A stretch of 64,000 nucleotides of DNA from Calcarisporiella thermophila CBS 279.70 (GCF_041956535.1 NW_027192232.1:1-64000); one strand, 5' to 3'. Shown: positions 1-64,000, numbered from the stretch's first letter. Notes: generated by a model not told the origin, from the letters alone. Made by a program: numbers and translations.

Positions 1-895
1 ACAAGAATAACTCAATTAACTTTTTTTGTACCTTATTTCAGTTTTAAAGATGTTTTATAATTTCACAAAAGTTTACAGAGTGTTTTTTTTTTCAAAAATT
101 TAAGCTGTGATATCAATAATATCTATATATGTAATGACACCCTATCCAATCAATCTTTTGCAAAGTTATCATAGCCCCTCAAGGCTAAATTTCTAAACGG
201 CAACCTGACAAACCGGTTTAAGATCAGCGATGCTCAAGTGTGAGGCCATCCGAATATTGAAGATCGCTTCTATGATATTAATATATCTTGTTTCCAGGGA
301 ATGTAAGCTGGGTTCGAAAGCCCTGCGTAAGAAAACTATCATACAGAAATATCTATCCAGCCTTTCAATCCAACCTAATAGAGAGGAGCACATCGGAACA
401 TTTTTATCCCCAGGTCGTCCGATAAAAAAAATTAACTCCTAGTCAAAATCCGGTCCTCCAACTTATTACTTCCTCAATGGCTTGCAAAAAATAGCATTAA
501 ATGTTAATTAATTTTATTAACAGTCAAGATAAGAGTCCTCTGTGACGTTGTGAGCATTTTTTTCTAGCCTAATCTAGACCATTAATTTGGCCAAATCTCA
601 AAAAGAAACTCCACTAGGAGAATATGCGTATACCTAGTCCAAGACGCCCTCGCCAAGACCAGTGGGCCACATTTCTAGTTTATTGTTTGTCACTGACACG
701 GTAAAAGCCAAACTAATAACTTAAGTGTATTTTTTTATTATTTTTAATTTTTTTGTTTGTATCTCAATGTATGAGTATATAAGTTGTTGGTGACAATACA
801 AAATTAAAGAGCGATAATCCTGCAGTATGATTCATTGGAAAACAAAAATGTACAAGAGTCAGATAATTTTCAAGTGAAGGTGAAGCAAAACTAAT

Positions 896-1705
896 CTAAG
901 CTGCGGTAGGCGTTTGGGTGGTTGTGGTGGCGGATGATTCAGTACTGGTAGTCGTATCAGTGGTGGTAGTAGTGGTGGCAGTTGAGTCGGTCGTTGTTGT
1001 TGCCTCGGTGATAGAATCAGTTGTGGTACTAGTTGCTTCAGATGTAGCGGCAGTATCAGTGGTAGTGGTTGTGGCCGTGTCTGTGGTGGTTGTCTCAGTG
1101 CTCGCTCCAGTGTCGGTGTCAGTGGCCGTTCCAGTAGCGGCGGATACATCAGGAGGGGCCGGGGCTCCGTTACCGAACTGTTGGCAGATGAGATCCACCT
1201 GTTGCTGTATTGCTCCCACCACCGCCACCTTCATCACGGACACGCCGGCCAGTGCGATGTCCGCACCCTCCGTATTTCCAATATGCTCACGCAATGCACT
1301 GGCTTGGTCGTCATAACCCTGCAGCATTACTTTAGCCTGAGCAATGAGGGCATCGACCTGGGGGTTTGAGCACGGCGCTTTAATGGAATCCGCTCCAACG
1401 GTGGTAGTTGCAAGCGGAGGAGTGGTGGTTGTGGTTGAGGCGAGCGTGCCCGTGGGCTCGGCGGCCGTGACCTCGGTGAATGCGGTGAGGACCGAGGTGG
1501 CAGTATCCGTGGTAGTTGCAGCCGCTGTATCAGTTGCGGTTGTGGTGACCGTGGAGCTTTCTGTAGCAGTTGAAGTAGTAGTCTCATCGGTAGAGGTACT
1601 TGTCTCCGTTGTTGTCGTCGTCGCGTCTTGGCGGCGCAAAAACTGCGGGTTCGCAAGAGCGCTGGTGCTGGTTAAAAGCAGCAGGGCAAGTACAGAGAAT
1701 TTCAT
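896..1705 (-). CDS. Secreted Ser/Thr-rich (mucin-like/cell-wall) protein, 269 aa
   Basis: Signal peptide MKFSVLALLLLTSTSALA, dibasic RR after NPQFL, two Thr-rich tracts flanking a ~90-aa helical core with two Cys; no hydrophobic GPI tail; single exon. Confidence 0.85.
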   Translation of the reverse strand: MKFSVLALLLLTSTSALANPQFLRRQDATTTTTETSTSTDETTTSTATESSTVTTTATDTAAATTTDTATSVLTAFTEVTAAEPTGTLASTTTTTPPLATTTVGADSIKAPCSNPQVDALIAQAKVMLQGYDDQASALREHIGNTEGADIALAGVSVMKVAVVGAIQQQVDLICQQFGNGAPAPPDVSAATGTATDTDTGASTETTTTDTATTTTTDTAATSEATSTTTDSITEATTTTDSTATTTTTTDTTTSTESSATTTTQTPTAA

Positions 1706-2942
1706 GCTATGAATTTAATGTAAAGATCAACAAAAGCTTCGGCGAAAATACAGAAGCAGGTGAAAAGAAATACAAAAGAGAAATATATTTGTAATAGAAG
1801 AGAAAACCTGAGTGAAGCTAAAGAATGGGCACGGGTTTAAGTATGGAAGCAAGCCCTTGTGTTTTTTCGATGACGATTTGCCTTGGCAGTTTATTTGGAG
1901 GATATTTTTAGGGTTATGGAACATGCCCTTTAGCCTGGTCTGTAACCTTGCCTTACTTGTCCAATCGATATTCTTTGCAGACATTCTAAAAATTTATGGC
2001 AGGACTTGTTTCAGGTTAGCCCATACGCCCAGGAAATGTATTTGAAATCAACGGAGGATGAGAAATCAAGCAGAACGCTGGGCATTGCCAGCTGCCAGAG
2101 AGGAGGTTACGAAGGGGATTGGGTGGCTGAGGAGGGCACACTCATGAAGTTAGACGGCTTATCTTAGGGGTAAGACGACGGGCGCCCGTTTGGTCATGGG
2201 GGAGCACAGCAATAAGGAGGGGTTAATAAGATGGTTATTTTTCGGTTAGAGACCCAGTATTTTCATATGTTTTCCGAGAGCCGAAGGTGGTCGTTGTACC
2301 CGATGATGGGCAATGAATGCACCATAGAGCGGCTGCATACCCGCCGTCCCTCGTGCAGGTGATGGGATAGGTTCGATAGTCGGGGGATGCATGGGTGAGT
2401 TAAGGAGAGGCCATTACTAGGCCCAGCAGTGATTCGATGTAGAGAGCTGATGCCACGTAGTACTACTGAGTGCCAAAATCTGTGATGTGGCCGTGTGAAA
2501 AAAGCACACCGGATTATGGCAATAGAACTTAAGGTTTGACAGAAAAGGGAATATCCAAGAATTATCCATGGGGCTTGGAATCCGAAGGATTATCAAGTTT
2601 AATCATTTAGAATTATTAATGGGCGATTCTCCTGTGTTCTTGTTCCCTTTATCGGCTCGGTCCTTATCCTTTTCCCTACGTACCTCACACAATGTTGCGA
2701 GCCCTATTGTAACCTAAACACCTTTTCATACCTTTGACCCAAACTGCGCTTTCTATTTCCCTCTATCTCGTTGTTCTCATCTAAGCATTTATTTTCCTTC
2801 TCCTCTTGAATATCCCCCCCAAGTCAGAACGAAGCCCAACTGCATTCTATCTAGCGGTTTTTTATACCTCCACTGATTTGGATCCATATCCACTCCTCGA
2901 TATATCTCCTTAGCATTAGTGACGTGACAGACATTTGCGGTG

Positions 2943-5900
2943 ATGGATGGTGAGCACGAGGGAACCGCGGCTGGTTCCTCGAATTTTCACAGTGATGGTG
3001 CATCCCCTAACGCAGATCATGGAAAGACAAGGCGTCCTCGCTCCACCATGGCATGTAAGTTGGCCTATCCTATTTTTCTTTTTCCTTTTTTGGCTGCGAT
3101 GATGGTCTTTACTGATGTATCTATTCACTTTGTTTTTTAAACTTGCCCTTGTCGTGTGAAAAAAAAGGTATTCGGTGTCGGAAAAAGAAGGTACGCTGAG
3201 AATGTTTGAATCGTAATGTTTGACATTACTGACAGATGCTCCCCCTTCCTCCTACACTTTTAGGTCAAATGCGATTTTGTAAGTACCTGGATCTTATGAA
3301 CCTCTTTTTTCCTTTTGCATCTCTAGAATTTTTCCGTTTTTTTTTTTTTACTATTCTATATCCTGATGGCGCCATTTTTTTATCATTTTCTAGCTCCAAC
3401 CTACTTGCTCTCGCTGCTCTCAGGCAGGCTTGCCTTGTACCTACTCCACACCTCCACGGCGAGTAGATGGTCATGCCTTTGATACCCTTGGGAATCATGT
3501 TGAGCAGCTAAAGGCGCGCATGCAAAAAATGCAGAATGACCTGATGACTATCAAGAATAGCCTTAATAGCATGACCGTACCACCCAACCCGGCTCTCCCG
3601 GATGCGACTGGGAAAGCACCCGACTTGTCCATCTTACGGAGTAATAACGGTGAACAGGGCACACAAGGGGTAACGTGGAAGCTTTCGCTTTCACCCTCGG
3701 GACTTCGAATAGATACCAACATTGCCTCCGTGCAGGATCTATACAAGATCCTCTTGCAGGGTATCAGTCAACTCAGTATCCGGCAGGAAAACCGCACTGG
3801 AGGTTTGCTGGACCCGGATATTCCCACAGAAGGGTTGACGTCGCGTCGCCGAAGGGAGCACACTTCGCAGTCAGGATGGCACCCGCACAGGAGTGCCGTC
3901 GGTGGCGGAGATGAGGGAACGGGAGAGCAGCGCTTGTGGGAGATCACACCCGAACAAGAACAAGAGATATTGCGGGAGCAACAACGCAGCACGGTCGAGC
4001 AAGAACTGCCCAGCGAGGTGCTCGACCGCCTCGTTGAACACTATCTCAGCTGCTTCGTCAGTTTCCAGGTCGTGAACAAGCAAGGGTTTTTGGAGCAGTA
4101 TCGCAATCGATCAGAGCAGCCGATTGATCCTTTGCTGCTCAACTCAATCTATGCCTGGACGGCCAAGCACCTTGCCCTCCACCACCACTTCGACGACAGT
4201 AAGGACCCCAACATCATCGGCGAATACTACTTTAAGCAGTCGCGGCAGCTCCTGAAAAAGCGGTTCGATGTCTCCAACCCCGACACGATCCAGGCCTTAA
4301 TCAACATGTTCCTGTACCAAATCACCAGTTCGAAGCCGACCCAAGCCTACCTGTATATTGGGCTGGCGGCACGGATGGCCCAGGACCTCAAGCTTCATCG
4401 AAAGGAGACCGGAACGGCCCAGGACGCATACACCAGCGAGCGCTTGAAGCGCCTCTGGTGGACCGCGTTCTGGCTCGACTCCCATGCCGTCCTCGAGGCG
4501 AGTCGGTCCACCATGATCGATGATCGCGACTGCGACGTGGATTACCCGGCCCCTCTCGCCGATGATGACCCGGACACCGTCGACAAGATCGAATTCGGCA
4601 AGCACATGATCAAATTGATCAGCGTGCGGCGCGATGTCGCCAAGCAGCTCCTGTCGGACCAGTCAGGGCAGTCGCTGCTCTCCGCCATATCCATGCTGGA
4701 AAACGCGCTCACCAGTTGGTTTAATGGGCTTCCGTCCAGCCTTCAAATCCAGCTCGACGACCCGCCCTACGTCCCCTCCGACACGACGCGCTTCCACGAG
4801 ACCTCCAAGCTGCTCTTGAACATCGCCTATAATGGCAGCTGGATTTACCTGCATAAGCTATTCCTCCCCAAATCCCAGGAGACCTCCACTCCGATCGCGC
4901 TGCTCTCCCTCAACATCTGCACCAAGTCCGCCAACCAGATCACGGACCTTGTGCAGACCATGGCCGACAAAGTGGGGTGGTGTCAGATGTACATTGTGCT
5001 TGACTCGATTGCGCTTGCCGCAAAGATCCACCAGCAGGCGATCGTCCTGCGCACGGAGCCCGCCATCACCTTCAACGCTAAGCGGAATCTGGTGCGAATC
5101 TTGCACATGTTGCGCGACTCGACCTTCATCGTACTGCCTCTGATCGACCAGCTGGTGGCTGGCATCGAATCTTTTCTCGAGCTGCACCAGATCACCGACG
5201 ACCTCCGAGAATTGGAGAAGGAGCGTGTCGATGAACCGTTGGAGGAGCAGGAGGGGCGTGCAGAGTTCTCGCTGCCTCCAACCGGGGGCGGGAATGGCGC
5301 CGAGTCCGGTGGGGTGGTAGTTGACGGAGGGATGCCTTTCTTTGGCATGGGCATGATGGCGACCAACCCCATGTCTTCCTCCACCTCAACGGGCACCTTC
5401 TCTGGCACTGGCCTTGGCGGGAACAGGGCACTTGACGTGCCACAGACTGATGAATACCTCACCAATGCCACGATTGGTAATATCATGCCGATATCCGTAT
5501 ATCCGGGCCATTCACCCGGATACGGTTCCTCTCCGGGAGGAGCCTCTCACACGTTCACTTCGCCGTCGGTGGTCACCCCGGGCACCGTGCAGAGTACACC
5601 GCTCCACATCCATAATCTCGAACCTCAACCCCTCACGCATCCTGTCGGGATGCAGGAAGAGTTTGACAACCTACAGCAACCTCCCCAGGTCACCGCCCCC
5701 TACCCCAACTTGCCCGGCGATCCTCTCACCGACGAAGACAGGGGACTGTTCGCCGGTCTGGACTCGGGGCAGATCCAGCGCACATCCGAGGATATCGATG
5801 CCTTCCTGCAGTCCATCGGAGACGAGTTGATTGGGAGTTCCGGAGAGCAGTACAGCTCCACAGGGGTGCCGAGTGGATTCCCGTCCGACTTTTACAGTGA

Positions 5901-6657
5901 CACCTTTGCCGCGCTCAGTCGAGTGGCCATGGATCCCCAGTTTCACCCCAGCGAGGTTCCCAATTCGTCCTCCTCCTTGGGAGGAATGTCCTCCATGGCC
6001 ATGCTCAACCCGGCTCAGAGCGCGACCGCCCCTGTTCTGAATCACGGTTTACACGGGCTCTCTGGGGTGCCCGACATAGGAATGGGCCCAGCCGGCCATC
6101 CCATGAGCCACCCCCCCACCATGGGCAACATTGGCGCGCACCTGGGTGGCATGTCATCCGCTCACCCGGGACTCATGTCTGCTGGCGGCGTGCCCTCCCA
6201 GAGCCACATGCCGCCCAATAACTTGGGTCGTCAGCCGGTAATGTCTTCGGCCGGTGCACCCGGAGGCTTTAACCCCTTCCCCAGCTACCTGTCCGCTCAG
6301 TCTCAGCCGCCCCAAGGCCAATTTCGGCAAGGGCTTTTCGCGGCCTCCATGCACCCCTCGGCGGCTTCCATCCCCCCTCATGCTCATCCCCATCTCCATC
6401 CATCAATGCCCACGCGCCGTCCCCCTGGACCCATGCAAGGGATGATGCCCGCCTCTTCAAGCGAAGGGGCCATGCCGGCCAACGCAATGGGGGAGTATAA
6501 TTTAAACATGTTTATGGGGTCGGACATGTATGGCTCCGGAGTGGGCATGCCAGAGAATTCGGGGGGCGAGTATATGGGTGGCAACATGAACGAGATGGCG
6601 ACGATGTTGCCGACGTCGAGCGCGGGCACGTCGCGGAAAAGAGCAAGAGGAGCATAG
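2943..6657 (+). CDS. Zn2Cys6 transcription factor with Fungal_trans middle-homology region (TF1)
   Basis: Exons 2943-3054, 3168-3190, 3264-3278 and 3394-6657 (all GT-AG) splice to [41 protein letters not shown]...RLWWTAF Fungal_trans motif; low-complexity C-terminus. Confidence 0.93.
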
Positions 6658-7219
6658 TAGATGGCCGGGGTGGTGCTATCTTTTCTATCTGTTGTAGGGA
6701 GCTTCTATATCTTTGTTGTTTTTACCCTATTTAATGGATTCCGTGTATTTCTCCCTTACTTTTTGTGTTTTTATTATTACATATATTTATATCCTCATTA
6801 AGAATGGCTCTATTATGTTTCGGAGGTCTTATTGCTACCTATTTCTCGTCCATCCTTCGCTTCTCTCCGCTTTTCTTCGACTCATTCACTTCCCTCCCTT
6901 CCCTCCTTTTCCCTCTCTTATTTTATTCTTTATCTTTCCTGTTTACCCCCCATTTGTTAAATTAATCTGTTGGATGTAAGGATTTTTCTTTTTGAAAGTA
7001 AATTCCCATACAAGATACTCGTCTTATCTCGTTGGATTCCCCTCTCCCTCTTTCCGTTTCTCTCTTCCGCTTTTTTATTCATGCTTTTCCTAAACGTTAG
7101 CCTTTTTGCTATTTCAATTGGTTATTATTTTTTTTTTCTATTACTTTTTGGAAACTTGGTTTTTCTTCTTTATTATAAAGCACACTATACAAGAAAATGC
7201 ACGCTACACGCTGATATAT

Positions 7220-8076
7220 TTACAAGCAAGGGGAGTTGTCTTTTTCAAAGGCAACCATCACCTTGACGACCTCCTCAGCCTCGGGCTTCGAGGCAATGGC
7301 GCATCGTCGATTTGCCAAGGCCGGGTGGGCAGCCGTAGTTGGACCGATGGTTGCTATTTTGCAGCGCTGCCACCACTCGGGACCGAAGTGGTCTTTGAGG
7401 GACGCAAGAGAATAGTCGACACCGGAGGGAGAGAAGAAGAGAAGCCAATCGGGGGGGCTGAACGCCCCTAGATTTAAAGGCGCCGGACGCGTTTCATATA
7501 CACACAGCTCCTCGAGATGGAGGCCAGCGTCTCTTAGGCGGGTGGGCAATACATCACGCCGCTTATCTCCACAGAGAAAGAGCAGCAATGTTGGTGATGA
7601 GCGGGAGGTGCGCGAGACGGAAAAGTAGGAGATAATGTGGGAGGAGAGTTGCTCTGCGTTCCCGGCATGGGAACTTTGAGCGGGCCAAGAGAGCAGCTTC
7701 TGCGATGCGGCAGCCGTGCTTGGACCGACTGCGAAGAGGGGGAGGGAACGCCATGCATTCTTGAGATCCTCGTCTAACATGTTTTCAGGAAAAATAAAAG
7801 AGTTAGCAATATGATCAAAGGCTTGGCCCCCAGCCTTGGAAACTAACCCATTGCATTCCATACTTCCTTGAGTGCATCCACGCCCCTCTGGCTCGTTATC
7901 ACTACACCGCCCAGTCCCCATTCCTCCGGCCGCTGATGGAATTTTTGCCGGATCGGACCGTGATAAAACACGGTTTGCATTACGGGCGCAAAATGGGGAT
8001 CGTAGCCATATTGCGTGAGAAAATGCGCATAGGGATCATTGGGACGGGGATCGCGGAGGAGAAGGGCTGTGGGCAT
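7220..8076 (-). CDS. HEM4: Uroporphyrinogen-III synthase
   Basis: Two exons joined by a gttagt...gctaac...ttag intron; motifs VITSQRGVDAL, FAVGPSTA, LLFLCGDKRRDVLP, VYET, FFSPSGV, TIGPTTA. Confidence 0.92.
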
Positions 8077-9158
8077 TCTGGAAAGCTACCTGTAATGCCA
8101 ACGGAGCTGTTGAGAACTCGGAGGGGGGGGGGGGGGAAACGAAGGCAACAAAAAGAAGCACAAGCTGTGCACGGCTGAGGATTGCGACTGTGCTCAGAAG
8201 AGGTTTCAGACACCATTCAGAATGTACCCAATCTCCTCGGGACAGTAAATCGACGCAGGGCTGCACGAAAAGTGCAAAACGGGGAGATGCGCGTATAGAT
8301 CGCCTTGATAAATGGGGTCGGCAAGAGCTTTATCGGTGGTTTGGTCAGATGGGGAGGGGGGCGGGGAGAACCTGCCTACTTCCGAAGCTTCATCTCCTCC
8401 CCCTCCGCTGTGGGTCGGCCGGCTTTATTTATTTGTTTCGAGGCATTGCACCTAAGCGAACCGGTTGCGAGGGGGGAGCGGAAAACGAGGGGGTGCGGGG
8501 CCGCAGTCCGTGGGAGGGAAAATCGGATTTTGGCTGAGAGGACACGCGGGAGGGCTAGGAAGGGGGGATTCAGATGAGGAAGTAATTGGAAAAGAAAAAA
8601 AAACAGAAATGAAATGCGCTTGCTGCATCCGAGGTTTATGGTACAGATTTGAATAGGAGCTGAAAATGGTATATGAATAAATTGACATTCTTGTGTTCCC
8701 TATGGAGAGTTTGACCGCGGAGGGGTCTATTCGCGATCAACTGCCCATGGCTATTCCCTTCTACAAGAGCAGGTTTTTTTTTAAGTCGGGCTGCACGCTA
8801 GTAGCTGGGAACAGGAAAGCGTGTTGACCCGTTTTGAGATGCCCGTCGCCATTTATGTAGGGAGGATCGGAAAGTGTACAGAACATATATATCGTCGATG
8901 CTTCCCAGCTCTTTCACAGACTTGAGTTGCTTTGTTTTATTTTTCTCTGCTTTTTCTCAATTGCTGCCCTTTCGAGTTCTCATTCCACCCTCCTTCTCTC
9001 TCTATCTCTCTCTCTTTCTCTTTTGTTGGCCTTCCTCTCTTTTTAGGCCCCCTCCTCTCCCCCTTTTTTCTCAAACCACCATTTGAACACACCCTTTTTT
9101 GTGAGGATTTCTTCCAAGTGTTTGGCTTGCTGAGAATTGGCTTGAGCATTAGTTATTA

Positions 9159-10949
9159 ATGACTACATCCACGTTGCATTCGCATAATAGCACTATGATG
9201 AAGACCACTAAATCGGGTCGCCCGTTTGTGAAGGTGAGTCTTACGATGACTAACGGCTGCTTGCTGATGGCCTTGGCTCGCAAGGCTCGGATATTCAGGA
9301 TTTAAGCGTTTATATTGGCTGTAGCCTGCTGAACAAGGTATACTGACGCTCTCCTGTTTGCCTAGGATATCCACGATCTCTTTGCCGCGCTTGTGGTCTC
9401 TCTGCCTCTGGAGACCAACCGACGGAACTTTCGCAGCTATCCGAATACATTCACGGCCGAACAGGCCATCACAAACCTCAACTCGCTGCGATTTTCGCAA
9501 ACAAACCGTGCCCCCGACCCTAAGGATCCCACAAGGATCGTGACGACCACCGTTACCACCACCTTCAGCATGACCAAGGATATGGCACGCAGTCTTTGTC
9601 AGCATTTTCTCGACGCTCACTTGATGGAGAGCGCAGTCGATAAAAGTAACCGAAACTTTAAGGATAAGGGCATCTATGGAATCACGCCCACCGGCGCCAG
9701 CATTCTGGAGCGCTTCATCAATAATAACAATCTGGCCGCGGCCCACCTCCAGGCCCTGTTCGGGCAGATTGCGGCGATAAAGGTGCTTGTGCTGGAGCGC
9801 AAACCGGACGACGATACCCTCCTCCTGACCCCGGATACCGTGCGCACGATCTTCAAGCGATTCGCTGGCCCCGCCCCCAACTCCAGCTCGAGCGAGAATG
9901 GCCTGGGGGGTGGGGACGAGCTGGGCTCGGACAGTTCGTCGGTGATGTCGACCGAGGTCAACCGGAACCTTGGGATCGAGGTGCGGGACCGCACGCTGTT
10001 CTACACGGTCTATCCCAACACGTTCCACGGGCAGGCTGCGCTGGATTGGCTGTGCGAGTTCACCACCGTCATCTCGCGCACAGAAGCGGCCACCATTGCC
10101 AGCGAATTCATCCGTCTCTCGCTGGTGTCGCAGATAGTGGAGAAGGGAGAGCGCGAGGACAAGGCCGCGGGAATCGTGGACTCGAAGTCGACCCTGTACC
10201 AGTTGACCGACGAGGGCCAGAAAATAGCAGGCTGGCTGAACGAGGAGCTCCCCAACGGGAAGAACGGGGACGAAGTGGATCTGAAGGAGATGCTGTCGTA
10301 TCCGGCAAGCGCTGCCACAAAGAAGTCCGGCGCCCGCCTCAGCCGCACCGACTCGTCGCGCCTCCAGAAGTCTCGCCTGATCGACTTCAACCTCGATGCC
10401 AAGGAGTCCAACGCGGCCCGCCTGCAGCAGATCCTCAAGGACGCCAAGCTCTTGCCCCTGTTCCGCGAATTTTTGCAGTCGAACTTCTGCGAGGAGAACC
10501 TGGCCTTCCTGCTGGAGTGCCAAGAGTTTAAGCGCAAAATGGCGGCCGTCCGGTCCAGTGGCGGAGGCCCGGAGCAGAAGAAGGAGGCCGCGAGCTTGGC
10601 GGTCAAGATCTTCGTCACCTACCTCGCCCCCTCGTCCCCTTCCGAGGTCAACATTGACCACTCGCTGCGGCAGGAGATGGTGCAGTTTTTCACGGCCGCG
10701 GGCATCGTCTCCCTCACCACCACCTCCGCCCCCCCCACCTCGACCTCGGCCACCCACCAGAACAATCTTGCCACCGCCACCACGACCACCACCACGACCA
10801 CCGTCACCACCACGGTGACCATCAGCGAGTACAGCAGTATCACCAGCGGAATGCTGGAGAACATCACCCAGATGTACGACAACGCCCGCGATCACATCTT
10901 CCGTCTCATGAGCACCGACTCCGTGCCCAAGTTCATGCACCCGAAATAA
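9159..10949 (+). CDS. flbA: Regulator of G-protein signalling with DEP and RGS domains (FlbA/Sst2 family)
   Basis: Exon 1 MTTS...GRPFVK, gtgagt intron, then DIHDLFAALVVSLPL; LNSLRFSQTNRAPDPKDPTRIVTTTVTTTFSM FlbA signature; RGS box FREFLQSNFCEENLAF...FRLMSTDSVPKF. Confidence 0.93.
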
Positions 10950-11606
10950 GCCCTCGCTCCTCCTCGCCAGCCTCTCCTCCCTCACCTTCAAAAAAGTCAT
11001 GAGAAAAACAAAATGTTTACAATACTCTAACCTATCCTATAGAGTAGGAATATTTGTAAAAGCATAGGATTTTTTTATTGTTTTTTTTTTTTTATCTTTA
11101 CCCTTTCATAGAGAACGTTTAACTATTTTTCTTCGACAACGATTCCACGGTCTTTTTTATTTTTATATTTTTTTTTTTATTATATTATTATATTATTTCT
11201 ATTATTTCTATTATTTTATTATTTTTATTTCATTATTATAAAATGAAAGTTTGGCCTCTTCTTTTTTACCTTCTTTCCTAATGCTCTTTACACACTTCTT
11301 CTCACCATTAAAATTAATAGTTCATTCCAGCACGAAGGAGAGGAGTGAGAAGACCACGAAAAAAAAATTAGCAATACAAAGGGAAGACACATTCTTTGAA
11401 AAAGTACTGGAACCTCAAATGTTCAAAAAAAAAAATAATGATTAGAATGAAGAGTGTGAAGCAACGAAGGTAAAGAGGACCTTAGGGGGGCAAGGCAGAG
11501 TGCATTCAATGGTTTGGCATGGATGATAAATATTGCGTGGCAGTCTATTTAACAAGAGGAGGGTGGGAGGGGGGGTTGAGTGTGCACCGGCCTGCAGCTC
11601 GCCTCG

Positions 11607-13442
11607 TCATACCAAAAATGTGCTATCGATGTCGTGGGCAAAGTCCCACACCAAGATCCGCTTGTCCAGCGAGCCGCTCACGATTCGCCGCTCGTCGAAC
11701 TGGAGTTTGAACACGCTCCCCGCATGCCCCCGCAGCTCGCTCACCAGCTTCCCCGTCTTCCGATCCCAGACCTTGATGGTTTCATCGTAGCTCCCGCTCA
11801 CAATCCGGCGCGCGTCAAACTGCAGAGTGCGAACCAATTTGGTGTGGCCCTTGAGGATGTTCAGGCAGGCACCGGTTTCCGCGTCCCACACCCGGATGGT
11901 GAAGTCACTCGACCCGGACACGATGGTTTTGCCGTCAAACTGCACACATGCGATCCCGCGGGGATGCGCGTCAAGCGTGCGAAGACACGTGCCGGTGGCC
12001 ATGTCCCATACCTTAAGCGTGCGGTCGCCTGACGCAGACACCACGATTCCGTCGCGAAACTGCACCGAGTTGACGGCGGCCCGATGCCCGGTCAATCTGC
12101 GGATACACTTGCCGCTCTCGCGGTCCCACACCCGGATGGTCTTGTCCTTCGAGGAGGACACGATGTGGTTGGAATCGAAGCAAAGGTTCAACACGCTGTC
12201 CTCGTGGCCAACCAGCTCTTTCACAACGTTTCCAGTGTCTAGCTCCCACACCGCAATCGTAGTGTCGCTACTCCCGGTCACCAGCCATGGGCCGTCAATT
12301 TGTAGGCACAGGACACTTTTCTTGTGGTGATGCAACGTCCGCAAGCACTTCCCGGTACGAATGTCCCATATCCTAACGCTATTGTCCCGGCTGCCGGAAA
12401 TGATTTTCGTCGAGTCGAAGTGCACACAGTACACGCATTCGGTGTGGCCCTCGAGCTCGAGAGTGCGATAATTTCCTCGACGCCAGTTCGATTCGAGCAG
12501 GGTGCGCTGGTGAAAGAGGTGTTTCCAATTAATGGCAGGCGCACCCTCAGGGGTGCGGTGGATCGAGAAAGGATTAAAGCCCTCGGGCGAAACCCCCTCC
12601 TGGACATTCCGCTGTCCTATACTTAGTCCCGCACTAACGGCACTAATGGGAGAACTGATGTTGGAAAGATTTTCCAGAGTAATATCCATCGTTTTTTGTG
12701 ACTCGCTCTGGCTCTGGCTCAACTCGATACTCTGATAGGCGTCTGTTGTACCCAGATATTCCTCTATCATCTTATAGTTTGCTGGCCAGCCCTGAGCGGC
12801 GTAGAGGCGTCGCCATAATCGACTGTTCGAGGATATGCGATTCCACACGGTCGAGACACAAGCACATCGACACAGGGTGGGCGCATCGACAAAGGAAAGA
12901 ATGTGAAAGGCTAGTTCAAAAGGGAGGAGCTAACGGGTAACAAGGTGAAAGAAAATGGCACGTGTTAATGATTAGGGGGACACCAGCGGAAAGACAGTGG
13001 GAGACTCACAGCAATAAAGTCTCTGTGCAAATATGGTGTAATCTGCCCATGCACCCTTGCAAGCATGGAGGTTGGTAGCGATAACAGCACTTGAACGGCG
13101 AAATCTAAAGGAGCCAACATGCATTGACATAATGCTTAATGGACCAAGTCACTCTCCACAAAATGGAACCATTATGATATTCTCACCAGCTCTTTGTTCA
13201 TCTGACCAACCATTCATCCACTGAGGGATCTCTGTTCTCTGTTCATCATAGCCTTCGTCTGTAGTCTCTATATCAGAGACATTTCCCGCCCATTGCCCAT
13301 TCCACGGGCCATGCAGCCTCACGGTCGCATGCTGCTGCTGGTTTGGCGATGGCAAATCATATCCTTGGGGTGCCTTATGATCGAAACCATCTCCGATTGT
13401 ATTAGATGTTGGATCGGATGCACCCGAGGGTATGGAGGACAT
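11607..13442 (-). CDS. F-box/WD40 SCF substrate receptor, beta-TrCP/FWD1/Pof11-like
   Basis: Spliced D-domain (WSDEQRA/DFAVQVL) and F-box (RDFIALLPFELAFHILSFVD); WD40 repeats with beta-TrCP-type GHRAAVN, SASGDRTLKVW, HPRGIACVQF, RIVSGSYDETIKVWD. Confidence 0.9.
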
Positions 13443-13613
13443 TCTAGCGAGTAGTATTTTCCTTTATTCTGCTTGTGAGATTGTGTCGAAGTCAATGGAT
13501 ACTATGAGGAATTTTAGGAAAAGAAAACGATCATGAAAAAATAAAACTTGCCATGGGCTGATATTCAAATTACAATACAAAAAGGTTTAAGAAATTGAAA
13601 TTAATAATAAATG

Positions 13614-15281
13614 CTATCGTCCAATACCCGCCGAGGCTCGGGATGCATTTTGCCTTGACGCCCCTTGTCGCTCTTGCCCTGCCGCTTGCTTCTCTTTTTC
13701 CTTGCGCACATCGTACTCATGGGAGGGCGGGTAACTGGGCAAACTGGCATAGAAAAAAAAAATAAAGATTTGATTAGCAAACAGCTGTTATTACCCGCTA
13801 TATGCAACATGTCCAGCTCCAGTTGCAACGAAACAGCATAAGCATAAAATGATAGTTAACCTTTTTGGCTCCGCGGGCAGAGGTTCTGTCCAGAACCAGT
13901 CGTGATCTAGTGCATCAAATGCCTTTCCCCTCTGTTTCGGATTCAGGGTCAATAGCTTCTCGAGCAGATCCACGGCAGCACTCCCAAAACGCGCAAATTC
14001 ATCCTTGATCATGCGCGGGAACTGTTTAAATCTGACTTCTTTCGCCCCGGGTAGATCCCGCCAGCCAGGCCAAGTTTCGTCGGTGGGGGAGCCGCATAGC
14101 CTAAAAATGCGTTCAAGCTGCTCCATCACGGTGGAGCCAGGGAATAGAGGCTTCCCGCGAAGCATCTCCCCCATGATGCAACCAACTCCCCAAATGTCAA
14201 TTGCCTCGGTATACCGTCGTTCCTCGAGCAGAAGCTCGGGTGGGCGATACCAGAGCGTGACCACGTTGCTCGTGTAGGCCCGATTTGCTCCCTCTTCAAA
14301 TGGACGAGAGAGGCCAAAGTCTGCGATTTGAAGAACGCCTTCGTTATTAATCAATAGGTTCGCCGCTAAAATAAACAATCAACCAAACAAACAACCATTG
14401 ATAAGTGCTAATGGATGGAAACGGAGAATATTTCAACAAACCTTTAATATCACGGTGGTAGATATTATTCTAGCATAAAATGGAAGTTAGCGACTTTTAA
14501 AGAACAAACTGGTAAAATAGAGGTAATTATGATAAAAGAAAGGATACATTACTTGATGCAGGTAGAGGACTCCCTCGATCAGTTGTTTTAGATAGAGCTT
14601 GATCTGTGGGATTGTGAAATTGACCTTGGGGTTCGAGAGTAGGCCGGCAAGATCGTGCTCCATATACGGGAACACCATGTAAATTTGTGCGTGTTTGCGC
14701 TGCGCACGATCACCTGCAAATGAGATTGCAATTAATTGTGATTTGGTCGAGCAGATTCAGACATTCTTAAAAATTGGAAGTTTGAAAAAATAATAGGCAC
14801 CTTTCTGGATTGCAATATCGATCAGAGGAACAATATTGTGATGTTGTAATCGCTTCAAAATTTTAATTTCCCGCAGAGCCGTTATTGGCACCCCATCTGT
14901 CTCCTTGTGTATTAATATACGCTTCAATGCAACCATTTTTCCCGTTGACTTCCGCTTAGCTTTGTGAACAACGCCAAAGGTTCCTTCACCAAGCTTGCCC
15001 TCCATTTCATATTCATCGATGCGAGAGCATCCCGTGAAACGATGAGAGGAGTGGAGGGGATTGGGCGAACGATGTGCGCTTGGATGAGATGGAGTAGAGG
15101 GGGCAGAGTTACGTGGGGTAGAGTTTCCACCACTATTAGCATTACTATTATTGTGGTTGTTACTGTGGTTATTGCTGCCATTATTACTGCCGCCGTTTCC
15201 ACCCAATCCGGATCCACCGAGGCCTTCGGGCGTAAAATTACGCTTACGCTGTGGATCAACTTCCTCTACTGAGCGCTTCAT
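13614..15281 (-). CDS. BUR1: Cyclin-dependent kinase Bur1/Sgv1 (CDK9 family)
   Basis: [37 protein letters not shown]; multi-exon; last exon [12 protein letters not shown] ends at TAG 13614-13616; start could lie further upstream (15377). Confidence 0.92.
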
Positions 15282-15981
15282 GGGACAAGTGCAAAACCGA
15301 TCCAACCTAGAAGGCACATGAGTTTGGATTGACACCCTCTTAGTCAAAACCAGGACCAGGTGGCGCAGCTCAGCCATTTCGGTCCTCGATATTTTTTACG
15401 CGTTTGTGAACAGTAATAATAATAACATTGACTGAAGACAGACTTCGAGCAGAAAATTAGTTTATCGTTTATCGACGATAGTTTTTTTTTTTTTTTTGGC
15501 TCGGTCTCTGCTAATTCCTGATATTATAGACTTTGAAATAAAAAAGTCTATAACCAATTTCATCCTTGTGAAATCTTAATATCAACCCTTTTTGCTGAGG
15601 AATACTACTTATCTAATTATTCGCAATAAAAATTAAAAAGGGTAGAAATCTTCGACCAGTTCAAAACCGATGTCTCTAATGGATCCTGTAGAGCTCGGGG
15701 AACTCTGATCGTTTCTTGCTTAGAAGCACATAATATTTTTGAAAAAGACATTTTGAGAATGATACTTCGGTGATAGAAATGTATTTATTGCGTTCAAATT
15801 AAGAAGAGTAAATTTTGCATCGCTAGGAAAAAGAAAAAAAGAAAAAACAAGCTAAAAGAAATTCATTGCAAGATTAAAGAAAAGCTAAAAGGAATAAGTC
15901 CAACAGAAGGGAGGGGAGAGATGGTAGGGGGATATTTATAGGTAAACAAATAATATAGATGACGTCAACGAATCGAATTTA

Positions 15982-16901
15982 TCATTTTACACGCAATATC
16001 ACCAGCAATTTCAATGCTACGCTAAGGACAGCCAACACCACTCCAAACCACAGCATAGTCCGTAGAATGCCCTGTGGACGATGTATTTCTCCAATGACCC
16101 GAATGTTCCATTTGTATATCTCCATAGCTTCGCTTAGCACCGCGTCTTCCACCGGCTCCTCCAAGCCAAGCGAATCCAATCGAGCCATTAATTCTGACCT
16201 GAGCTCAGCAGCATTTTGGACGGTGAAAGCTTCAGTGCCTATACTTGATGAATGGGGATGGGTGCGGGAGGCAACGCGCCGTGGAAAGAAGTTACACTCG
16301 CGGAGCCGTTCACAGATGATATGGCCGCTCGAGAGGAGGGTACCATAGAGCGTGAATCTGTCGAAGAGACGAATTTAGCATATTGTGGCGTTATGGGTGT
16401 GCCAGAAGAGATGTGTTTGCTTACACATATGCTAGCAGAAGCTCAGGGGATGCAGCGGCAACTTGTCGTACATGGCTCTATCATAGCGTAGATATAAAAC
16501 ATCCACACCAACATCAAGAATAATAGCATCCACCATAAATATCCATTCTCTTTACATACTGTATATTCTAGCATGACTCGGGTCAGACTAATACGTCTTC
16601 TCCAATGTCGCCCATAATACACGGCCAAATCCCGTTCGAACGGCTCTGTCCTGTTCATCAGGTTCTCGATCCAAACATGTTGTAAGACCTCACACCGCGG
16701 CATGTGCCGCCGGTATTCTTCTTCCACGGTCTTGAACAGAAAGTAGAAGTCTCGCAAGGTCTGACGGTAGATGCGCGGATCCGAGAATGCCAATGGAAGT
16801 TTGGTGGAGAGGAGCCTACTAAACTGCGATTGATGCTCCTGAGTGCCTTTATGCAGTTTATCGGTGAGTTTGAGCCGCTCTTTAACGGCATCGACGCTCA
16901 T
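15982..16901 (-). CDS. Heme oxygenase-like protein (HMX1 family) with C-terminal TM anchor; catalytic motifs atypical
   Basis: Three exons; KLPLAFSDPRIYRQTLRDFYFLFKTVEEE, RTEPFERDLAVYYG, PELLLAYVFTLYGTLLSSG, EAMEIYKWN, hydrophobic tail. Confidence 0.8.
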
Positions 16902-17175
16902 TATTTATGGTATTGTAAGAAAGAAGAATATAGATTAAATTTTTTAGGCAAGATTTAGATCACTATGTGAACTGTTCTCACCTTTTCCTCTTATAAAATG
17001 CAATAGTAGTCACAAGTTCAGTTGATATTTCTATGAGGTCTTAAATTTTGTCGTGAATCCCAGAAAATAAGAATTCAATCCAAAACTGAATCAGAATACC
17101 AATAAATACTAAGCTCTCTTATTATAAATACCATCTAATTCATAGGATATCACATTATTTCAATTAATAGTAACT

Positions 17176-17207
17176 CTTTGTATAGGCCAAAAGTGGCCTA
17201 TACAAAG
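17176..17207. repeat. Perfect 14-bp inverted repeat with 4-nt loop
   Basis: ctttgtataggcca-aaag-tggcctatacaaag. Confidence 0.85.
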
Positions 17208-17304
17208 TAAGGAGTCAAGAGTAAAATATGTAATGGATAAAAGAAAAGGCTCATAAGGTTGTCAAGTGTCATAAGAAAATGGTTATAAATAAAAAAAATG
17301 GCTA

Positions 17305-19035
17305 TTACTTGGGACAATTGAGATCATTAGACCATTCCTCACTACCTACGCAATTCCGACACATGAACAGACCAGCAGGGTCGATCTGGTCCTTGATGGC
17401 TTTAAGTCGAGGATAATGGGTACCAAAATACGACTCCTGCCAGTTGGGCTCGTTTGGATCGGCCTCGTTCCCATATGTGCCAGAGTTGGGCGTTATGTCG
17501 CGCAGCTGCTTGATCAAGCTGGTCACCAGCTTACTCTGGGCTTGCTGACTTTCAGCCGTAGTGTTGCTAGTCCACACATTAGATATCATCATAAGGACTT
17601 GAGCTCTACGCCAAGCAGGATTGACGGCGTTTTCAGTGTCGGGGACCCGGGCAATCTGCCCTCCAAATAGGCCACCAAAAAGCAAGCTATTTGAGGCAAG
17701 GCGGGTCCTTATCTCGAGCAAAGTTTGGGTGAGCTTCTCGGTGGCGGCTGGGTTCCCAAAGGTATCCCGCGGAATAAGTCGTGAACCCATGATATTGTTG
17801 ACGCCGGTGGGGTTGGAGCAAGCTTGTCCGTTTTCGCAATTTTCATTATAAGGCAATAGATCCCGGAATGATTTGAAGATTGCCATGGAACCCTGGAAGG
17901 ATAATGAAGGATTCTTTTGAGCAAATTCGGCCAGTGGAGTAAAGGAACGGTTGGCGATCGATAGATCTTCGCCCGGGAGCAGATATGTGATGAGCATCGT
18001 TTTGTCAAAGATAAGGAACAGGCCTCCCCACCCAGCCTCGGAAAAAGCAGGCTGCGCACGCAAGAACTCCAGCAGAAACTCAGAAAAGCTTGTAGAATCG
18101 GTTGCATTGAGTCCGTAATATGCGGCCACGTAGGGAGTGCTCGGAAACGTGCGATGGGTAACGCTCACTACAACCCCAAATGTTCCACCGCCTCCGCCGC
18201 GCAACGCCCAAAAAAGATCCTTATTTTGACATGCATTGGCTGTGCGCAACTCTCCATCGGCCGTCACCACTTCGAATTGCAGAACATTGTCCGCGCTTAG
18301 GCCATGCTTAGGCGAAAGGGGACTATGGCCGCCACCCTGCACGTAGCCGCCTGCTGCACCCACAGATCGCTCTCCTCCGACCAACTCTAGGTTTCGCTTG
18401 TGCGAGGCTTCGTATACATCATTCCATTGTACTCCTGCACCCACAGTGACGGCACTCGCCTCCTGGATGCAATTGTTCGCGGTAAATGCTTCATGGAACG
18501 TGATGTTTTGCAAAAAATGTGTCCATATACTGAGGGCACCCGGCGCGGTGCTACGTCCAAGAAGATCGTGTCCAGTGTTCTTTATGACTAGGCGAAGATT
18601 TTGTCTGGCCGCGAACTCAACAGTTCGCTGCACATCCGCAGCACTCGAGACATTAACCGCATAGGCGGAAATTCGTCCTTGAAGGCAGGGCGTACTTCGA
18701 TTGGAATGAAGTGCGCACCCTGCATTACCGTCACTCTCCCAATTTTCCCACTGTAATGCACCAGCCTGCTGGCTACGCCAGAATGGATCGGCCCATCTCC
18801 GCTTCGCCTCATTGCACGCTAACTCGTCGTAATGTGGGTCGTGGCATCGATAGGCGGGTGGAAGAGGAGCTACAAGGCGTCCACCAACTGACGCATTGAA
18901 GCGCTCCCAAGCCGTGGCGTCCGGCCAACATTCATCGCTAGGAAGACAGCGACATTTGCGCAACGGGATCTGCTCTGCCACCAATATGGTGGGGACTAGC
19001 AGTGCAATAAGGCTGCAAAGGGAGAATTTCACCAT
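17305..19035 (-). CDS. Secreted FAD-linked oxidoreductase (FAD_binding_4 + BBE domain), intronless
   Basis: Signal peptide; CRCLPSDECWP N-terminus; IKNTGHDLLGRS; GGYVQGGGHSPLS; DLFWALRGGGGGTFGVV; YGNEAD...YPRLKAIKDQIDP. Confidence 0.93.
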   Translation of the reverse strand: MVKFSLCSLIALLVPTILVAEQIPLRKCRCLPSDECWPDATAWERFNASVGGRLVAPLPPAYRCHDPHYDELACNEAKRRWADPFWRSQQAGALQWENWESDGNAGCALHSNRSTPCLQGRISAYAVNVSSAADVQRTVEFAARQNLRLVIKNTGHDLLGRSTAPGALSIWTHFLQNITFHEAFTANNCIQEASAVTVGAGVQWNDVYEASHKRNLELVGGERSVGAAGGYVQGGGHSPLSPKHGLSADNVLQFEVVTADGELRTANACQNKDLFWALRGGGGGTFGVVVSVTHRTFPSTPYVAAYYGLNATDSTSFSEFLLEFLRAQPAFSEAGWGGLFLIFDKTMLITYLLPGEDLSIANRSFTPLAEFAQKNPSLSFQGSMAIFKSFRDLLPYNENCENGQACSNPTGVNNIMGSRLIPRDTFGNPAATEKLTQTLLEIRTRLASNSLLFGGLFGGQIARVPDTENAVNPAWRRAQVLMMISNVWTSNTTAESQQAQSKLVTSLIKQLRDITPNSGTYGNEADPNEPNWQESYFGTHYPRLKAIKDQIDPAGLFMCRNCVGSEEWSNDLNCPK

Positions 19036-20290
19036 TTGAATTGCCTATATTTGCAAACTTGTCCCTATTCAATCATCCATACCGCGAGGATTTATATAAT
19101 GAGCTTGCATTTGCACACTGATATATTCTGGAAATTTGGCGCTAAGCCGCTGAGGAAATTGGCCCGTTTCGAGTCAGGCATGGTTGATGAATATTCTTCA
19201 TGGAAAAAAGTGGTCTTGGCAAAAAATCTTAGTCGATATAATGGAAGATCGGGTCAAAATAAAAGACATATGCTCTATTCGGTCTAACCGTAATAGTTTA
19301 ACTACTAGCAGTCTGAAATAATACGCGGTTTGCTTATAGACAACATGGCCGTTGAATCCTCACTCGAAGTGCATGGAATATCCACCCTTACACCTAAACT
19401 TAACATTACTACAAATGGATACAATGCATGGTAACAGTGCACTTTGAATAGAAGAGAGAGCTCGGGTGTTGATTACGTCAAGTAAAGATGTTATTTATCA
19501 GATAATCCAATTATTATTAGGGTAAGCAGCATGTTCGGAACGAGAAGTTTAATAGGCTATTAATTGATTGGGTTGCTCTTTGGTATGATACCTGTTTATT
19601 GTGTTAAGGGCTCACACGCCCATTGATTACTTCTAAAGCCCTATGGTTTTATAAAAGTTTCTTTGTGCGAGCAGAGCAATCTAATGCTGTCATTCTAAAT
19701 CTCAGAAATTTGACGCGAAAGATCACCTTAAAAAAAATATTGGTCGGGAGCCAACCTAAAGAGAAAAACAGCTCTCCCATATTAGAGGCATGTAACCTAA
19801 CACCTAAATCTTTGGCGAAACTAAATTAATATATTGTATATAACCTGATTTAACCAATCTTCCAATACTCTACAGCCCTGGGTGATCTTGATTTCAGCCC
19901 CGTCTTTCATTAGAATAATCTAAACCGTCTTTTCAAACTGACCCTGAAATTGGGGGGCTATGTTTCCTATTTTGCTTGCTAGGATTTGGTAATCCTAGCC
20001 ACACACTTTCCAACTAGAAGGATTCTATTTGTATCATATCGAATATCAGATCTCCCCTTTGATACATATGAATTGCGCTGTCTGAACCCCGAGGTCCTAT
20101 AAATTGGGTGCCTGCTTGTGCTCTCTCAGCTGGACAGTTCTCATAGTCATATTCCTCTCTTTCTGTTGGTGTGTTTCTCCATTACAATCAAAGGTAATAT
20201 TGACAGTAATATCAATTCGGGCCTTTGATAGTGTGTGTTTGCCCAATTTTAGTATTTATATTAAGTTTACAACCTGCTTTTGCAGCCGTA

Positions 20291-20662
20291 ATGAAGCTTA
20301 TTGGGTTGTCTCTCGGTGTTCTTGGCATTGCCTCTGTGGTCCAAGCTGGCGGATTCACAAAGTTTCCCGAAAAAAACTTCCAAGGCACACCCTCCTGGAG
20401 CGATGGCAACCCCTGCCGTATAGGTTGGCCTGGAAATCCGGACCAAACCAGTTTTCGCTTCTGGAAGTCTATTAGGGCAGATCCTGGGTTTGTTTGCTTC
20501 TTCTATACCGGCAATAATTGTGCCGGTGGCTCGTGCGAAATATGTGTGGATGAACAAGGGTGGTCGGACACCACGATCTTCCGTGGAGTAACAGGCAACA
20601 GCTATAAGTGCATACCAGCCGATAGATACAAGTGTGGAAATGCGCAATGCAGGTATAAATAA
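20291..20662 (+). CDS. Small secreted Cys-rich protein (123 aa, 8 Cys) with beta/gamma-crystallin-like motifs
   Basis: Signal peptide MKLIGLSLGVLGIASVVQA; FPEKNFQG and SIRADPGFVCFFYTGNNCAG resemble Greek-key motifs; TATAAA at ~20098. Confidence 0.75.
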   Translation: MKLIGLSLGVLGIASVVQAGGFTKFPEKNFQGTPSWSDGNPCRIGWPGNPDQTSFRFWKSIRADPGFVCFFYTGNNCAGGSCEICVDEQGWSDTTIFRGVTGNSYKCIPADRYKCGNAQCRYK

Positions 20663-21218
20663 TAGCGTGGGGTCTAGAGAGTTATAGTAGGGATGCAGCA
20701 ATTAATTTAAGGCTGAGATTCGATCTTCACGATCTTCACGCTGGTTCGCATTCACACACTGTGCTTGGTAGTGTAATTTTCAAGATATAAAAGCCGAAAT
20801 AAAAAATGTCAATCTGTTATTACACGGAGAGTTGTTGACTCCTCTGCCTACTGTAGCTTACTGTAGCTCCCTTTAGCAGCTAGCTTATGCTTATGGACAC
20901 TCACTTCCCCCTCCAACTTTCTCTACTCAAGGCACTCAGGAAGAGAACGCCTCTACACACGGTTGCTGAATTCTTCGTAAATTTACAAAGACTTATATTC
21001 CATGGTTGAATAAAGACCAATATAGAAAGGACGGATATACATCAATACTGGATAATAAAACAGGGCATTCAGATATTTAGCGCGGGATATACTAAATAGT
21101 ATTTATCTTGAAGTTATTAAAGGAATTTATACAGGAATTAACCAAATTTTCACAAATAAATATTAGGAGAATAAATTAAAAAAGATCACATTGGGATCCG
21201 GGTAATTTTACAAACTGA

Positions 21219-23184
21219 TTACTCGACAAGATACAATTTGCACAGGGTCATCGTTCTATCCTTCAGTCGCTGAAGCACCGGGAGCGTCACCGGAATCTTT
21301 ATTTCGCAGCAAATATGCCGCAGCTTCCACAGATACTTGCGGGCGAGTTCTACTTCCCCCCATTCCTCATAGAGCACCGCGTTCAGGACATCTAAAGCCC
21401 CAAAGAGGGGTGCAGCAGACTTGGAGATACCACAGTAAACCCCCCAGCTAAGGCGCAATTCCACGAGATCTACAATCCTACGCACGCAATACATACAAAC
21501 GGCGAGGGCTCTATTCCCAAGTTTAGACGCGGACACGAGCACGGGAAGGAAAAACTCGATGTAGGAGCCGAGCACGTCCAACTCTTGGAAGATGGCAAGG
21601 GCGGCAAGGGCGGTCGAGTATTCGCGGGAGAGGTGCAACACGTCCTTTCTTAGAGGAGATGGGCAGAGTTTTTCATAGTTGCTGAGCAGGTGCTCTGCCT
21701 CGACGGCAAGGGTTTCCGGCTCTATCCCCTCCGCCCTGCGTAGCATTAGTTTTCTTAGAATCCCATAGAGTCGCCCTGTATATACCGCGCACTCAACGTA
21801 GAGCGCATATTCTCCAATTTCGTGCGCATAGGGGGTTGGCCGCTTCCTTTCGTCAAAAAGCTCTAACTCCTGGTCGGGCTGATTCGCAAGTAAAAAGTGC
21901 TCATGCTCCACGAGGCTAAGCATCCATCGAACGCGGTTGAATTGCTCTTGCATGTAGGCATTCGGACAGGGCTGGTCTCGGATTAAGTTGAAATGTTGAC
22001 GGGCAAGGTGTATAAAAGTCGGGTTCCCGGTTTCCATTCGTGCCCGGGTATAGAGCAAACAAAACCCGATGACGGTGGAGAGACTAGGTTTATCAAACAA
22101 CTCCTCCTATTCACAATAGCAGCATCCAACGACCGTTAGCACCTGTTCTGCCACTATATTATCCTCTAGCAATATGGAGGTTACCATGAGCATTTTCGAA
22201 GTTTGATCTGCTGTCCGAGCGATGGGCGATCGAAACCTCACCGCTATCTCGGGGTGTTCTGCATGCACGTGGCAAGTACTCCAGGCCAACGCGCTCCACA
22301 AGATAAACTCGTTCATTTTCCCTTCTCGGAAGGCTCGCATGCATCGTGGGGCATCCATGAGACGGCCAATAGTGAAATGGCAGCGAAAGAAACAGCGTAG
22401 GAGCGAAGCCATTTCATTCATCAGTTCTTTGTCTCTCATTAGTGGAGCAGGGAGTTGAACGGGGGTATCCGCTGTATAAAGTCTACGGAAGAACGCGATG
22501 CGTTCAGAAGAGAGAACAGCTTGGTACCAGTTATATTGCAGCTGCGGGAGCTGTCTCCGACTTGTTGTCGAGCTGTTGACAGGCGATCGGGGTGAACGCG
22601 GGGAGGATGTAAAATAGGATAAATGTGAAGGAGAATCTGGGCCCAACATCTGCTGCAAGCACTTTTGCAAATTTCCTGCTGATTCAGCCTTGATCCAAAG
22701 TATCAGGCTTTTATTCGTTCGACGAATCTTCCAGCCCTCGGGTAAACTTGTGGAATCTACCTCGACGGTTGGATCTCTCGATGCTATCCGCCTTTTTATT
22801 TTGGAGATTTGGGGCATATTATTTGCTAGATCCTGTTCCATTTTACGCATCCGGCGGCGAAGCTGACCCAGAAGATGGGAGATGTACCAGATGAACTGCG
22901 CTGCCTCCTCGTCGCGTTCGGGATATCTGCAATCGGCATTGGCATGTGCGCATCGTCCGCATCGAGGTACATTCATGTCACAATGGCCCTAATGAAAGAA
23001 TATAGGATGGGAACAGCCCTGTCGTTAGCGATGACTGAAAGGATGATGCTAATGCGATGGATTATACTTTGACATCTTTGCAACGTTTGCATGTTTGGAT
23101 TTGAAACACTAGAGACATGCCATTACTATCGCTCTGTTTGAATGTAGTAGAGCCATCGACACTCCATACCATTTCATAATTCAT
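21219..23184 (-). CDS. Divergent Zn2Cys6 transcription factor (TF2)
   Basis: Splices to CKRCKDVK|GHCDMNVPRCGRCAHANADCRY, then coiled coil, LPEGWKI motif and KMLM|EELFDKPSLSTV; start is ATG 23184 or 23172. Confidence 0.8.
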
Positions 23185-23450
23185 ACTTCGACGGACACCG
23201 ATATTGATGGTTAGGGAATAGAACAAAAATCGCACTGGGTATAGATGTTTCGCCAATAGAGTTTTGAAAAGCAACCATAAAAGCTAAAATAGCCAAACCC
23301 CAAGTGGGAAGATAACTGTGACTGTTGAAGCAGGAAAGAATTGCCGCCTAAATGAAGCCAGCCTGATAAAGACCATATTACATTGACGACATCTCATAAA
23401 CGCTGTAGCAGAGCTTTCATTGTAGATCTGTTATTTAATTACAATATATT

Positions 23451-24820
23451 ATGTCCATTACTAGCCTCTTGGGCTTTTCTTCCCCTGCCGACATAGATGT
23501 GTCCTTCACAGGGGAAGAATCGCGTAAATTGGTAGAGGTTAAGGTCGGAAAGAATCGAAGAGAGCAATTTCCCCTCTATCTTGATGGCGAGACGGTATCG
23601 GGGCTAGTTCACATTCGCTTGCTGGGTGGGAAAAAGCTGGATCACTTGGGCATCAAGATTGAGCTGGTCGGTAGTATTGGTAAGGACAGAGGGTATTCCC
23701 CGATGCAGGGAAGCTGTTGACGTTTGACTTTGACCATGGCAGAAATGATCTACGATCGCGGAAGACACTCCGACTTCCTCTCGCTCTCCCATGAGCTGGC
23801 AGCACCAGGGGAGTTGCACCACAACACGAAGTACGATTTCACTTTCAAAAATGTGGAGAAAGCCTATGAGTCGTATCAGGGAATTAACATCCGCCTACGG
23901 TACTTTTATTTGGCCTTTTTGTTTCGGAGGAGGGACATTATTGACGCGCGGGGGAGTCTAACCCCCATTTTCACAGATACTTTGTGCGTGTGACCATATC
24001 GAGGCGCATTTCGGACGTCGTGCAAGAACGGGATCTCTGGGTGTACTCCTACAAACCGCTCCCTGAGAAGAACGACGCAAGCATCAAGATGGAGGTGGGG
24101 ATAGAGAATGCATTGCATCTTGAGTTTGAGTATAACAAGTCTAGGTGATGGTTTGGCCGATGATCGAGCGATCTCTACCCCCCTACTAAACGCTGATGCT
24201 CTGTTTCTTATTTTCATGTGAAAAGGTATCATTTGAAAGATGTCATTGTTGGGAAGATCTATTTCATGTTGATCCGAATCCGGATTAAACATATGGAGTT
24301 ATCCATCATTCGACAAGAGATGACCGGATCAGGTACAGACCCCGATTGCCATACTAAAGAGACTGGGGGCACTCACCCCATTCTACTCTTCTGTGCCGAT
24401 AGGACCGAATCAATATAGTGAGAGCGAAACCATCGCCAAGTTTGAGATCATGGACGGAGCGCCTACTCGAGGTTAGAGATGGATCCCTAGACTGGTTTGT
24501 ATGTATGCCATGCTGATGCACCTCGATATATAGGAGAGACGATCCCCATTCGACTTTTCCTTGGCGGGTACGAGCTGACACCCACCTTCATCGATGTGAA
24601 CAAAAAGTTCTCCACCTGTTATTTTCTCAGTCTTGTGCTCATAGACGAAGAAAATCGGAGATACTTCAAACAACAAGAGGTCACCCTCTATCGGCGGCGA
24701 GGTAGGGGGGGGGGATTTTTCGAGAATGACCCATGTTTCTCTCGCTCATTGCATCTATGTTTCTGCATTATAGTAGACGACGGGTTTCCGCCTGAGGGAG
24801 AGGGTCAAAATGGGCCGTGA
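23451..24820 (+). CDS. VPS26: Retromer subunit Vps26
   Basis: Multi-exon; FPLYLDGETVSG, HLGIKIEL, FKNVEKAYESYQG, IKMEVGIENALHLEFEYNKS, GETIPIRLFL, DEENRRYFKQQE. Confidence 0.95.
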
Positions 24821-25387
24821 TGGTTGAGGGGGCTCTACGCATTGTAAATTTTTGCAATTGACACTATACGGGCATGGATAAGATTAGTCGACTCATCTCC
24901 GATTTCTCCTCGTTATTCCCATATGGAATGCTGGGAAATCTCGTTAGCCTAGGGGTTTCATTTTAAGTTTTCATTCCCAATTACAGATCGTTTCCTTCGG
25001 ATTGTGGCTTGTATATTTTTCTTTCCTTAATATTAATACACCTCCCCTTTTCCATCGCAAGAATGAGCATCCCAAAAAAATGAGTGAAGCAGAACATAGA
25101 TAAATTCTTCCTTGCATCTCTGCTATTTGCTTAATGTCTCTAGTTTAATATTCCCAAGGGCTTATGCTTGTATCTGTTTGGTTTATGTATTATTTTACCT
25201 TGCTATTGATCTTCACGTACTCCTCCACTTAGTGTATTGCTTTAACTTGACCCGTCATCTGTGATTATATTATCTGTTTAGATCCCCCCTGTGGACATTA
25301 TTATTGGATGTATGGCAGTGTAGAGAATCTGTAGCTCTTCTAATCCATTCAGGACTATATACCTTTTTATTCAATACTATATCATAT

Positions 25388-26625
25388 ATGTCTCTATCTC
25401 CCGCCAGCCAGGTTCCTGAGACCCCTACCCTTTCCAACATTATCACCCAAACATTACCCACTGCATCCGGGAGCCGATGTGACAGGAGGGCGCTAGGTAG
25501 TGAGCCGATTGGTTTTGATATGGATGCACGAAGCATTTTGATGAGTTAAAATATATTTCTGCCCAGATTTCGTTGCGGCATCGCATCCCCCGTCTCCGCA
25601 AAAATCCCAGTCGTTCCCACCGGCGCCTTCTCCAGAGTCGGGGGTCAATGGAGACCCATCTCGAGCCAAAGGCTCGCGTCGCTTTCTCTCCCTTCTCTTT
25701 TGCTGTTCTCCCCGCCTTCTCGACAAGATTTCTCCGCTCCAAGGTCGGAGTGGAAAAAGACAGACTCCGACGCCTCTCTATATTGACGCCACAGAGGAAG
25801 ACGAGGAGGAGGCGGGGGAGGCGGAGGAGGCGGGGGGAGAGGAGGAGGAAGAGGAGGAGGAGGAGGCCGTTGGAGCCAATAGGAGAAGAAATGGGGCCAC
25901 GGCCACCCGAACCTTGCTGGGGCCGGTGGGGGAGAAGGATGTTGGGCGGAAATGCCTCGTCCTCGACTTGGACGAAACTCTTGTACATAGCTCGTTTAGA
26001 GTGAGTTATTCTCCCCGTTGCGTCGGCTTCTACACCGGAGCCGCATACTGATCGTGCTCTTGCCTTTTAGCCTGTCCCGCAGGCCGACTTCATTATTCCG
26101 ATCGAGATCGACAATACGGTTCACCACTTCTATGTGCTGAAGCGGCCGGGGGTGGACGAGTTTTTGCGGCGGATGGGGCAGCTCTACGAAATCGTGGTGT
26201 TCACCGCAAGTGTGGCCAAATATGCGGATCCCGTGCTAGATAGGCTGGATGTGGGCAAGGTGGTGAGACATCGGCTATTTCGGGAATCGTGCATACAGCT
26301 CAAAGGGAGCTATGTGAAGGTAACTACGCGGGACGCCCCATTCGAGCCGATGCCCTGTAAGGCTTGATGACCTCAGCATCCCCCCCCTTTGTAGGATCTG
26401 TCTCAGCTTGGTCGCGACCTACGCAGCATCATCATCCTCGACAACTCCCCCATCTCCTACCTGCTGCATCCCTCGAATGCCGTCCCAGTGTCGTCGTGGT
26501 TCTCGGACCCGCACGACAGCGAGCTGTGCGATATGATCCCCTTCCTCGAGGACATGGCCCGGGCCGAGGTGGAGGACGTGAGGATAGTGTTGGACGGCTC
26601 CATTGCTAAGGCGGCCTCGAGCTGA
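25388..26625 (+). CDS. PSR1: NIF/CTD small phosphatase (Psr1/Psr2-like)
   Basis: [16 protein letters not shown] (DxDxT), [35 protein letters not shown]; LFCC possible palmitoylation motif; acidic linker; start inferred. Confidence 0.88.
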
Positions 26626-27372
26626 CCATGCTCGGGTCCCCGTGTTTTTCTTGAACTTGTCTCTGTTTTTCTTGCCCTCAACCTCGTCAATAAAGGCGCT
26701 GCCCCTTCCAGCCGCTCCATGAGCGAGACTGCTGTCTCTCGCGGCCTGGACGTAAGGGGCTCCGAGCCCGCGGGCCTGCCCAAGCTCGGCGCCAATTACA
26801 CTAAAGAGTAGACGTGTCCAATTTAATTTGGGGGCAAAACAACAAAAGAAAACAACAGGCAGGGGACTGCCCGAGCTTAACCCAAGATCTCTGACCAAGC
26901 CCAATTCAATCCGGGCTTTTGAGGAAGGGCGAAAATCGCCGGGCAAAACCTTCGCCGATTCCCAATCCGACCCAGAGCCCCATCCAAAAGGCAATTCTGT
27001 AACAGAGCAAATGCGGCTGTTTCTGGTGTGAGAACGGGCTTCGGACAGCCTTGCGCAATTGGCACATGCACCCCCCCTCAGCAAGCAGCCTCTGAATGCG
27101 CTAGCCCGCGCAGTCTGTCGGGTGAAAATGGATATATACGCACATCCTTCTCCTACATATGCATCGCGCCCAGCCCTGCCTGCTTACCGAGGCTATAAAT
27201 GAAATTAGCGTTTTGTTTTCTTATTTTTTGACAACCTCAGCTCGCTCCTGCCTTTTCCGTCGGCTTCTGCGTCTTCTATTTTTTCCCTCTCCCCCGCCCC
27301 GCTCCCGCTCCCGCTCTCTCTTGTTTCTCCCTTGCTTCGTGCTGCCCATCCCGCCAATCTCTTGCCACAACC

Positions 27373-30367
27373 ATGTTCCCCTCGCTGGATAATGACAACA
27401 GCAGCGGGGGAACCCCCACCAAGCGGCTGCGCGTCACAAAAGCCTGTTCCCGGTGTCGGAATAGAAAAACTAAGGTAGCATCCTAACCCATTTCCCGCCT
27501 TCTCCCCCTCTCCATGTCCAGAATTAAACCATGCCATTGCTTCTCCTCCGTTGCAGTGCGATGGACTCGTGCCAAAATGCACCCCCTGTCTCTACAAGAA
27601 CACCGAGTGCGTGTACGAATCGCCCACTCCAAAACCCGGAGCTGCCAGCCTGGAAACGCTGAATGCGCTAGCACAGCGCTTAGATTCGCTGGAGCGCCGA
27701 ATGAGGGACATTGATTCCTCGCCTAGCGAGGGCGAGAGCAGCGGCTCCTCGCCGGATCAGAGGAGATCTGAGACCTCGTCCCAATCCGAGGATTCGCGCT
27801 CAGAACAGAAACGGGAATTGGAGGCCATGATGCTGGTGAGCCCGCACAAACCTTTATCGCACAGACACTGGACGTTGAGCTTTTCAAACACTGGCCTTCG
27901 GTAATTAATTCTCTTTATATACGATGGCTCATCTTTTCTTGTCCTTTTCCCTTGATTGGCCTCTTTCATCCCGATCCGCACTTCCATTCATTGATCCCTC
28001 TTGTGTTTTGCGCTTTAGCATCGACACCAACATTACCAATGTCTCTGACATCTACCGCCTCCTCTTGACCGGTCTCAGCCAGCTCGACATCGGGTCCTCT
28101 TCCCCCCCCTATTCTCAACAGCTTCAGTATGATCACTCACCCCAGCTGCCTCAGCAACAGGGCGCCACCCCCAACATCCGCAAGAGCTTACGTGTCGACA
28201 CCCGTTTTGGCAACGATCCTATCCACAGGATCTTCTGGAGAAGCCCTAGCGGACGGTCGGAATTACAAGGAGGCGGCGCCGACATCCCGGACGAGATCAC
28301 GCTTGCGTTTATCAACCACCAGCTGCTCGATGATCTTGTAAAACAGTATCTTGATCACTTCTGCAACGTGGCGCCCATCATCGACCGGGAGGCGTTTTGG
28401 ACCGAGTATCGGTCCGGGGAGATGGACCCCCTTCTCCTCTACTCTATCCTCGCTCGCATGGCCACCGATATCTACAATGTGGACCGTTTTCCTGACCCTG
28501 ACACCCAGCGCGCAGTCGGGCGGTTCTTTTTCCGCAACGCAAGAACAATTTTCCAGGAGCGTTTCGACCAACCCTCCGTATCCTCCGTTCTGGCCCTTGC
28601 CAATTTGGCATGGCACAAGTACGAGAGTCTGGATCCCAACGGCGCCGCACTCTACTGCGGGGCGGCAGTACGAATGGCTCAGGTATGCAGATGCACGCAC
28701 ATACCTGTGCCCTCTTCTCCCCCTCCACTCGAGGTGGGCGGGCATCGATTCCAATATTGAGCTCTTCCTATCTTGATTAGATCTTGCAACTCCACCGCCG
28801 GAATTCGGATATCTACATGGAGGCTCAAAACGAGATACAGCGAGAAATGTTGCTTCGAATATGGTGGTACATCTATTGCACAGACCGCAAACTCGCCTTG
28901 TTCTGGGGAAAACCCATGCTCATCCACGACGACGACTGCGACCTGGATCTTCCAAAGGCCCTCGAGATCGATGTCGCCCGTTCTGCGGCCGACTCGGTGA
29001 ACTTCTTCCGCCAGGACGTGAAGCTGATGCATATCACCGGAGACATCATCAAGAAGCTGTACTCGCGTCAGACGGACAATGTGCCCTTGAGCACGGTGTC
29101 GGAACTGGAGAACATGCTCACCGAATGGTTCAAACAGTTGCCGGCCCATCTCCAATTTGACCTCGATCACATGGACACCTCCACTCCCCGCTCCTGCTTC
29201 CTCACCCTGCTCAATGTCTACTACCATACCCTCTGGATCCTGGTGCATCAGCTGTTCCTGCCCCGCCCCGAAGACGCCTCGGAGCCCATCCCGAGCATCA
29301 GCCTGAACATCTGCACCAAGTCGGCCAACACCATCGTCTACATTCTGACCAACCTGATCACCTTTGACTACTGCCAGCAGTACCTTTTCCCCGTCTCGGT
29401 GGCCTCCAACATCCACATCCGCAACTTCGGCTCGCTGGACCCGCAGAAGGTGGAGAACGCAAAATTCAACCTCGCGAGGGTGCGGCACTGCATCAAGCAC
29501 ACCCCTTTCTACCGAATCCAGTATCCGCCCGTGATGGAGTTCTCTCGCTACCTGGACCAATTCCCGGTGCCGCTGGAAATTCCAGACCCCACCGATGTGG
29601 AGGAGTGCAAACGGCTCTCCTCCCCAACCTCACAGCTGGAAGCGGCGGCCGTGGTGGACTCCGAAGGAAACGGCACGGAAACGGGTGGAAATGCGGGGCC
29701 GCGGGCCGCCTTTGGAAGGGCGAACACCTTCCCCTCCGTGTCGCCTCCCACCTCCACCTCCACCTCCACCACCACTGGCCTGGCGACCCCTCACACAACC
29801 GCAATGCTCGCGAGTACTGGGCCCGAGGCCAGTGTGTTTCAGGGCGAATTTTTCGCAGGTGAATGCGACTTTTCTAGGATCATGTCGAACTTTATGCCCT
29901 CGAGCCAGGCCCGGATGCCACCGCGCACCATGAATGAGCCGCTCCCCCAGGAACTCTATCCACCGCAACAGCAATCACTTCCCTCACCACCACAACAGAA
30001 GCCACTACAGCAATCTCAGCAACCACAACCATCGCAACCCCATCCAACACTGCAACCACCGCTCGTCCAGCACGAGAGACAAGAGCAGCGGCGTGGCAAC
30101 GGGACCTATGCAAGCACGCAAGCTCAGCAGCCACCTCATCCCAAACTACCCTCTTCTCATTTGCCTCCCACGCAGTCCTCGCAACCGTCGGAGGAGATCA
30201 GTCCTCTTGGTCACTTGCATGTATATTCGAACTTCACCGCATTGCCACTGACGGAACCTTGGCGGACCCCGGTGCCGACGCTAAACGTAGCGATCCGAGA
30301 AGAAACCGACGGGGAAACCCCACTGCGGGCATCATGGAGAGGAGAAAAAAGAACATATAATTCGTAG
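27373..30367 (+). CDS. Zn2Cys6 transcription factor with Fungal_trans domain (TF3, paralogue of TF1)
   Basis: ACSRCRNRKTK|CDGLVPKCTPCLYKNTECVY; GLR|IDTNI; AVRMAQ|ILQLHRR...RIWWYIYCTDR; SLNICTKSAN shared with TF1. Confidence 0.92.
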
Positions 30368-32451
30368 CCTTAACTGCATTGATTTCTGTTCTTTGTAAGT
30401 ATTGGAATTGACTATTTTCACTCTATTGCCATTGCTATTTCGAGTACTGTGATGATATCCTGTTGGCTTATATACATATCTACGTTAACATATATTTGCG
30501 AAACATTCAATATTGGTTATTTTAGTTTTCATTCATATGTTCCTACATGTCCTGTTTGTTCCTTTTTTTTTTTTTACTTCCCCTTTAGATTTGGGTCTTT
30601 CTAAGTTATTCATATATTTAGCTATTTGAAATGAAAAAAAAAATTCTCAAAAAAGAGATATGCATCGGTTCCGTATGAAGAGCGTTCATATTCTTTTTTG
30701 CCTTCCCTGTAACATGGTCATCTGTGATATAACACCCATTTCTTTACTCCTATGCTTTTGGGGCATTTGCCGTTTTCACTTAGAGACGCTACTATAAAGA
30801 GGAGCCCTAGTATGAAACAAGCGAGGTATTTTCACCCAATCCGCTCCTCCTTCGAGTTTTAGTAAGAAACTCAGATGTGCCTCGACGGCATTCCCAATGA
30901 GATTGGCTTTAGCGTCCTCTAATTCTAAATAGAGTTTGCAATGCAACCTTGTTTAATGGTCTGATAAACAAAAGGCTCAAACACGACACAAGCAGGCGTG
31001 AGAATACCCGGTGGTTAGGTAAGCGCAAGCTGAAAGGACACAGATGCATTCGCCCGCATAGAGCCAGGCGAGGTCCAGCCGCGAGAGAGAGATGCGAGCT
31101 GCCAAGAGGAGAGGAGGAGGGGCAGGGGGGCGTGGGGGGAAATGAGGTCATATGCAGCCGTACATTGCTTCACCGCGATGCTTGAGGCTAAACAAGCTTG
31201 ACAGGTTGACAAAGCCGCGCTAGGCCTAAAGCGAAAGTTAACCTTCCGTTGCCAGCGCCAACCCCCCCCCCCCCCGCGCATCTATCCCTAGCGCCCGCTT
31301 CGTGGCATGAATGGATCCACGATATTCTAACCGTGCCCACAGAAAAAATTTGGCGGAGATTGGCCTCTTGCTAGATGGATTGGTTCCCCTCGGGCTACTC
31401 CTTATCAGACACCTGGGAATCCTTCAGGGCGCCATGCAGGCTCTCCAAGTTCTCGAGGGGAATTAATGACTGCAGCTGTGCAGGCAGGAGAGATCAAGCT
31501 CATTTGAAGGCAAGATGAGGGGTGGGTCGATGCGAGTTTACGGCGAAAAATGAGGCGTATTGAAAAAAAAAAGAAGCCTGGATAAATTAATGTCGATGTC
31601 GGGTAAATTAGATTTGTAATAGACTATTTTAATCTCTATGAGCGAGGGTAATCGTATGCAGAACACTTTCGATATTTATTTAATAATAATATAAGTGATT
31701 CAGGCAGGCGTTTCAGTATCGAAACATTGTAGATAAAAACAAAACAAAAAAAAAACTTTTTTTAAAAGCTGCATCCAGTGTTTCATCATACTAGGACTTG
31801 ATCGCCTCAAGCGTTGTTTTATCGTGGTCTGGATGGTCACAGAAAGCTAAGGCGCTCACTCAGCCCATGGGGTGACCTAGTTTCTGCTCCCTATCAAACG
31901 AGTATTTACTAAAGCCTGTAGATGATTTCTGTTATTATATTGCTGTAAGATAGCATATGGCCCACGTGAAAATGTAGTTATATGTATTACTTATTAGTAT
32001 AATAGAGCACAGTAATTGAAAGTAGGCCGGTAGGACATGCCAGCACGGTAATTTATTGGAATTGAATATCAGGTCCATTAATTGGAAACTATCCTGTGCA
32101 GGGACAGAGTAAAGATAGGCACGGGTGTGTAAATGCATACAAGTAATGCTTAAGATCTACTGTAAGGCACTTATCATATGAATAGTGGACCGAAGCCACT
32201 TGCATACCTATCCTTCCAAAAAATTGGATGTCAATTCTCGATGTCACTCCTCTTTGTGGATTTTACTACTTATTTTTGTAGCCGTTTGATATCGTTTGCT
32301 TGTTTCTATATTATTGATGACCATTGAGCCATAAGAAAAACCCGACAAACTCCCATAAAATATAATAAAAAAAAATCAAAAATAATCAAAAAATTTTTAT
32401 ATAAATATTTTAGATTTCCTCCGGTTTTCAGGAGCGCACTAATAGCTTGGT

Positions 32452-32522
32452 GCGTTAGTAGTTGACTGGTACAATATTTCCCTTCCAAGGAAAAGGACGG
32501 GGTTCGATTCCCCGCTAACGCA
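32452..32522 (+). tRNA. tRNA-Gly(TCC)
   Basis: Acceptor stem GCGTTAG/CTAACGC, D arm GTTG-ACTGGTA-CAAT, anticodon arm TTTCC-CTTCCAA-GGAAA, T arm CGGGG-TTCGATT-CCCCG, downstream T-rich Pol III terminator. Confidence 0.93.
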
Positions 32523-33117
32523 TTTCTTTTTAATTTTTTACTTTATTGTTCTCAACAATGATATCCGTGGTTGAAACGCAGAGAGAAGTTGGCTGCCTGG
32601 AATAAAAGGTGTTCGTCGCTAGAGGATATGAAAATATATTCGAGCGCAAAAAATTATCTTAACTGCCGGTGGATTTTTGCAACCAAAAATGCCACCGCGC
32701 CATTGACTTCTGGTGCATCCTATTTCGGCGGAGAGCTCACCGAACAGGTGTCGAAGGAAAAGATGCTGAGATACTGTTTTAAGTCACTTTTGTCATAGTC
32801 TGTAGCCCGTACATTATCCTAGCGACGAAGTCCTACAGTTGTACAGTCTGATTTAAAGGAAATAACTGGGAAGGCTAATATAAATAAAACCGTCGAAATG
32901 TTTCCCTTTTTTTTTAGATTTAATATCATCCCGTCCTTTCTTTTACAGGGTTAGAAGAAAAGAATAAAAAGTATAAACAATAAAAAAGAAATAACAAAGA
33001 ATATATCCGTAAATAATAAAGAAAAGTGACCGAAATAGAAACAAAACCAGTAGGAAAAGAAAAAGTATTTTTGAATTAAGAGTAAACGTCTTGAGAGGCC
33101 TTGTAGAAAGAGCAAAA

Positions 33118-36100
33118 TTATGAGGGCGGAGTATTCAACACATCCACATATCGTGATCTTGCCGGTCGACGGTGTCCCGCTGCCGAAGAGCTTCGGATTC
33201 CACCCGGTGGTGCTAAATGGCCAGATCCGCTTGGGCTCAGAGTGCCGCTTGAACGCCTCGTATCGCTTGGCATAGCTCTCTGACCCGGCGTCGACATCGG
33301 CCTGGGAGGTGCGCCTAATCCACCAGAAGCCGCATTCTCTTTGGACGCGTGGTCCAGCATCGAGGGGGTTGCAGATCGAGATTTGGGTGGGGGAGGAGGG
33401 GGGGCGGGTGCCTCTGAGGTGGCGCCGGCCTTCTTGTTAATCCACCGCTTCTGTGCTTCGTCGTAGTAGAACTGGTTTTCTTCGCCAAGGTTGGCGACAG
33501 GTGGGCCGGTGCGTCGACTAAAGAAACTGAACACGCTCCATCCTAGCGTAGTTAAGAAGAAAAAAATACATCAATGAAAGATGTTAGCCGGGGGAAGTCC
33601 AACGACTGAGCACTTATATATCCATTACCTTTTGACTCCTCCTTCCCCTCGGCTGCCTTGGTCTTCTTTTCTCCCTCTTCTTTCTTCTTCCTCTCTTCCT
33701 CTCCCTGTTGCTGTTCCTTCTTCCGTTGATTTGCGTTATTTCCAAGCCCTAGATCGTCGTCCAGTGGTGGATTTTCGGCTTGCTGCTGCTGCTGCTGCTG
33801 TTGCTGATTTTGATTGGAGGGCGTCGAGGGAACAGCAAATGGCATGGGCGATGGCACATAGCCCATGGGGGATATAAACCCGCTGGTGTCAAAATTGTCT
33901 TCAGCAGGCTGCTCGGCTGCATTCTCTGTTGTCTTTGCCCCGTGTTCATAGTGGGCCTCATCCTGTTGCGGCTGATACTGGCTATAGTCGGTATAGCCTG
34001 TGTAGTTGTCGGCAGAATACGGTGCTTGCTCATCTTGTTCTGTAGCCCCGTACGGTTGGTAGTATCCATAGTTGTTCTGTTGCTGTCCCTCCTGTTGATA
34101 CTGTTCTTGATACGACTGTGACTGATATTGGGAGTGCTCCTGCTGCTCCTGCTGTTGCTGTGTGTCGTTATTGTATTGAGACTCATAATAACCTCCATAA
34201 CCCGCATAGTCACCGGACTGGTTTGACCATTCGTTATAGGTGTATTGGCCAGGTTGCTGCTGCGGTTGCTGCTGATCTAGAGTCATCTGCCCATAAAACG
34301 CGTCATATTGAGCGGCAGCCTCACCCCCTGCTTGCCCACCATACTCTCCATAGCCGTTATATGCAGCGTAGCCGTACTGGTCGTTCTGCTCTCCGTCCGT
34401 TTCCGCAATTGGCGACATGATCGTTTGCCCTCCTGACATCAAGGATGCCCTCTTGTTCGCATTGTTCAGCTGATTTTCTTGAGCTCCAGGTACCTCTTCT
34501 GCCGGCTGCTCCTGTTTACTTGGTGTGAATGCCCGCAAGAAAGGAGATACCACTGAATTGGATAGCATGATGTTTGGAGTTTTGGCACGGCGAGCTGGCT
34601 CTACCTTCATGCCTGGAGTCGCCCGACCTGTCCTCATCTCGGCGGCGGAGGCGCTACGTGCCGGCACGTCGGTTGGAATTTGTGGCTGAAGCGGTGATTC
34701 CTGAACTACACCGGGGACCGCCGCATTCTCTTTAGCAGCTTTATCCTCTCCCACCTCATCGCCCGCAACAAACTTGTTAAGCTGCCCCTCGATGGAGCCC
34801 CAGATCGAATCGAGTGACGGTTTAGTCAGCATACTGCCAAGCCACGAACTCACCCCCTCATGCTCCACACTTCCAGAGCTATTCTGCTCTATTAATTCGC
34901 TCAGCTCTCGTAGCTTTTCCAAGAAACACTTGTGGAAGTATGGAGAGCCCTTCGTGTACACTTTCAGGAAATTGGCAATCGATTCACAATAGCGTCGAGC
35001 TTCGGTCAAATATCCTGAATCAGCAAGTCGCCAGGCATATATTAACTTGTAGGCGGATAAAAATGGTAGCGCGCCCGCGCAGCTACTCCCGCTCTTGAGG
35101 CAGAGCCCGAATTCATAGAGTTCTGTAAGGCGCAGGGCGTTCTCGTCCATAAACATTGACCAGCGTTTTGGATCGGCGCCGAGCAGAACAAGGCGCATAC
35201 GGGGGGTGTCAATCCCTGAATGGATGGACGATTGGGGAGAAAGTAAATAACATATATGAGCAGCCCCTATCCACCCGTGTGAGGCAAGCAAGTCCCCAAG
35301 TGCGGTCATGGCTGCTGTATCGCCGGTGGTGCGATTGGCCAGCACGAGTGTAAGGATCTCTCGCCATTTTGCCAACTTATCCTTGATAGAGCGGGAATTG
35401 TTACGATCGCCAGGAGTAAATGGAGACGAGACCATGCCCTCTTGCCCTGGGGTCGACTGCAGAATAGCTTGGGGATGCGCAAAAAGTTCCTGGATCGCTT
35501 GTTGGCCTCTCCCTGCAAATAGTGAATATAATACACGTAAACCCTCGCGATCACTAGATGAAATTACGGCGGATCGGGGCATTGGAGTTTCGCATAGTTC
35601 GCGGCGTGCAAATTCGCAGACAACTTCCTTCCACAAATCCCGGTTTACACAGCTACTGATAATCAGAGCATGGGGCCACATGTCTTCTTGTATAGCGTAT
35701 TTTACAGCCTCTGTGCGATCTCCCCGCAATAGCATTTCCTCAAGTGTATCAAGGCCGGTGTTTAGTGCTTTATTATCACGGAGCTGTTCTGTGTTTGGGA
35801 TGGAATCTGCAGGGACTGTGAAATTCTCTGGAGCAGCCGCTTTGGGAGGTGGCGCCAAATGTTTTCGCACAGCTTCCTCAGCCTTAAGACTATTGTAAAA
35901 TAGGCCAAGGTCAAAACTATCATTAATTTTGAAAAGGGAAAAAACGTTGTTTTACCATCCGGCTAAACCTTCATTTTCCAAGGTAATTTTAACTGCTTGC
36001 CACAATAAAATTGTGTCTTCGAGCTGTCTTCGATTCTCCCCTGATAATGTTTCAGTTTGGGCCATAAATTCGCTTATCTGCTGCTCCATGTATTTTATGG

Positions 36101-39100
36101 CATCTTTCCGCTTTGCTTTTACACCGCCTTTGTTGTTGTCTAGAAGAAGTGGACCGGGAAAAGCATCGAATCGCGATGGCTCCAATTCTTGGATAAGGTC
36201 TTTGATGCTGCGGATAAGGAGGTCACTTGGTACGACTTTATCGACAGGGCCGTTGGAAGTGGAAGTAAAGCGCTGTACTTTATGAGGGAACATCAAGATG
36301 GCCTTGCCTATCATGAATATGGTATAATGAGTATTATATCCCGATTCAATTTTAACGAAATTTACCTCCAAATCCAAACGTGATCAATGGGCACCCTCTA
36401 GATCTCCCAAGTGGGTCAGTATCAGCAATTGAGGCATGCATGTACTGCGACTGATTTTGTTCCGCGCCAGCATAGCCTGTATAGTCATACGGTTGGTCCT
36501 GCTGATAATAGGCCGAGTCACCATATTGCTGTGTATCATACTCTCCGTAAGTACCATATTGTCCCTCATGCTGCTGGTAGTATCCAGCACCAGTTTGTTG
36601 GTCGTAGTTTTGATTATAATAATCATAATTTTGATTATAGTAATCTTCGTATTGCTGCTGCTGCTGTTGCTCATACCCGCCCACTTGATCTTGGCCAAAC
36701 CACTCAATATTTTGTTGGTTATTTTCCATGTTATCTTGATAGGCCGGCTCAGTTGCTAAGGCGGGCGTCTCAGTTGATTCAGTAGAAGTTACAGCTGGCT
36801 GTTGGTACTCATATGCTCCATAGCTCATATAATCATACCCACTTTGGCTTGCATGAATTCCAGTATCCGCGAGTGCTGTGTTTGCGTGCTCGCCACTCAT
36901 CTGTGAAACTGCGTGCTCCTGCGTTCTTTGAGATATATCCTTCAGTTGTTGTTGCGGAGGTGATTGATGCTGTGACACAGGGGGGGCTTGATTATATGAG
37001 CCATGCATGTTATAATCAGTGCTATTACGGTTTGACGGCGGTTGGTGAACAGGTGCTTGAACAGGCGCTTGAACAGGGTATGGGCCGTATTTCTCATGTG
37101 TAAAGTCCTTGCTCGATCGAGTAGATGCCTCCTTTGGCGAATTAACTGACGGTATCTGAAGAGGCATTGGAGGCCCTTGATCAAAGGCATTATGATCAAC
37201 ACTGTTTCTAGCTGAAGGAATGCGTTCGGAGGATACAGATTGTGCTGATAGTGAGCCACGCTTATTTTTTGCAAGCTCGACGCTTAATCTCTTGGCAGGA
37301 AGTTCCTGCAATATCGGAGGGGAAGTTTGGTACTGTTGTTGTGGGGGTGGAGGTTGGTACATGCTGTAATCGGTGCTGCTTCGAGTTGAGAGAGGATACT
37401 TAGAAGAAGGCGGCTGAACTGAAAACGGACTTGGTATACTCTGGGTTGATTCACGGCTTGCTCTCCTAATTTCCTGTTGCATGGAGGGCTGATGGGAAAT
37501 TTGATTTTGATGTGGAGCTGGTTGTTCAAATAATTGGGCAGGGGGCTTTGCTAGCTCATTCTTCCCTTCAGGCTGTGACGATTTCTTAACGCTGTGCACA
37601 TCTCCTAAGTTCTGCGCTTCTTGTTCACGGGGATATATTTGATTGTCATAAATAGTATCGGTAGCCTCGATTCCAGAGTATGTCTCGTGATCAGCGGGAG
37701 TAGCATCAGGATTTAACATAGACTGATCAGAGTAATACTGCTGTCCATACGCATCATATCCATAATTATACCATCCATTGTCTCCGCCAGCAGCCACTTG
37801 GCTCTGATCCTGGATGGGAGGAGAAGCTACGGTTGCAATATTTTGTATGTCAGAGTGTTTTTCATTCTCGTCTCCAAGTACAACTTCATTAACAGGTTGA
37901 CGAGGGGGGCCATCGAGAGAATCATCAATATCTGCATCAGTTCTCTCGCCGATAACCGAATCTCCAGCGGGCACTTGATGATCATTCCCAGGGATAGAAG
38001 AGTTTTGGTCTTCTGTTGCCGATAAAAGCATCGTCTCCTGATTCTCAGTTATTACCATTCCTACACCATCACCAGACACTTCGTCAGAAGTTGAATGATG
38101 TTCAAAAAGCACTTGCTCATTCATCATTTCGGGTACATCAGCAGTAATAGTGGGTTCGGGGGTTTTCTCCTCTATGGCAGCAGTGATAATAGGGACAGCA
38201 GATGTGGTGGTGGAAGCTTGATTTTGTAGTTCAGGAAAAGGAGAATCTTGGATATCAGGGACATTATCGGACATTGGTTCTTAGAGAAAAATACACAGCG
38301 GTAAATTCGACGATGTCATAATAAATAAAGCAAAAGATGAAGGCAAGAAACTTACCAAATGTCTCGAGTCTCGAATCTGTCTGTGTGTCGGCCCAAGAAT
38401 GCACTTCCTTTGTTTCTTCCATAGTATTCTCTTGATCTACAGTTGATTTATTTGGGTCAGCCTTTAAGAGATCCATATCACCTCCTGCTGTTAAAAACTC
38501 TGGATATGCACCGTAGTCATAAGATTGGTGTTGTTGTTGCTGCTGCTGCTGTTGCTGCTGCTGTTGTTGTATTTGCGGTGGCTGTACTTGATTCTTTGCA
38601 GACTCCTGAGCGAAGGGGCTATCTTTTGACAGTTGAGATTTTGAGTCGTGCATGGTTTCCCACTGTTGCTGCGGTTGCGATAACTGCTGCTGTTGCTCAA
38701 CTCCATACATATTTTCATTTATACCCCATTGTTGCTGAGATTGCCCTTCGGTGGCATAATGTCCATAATACTCCATTCCTTGTTCCGAGTGCATTTGATT
38801 ATCAGTGTAATGGTAATTATGCCAATCACCCTCAGGTGTATTAGCGTAGTAATCGGCACCCTGTGCATAGTAATTCTGGTGATCTTGAGTTTCCCCCGTA
38901 GCCACGGGGTGCTGTGCGTAATATCCCTGGAAATATGATTGATTGACATCTTGCCCTTGCTGAGGCTGCTCGTAATAAGATTGTTGCATATATCCGCTTG
39001 CATTATAATCGTAATTATACCAATTGCCTTCATCCTGGTGCGTTTGTTGCTGTTGCGTTTGCGGTTGAAATTGGCCTGAGATTGAGGATGGTTCAGGGGT

Positions 39101-39553
39101 TGGTGTGGAAATTTGTGCATTCGCAGGCGAAAAGGTAATCGGTTGTGCGGATGGGGATGTTACAGCGACGTTGGGAGTAGGTTGGGAATACAAACTCTGT
39201 GATGAATTGTACGTATTTCCAACGATCTGTGGACCGGCAGCTATCGGATTCTCAGTAGGAACCAGAGATGCCGGTTGTGAAGTGCTTTTTAACTGACTAA
39301 AGAAATCATCATTTGCTGGCACTTCTCCAAATAAAGATGACGAAGGTTCATATGCTATTTCGTTGGTTGGCGCTGCAACTGGTACTGAAGGAAGCTCTGA
39401 TTGCTTCGTGTGTGGTGTTGCAGTCTTAGGGGTCGATTTGATGTTAGAGGTGGTAAGGGAAATGGATGAGAAAGGATCGTCGGATGTTCCCTCGCTAAAA
39501 AATGGGATTGGCTCGTCTTCGGCCACGGACTTATCTTCCTTTGTAGTTGACAT
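33118..39553 (-). CDS. SEC16: COPII coat assembly protein Sec16
   Basis: Long Q/Y-rich disordered N-terminus; CPLITFGFGGK, FPGPL, EAVKYAIQEDMWPHALIISS, WREILTLVLANRT, AAHICYLLS; C-terminal ANLGEENQFYYDEAQKRWINK and RSRYVDVL. Confidence 0.93.
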
Positions 39554-40585
39554 TAGAAAGGAGAGATCGTCGTGGAAAACAAGCAATTACAAGCGGGATG
39601 GTGAAGTAGTTATCGATTATGCTCTTCTCTCAAAATCAAGTGATATAAGAGAGCACTCCGCGATTTTTTATCGTCAACCGGGTTCATTCAGAAGACACCA
39701 CGTCATAAGAGCCCTTATGTAAACCGGGTCTGAAACTCTTCTGATCCTTTGGAATAATCAAATAAATTCAACCAAGAATTCAAGAAACTCCAGGTTTTGA
39801 ATTTTAATTGCCAAGGAAAGCTTTTCATCAAGAGGTTAAACGGATCTATGATACTTCAAATATACCGAGAAATGATGCCTTTTGTCCCTACTATTACCAA
39901 TTCACTTTCTGGAGTATGGTCCCCTATAATTTAATTTGATATGATGCTTTTAGGAATTAGAAGCAAAAAAATCCCATACCCTTACAGAGCATTAATACCG
40001 TTTTAGAAAGAATATTTAAATTGGCATACCAGGCGTTGATTTGTAAATGCGATGGCCTCAAAACATTTTTTTACTAATATCAACGTGTACTTTTACTTAA
40101 AATTATTACCCCTTTAGATGCTTTGTGCAATTACGACACATACAGAATAGCTTAATAAATGGTCTAATTGTTTAGGTATTGTATAAAAACGCCTATGAAG
40201 TTGCTCAATGGAAAACTTGCCGTTATTGGTGGCTGAGGACATATTAGACAATGATAACCATAGCTTATCTGGCATGATAATTACACTAGGGTCCTTAGTA
40301 TTAGCTTGACACGGTTGAAGAGGTGATATTTAAAATATAGGAAGGATGCAAAAATTGGCATCAATATTTGATTTTTTTTATAATCATTTCAATAGATGCT
40401 TGGTATACTAATTTCTTGTTTTCTCATTCCTTACAAAAAATTGAAGCAATTTAAGAAAGGTACATCTCCAAAATAACACGATTTGAGAAAAGTATAAATT
40501 ATGATTAAATAATGGGAGATTTGGGATTTACATATACATTAATGAGTGAGATAGAGCAAAACGAATTGAGATTTTTTTGCCATGT

Positions 40586-42529
40586 TCACCACCCATAGTT
40601 AGCTATAATGGATTTAAGTTGTTCCAACGAAATGTGTACCTTCTCTGTCAACTCGCGAGTATGCTGCTCAATACCTAGCGTGTTTACGCAAGGTAGTATT
40701 CGCAATATCCAGAGAAGATGCCATAAGGCTTCGGGTATTCGCTCATGCGGGAACGATGGGTCCTGAATCAACCATATCAGTGCATCATATGCAACACTAA
40801 GCACACCAATAAGATCCCACACAAGACATTGTGCATCCAATTCGATCACTTTCGATACAAGTTCCACAATACGACAGGCGCCTTTCATGCACAACTCGCG
40901 TCGCTCATTGTCTCCAGGTTTTTCCTCTTCACAACCCTCCGAAACTGGTAGACCTATCCGGATCAAGAGTGAGAGATAGATGGTCTCATAGCTGGATCGG
41001 AGGGCAAAACATTGGGGATCGTTTCCACTTTCTCGCAGCTCGGAAGGGCGGTGTTCATGTAAGCGGGAAAGAAGCCTCCATGCTTCACGTGCGAACCCCT
41101 CCTCCTCACGCTCTCGCCTTCCACCAAGAAGAAGAAGCTGTCGAATCATCTTAACTAGCTGGGTTATCACTGAACCATGTACCGCCACCACCGGATTTTC
41201 ATGCGGTAGCCGAGAAATTTGTCCCGGCTCCCAGTTTGAAGGGAGCCACCAGTTCGCAAAATTCCCAAATATAATGTTACAACCTTCGAGAAACATAACA
41301 CCGTGAGACGCACGCCGGTATACCTCGTCAACATAGGGTAGATTGTTATCGTACAATGCGGTATTGATAGGTTGTTCGAGGTGTTGCCTTGCTAGGTAGA
41401 GATAGTTACTCTTTTCACCTTCGTATAGAGAACAAATGTGCATGGCCATAAATGATATGACAACTGAGAGCGTTGCATTGTCGAAGTGTTCGCTCTATAG
41501 AAACATAAATCATCAACCAAGAATCAAGAGATACGCGAAAGATTCCGCTTTTTTCTAGAGATATTAGAGTAAATTAGCGAAAGGATATTTACTGCCAAGT
41601 GTTTTGCATGTCTAAAAGCATATTCAGAAATAACTTTAAGCCGCGCATCCTTCACTCCGCGTCGTAGTTCGTGCCTCGCCGACCATGCCATCGATGAATA
41701 GCGCAAGAGTTGATCAAGCGTCGCATTTTGAAACTCCCAAAGAAATCTCTGACGATTTAGGATACGGTATGGGAAGAAACAGTCGCAAAATGACACGGCC
41801 AAGTGAAGTAACAAAGTTTTAGGGAATTGTTTTTCGAATTCCAGCGGGTAGGCCAGGTCATTGGTAAGTTGTGGAGAAGAGCAGCGTTGCTTGCGCAGGG
41901 AATTATCAGAAATGAGCCCGTATCTCCATATAAGCCGTGTCTTAAATGCCCGAAATGCATCATCTTTAAACAAATAAACATCTCGAATAACAGGCTCTCC
42001 CCCCCATTTACTACCACTTTCACCTAACTTTTTGACAGCCCGCAGCAGATCTGAAATACTTGAGACCCCAGTGTCGATTCGTAGGATGTTTTTATGAGTG
42101 TTCGCGACGCTCCAGCCTTGCGGTAGCCCTTCAAGCTTTAGCTGCGTCGAAGGCAGAATTCCGCTTACTAGAAGGTGACCTACACTATCTTTTAATTTAT
42201 CTTCTAGTTCACGAACTCGTCGTGTAAACTGTCCAAGTCGTTGTGAGAACACTTGCACGAAATTTATTTGATTAGTTGTGCTGGGTGGATAATAACATTC
42301 GACACCAGTCGATAGACAACGTGAACAAGCAGCTATTTCCATGGTACATCGTGCCTAAGCGAAATGATAATGAAGAAGCTTTGAAACTAAAATAACTCCA
42401 ATGTATCTTTTTCAGCATCGGGCATCATCTCACCTTACGTCGCCGACATTCTAGACATGCATTTATCGAGCGGGTCGCATTCTCAGTCTCATCAAAATAA
42501 TCCGCAGTGTCCTCCAACTCATTCGACAT
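40586..42529 (-). CDS. Divergent Zn2Cys6 transcription factor (TF4, paralogue of TF2)
   Basis: ACLECRRRK|ARCTMEIAACSRCLSTGVECY; LPQGWSVANTHKNILRIDTGV; KHLA|SEHFDNATLSVV intron at the same position as in TF2. Confidence 0.83.
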
Positions 42530-44130
42530 GTTTTCCTTTGAAATGAATGATGAATTCTTGGAGCCTTTCTTATAAGGCCTGTTAGGCACGGTTGGAATGC
42601 CAATAACCGGTGTGTAGCTTATTCTTTATTTTCACCGGTATGAGAAAATTATCGTGCCCTAATCTCATTCACCATTTAAAGCAATAAACTAATTTTATTT
42701 TAAGCCCCGTTTGGCCATAGACGGGCTGATTTTGGATTAACAAACTCGCCGATTCATTAAGCCACTAAAATCATTAAGCTTGTCAAAAATAATTAATAAA
42801 ACAAACCCGCTCATATTATACAGTTTTCGCACGACGTTCAACGTTCTATTCAATGCATGTATACTTTCACTGTAGGTTTGGGTGCATTCTGCCTAATTCC
42901 TACTCAATATTGCGACCCACAACCGGTGAATGATGGGAATGGAATATGGGGTTAGTTTAACTTCTGATCTTGATGGATTTCCATCACACAATCAGGTATC
43001 ACATGAACATTTCTAGATGTTTAGCTCAGATGCACTCTATTCATTATTGACAAATTTACTGATTGTCCAATCTTCGCTTGTAATTTAACTTATGTTGGCG
43101 GATGAATTTGTGCATTTGGTTTAAAATGCTGGCTATAAGCTTTGCATTCATCTAGCACGTATTGCTCCTATTCATAACCTCACTGGTTATGCTGCCACTT
43201 TGATGACTCAATCACTATGCAATCAATTCTCCAAAAAAGTGATATTCTAAGATGTTTTCGGTCAGTGACTACTTTCTCCGAGCTATGAACTCTAATGAAC
43301 ATATCACTAAAAGCGAGATAAGCCTCAGGTGGAAATACATTGCTATCTTGGCGATGGTTAACCGATTGCGACAAGGAAAAGTAATCGAAAGCGATCGCAA
43401 ACATGCGTAGCATCAATTGTAATATGAACCTATCATAAATTACTCGTGAGAAAGGTTTTTCATATATTAAAAATATTATTATATTAAAAAACAAATGATG
43501 CAATTTGAGCTAATGTTTTGAGGCACTGGGAATGAATATAGTCTATAAATTTCGCTAATATTTTTACTACTTTTTTTTTCCTTACTTTTAACATACCTGA
43601 AAATTCGGTTTTCAAATTGGGAGCTAAACGTAAATTTACCTAAAATAACGCATATACAACATTAGTGTAAACCTCTCCGTTTCACGGCCAATTACACTTT
43701 TTAAAGTCTATACTTATTCGAGAGGATAAAGTGAATACCGGACTTATATGTGCAATGATTTATAAGCTGTATGTACTTTATCAATTAATGGTAGTAGGGA
43801 CATCTTAGTGCATTATATTTAAGAAAAAAAATTGGTTCGTAAACCGATGGTGAGTTAACTGCCGAGAAGGGTGGTTCATTATTCCTTTAGCTAGCTTATG
43901 AACCTTCCTATTGTGTGAGTATTAGAAAATATAATTTTCAAACCTATCAAAATTGTTAGTCTTTTTATTAATATTAAATAGATACTGGATATTTTAAACA
44001 GCGGTGAAGGTGGATTAAAACATTATAATATGCCTTTATTAGTGATGTAAGGTTGTAAAAAATGGAATTATATGTAATTAGCTCTACAATATAATAGTTC
44101 GATTTTTGGTCAATTAGAGGGATACTCTTC

Positions 44131-44487
44131 TCAACGAGGCACTAAGCATTCACCGCCCAAATATTCGCCACTCAGCTCGAACGTAAACTCTCCATCTCGA
44201 GTCACGACGGGGAACTCGTTGAGACAAAGAGGGATCTTACGCTTCTTGAACGACCCTTTACCTCGCTTTTCTAACGGCGTATGACTGAAAGTCAGTCCGT
44301 TAACGCTGACGCATGAATCACCAAAGGACGCCGCCCCCTTTACATGATAGGTGCCATGTCCCGATACTGGGACTAAGATCGGCTTACATAGGGACGCCGT
44401 TGAGCTTATTACGTCTGGAGAATCCCGCTTTTCCAGGGGGAAAGCGAAGGTGAGGCCAGCGAAAAGAGAGAAAATGGCCAGACGCAT
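44131..44487 (-). CDS. Small secreted pro-protein SSP1 of a two-repeat Cys family (118 aa)
   Basis: Signal peptide; PLEKR occurs twice plus KKR; repeats C-x24-C and C-x25-C; TATAAAA at 44571-44577; homologous to SSP2 and SSP3. Confidence 0.85.
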   Translation of the reverse strand: MRLAIFSLFAGLTFAFPLEKRDSPDVISSTASLCKPILVPVSGHGTYHVKGAASFGDSCVSVNGLTFSHTPLEKRGKGSFKKRKIPLCLNEFPVVTRDGEFTFELSGEYLGGECLVPR

Positions 44488-45384
44488 GCTGTCGTATACT
44501 AATGGAATTATAGGTTTGGACTATGGGAGTATATTCGGTGAAGTAACGATCGAGTTTCAATTGTTTTTCTTTTTATACTCGCCTTATAGTTGGACTATCG
44601 CTTCGGACTAGGGCATCTAGCAAAATGTGCCATGGCTGGCAAATACCTTCAGAGGGGTAATTTTACAAACAACATGGTAGCAAATTTGATGGGATAATTT
44701 CAGATCTTACCCTTGAATGCAGCGATCAGCGCTAGATTATCCGAAACTTATTTTGGAACCGAGAGTAATTCACCCTGGAATATGCGCATATGGACGCCTG
44801 CAAATTATTTTAGCTCCATCTACTATTTTCAACGGTTCATCTCATCGAGATTCAACTCTAAGCTCATTTCTCGTCGCAATTTGTTTGCTATTAGCCCATG
44901 GGTTGAATTATCAATTTTTGCTTAGCCTGCAATCACTGGTACCGATCCAGGTTGCACGGATCAGTGAATTTCCTATGTCAGAAGGAAAACTTGCAATCTT
45001 GAAAGTACTAGACCATATCAGTAGGATGAGAGAAAAGGCCGCACTCATCTAGTATCACTAGCCACTACTTAAGCACGCACAAACGTGTAATTCAACCTTA
45101 GACTATATTGTTTTTTTAACCCGAAAATAAGGTAATCAGCAATAAGATTATCGAAAGTTTTGGATTTAGTTAGAGTCAAAGAGGGGAAGTGGGATAAATA
45201 AAAATGTGGCACCAATAAACTAACAAAATTTAGCAAACTAAATTGTCAAAACAGACAATTTGAGAAGAATACATAGGCTCTTTATTTAATGAGCGATTGT
45301 AACCAAATATATCGTAAAATACTTATCGATTCTTATTTCATTGTCAAATGATCACATTAAAATGATAATATGATCAGTTGGAAC

Positions 45385-46002
45385 TTATCGAACATGCGTT
45401 AACTTAGAACGGAGTGGACGCAGGCAATCCTCATTCCGATACTTGGCTAGGATTGAAAAGTCATACGTGCCAACTTTATCCATTGCAGGGAAGCTATCGG
45501 CACAAAGCGAGATTTCGGATTTCGAATTTTTATCGGCTCGTATAGGCATGGGAGGGGGAGGGACAGCGATAGTTTCGTAAACTATTTCTTCAACATAGGG
45601 AGTGGAAGTAGTACATCTACCGGTGGTGTCGGGATATATGGTTATAGGGCGAGGCGTAATGGGCGATATCGTAGGGGTCAAGATAGGAGGAGGAATAGGA
45701 GGAGGAGGGGGGCCCCATTGATACCAAGTTGTGGTGGTCACCGAAGTCCTTGCGGGAGACATAACAATAAAGTAGTTTTGCACGGACACACAATTCCCGT
45801 CATAATACGCTGTACCGCGGATTTTAAACTGCCCATTTTTCGGGACGCTTAAACGAACTGGTGAACACAAATGAACCCTACGGGAATCTCCAGTAGTCAG
45901 AAATCCGACTCTGGGATCGTTACTAGTGTCTACCGCAGGGCGAGGTAAATAGAAAGCAAGAGTAAAATGTAAAAAGGCCAAAAGACAGAAGGTGCGATAC
46001 AT
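45385..46002 (-). CDS. Secreted protein SSP2 of the same family, with Pro/Thr-rich linker (205 aa)
   Basis: Signal peptide; LCSPVRLSVPKNGQFKIRGTAYYDGNCVSV and LCADSFPAMDKVGTYDFSILAKYRNEDCL repeats; TATATAA at 46072-46078. Confidence 0.85.
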   Translation of the reverse strand: MYRTFCLLAFLHFTLAFYLPRPAVDTSNDPRVGFLTTGDSRRVHLCSPVRLSVPKNGQFKIRGTAYYDGNCVSVQNYFIVMSPARTSVTTTTWYQWGPPPPPIPPPILTPTISPITPRPITIYPDTTGRCTTSTPYVEEIVYETIAVPPPPMPIRADKNSKSEISLCADSFPAMDKVGTYDFSILAKYRNEDCLRPLRSKLTHVR

Positions 46003-46203
46003 GATTCCAAATAACCAATGGCACTAGAGAAAAAAAATGCCTCAAAGACTCGGTCCAGATTCCGCGCATCCTTATATACTAGAGCACACCTTAAGTTAAC
46101 TGGGGTTCAATAGGGCGCTGAAATGGCTAACACTGCTCTTCACACATAAATAAGCCTTCTTTGATTAAGATTCGATTTGAACCTCGAACAATTTCGATGT
46201 TCA

Positions 46204-46210
46204 TGAAACA
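46204..46210 (+). promoter_or_regulatory. Possible pheromone response element (TGAAACA, preceded by A) upstream of SSP2
   Basis: Exact match to the yeast Ste12 PRE consensus ~200 bp upstream of the SSP2 ATG; short motif, could be chance. Confidence 0.25.
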
Positions 46211-46432
46211 TACTACTTGACAATAAGAACAGTCTTGGAAACATGAATTAGACCCTGTTTATATCAAAAACTCCTCATTCTCATAGCAAAGCTGCTAAAG
46301 TTATGAGCTTTAAGTTGATGTGCTCTTGAGAATGTTAGATTAAGCCCATTTATTAGTCATTGAAAAGGGTATTAAATACTATATATTCAATCCAATTAGT
46401 AATTAATCAAGTGAGAGAATTTAAAAAATAAA

Positions 46433-47590
46433 CTAGCATTTATCGCTAACTTCAAGCACAATTTGTATCTCTTCGCCCTCTTCATTTCGCATTCTTTTTA
46501 GGTGATCTGATTGGCTCTGCTCGCAATTCGAACAATAGTTCAATGCATTTCCACCTGTCACTGGCGAAGCTTTCACATGGCTCTCGATCCAAACGATCCG
46601 GATGGGAAAGCGCTGAGCAGTTTGTTTACATTTTAAATATAGCGACTCCCCCAAGCGATTGTATAAGCGGAGCGCTTCATGTGAAAGGCCAAAGAAAATA
46701 AACCAACATAATGACACAAGTGCATGCCAGTTAAACAGTGCAGCGGGCGCGTCGTTTATTACGATGGGAGTCCAGAAATTTTTAACGCCTCCACTCGCTG
46801 GAGCCGTGTCTATGAATTGGAGATCACGTACAAGTTCGATTGTATTTGTAGGAATGGCGATAAGAAGATACACAAGACAATATAGAGCTATGCGATAAAG
46901 GTGATCCTTTTTAATATTAAGCTGTGTACGTTCGAGGATAGCGTCGATTTCATTTTTTCGTTGAAATATGGAAGCCAAAATTTTCCCTACATAAGTCAGA
47001 TGGTTGTTTTTTTAATATTTACTGCTATAAATATTCATTCTGAGTGAAATTATAATACCGCAATCATAGACACCTTGGGCCGCAAAAATGGTGGGCCAAA
47101 TCGAGAGAAGGAGTAGAGCTCGCCAGCCCTCCAACTCCAAACTTGCAAAGCATCCTCGTACAGGCGCAATATCATAAATCCTCTTTGCGGTAGCATACCG
47201 TAAACCAGAATAGAGAAAAGGAAATACTCCCGCTATCAAAATATCCATTCCAAATATATATCTCTTCGTTCTGTTTGTTATCGCATCTGGGGATGAGAGA
47301 AACATATGCATAGTCGAGAGTGCCCTGTTACAAGATAATAGTAACCCGACGGGAATGGCGGACTGAAGGCTTGTGGAGACAAGACAATATGCCCTCGCAA
47401 TATCACCTGTTTCCTCTTTGAAAATCAAAGCATTCACGAAGGTAATTAGATTGGATGCAAGGGCCCAGACAGCCAAAAGGCAAATGGCAGGAGAACTTCG
47501 TAACGTGCGTACATAGAGCACCGGGGTACAGCACAGGATCCCAATAAAAGAGGTACACAGTACTAAAGAAGCGGGTAATGGACTCCCCAT
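46433..47590 (-). CDS. STE3: STE3-family (a-factor-type) pheromone receptor GPCR, ~361 aa
   Basis: Exons 47590-47059 and 46986-46433 (GT-AG); hydrophobic TM segments with STE3 hallmarks CLLAVWALASNLITFVNAL, AYCLVS, KR...DILIAGVFP, YDIAPVRGC, IWP, FIFFGLSHEA. Confidence 0.88.
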
Positions 47591-48049
47591 TTATATTAGG
47601 CGGCCTTAAAATTTACACTCATCAAAAGTAGTATGCGGGAAATGATTTTTTATATAATCTTTATATTCTTTCCGAGCTTTTTTTTAATCTTTTAATGTCC
47701 AAATATGTTAACTAAACGTTCTAAGACTCGGTACACATTTAAAGCAAAATTATTGGGGCACTTGCCGTTTTACAAAGCTTATAATTTAGAATTCCGATGC
47801 TTGGAAAAGATGCAAGTCTGATATAACTTAGCTGATTAGATGATTCCAGCAGTCTATCCTATGGAATGAGAAATAAAAGCAATTATAGAAGTTATTTTTG
47901 TTATTCAAAGATATGCACATCTATTGCCATCCGTTGCCATCCGTTAAATTATTATCTCTATGATTTAAGATCAAATCCTAAACCTTCTATTTTGAAGTAT
48001 ATACAACTCTAAAAAATCTTTGTGCTTATTTAGGGTTATTTCTCCTTAT

Positions 48050-48057
48050 TGTTTCAT
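48050..48057 (-). promoter_or_regulatory. Possible PRE (ATGAAACA) in the STE3/SSP3 divergent promoter
   Basis: tgtttcat on the + strand, roughly midway between the divergent ATGs of STE3 and SSP3. Confidence 0.25.
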
Positions 48058-48453
48058 GCCCTCTAAAGAAGGGGTGGTATCCTTTTTCTCTTAAATCAAC
48101 AGGAGTCAACAGTGATAAACCCATCTATACAGGGCGTGGGCCTAGTGATATATTTGATTCTCTAGGGATCATGAGGGGAAAATGAGACATGGGTCAAGCA
48201 TCCTACGTAAAATTAAAGAAATGTAAAATCTTCATACCATGGAAAAACGGGTGGATATCTATTCAGAGTTAAATAACGATCTTCCTTTCTACATACTAAT
48301 TACAGCCAATAAAGTCACATTGCAATCGCGGATATTTTTTTTTCATAAATTGAGCCTCTATATATTAGAGAAGAATTCTTTTTTCTGTATAAATATACAG
48401 CATATATATTCATCAATAAACTCTTGCGGTTTAAGCCAAGGTGCTTGAAAAAT

Positions 48454-48837
48454 ATGTTTGCTAAACTCCTACTTCTTGCTCTCGCACTCAATACTATCGC
48501 AGAGCCTATAGCCAACAGTCATAAACTGGTGCCTTATTGCTATACTCCACATATTCCTGCGTATCATGAGGGGATATATCGTATCGAAGGGAGCGCTAAA
48601 TATTCCGGTGGTTGCGTTGAAGTTGCACGATTAGGTGTTTCGCCCCCCGATTATGATCAGGGAACACCCGAGGAACTTATCGAAAATATGAAGCGAAGTG
48701 AAGGTATACCACTCTGCAAAAACACGATGCCGGTAGAGAATCATGGAACATACAGCTTTGAAGTGGGGGCCGTGTACAACTTTGGCGATAGCTGCTTGGG
48801 TGTAAAAGAGGTGAAAGCAGAGCGTATTGGAGCATAG
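48454..48837 (+). CDS. Small secreted pro-protein SSP3 of the same family (127 aa)
   Basis: Signal peptide MFAKLLLLALALNTIA; YCYTPHIPAYHEGIYRIEGSAKYSGGCVEV, KR, IPLCKNTMPVENHGTYSFEVGAVYNFGDSCL; TATAAAT at ~48388. Confidence 0.85.
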   Translation: MFAKLLLLALALNTIAEPIANSHKLVPYCYTPHIPAYHEGIYRIEGSAKYSGGCVEVARLGVSPPDYDQGTPEELIENMKRSEGIPLCKNTMPVENHGTYSFEVGAVYNFGDSCLGVKEVKAERIGA

Positions 48838-50346
48838 TCCAAAGAGCCCGGCTCTCCCAGTCAACTTCATAGTTTTGCTTGAAAAGAATGGCCCGTTTGG
48901 TCTCCATTTTTTCATATGACTTAACTCTCCTCTAATTGATAATCGAATCATGAGCTGTGAAAGAGAATAATTATGAAAACAGTTGCTCTGGCTTGTAGTA
49001 ATACAGGTATTGCGTGGTTTAGAAAATTTGAGAGTGTTTAATGTATAAATAGATATGTTATAATAAATTCGAGATATATTAGTCTTTTCGACTTTTCAGG
49101 TTTTTCAAAGAGCTTTTACGATTTTTAAAAGGTTTGGCCAAGACAAGCTATTGAAACGATAGAGTTGTTGGCTCAAACAATTTCTATAGATTCTAATCTG
49201 ATGGTCCTGTACTTTAGTCTATTACTCGATTGAGAAAGTATTTCTCGTTTTTTAGGCTTACACAAAGAAATTTATGGCTGGGACAAATCAGCGCTGAAAA
49301 CCCAAGTCGAGCGGGAGATTGGTTCAAATCCGCAACTTTAAACCTAGACCTTGGGGTGCAATTAATGACGTCACCATCACTAATGAAATAAGAGATGCTT
49401 CTTTATTAGTCAACTAGTGCCCAACTCGTAAGCCCAATTGCACACTTCAAATTTCATTCGAAGGATTATCTAAAGTGTAAATCAATAATGACAGTTTTAA
49501 TCACAGTTAGTAACAAATAATCCAACCCTTGCATATGATCATTTGTAACCCCACTGGAAACGATGGAAGCGCTGAAATCGAACGATCCGGATTTGGATTA
49601 GCCCGGCAATAGCATAAATCCTTGATAGAGTTGGAAGAGTGATCGAGAATTCACCAGGGGCGAGCTCTTCTACCGAGGTCAGGCAAGCGAGACGTCTTGA
49701 AAGCCGGCGGACAAAAATGCCTAGAACTCTCTGCAAACTCTCTGCTTAGCTATGAGGCTGAAAGGGCTGATGCAACACGAAGGCCCATTGCACGTAACCA
49801 TAAGAAGGCTGTATTAAATATAGCGCGGTAGAAGGCACCCGAGATGAACCATAGGACCCAAGTGCATGGGCAGTTTATAGCAGACTATTTTTGCTGGATA
49901 CTACACGAAACGCTCACAAATCCAAGATGACGACGGAAGGACGGCGTGACTTGCTTTTTATATTAGCAAGATAAATCCGGCCACTCTAGGCCAAAGGATT
50001 GAAACCCAGCTGTATGAATATTGGAATTTATCATTTTTAATTAATTTTAAGCTCAAGGATTGGGCGACGAAGCACAGATGGCCGGTGTAATTAGGTGGTG
50101 TTTCGAAAAATTGAAGTATATCTTGAGGGAGGAAGACGCTTTCGACCTGCATTTCATTTTGTCATTTCCATAATTCCTAGTCATTCCCTTCCCCTCCCCC
50201 CTTTCCCTCATTCTGTAGTTTGCTGAGCCGCCACTAACCCTTGGCTGCCCTCCATTCCTACCACGCATACGTACGCACGCGCTCACGCACACCCACCTCT
50301 CCCCCATTCTCATAGTAATACACTAATTCATTCGCATATCATCACC

Positions 50347-51540
50347 ATGAACCCCATTGACGCCGTGGTCCAGCTTCCACTTGAAGAGCGTTCCCAATAC
50401 ACCGCTGCCCTTCGCTACTTCCTCTCCACAGCCCCGGGCGCTTGCTCCGCCACGGCGCCCTATCAAACCTTCAAACTCCCCACGGGGGACAAGATCACTT
50501 GCGTTTTCCACAACGATATACCTTTTGTTTCGGCGCCCGACATCTTGCGTATACTGTACTGTCGCTTTGCGCTTCTGGGACGGCAAGTGATAGACCTGCG
50601 GAAATTCGAGGAGGGCATCCAAAGCGATCTGCGCCACCTTCAGGTGGGTCTGTCCGCGACTCTCGAGGAAACAAGGTCGCCGCTCCTCCAACTTCTGCAC
50701 TGCAAGGGGAGTATAAAAACGCTCAAGAGGCAGAAGGTCTATTTCTGGTTCGCAGTGCCGTATGACAGGCTGTTCCTGGACGCGCTGGAGAGGGATATCC
50801 GGCGAGAGAGGAGAGGGATGGCCACAACCAGCATTGCCTTGGCTGAGCCCGCAACCCGCGTGAGCATGGACCGAACCGACGCCCGATTTTTCGAGCTGAG
50901 AAAGGAGCTGCTGGGCGACGAGGGCGCCTCCCATTTAGCCGGCGTGGCGGAGGGGGAGTCGTTTTTGGAGCAGCTAGAGGAGGCGAAATCGGCCACCGCG
51001 TTTTCCCTTTCGCCGACCTCGACCGTTACCCACGAGGACGAGAGGGAGAATCCCGCCCTCTCGTTCAAAGATACTCTCCCGGACCTCTCTCCCACCACCT
51101 CGGACTATAACCCGGCCGTTTGCTCGTTTGACAAGCGGGCCTCATCCCTTATGTTTTCCCCCATGGATTATTTTTCGCCCCTAATACCCTCGCTGCCCAT
51201 CCTCCAACCCGAATCCCCCGAAAAACTCTCCGAGCCGCCGCTACCAACCCACGACCGCCCGCACGTCTGCCCCCACGAGGGATGCAGAAAGGCCTTCAAG
51301 CGGCTGCAGCACTACAAGCGCCACCAGCGCACCCACACCAACCTCCGCCCATTCGTGTGCGAGACATGCGGGAGAGCGTTCGCCCGCTCCGACAGCCTAA
51401 CCGTCCACCAGCGGACGCATCAACGCAATAGCCTTCAGCCGAAGCAGGGCCATTTGGTGAATGCGCATGGTAACAAGCAGCCGATGGCGGGGGCCACGGA
51501 GCAGGAGTCCTTTGGAAATGTACAACTAATAAATTATTAA
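50347..51540 (+). CDS. STE12: STE12/SteA-type transcription factor (STE domain + two C2H2 fingers), divergent, intronless
   Basis: LRYFLSTAP, KFEEGIQSDLRHL, KTLKRQKVYFWFAVPYDRLFLDALERD; CPHEGCRKAFKRLQHYKRHQRTH and CETCGRAFARSDSLTVHQRTH. Confidence 0.92.
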   Translation: MNPIDAVVQLPLEERSQYTAALRYFLSTAPGACSATAPYQTFKLPTGDKITCVFHNDIPFVSAPDILRILYCRFALLGRQVIDLRKFEEGIQSDLRHLQVGLSATLEETRSPLLQLLHCKGSIKTLKRQKVYFWFAVPYDRLFLDALERDIRRERRGMATTSIALAEPATRVSMDRTDARFFELRKELLGDEGASHLAGVAEGESFLEQLEEAKSATAFSLSPTSTVTHEDERENPALSFKDTLPDLSPTTSDYNPAVCSFDKRASSLMFSPMDYFSPLIPSLPILQPESPEKLSEPPLPTHDRPHVCPHEGCRKAFKRLQHYKRHQRTHTNLRPFVCETCGRAFARSDSLTVHQRTHQRNSLQPKQGHLVNAHGNKQPMAGATEQESFGNVQLINY

Positions 51541-51679
51541 GAAGAAGTTGATTTTATTCATTCTACAAGAATTCAGAAGTAGAAGATAGTTAGATGAGAG
51601 AAAAGAGAGGAAGAAATGTAAGAAAAGTGCTGCCGAAATAAAAATCCAGAAAGAGTTAGCGGCCTCTGGCGCCCGGCCC

Positions 51680-53183
<1,504 letters not shown>

Positions 53184-53386
53184 GGTTTGATCAAAGGGTA
53201 GAATAAATCAGCGAAACGACGCGTTGATATTCAAGGTAGCATGCGTAATACTGATGGAATCGTCACTGTATGATATCACTCAAATTTTCAACAAGCTTCT
53301 ATCACTCGCTAACCTTAACTCTTTCTTTACAAAAAGCCCATCTCTTTCCAATTCCCTTTCCTAATTTATTAGTCGCCCATACAGAA

Positions 53387-54136
53387 ATGGCCAAAAAAAA
53401 GAAACACGATCTTCCCCTTCACAAGGTTATCATGGTAGGTCCCGGAGGGGTTGGTAAGAGTGCGCTCACCCTACAGTACATGTACGGTGATTTCGTGGAG
53501 GAGTACGACCCGACAAAGGCCGACTCTTACCGCAAGAAAGTCATGTTGGATGGGCAAGAGTGCCAAATCGATATTCTCGATACGGCCGGGCAAGGTAACG
53601 TTAATCATTCAGATGAGACGCCTGCTAAGGAAAGGAGAGAGCCCATACTAATTGATATCTCATGAATTGTTCAAATGACCGCGAACAGAGGAGTATGCGG
53701 CGGTAAGCTTTTCAAACTCTCTTTTTATCCTTTTTCTCCCCATCTCCACTCTAAATGCGCCTCCCAAGCTTAGATCCGTGACAATTATTATCGCTCTGGT
53801 GAGGGCTTCCTGTGCGTCTTTTCCGTGTGCGAGCATGAATCCTTTGAGCACACTCAAGAGTTCCGGGATCAAATACTCCGTGTGTTGGACGATGAAGCCA
53901 TTCCTTTCATCCTTGTTGGCAATAAGGTTGATCTTGCGCACCTGCGGAAGGTGACGACTGAGGAGGCTAAGACACGGGCAAGCGAATGGGGTTGCCCTTA
54001 CGTCGAAACATCCGCGAAAACCCGCCAAGGCGTGGATGAGGTGTACACACAGCTTATGAGAATGATTAGGGATCGAAAAGATATGGCACGGGAGAGAGAA
54101 CGAAAAGCAAAGAAGGGCAAGTGCATTATTCTTTAA
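53387..54136 (+). CDS. RAL: Ral-type Ras-family small GTPase
   Basis: [20 protein letters not shown], effector loop [14 protein letters not shown]|EEYAA|[12 protein letters not shown] (14-nt micro-exon 53689-53702), NKVD, ETSAK, polybasic tail + CaaX CIIL. Confidence 0.9.
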
Positions 54137-54766
54137 GTGCTGTCCCCCTTTTTTTCTTCTCTTTCTTTCTTTCTTTTCTCTCTAACTTGACTATAGAATT
54201 GTTTTTATTGTTGTAACCACATTTTATATTCTCACCACTTTCTTTCCTTTTTCTAGTGGCAAGTTTTTTTAGGTGTGTTGGTGAGAGTGATTTTATAGTC
54301 TTCTAAATAATTTTTCTTTTTCTATTTTCTTTCTTTCTTTCTTTCTTTTTTTTTTTTTATTTTCTTTTTTGCTTTTGTTTGCTTATCTAGATAATATTCT
54401 ATACTCTTTTATTGTTTTCTTTTTCTTCCTTTCAACCTATTCCCTACAATTTTTTTTTGTTGTTCTCGCTCTTGTCTTTGAGCTAGATCGCTCTCTTTGA
54501 AATATTTCATTCTATCCTAACGTATCCGATCCACTGTTAAAAAGTCGTCCAAGGTGCAGCTGAAACAGTCAAAAAAAAACTTAAATGTTTTATCTAATAG
54601 TTTGTGCGGTTATTTACAAATATAAGTATTAAACGTAATGAAAACTGTATAGATATGGATAAATATATAGCTATAAAATCCGGAGGAATTACGAGGAATT
54701 CAGATAGCTATAGAAAAAAAAAAAAAGAAGAGAGAGAGAAAGCTATGAACAATAAAAGAAATAGTA

Positions 54767-57058
54767 TTAGAAGTCATTGTAGTTAGAAGCTGTAGGGGTG
54801 AATGAAACAGAAGAGGTAGAGTCCGAGGTTGGATGTGAGCGGGAGAGGTCGTCGCCAAATATCTTAGAGGGCAGAGCGGGAGAGCCCATCATTTTGGGCC
54901 GCTTATCAATGGACTCCTCGTTAAACTGCAGGGGAGGAAGACGAATTCGCCCGACATCGTCCTGCCAATGTCTAATAGGGAGCACATTTTGGGTGGTGGA
55001 GAGAAGAGAGGGTGGTTTTTCGGTGATAGGTGCTAATGGAGACGACATAGTGATTCCTTGCGAGGGTTGGGTGGGATCCGGGTGAGATTGAGAGGGATCG
55101 ACCCGAAGGGGATCCAGCTTAGGATAAGCGAGTGGGGTGAACGGATGAAGGGGGGATGCATCAGAGGTCAAGGGAGTTGTGTGCCGTAGAGCTAAGGGTG
55201 GGCGAGGGTGAGATGAAGAGAGAGGGTGAAATGGAAAGGCGTTTAATGGAGAAGCTACGGGCGAAGAGGAGGAGGAGAGGGGCAAGGAAGATGCGGAAGG
55301 GTAATATGATGCTGTTACAATGGAGAAGGAGGAGAGGGGGGGGGAGTGTGAGTCACCAGAAGAAAGCGATTGAATGTTTTTAGCTTACCAGACGTGTTTG
55401 GTAAAGTAGACTCTCTTGTTGCGAGATGCATTACTGGTGCTTCTCCCATCTTCAATAATGCTCCCGCAGCCGCAACTTTGTCGGCTACAGCTGAGTCTGA
55501 AAATGACTCGGAATCCATTTCGGGAACCTGATGGAGTTTAGAGACGTGGGATAGTGTGGAGGGCGGGTTGTCCGTATTGGATTCACAGGATTTCGGGAGT
55601 TGGTTAGAGCACGAGGAATTGGGTGCAAGTTCACTACTGTTGTAACCGCTGTCAGGAGGATCTCTATCCATTGCAGCATATAAGTTCGGAGTTATAGGTG
55701 CTAGTGCAGGTTTTGGATCGGCAATCGCACTCGAATCTGGGGGTGCGGACACCAGAGGACTGGGTTGTTCTTCGCTTTCGGGAGATACTGTTAGGAAAAA
55801 AAAAATTAGCTGATGGACATTATCGACAGTGATAGATGAGGAGAGAGCCACACCTTTTTTACGTTTCGTAGTTTCCGTCAATTTGGACACTCTTCTTTTA
55901 CTTGACTTTTGCTCCCGGTTAGAAGGGCTGTTGGTTCGTCCTGGGTGTTTCCTAGTCATCATCAAAAAGCGTCATTAATATCAATGCGAGAGGATCGGCA
56001 TTTAAATGCAAGTGAGTCAGAAAGAAACGAGGGCAATGGAGGTCAAGCCAAGCATAAAATTGGATACATACAGAGGAATTCGATGTTCTTTGCGGATCTT
56101 GATCTTCACACCTTGATCGGCGAAAGAGCGCGATAAAAAAGTGGACTCAGCCATCCCGGGAAAATCTTTCTGCATGAATACTGTAAAGGGATCAGAGCAG
56201 GCGGATTGGATATGTAAGACCTCATTCCTAATAGTAATCGATAGAAGTTAGAGTTAATTCATGACTAGGGGGTGTGGCCATTAGTGTGGCCGCGGACTCA
56301 TTTGGTGGATATATTTACAATGTGATTTGAAATAAGCTGAATTTGAGGCGATAGCGACCTTCGACGCACACCGATAGATCTCCAAACACAAAAAAGCCTC
56401 CGTCTAAAATAAAGTAGGAGTATTAACGCACAGAGGCTTAGATATAGGTACATAAGGAATTGGATCGCAACTTGTAATAATACCCGTATTATCGACGTCC
56501 TTCAGCCGATGCAGCGATGATACCACATTACCCAGAAGCGGCCTTTGTGGACCTGTCATGATGTCTTGATCGCTATCCGCTTCCACCAAATTTACGCACA
56601 TAAAATAATACGGACTCTGCAAAAAGCGTCTGGACAAAAGATGGACAAATTAGCGAGTTAAGTTAAAATGTTTAGAGGACAGGTGGGAAATCCAGCTAAA
56701 ATTTACTGTATCTCTCCGGTAGATGTGTTGTTTAGTATGATTTGAACAATGGGGGGAGGATCGACTGGTCGACGATCTAGGGGAGTCTCTTAGCAATTGC
56801 TTGAAAAATAAATTAACTATAAACTACCTTTGTCAGAGAAAGTACACACGCACGCTTGTTTTGGTTGCTGGCGAATGACCAGCGTATATCTTGCACTGAT
56901 TAACACGTACAATCAGTATTGATTGGATAATAAGGAAAGGTCCGGGTTAGGGGTACTTACGGATCAATTCCAAAGAGCTCATGGTCAGCAGCATCGACAA
57001 AGCTGTACGCTTGTCGTAGGGCGGAAGCTCTCTTATCAGATTTCGGTTCACTCCCCAT
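54767..57058 (-). CDS. Velvet-domain regulator (VosA-like), multi-exon
   Basis: Spliced [86 protein letters not shown]; S/P-rich C-terminus. Confidence 0.9.
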
Positions 57059-57431
57059 CCGAAATGGTTTTGATTAACTGACACTACCGATGTTGATCAA
57101 TATTAACCAGCTAGTTAAAATTTAAGAATAAAGCGTAACATCTAAAATATGGTTCCCAAAAGAGTAATATATAGAGTAAAAAGCCGATTGATGGAAAAGA
57201 GAATAAATGAAAGGCAAATGACGCTTCAGCTATTTTGCTTCAGCAAACATGACTTTAAAAGAGTTAAAATTCGTATTTTTCAAATGAGGAGAAATTGGTA
57301 AATGGCTCTCTTAAAAAATTCGATTTTTTGTACACCCTACAATACGTCACATCGTCCATTTTTTTCGTGGCTTAGAAACCAAATATAAGGATTGTTCAAA
57401 TTCACATTCAACTTGAACTGTTCTAGAGCAG

Positions 57432-58681
57432 ATGGAAGCGACGGCTGCTGCGGACTTTTTTTCGCATTTCCGCACAGAGAGACAAGGTAATCCATCCCGA
57501 GAATAATGCGGCTTTAACCTTCCCACTTCCTGAGCCTCACCTTGCTCTTTCTTCGCCTCGATAATCTTGCAGACATCAGCCGACTTATCCAGTCACTCGA
57601 TGCTGGCTCGCAGATTGCCCTAAGCCAGCAATGCGATGCTATCCTCCAGCGCATAAGTGAGCTGGAGAAGCGCGTAACTGCTGCCATTATTTTCCTCCCC
57701 ACTTATGACCAACAATCCTATGCCTTGGTAACCATTTGGCTTATTGACACCAATGCTCCTTATTACGAATCTTATTGTTTTACTCCTATCGTTTAGCAAT
57801 TGAAGGAGCTGTCGGATCAGCTCAATACACGTCGAAACCAGTTGAGCCCCCGAGAAAAATTTTCGTTCAAATCGAAACGACATAGAAGAAAGGATAGAGA
57901 AGAAGAGAAAGTAATACCGAATACGGAGAAGGAATCTTCCAAATGTAACATTTCGAGTCTTCCTCTGCTTCACAAAGTTTTGCTCAATGATTAGCGATGC
58001 ATTTTAACCGGTTCCTGCTATAGCTATCACCCAAGAAACTAAGCTTGATGCGTCTTTTTTGATATCTAATCTTACCCATCAATATGTCCATATATCTCCT
58101 CCCTCTTCGGCCGCTCCCACCGATTGTGCATTGGTAAATCTAACCGATTGCATTGTCAATCTCTTGAGCACACGCCTCTCAGCTCTGCACATACGAAGTC
58201 TTCGACGCTGCGTGGTAATTTCGTCACCTGTATCCAGCTCGGTGCTTGTTAGTGAGTGCGAAGAATGTGTCATGATACTTGCTTGCCATCAGTTTCGCAT
58301 GCACAATTCATGGAGAGTGGATGTTCGTTTGCACGTGAACAGTCAGCCAATCATCGAGGATTGCCAGAGGGTTCGGTTTGGACGATATTGTATTAAGGAC
58401 ACAAGCCGGCTATTTGAGGTATAGCGAATGATGCCAATCTGCACGGATTCTTGAATTAATGTTTGCCGCAAATTATCCAGGAATCAGGGTTGGACTCCAC
58501 GCCTAACCAGCTTTATACCCAAGTAAGAGATTTCAAGTGGTTGCGACGTGATCCATCCCCCAATTGGTCGTTGATCGAAGAGAACGAAGACCACGAAAGA
58601 ATACTCGACATCTCGCATCGTGAGATAAAGGCGCTGAATTACGACGAGGCACTACTAGAAATGCTGAAAACACTTGATTAG
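57432..58681 (+). CDS. TBCC: Tubulin-specific chaperone C (TBCC/Cin2)
   Basis: FLPTYDQ, PREKFSFKSK, beta-helix with ACHQFRMHNS, SQPIIEDC, VRDFKWLRRDPSPNW. Confidence 0.92.
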
Positions 58682-60005
58682 AGAACGATATTCTCACTCG
58701 TTTGCGAAGTTTCCAAGTATCCAGAGGGGGGTTGTCCGTTAGCGTGATCCACTCCGCATAATGCTCGAGAATTTTATTTTAAACCTCTTGATAGTATTCG
58801 CATTCAAAGTATCCACACAAGATAGGGACGATATTCGATTTGCTCAGTTTTCTATTGTCCCGCTCTTGTTTTCCTGTTTAATAGAAGCTATTTTTAATAT
58901 TATTATTCAGCCTCGCCATCCTCACACACCTTATTGATTTAGTGGTTGAGGTTTTCGGCATACTCAAAAATAGAGTGCGCAACAGAATATGCCTCTCAGG
59001 ATGCAACTCAGTCAATGTGAGTCAAAATCGTAGTTGCATACTGATTATTGGCATTGGCCTTCTCCTTAAATCCGCATAGGAGGCATGTAATCCAAAGTTT
59101 ATTAGAGACTCATCAATTGGTTGTGCTGCTCCGCAGCTAACCAAGAAAATCCACGGATATATATTACTTTGTGCATTTCCACCAATTTCCATTGTAGCAA
59201 CCATATTGGACGAGGCTGCACAATACCAGAAAGCAGCAGTGGAAACACCACATTCCCAGAGTAACAATACCAGACGTCTAATATTGCCTTTTCATTCACA
59301 AGAATCGCAGGGTTGGCTGTTTTTGCTCAATCTCGTGCACGGCATGCTCTATTGACGAGAGTTAGACTATGCTGACTTCAAATGGTCAATCCCCCACGGG
59401 ATTTGAATCAACTCAGGGTCGCCTTTGTTATTATTTCGGTCAATTCCCAAATTGCCGTATGCCTCGAGGTCGGGCTTGTATCACGGACCTGGTCATATCG
59501 CGTCCCTCCCTTTGCACCAGTCTATTTCAGACCTGTCTTCCAGTGAAGCTTGGACAGGGGAAGAGTTGGGTTCCGCCGCAAATGGCCAGGTAGTAATTCG
59601 ATGACGTTTCAGTCGACTTTGGGCCGGGAGCAACTAATGCAAATGCGGTTCAATTAAGCCCTTCACCACTTTTTGATTCCAGTTGATTTTTCCAGCCTTA
59701 TATGGGAGTGCCCTCTCTTAATATAGAACTCTTGCATTTGCATTTCAGCCGCAGTTGAAAGTCCGAGGTAGTATCTCATTCTCGTAGGTGCAGTTTATTT
59801 TCTTTTTTATTTCATCGGATCAGCTTTCTGACCTCTCTGCTTAATTCATACTATACCTCAGCATTTCAAGCAGCTATTTCTTTTATTTGAAATAGCACCA
59901 CTTAGAGTGCAGGCGTTGATACCCCGTGCGTTTATGTCATCCTAGGCATAACATCGCTTATTAGAGAATCGTCTGCTCTCCATTATTTTTTTTTATTTTG
60001 TAATC

Positions 60006-60917
60006 ATGCGATTGCCCACACGCATCTTTCGATTCTCCCAGCCCTCACAATCCCGATCCCAATCACCCACCGCTACCACCTCTACCACCATCTCATCTCC
60101 TCCCTCTTCCTCCCTCGATACAAGGCCACATCATCAAATCCAATCCTCTAGACAGCCGTTGAGGCACTCTTTACACTCTTACACTCCATCTCTAAAAAAG
60201 GTCCAGTCTAATCCAGATGTTAGTTTCGTACGTGCAGTTCGCCTGTTGCAACTTGAGCGCGAGCGGCTGGAACATCATCCCGAGCGGAACAATCCATTTC
60301 TGGAGCTCGAACGGGAGCTCCGAGATCGCGCCATTTTTGTCGGATGGAGGATAAGCCGGACACTTGCTGCGGCATGTTCGAACATTCGAGAGGAGGAGAA
60401 TAAGCAATTGGTAAAATCAACCGTCGGTCGACTTTTTACCTATTACCATGTGCGTGATGTAGAGACTACATTGAGAGAACAAGTGATGCTGGAGCTTGAA
60501 AGCGAGGCGAGTTCCTTGGGACTTGACATAAAGCACACTGGCGTTGCGGAAGCGATCTATGCCGTGAAGTACACTCTAGATGTGCTCTACCCGCGCAAGT
60601 GGTCGCTCACCGAGATGAGTTCTCTACTGAGACGTGCAAGCGAGTGTGTTCGCGAGTGCATAGAGAGTGAAACACGACTGACTCCTGCAGAAAGAGAGTG
60701 CATGTTTGTGTTTCATCGGTTGAAGAGCGGAATAGATTGGGACCGAGAGCCAGTGGAGCCTATTGCTAAGGAGCTTGTACGAGCGACGGAAGAAATAAGG
60801 CTCTTAGAGGAAGTGGTGCCCGGCATCGATCACGGAAAGCGTGGACCAAAGTGGGAGATGGAGGGCATGGAGGACCTGATGGGACATCGCCCGCTCGTGG
60901 AAGTCAGTCTATTGTAA
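60006..60917 (+). CDS. Hypothetical protein, 303 aa, S/P-rich N-terminus plus helical domain
   Basis: Long single-exon ORF with coding-like composition between AT-rich flanks; no recognised motif. Confidence 0.7.
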   Translation: MRLPTRIFRFSQPSQSRSQSPTATTSTTISSPPSSSLDTRPHHQIQSSRQPLRHSLHSYTPSLKKVQSNPDVSFVRAVRLLQLERERLEHHPERNNPFLELERELRDRAIFVGWRISRTLAAACSNIREEENKQLVKSTVGRLFTYYHVRDVETTLREQVMLELESEASSLGLDIKHTGVAEAIYAVKYTLDVLYPRKWSLTEMSSLLRRASECVRECIESETRLTPAERECMFVFHRLKSGIDWDREPVEPIAKELVRATEEIRLLEEVVPGIDHGKRGPKWEMEGMEDLMGHRPLVEVSLL

Positions 60918-61579
60918 ACATTTTTTCCTGTCCCCCCCCCTAATTTATAGATCACCACGTCTTTTTTTATGCTTTACCCATTTGATGATATCATTTATTT
61001 TTCTCTTTTCTTTTCCTAATTTCTCTCCCGTGTCTTTCGTTTTTAATGCCCTTATTTCTTTTGATTGTGATATTGTTATAGATCGTCAATGGTATTCTTT
61101 CCGTTGATCTGGCATTTTCCTAGTCTCATTCGTTTTCCTCCCTATCTTGTCTATTTATCTACACCTCCACATATATATATTTACGTTGCGTTTAGAACAC
61201 TTTTGCTTACGCCCACAATCATGCTTATTTTCATTCCATAAATAAAAATAAACCAAAATTTCTAATTCATGCTTTTTGCTGCAATCGAATTTAGATTAAA
61301 ATTTAAAATTCGAATCTTCCTATCACGCAAGAAAAAGTTAAATGGTAGAGAAAATGAGTGATTAAAGCGAGGGAGATAGAAAAGGGTATCTGAGAATCTA
61401 TAGCAAGTTATTACAAATAACAAATAAAAAAAATGCTCTATAAATAAATAGTACTTTTAGGTTGTCGTGACGGGACAGACAACACATAACATAGTCTGAG
61501 CAAAGCCCTCCAATACTATAAGGCCATCGAATGAGGTAATGGGTGAAAGTAGAGTTCGGTTTGGCAGCGAGATCAGCAT

Positions 61580-61702
61580 CTAAAATGGACATGCCAGGTG
61601 CGCAGTATGTCGTCTTCCACACCGCGGGCAGACGGGAGGCTCGGGAAATACATCAGCGTGGACATGGGTGGCAAAGCGCTTCGAATCGGGAGAGGAACGC
61701 AT
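61580..61702 (-). CDS. Putative 40-aa microprotein with a CxxC-x3-H-x5-C motif
   Basis: MRSSPDSKRFATHVHADVFPEPPVCPRCGRRHTAHLACPF*; ACAATG start context; long CT-rich leader upstream. Confidence 0.4.
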   Translation of the reverse strand: MRSSPDSKRFATHVHADVFPEPPVCPRCGRRHTAHLACPF

Positions 61703-62809
61703 TGTCAGGTGTTTATTGAACTCGAGGGACAAAATGGCGTGCAATAAAGAAATATTGGGAAAGGCTTGAGTGCAGAGAGGGAGAAGAAGGAGGAAGAGGA
61801 GAAAGAATAAAAAAAGGGGTAGGGTGTGGTAAGAAGAGCAGCCTTTGAATTGCACAAACGCCGAGGGAGCGTCAAGAAGTTACCGAAGATATGGCTACAA
61901 AAATAAAACAGAAGAGAAAGGAAAGAAAGAGGTTCTAGAGCGCAATTTTAAATACCCTCATACCTATCTCTACCCGCTCTGAGCCTCGTATCCCCGATAG
62001 GTATAAACTAGAATAAAGGAAAAGGGTTTTTACTGAAACTATAAATCAAAAAGTATTACAAAAGGTTAATAAAGCAGTGGAAGGATGGATTTGGAACGAG
62101 GGGAAGGGGCACCCGTCAAACGATTGGTGGCGTAGCATGGCTAAGCACGTGTTATTAACTCTAATAGTGCGCTGCCTTATCGCGCGAGCGCGTCTGGCTG
62201 GCCCCGACGGGGCGACAAAATGAGAGACAATCCAATATGTAGATGCATAGCGGGCGAATGAATGTCGTCGGAGGGAGGGGAGGAGGAGGGAGGTAATCAA
62301 CTTGCATTCAATTTGGCTTGGCAGCGCACCCCAGATAAGCATAGATAGAGTATGCTGGTCAATAGCAATAGCGTGATTTCAGCATGTGAAAGTCAAATCA
62401 AATTCATGGAAATAACGTGTCATAGTGCTTTGGTAATACCGACAAGCACTAGCGATCTTCCTCTTTCTCTCTCTGTGTATCATTAACGTCAAACCAATGG
62501 AGAACTCCAGAAAAATTGCCGCGTCTGTCAAACTGCGACTGCTCGAGAAATTCGCGCGAAAGTACACCGGCCGAGGAGCGACCGCCTTACCCGGTCAATA
62601 TTATGATTCGACCCAGAACCGAACCGTCGATAGGCTTTGAACTCGGAGGGATTGTCTTACACCAGAGCATCCATTATAGAGACGCGCGGGGTATTTTGAC
62701 ACTCTTCTTTGAGCTAATATCGATCCAATCCAAATGGCCTAGGGAATGTGAAGGATGCTGTCCTCGCGCTGGATACTATGTAAAACAACTGGCCTTGTCG
62801 CACATAACA

Positions 62810-62832
62810 GAGACAGAGACAGAGACAGAGAG
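62810..62832 (+). repeat. (GAGACA)n microsatellite
   Basis: gagacagagacagagacagagag. Confidence 0.6.
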
Positions 62833-63102
62833 TTTAGGTTGAAAATCTAAGTGACATGGAGGATTGCGAAAAAGCTAATCGATGTCTGTCCCCTATGGGA
62901 GGAGTTTTGTTAAATAAGGCGATGTCACTTTGTTCTCACCCAGAACTTATTTTCTATTCCCCTCTCACGGGTGTGTCGAGTGAGCACGGTAAGAATCGGA
63001 TGAAAGATTTCAACGAGGACATTAAAGTTAAATTAAAGGTATATGCAACTACCAGATAAGATAAATGTATGTATATATTCTATTATCTCCAACACGAAAT
63101 CT

Positions 63103-64000
63103 TTATGATTTGCCCAATCCATATTTTTCAAGCACCCGGCCTACATCGGGAAGTCCCCTCAAATCCCCTTGTGCCACCACGGTCGATGGCTCGCACAATA
63201 TCCGCCCGCATATCCGGACCAGATCCCCCAAGGTCACTGCATCGATTCGTTCACACATTTCGGCTACGGTGATTTTTCTGCCATGGACTTGGATCTGTCG
63301 CCCCAGATCCTCAAGCTGCACCATTCGCGACTCCAAATTCATCAACAGTGAGGATTTGAGCTGGTTCTTTGCACGATTGAGCTCATCTCTAGTAACTCCG
63401 CCAGCGCGCACCAACTCCAACTCTCGTGCGATGACCTCGGCGAGATGACGTGTGTATTCCGGCCGGCAGGATGCAGCAATCCCAAATAGGCCGGCATCGG
63501 TGTAGCAGTGGTTGAACGCTGTGCATGATTCAACCCAGTAATGTTGATTAAGCACACGCGTGAAGAGTCTGGAGTACATGCCTTTGCCTGGTCCTCCTGC
63601 AGAGAAGGAGCCTCCGCCGCCCATGAGGATTTGGAGGGTGGCGAGGGAGTAAATATCGGGGTCATGGATTGAGAAGCCTGGGAAGGCAACATACACATGG
63701 GTGAAAGGCATATCTGGCTGTTCAAGCAGAAGAGAGCCACCTGTGTAGTGTGCACGTTGAACTGCAATTTCTTGCGGAGTTCTGGGCGGCCGTGAGAGCA
63801 TTGAGGTTGCTGCACGGGTGATGGTTTTGTAGAGTGAACTATCGCCTTTCGCCTTTTTACCGATGCTCAAGTCCTGGGTGTTAGTGGCAACTTCACCGGC
63901 CCAATCCGACTTGGGCATATCCCCGAAGTGCTGCTCAACCAACTGCACTACTTGGTCATGAGGCGCTCCGGCCGCCGCAATGACTATCCGCTCCGGAACG
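63103..64000 (-). CDS. MAS2: Mitochondrial processing peptidase alpha subunit (C-terminal part; 5' end outside the window)
   Basis: Glycine-rich loop LMGGGGSFSAGGPGKGMYSRL, ELNRAKNQLKSSLLMNLESR, EDLGRQ. Confidence 0.96.
   Translation of the reverse strand, partial: VPERIVIAAAGAPHDQVVQLVEQHFGDMPKSDWAGEVATNTQDLSIGKKAKGDSSLYKTITRAATSMLSRPPRTPQEIAVQRAHYTGGSLLLEQPDMPFTHVYVAFPGFSIHDPDIYSLATLQILMGGGGSFSAGGPGKGMYSRLFTRVLNQHYWVESCTAFNHCYTDAGLFGIAASCRPEYTRHLAEVIARELELVRAGGVTRDELNRAKNQLKSSLLMNLESRMVQLEDLGRQIQVHGRKITVAEMCERIDAVTLGDLVRICGRILCEPSTVVAQGDLRGLPDVGRVLEKYGLGKS

Follow-up and report, generated by a model that had tools for sequence, protein, structure and literature searches.

Putative secreted proteins with paired cysteine-bracketed beta units are encoded on both sides of the single STE3-type receptor gene of Calcarisporiella thermophila

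The window analysed here, a 64,000-nucleotide stretch of the genome of Calcarisporiella thermophila CBS 279.70 (GCF_041956535.1 NW_027192232.1:1-64000), carries what appear to be three real, paralogous and intronless genes, SSP1 (118 aa; 44131..44487, minus strand), SSP2 (205 aa; 45385..46002, minus strand) and SSP3 (127 aa; 48454..48837, plus strand), and their products seem to constitute a lineage-restricted, orphan family of small secreted proteins. In each of them a cleavable signal peptide would precede two homologous units, about 35-45 residues in size, which probably arose by internal duplication. The whole family brackets an STE3-type pheromone receptor gene within 4.7 kb. We are quite confident of this molecular description. 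A functional link of the SSPs to STE3 signalling, which we draw from gene position alone, is a tentative proposal that we lean somewhat against, and the complete explanation, secreted two-unit beta proteins with an STE3-linked role, seems to us evenly poised between right and wrong.

The evidence that the three open reading frames are genes comes from several directions. A profile of the family finds the three loci in the whole genome with E values of 1e-38 to 1e-51 (SSP1 4e-38, SSP2 2e-51, SSP3 2e-46), and a six-frame search of the complete genome links the paralogues too (SSP1 versus SSP3, E 1.8e-4). Together these two types of search of the 28-Mb genome yield three loci with six units and nothing more. 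The GC content of the three frames is 0.46-0.52 (0.52 in SSP1), whereas that of the surrounding intergenic DNA is 0.30-0.37. Each gene has one sense-strand match to the TATA consensus TATAWAWR, for which the background is 0.18 sites per 200 nt: TATAAAAA lies 90 nt upstream of the SSP1 ATG (44570..44577, minus strand), TATATAAG 76 nt upstream of the SSP2 ATG (46071..46078, minus strand) and TATAAATA 66 nt upstream of the SSP3 ATG (48388..48395, plus strand); STE3 likewise has one. For SSP3 the ATG at 48454 is preferred over the TTG at 48424, and for SSP2 a 125-aa version that begins at an internal Met is also in the database (P0003). The paralogues are only about 50% identical in DNA, their likeness being kept at the protein level, where they are 29-35% identical to each other. 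That they should be chance ORFs or decaying pseudogenes is accordingly a most improbable reading: no homologues vouch for them, but the same Cys spacing, cleavage motif and hydrophobic pattern persist despite the DNA divergence and the saturated synonymous sites, and the coding-type GC and the TATA box 66-90 nt upstream of each ORF speak against it as well. The synonymous differences (pS 0.75-0.83) leave the dN/dS correction undefined, and the low identity, which the initial annotation had ascribed to diversifying selection, is explained equally well by the age of the family and the small size of the protein.

The cysteines of the precursors lie at residues 34, 59, 88 and 114 in SSP1, at 46, 71, 167 and 193 in SSP2 (with two more, one in the signal peptide, C6, and one in the linker, C130) and at 29, 54, 88 and 114 in SSP3. 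Exactly 24 residues fall inside bracket A and 25 inside bracket B in all three proteins, and the A and B repeat motifs that the initial annotation had proposed, C-x24-C and C-x25-C, hold in the alignments throughout. By Cys spacing and unit alignment, unit A extends from Cys34 to Cys59 in SSP1 (44311..44388, minus strand), from Cys46 to Cys71 in SSP2 (45790..45867, minus strand) and from Cys29 to Cys54 in SSP3 (48538..48615, plus strand); unit B extends from Cys88 to Cys114 in SSP1 (44146..44226, minus strand), from Cys167 to Cys193 in SSP2 (45424..45504, minus strand) and from Cys88 to Cys114 in SSP3 (48715..48795, plus strand). The gaps between the second and third of these cysteines measure 28, 95 and 33 residues in SSP1, SSP2 and SSP3, in agreement with the linker lengths first given (28, about 95 and 33 aa). 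An alignment of all six units has C, G and C as invariant positions; the units span 26-27 residues from Cys to Cys, flanking strands not counted, and their identity to SSP1 unit A is 21-48%.

The resemblance of A to B, from which an internal duplication had been surmised, rises above chance. Unit A of SSP1 and unit B of SSP3 give a Smith-Waterman score of 68 (z 10.8), a value reached by none of 500 shuffles, while the pairs SSP3-A/SSP3-B and SSP1-B/SSP3-A score 37-38 (z 4-5), and the unit alignment agrees; inside SSP1 and inside SSP2, the A versus B score alone is not significant against shuffles (z about 1.1). Since the units are related, as the SSP1-A versus SSP3-B comparison indicates, derivation of the two repeats from an internal duplication is supported by their sequences. 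Recent gene conversion between SSP1-A and SSP3-B was considered and ruled out, the DNA of the two being only about 50% identical.

Structure prediction gave a consistent picture of SSP3 and SSP1. The models were built from the three sequences only, and nine of ten have a mean pLDDT of at least 77; the AlphaFold values are pLDDT 81.3 and pTM 0.67 for SSP3, and pLDDT 81.4 and pTM 0.63 for SSP1. Both of these models have two four-stranded beta units in the same strand order with an exposed linker between them, the linker being of low confidence (block means of 64 in SSP3 and 61 in SSP1). The predicted unit is made up of a short strand, a Cys, another short strand and a long hairpin with the second Cys in its turn. 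Each four-stranded element reaches past its Cys bracket, and in both models unit A continues after its second Cys as a strand that leads up to the linker; hence the bracket would not itself be the structural unit. In the simplest reading each Cys pair would staple its own unit, and the two units would be joined by a linker at the surface whose length is free to vary (28 to 95 residues). The two models had no fold match in the PDB (best Foldseek E values 0.11 and 0.22), their best Z in a VIA-align comparison with 48,161 chains was only 4.5 and 3.1, and structure comparison with the Atlas stayed below a TM of 0.5. The result is thus a predicted two-unit beta architecture without a solved match, which, the queries being models from three sequences, is not proof of a new fold; it does make the proteins a cheap target for structure determination.

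Secretion, as claimed in the initial annotation, is what our heuristic predicts for all three proteins, each of which has a hydrophobic N-terminus and a T-[FLI]-A cleavage-type site. For SSP1 hydrophobicity and the -3/-1 rule place the signal peptide at residues 1-16 (44440..44487, minus strand), with predicted cleavage between TFA and F and a mean KD of 2.39 in the best 10-residue hydrophobic window. What happens to the proteins after this step is less uniform. As had been noted, SSP1 has PLEKR in front of both repeats: the first, a Kex2-type site, occupies residues 17-21 (44425..44439, minus strand), and the second (residues 71-75) lies with KKRK (residues 81-84) in a linker segment (44236..44277, minus strand) that the model shows as an exposed loop of low confidence. 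The two PLEKR copies use different codons. The linker of SSP3 does contain the reported KR, a single one at residues 80-81 (48691..48696, plus strand), where a short predicted helix ends. The 95-residue linker of SSP2 (45505..45789, minus strand) is Pro/Thr-rich, with the unpaired Cys130 and no dibasic site, and in this protein an RR sits four residues before unit A. The SSP3 precursor has no dibasic site before its unit A.

The SSPs could be precursors that Kex2 cuts into two disulfide-looped peptides (35-45 aa) or into an insulin-like molecule of two chains, but we hold this to be unlikely. They do share a signal peptide (heuristically predicted) and internal repeats with Kex2-processed repeat proteins (KEPs) and alpha-factor-type precursors (PMC6339444, PMC7329392), and SSP1, but only SSP1, also has LEKR-type dibasic sites before each repeat. 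KR, RR or KK between the repeats occurs in SSP1 (LEKR, KKRK) and SSP3 (KR) and not in SSP2. KEPs with long peptides have, moreover, been reported in Mucoromycota (PMC6339444). However, KEPs are defined by at least three repeated peptides, the number that the published pipeline needs (PMC6339444), and the SSPs have two; KEP repeats are short and linear, whereas those of the SSPs are Cys-bracketed beta units of about 35-45 residues that are predicted to fold. Similarly, alpha-factor-type precursors carry tandem, identical or near-identical peptides of 9-24 aa after KR and STE13 dipeptides; the SSP units are longer and far from identical, and no STE13-type XA/XP spacer follows KR in them. We estimate that chance alone would supply a dibasic pair roughly every 100-200 residues. 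Because the dibasic sites are not conserved in position across the three proteins, and the SSP2 linker has none, the peptide-precursor reading is limited to SSP1: cleavage into peptides or two chains, as first suggested, fits that protein and finds no support as a family-wide trait. It also sits uneasily with predicted units that extend beyond their brackets and with a strand that continues to the linker. For residues 22-75 of SSP1 paired with residues 76-118, complex prediction run without controls gave a score of 0.02, which speaks neither for nor against this reading. We would rather have the SSPs leave the cell whole, as disulfide-stabilised all-beta proteins. In SSP1 a Kex2-type protease would probably trim the chain behind the first LEKR and may also nick the linker; release of free peptides would not be the common mode of action of the family.

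The description of the family as unrecognised has stood up to all of our searches. The SSPs match no Pfam-A or NCBIfam family at E values up to 1; nothing credible was found in PDB sequences, by word search, in the ESM Atlas or in metagenome contigs, and among 1.84 billion representative proteins a profile search picked out no credible relative. We discarded the profile matches P0004-P0010, long bacterial proteins with near-identical tandem beta repeats: the matched units have no Cys bracket, and the scores of these proteins add up many weak strands of the G-x-[FY]-x-I-x-G-T-A type, the Pfam rows being equally low-complexity. One of them, the bacterial dockerin protein P0008, has a locally similar stretch (I-x-I-C-N-N-M-A-P ... 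G-G-T-Y-D-I-V), but with an hhalign probability of only 45% it is a weak lead and no more. Calcarisporiella is, to our knowledge, the sole sequenced member of a deep and poorly sampled lineage, and this can alone explain the missing relatives.

Together with the predicted architecture, it is the location of these genes, the feature of most interest, that lifts the family above the routine. Fungi have orphan families of small secreted disulfide proteins in large numbers, and taken alone the SSPs would be one more of them. The gene that they surround (46433..47590, minus strand; two exons; Pfam PF02076, E 2e-22 and 4e-8) is the only STE3-type receptor gene in the genome, and the next gene is a STE12-type transcription factor (50347..51540, plus strand; Pfam PF02200, E 4e-35), one of at least eight paralogues. 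The order is SSP1-SSP2-STE3-SSP3-STE12, with SSP3 and STE3 divergently transcribed and the SSP genes 400-900 bp from the receptor. GC3 is 0.40-0.42 in SSP2, SSP3, STE3 and their neighbours (36 to 49 kb) and 0.51-0.72 outside; SSP1, unlike the rest of this block, has a GC3 of 0.54. In our preferred explanation, local duplication would have placed the SSP genes on both sides of STE3, in this low-GC3, AT-rich block near a STE12 paralogue, and the proteins may have an extracellular role tied to a pheromone-response or cell-recognition programme, as secreted factors co-regulated with it and not necessarily as ligands of STE3.

A bolder view would make the SSPs ligands or secreted modulators of the adjacent receptor, at a non-Dikarya pheromone/receptor locus that uses proteins instead of farnesylated CaaX peptides; we find this quite improbable. 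The gene order, the single-copy receptor and a low GC3 of the kind that goes with rare recombination would all suit it, as would the scan for CaaX ORFs between 39 and 53.5 kb, which gave only one marginal 21-aa ORF, ending in CLVY (40346-40411). Nevertheless, a CaaX pheromone gene could sit elsewhere in the genome, beyond the interval scanned, and a mutual identity of 29-35% is hard to square with a single receptor. STE3-type receptors are known to bind prenylated CaaX peptides, all of the ligands known to us as characterised being farnesylated and exported without a signal peptide; the SSPs carry predicted signal peptides and lack CaaX, and a link to pheromone signalling is drawn from position only. 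The comparison with the basidiomycete P/R locus (PMC6730849, PMC4915694) is similarly two-sided. There, too, several small paralogous genes lie on both sides of an STE3-type receptor, but they encode pheromone precursors of 35-70 aa with no signal peptide and a CaaX end for farnesylation, whereas the SSPs come with signal peptides, carry four or five Cys when mature, end in ...CLVPR, ...THVR and ...ERIGA and not in CaaX, and have no sequence likeness to them. Trisporoids are the known pheromones of zygomycetes (cited in PMC7490403). Were the SSPs indeed ligands or modulators of STE3, they would represent a new class of fungal protein pheromone and offer a view of P/R-locus architecture outside the Basidiomycota. 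We know of no characterised ligands or roles for STE3-type receptors outside the Dikarya; an STE3 with three candidate secreted partners would be a direct entry point, even though a protein ligand has a low prior probability.

The more mundane possibility, to which we give serious though not leading weight, is that the SSPs are generic lineage-specific secreted proteins, serving for example to associate with the wall, coat the surface, antagonise competitors or bind nutrients, and that they came to surround STE3 by accident, as orphan genes born and tandemly duplicated in a stretch that is AT-rich and poor in genes. Orphan secreted-protein genes commonly gather in such DNA, and the STE3 neighbourhood may therefore be coincidence. 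The lack of relatives in the databases searched, the AT-rich intergenic DNA of the island and the Pro/Thr-rich linker of SSP2, which resembles wall or O-glycosylated proteins, would all fit. So would the promoters: the window shows no enrichment of the Ste12-type PRE motif TGAAACA (12 copies against 11.0 expected), the two copies in the island (46204 and 48050) being compatible with chance, and a 20-nt word shared at 85% identity upstream of SSP2 (46042-46061) and STE3 (47720-47739) is also at chance level, as we estimate that about two such pairs are expected in 11 kb. Two STE12 homologue loci, in Umbelopsis and Mucor, have neither an adjoining STE3 nor similar small secreted genes, although these are perhaps not the orthologous paralogue. 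On the other hand, all members of the family, and only they, flank the single STE3 from both sides, and a STE12 paralogue comes next. Within this reading, a classical antimicrobial peptide is disfavoured by a net charge that is not consistently cationic (K+R versus D+E: SSP1 12/10, SSP2 21/15, SSP3 10/14).

Among fungal lineage-specific, effector-like families of small secreted Cys-stabilised proteins there are beta-sandwich effectors held by one disulfide. The SSPs resemble such families in being small, secreted and, as predicted, all-beta and disulfide-stabilised, with conserved Cys at low identity, and in occurring as tandem paralogues in AT-rich DNA with no Pfam match; they differ in their saprotrophic, thermophilic producer and in a two-unit pseudo-repeat with a free-length linker that matched no solved structure. 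As to receptors, a search for one of the STE2 type detected none, but its control also came up empty, and the STE3 intron (46987-47022), as read from the sequence, is a 36-nt, in-frame segment that contains a TAA. Finally, in the STE3-centred signalling gene cluster of Pneumocystis, where we know of no secreted two-repeat proteins described, STE3 adjoins STE12, as it does in Calcarisporiella thermophila.

The stretch from 44131 to 48837 carries three intronless ORFs that flank a STE3-type receptor gene on both sides and encode small secreted-type paralogues: SSP1 (44131-44487, minus strand, 118 aa), SSP2 (45385-46002, minus strand, 205 aa) and SSP3 (48454-48837, plus strand, 127 aa, with the ATG at 48454 as its best start). 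Their GC content is 0.46-0.52, as against 0.30-0.37 in the neighbouring intergenic DNA, and at the N-terminus all three proteins combine a hydrophobic core with a T-[FLI]-A cleavage-type site that is conserved among them. One sense-strand TATAWAWR lies 64-90 nt 5' of the ATG in each of the SSP genes and also in STE3; in the intergenic DNA of this island around STE3 the motif has only 8 matches in 8.6 kb of strand length, five of the eight being those four sites. Genome-wide profile searches (28.2 Mb, 116 contigs) found exactly three SSP loci, with six units. Judged from their sequences, we consider the SSPs a real and unrecognised family of internally duplicated proteins that are predicted to be secreted. 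One member, SSP2, is represented in a public protein collection (as P0003) by a 125-aa model that begins at an internal Met (45385-45762) and lacks both the signal peptide and the first unit; this is probably a truncated gene call.

The two Cys-bracketed units that the initial annotation had described do have a fixed spacing, exactly C-x24-C in unit A and C-x25-C in unit B of all three proteins, and the linkers between them are as variable as claimed, with gaps between the second and third Cys of 28, 95 and 33 residues in SSP1, SSP2 and SSP3. The six units can be aligned over 36 columns, with C, G and C invariant and a pattern of hydrophobic/aromatic positions in common. Between orthologous units the alignment scores are 49-66, where shuffling gives means of 17-20 (z 7-12). 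Comparing A with B units gave 68 (z 10.8) for SSP1-A and SSP3-B, and 37-38 (z 4-5) for both SSP3-A/SSP3-B and SSP1-B/SSP3-A. Such values support well the internal duplication previously proposed from the likeness of A and B, SSP3-B being the intermediate that connects the two types. Recent gene conversion might also have made SSP1-A and SSP3-B alike; at the DNA level these two units are only ~50% identical, which excludes it and therefore argues that their likeness has been kept at the protein level. Between the paralogues, synonymous differences are saturated (pS 0.75-0.83, pN ~0.50), and dN/dS, which would bear on the diversifying selection suggested earlier, is not computable.

The dibasic sites are distributed unevenly. 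PLEKR does occur twice in SSP1, as had been reported, and linker KR sites are indeed present in SSP1 and SSP3 and absent from SSP2. The SSP1 sites comprise a textbook Kex2 site, LEKR, which directly follows the signal peptide and recurs, in different codons, in the linker. In SSP2 there is an RR four residues ahead of unit A, followed later by a 95-residue Pro/Thr-rich linker that has one unpaired Cys and no dibasic site. SSP3 has no dibasic site ahead of unit A and a single KR in the linker. By published definition, Kex2-processed repeat proteins (KEPs) carry a signal peptide and three or more repeats separated by dibasic sites (PMC6339444). Unlike these, the SSPs have two repeats only and their dibasic sites are not conserved; we conclude that the family as such does not work by a peptide-precursor mechanism. 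The earlier proposal of Kex2 processing into peptides thus survives in part: only SSP1 fits it, and trimming of an SSP1 propeptide, perhaps with nicking of the linker, is plausible, but the proposal does not extend to the whole family, the SSP2 linker having no dibasic site.

That the family is unrecognised was borne out by searches of family, protein, Atlas, PDB and metagenome collections. Pfam and NCBIfam gave no SSP match, and a word-indexed protein search returned only the query itself. When a profile of the three mature SSPs was searched against 1.84 billion representative proteins, it returned the SSPs themselves, no relative and seven long bacterial tandem-repeat proteins; the latter repeat a generic beta-strand motif without the Cys brackets and were rejected as relatives. 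A bacterial dockerin protein of 360 aa (P0008) has a profile E-value of 3.5e-4 but an hhalign probability of only 45%, and is no more than a weak lead. P0008 has two internal repeats, each ending in I-x-I-C-N-N-M-A-P ... G-G-T-Y-D-I-V, locally like the start of unit B. No relative was found by feature searches of the ESM Atlas (top values 0.77 and 0.75), among PDB sequences (best E 0.41) or in metagenome contigs. We know of no closely related sequenced genome for Calcarisporiella, and so orphan status is to be expected for a fast-evolving small protein and is not remarkable by itself.

AlphaFold2 models, built on an alignment of the three sequences only, gave a pLDDT of 81.4 and a pTM of 0.63 for mature SSP1 (all five models having a mean pLDDT of at least 79), and 81.3 and 0.67 for mature SSP3. 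The order of elements is identical in the two: each unit is predicted to consist of a short strand, the first Cys, another short strand and a long hairpin with the second Cys in its turn. With this order, the Cys bracket would be shorter than the structural unit. The linker is modelled in SSP1 as a low-confidence loop carrying LEKR and KKRK, and in SSP3 as a loop and short helix ending in KR. Foldseek found no match for either model among solved structures (E at least 0.11), Atlas structures gave TM below 0.5, and VIA-align against 48,161 chains reached best Z values of 4.5 and 3.1, both below the usual background of that method (Z of 7-8). A new fold is accordingly a lead and not a proof, as the models rest on three sequences.

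All members of the family bracket the only STE3 locus in the whole genome. This gene (46433-47590, minus strand) lies between SSP2 and SSP3; SSP2 and then SSP1 follow downstream, also on the minus strand, and SSP3 is transcribed divergently, with 863 bp between it and STE3. Its two exons, searched separately, both match PF02076 (E 2e-22 and 4e-8) and are in one frame, split by a 36-nt intron (46987-47022) with GTAAAT at its start, TAG at its end, CTGAC as branch point and a TAA in frame. The intron length being a multiple of three, the unspliced gene would resemble a pseudogene with a premature stop. The genome search gave no Pfam match for STE2; its controls were empty, which makes this a weak absence. 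Genes of the block 36352-48837 have a low GC3 (third-position GC) of 0.37-0.45, compared with 0.51-0.72 outside it. The block takes in the N-terminal part of a SEC16-like gene, a transcription-factor-like gene, the SSPs (SSP1, at 0.54, being the exception) and STE3, and leaves out the adjacent STE12 paralogue (0.72); low recombination across this block is one interpretation of the pattern.

Could the SSPs be ligands of the receptor they surround? The known STE3 ligands are farnesylated peptides that are exported without a signal peptide, whereas the SSPs have a predicted signal peptide and no CaaX box. We regard a direct ligand role as improbable, and a broader functional link with signalling in pheromone response or cell recognition as less likely than not, if considerably less remote. 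The odds of a direct link are lowered because the Ste12-type motif TGAAACA shows no enrichment, the promoters share words no more often than chance predicts, the SSPs lack a CaaX box, a scan of the island (39-53.5 kb) gave no convincing CaaX ORF, and STE3-like receptors are reportedly conserved broadly among fungi (bioRxiv 10.1101/546531), so that the presence of STE3 here is not anomalous in itself. The sole CaaX-like small ORF of the island, 21 aa ending in C-L-V-Y (40346-40411, plus strand), is too short and isolated to be called a pheromone precursor. As a kind, the SSPs are an ordinary lineage-specific family of small secreted disulfide proteins. What goes beyond the ordinary is the unmatched predicted architecture together with the close bracketing of the only STE3 gene, a combination that is moderately interesting and readily testable.

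The SSP/STE3 group is itself flanked by two regulatory-type genes. On one side, two adjacent minus-strand ORFs of 272 and 287 aa (40586-42342) have no Pfam match, but the N-terminal Cys arrangement recalls that of a Zn2Cys6 cluster; the two are probably parts of a single, intron-containing gene of the fungal transcription-factor-like kind. On the other, the next gene downstream (50347-51540, plus strand, intronless) encodes a short STE12-type factor of 397 aa (PF02200, E 4e-35), whose best named relatives are three Calcarisporiella thermophila proteins. The STE12 factor is single-copy in most Dikarya, and its expansion in C. thermophila, a thermophilic early-diverging fungus of the Mucoromycota grade, is unusual: STE12-like loci, which combine an STE domain with C2H2 fingers, number at least eight or nine in the genome and lie on contigs C35, C32, C5, C13, C31, C18, C28 and C17 in addition to 50347-51540. 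The product of the C35 locus (34864-36657) is 100% identical, over all 598 residues, to the public C. thermophila protein VTP21DRAFT_7970 (P0012), one of those three relatives.
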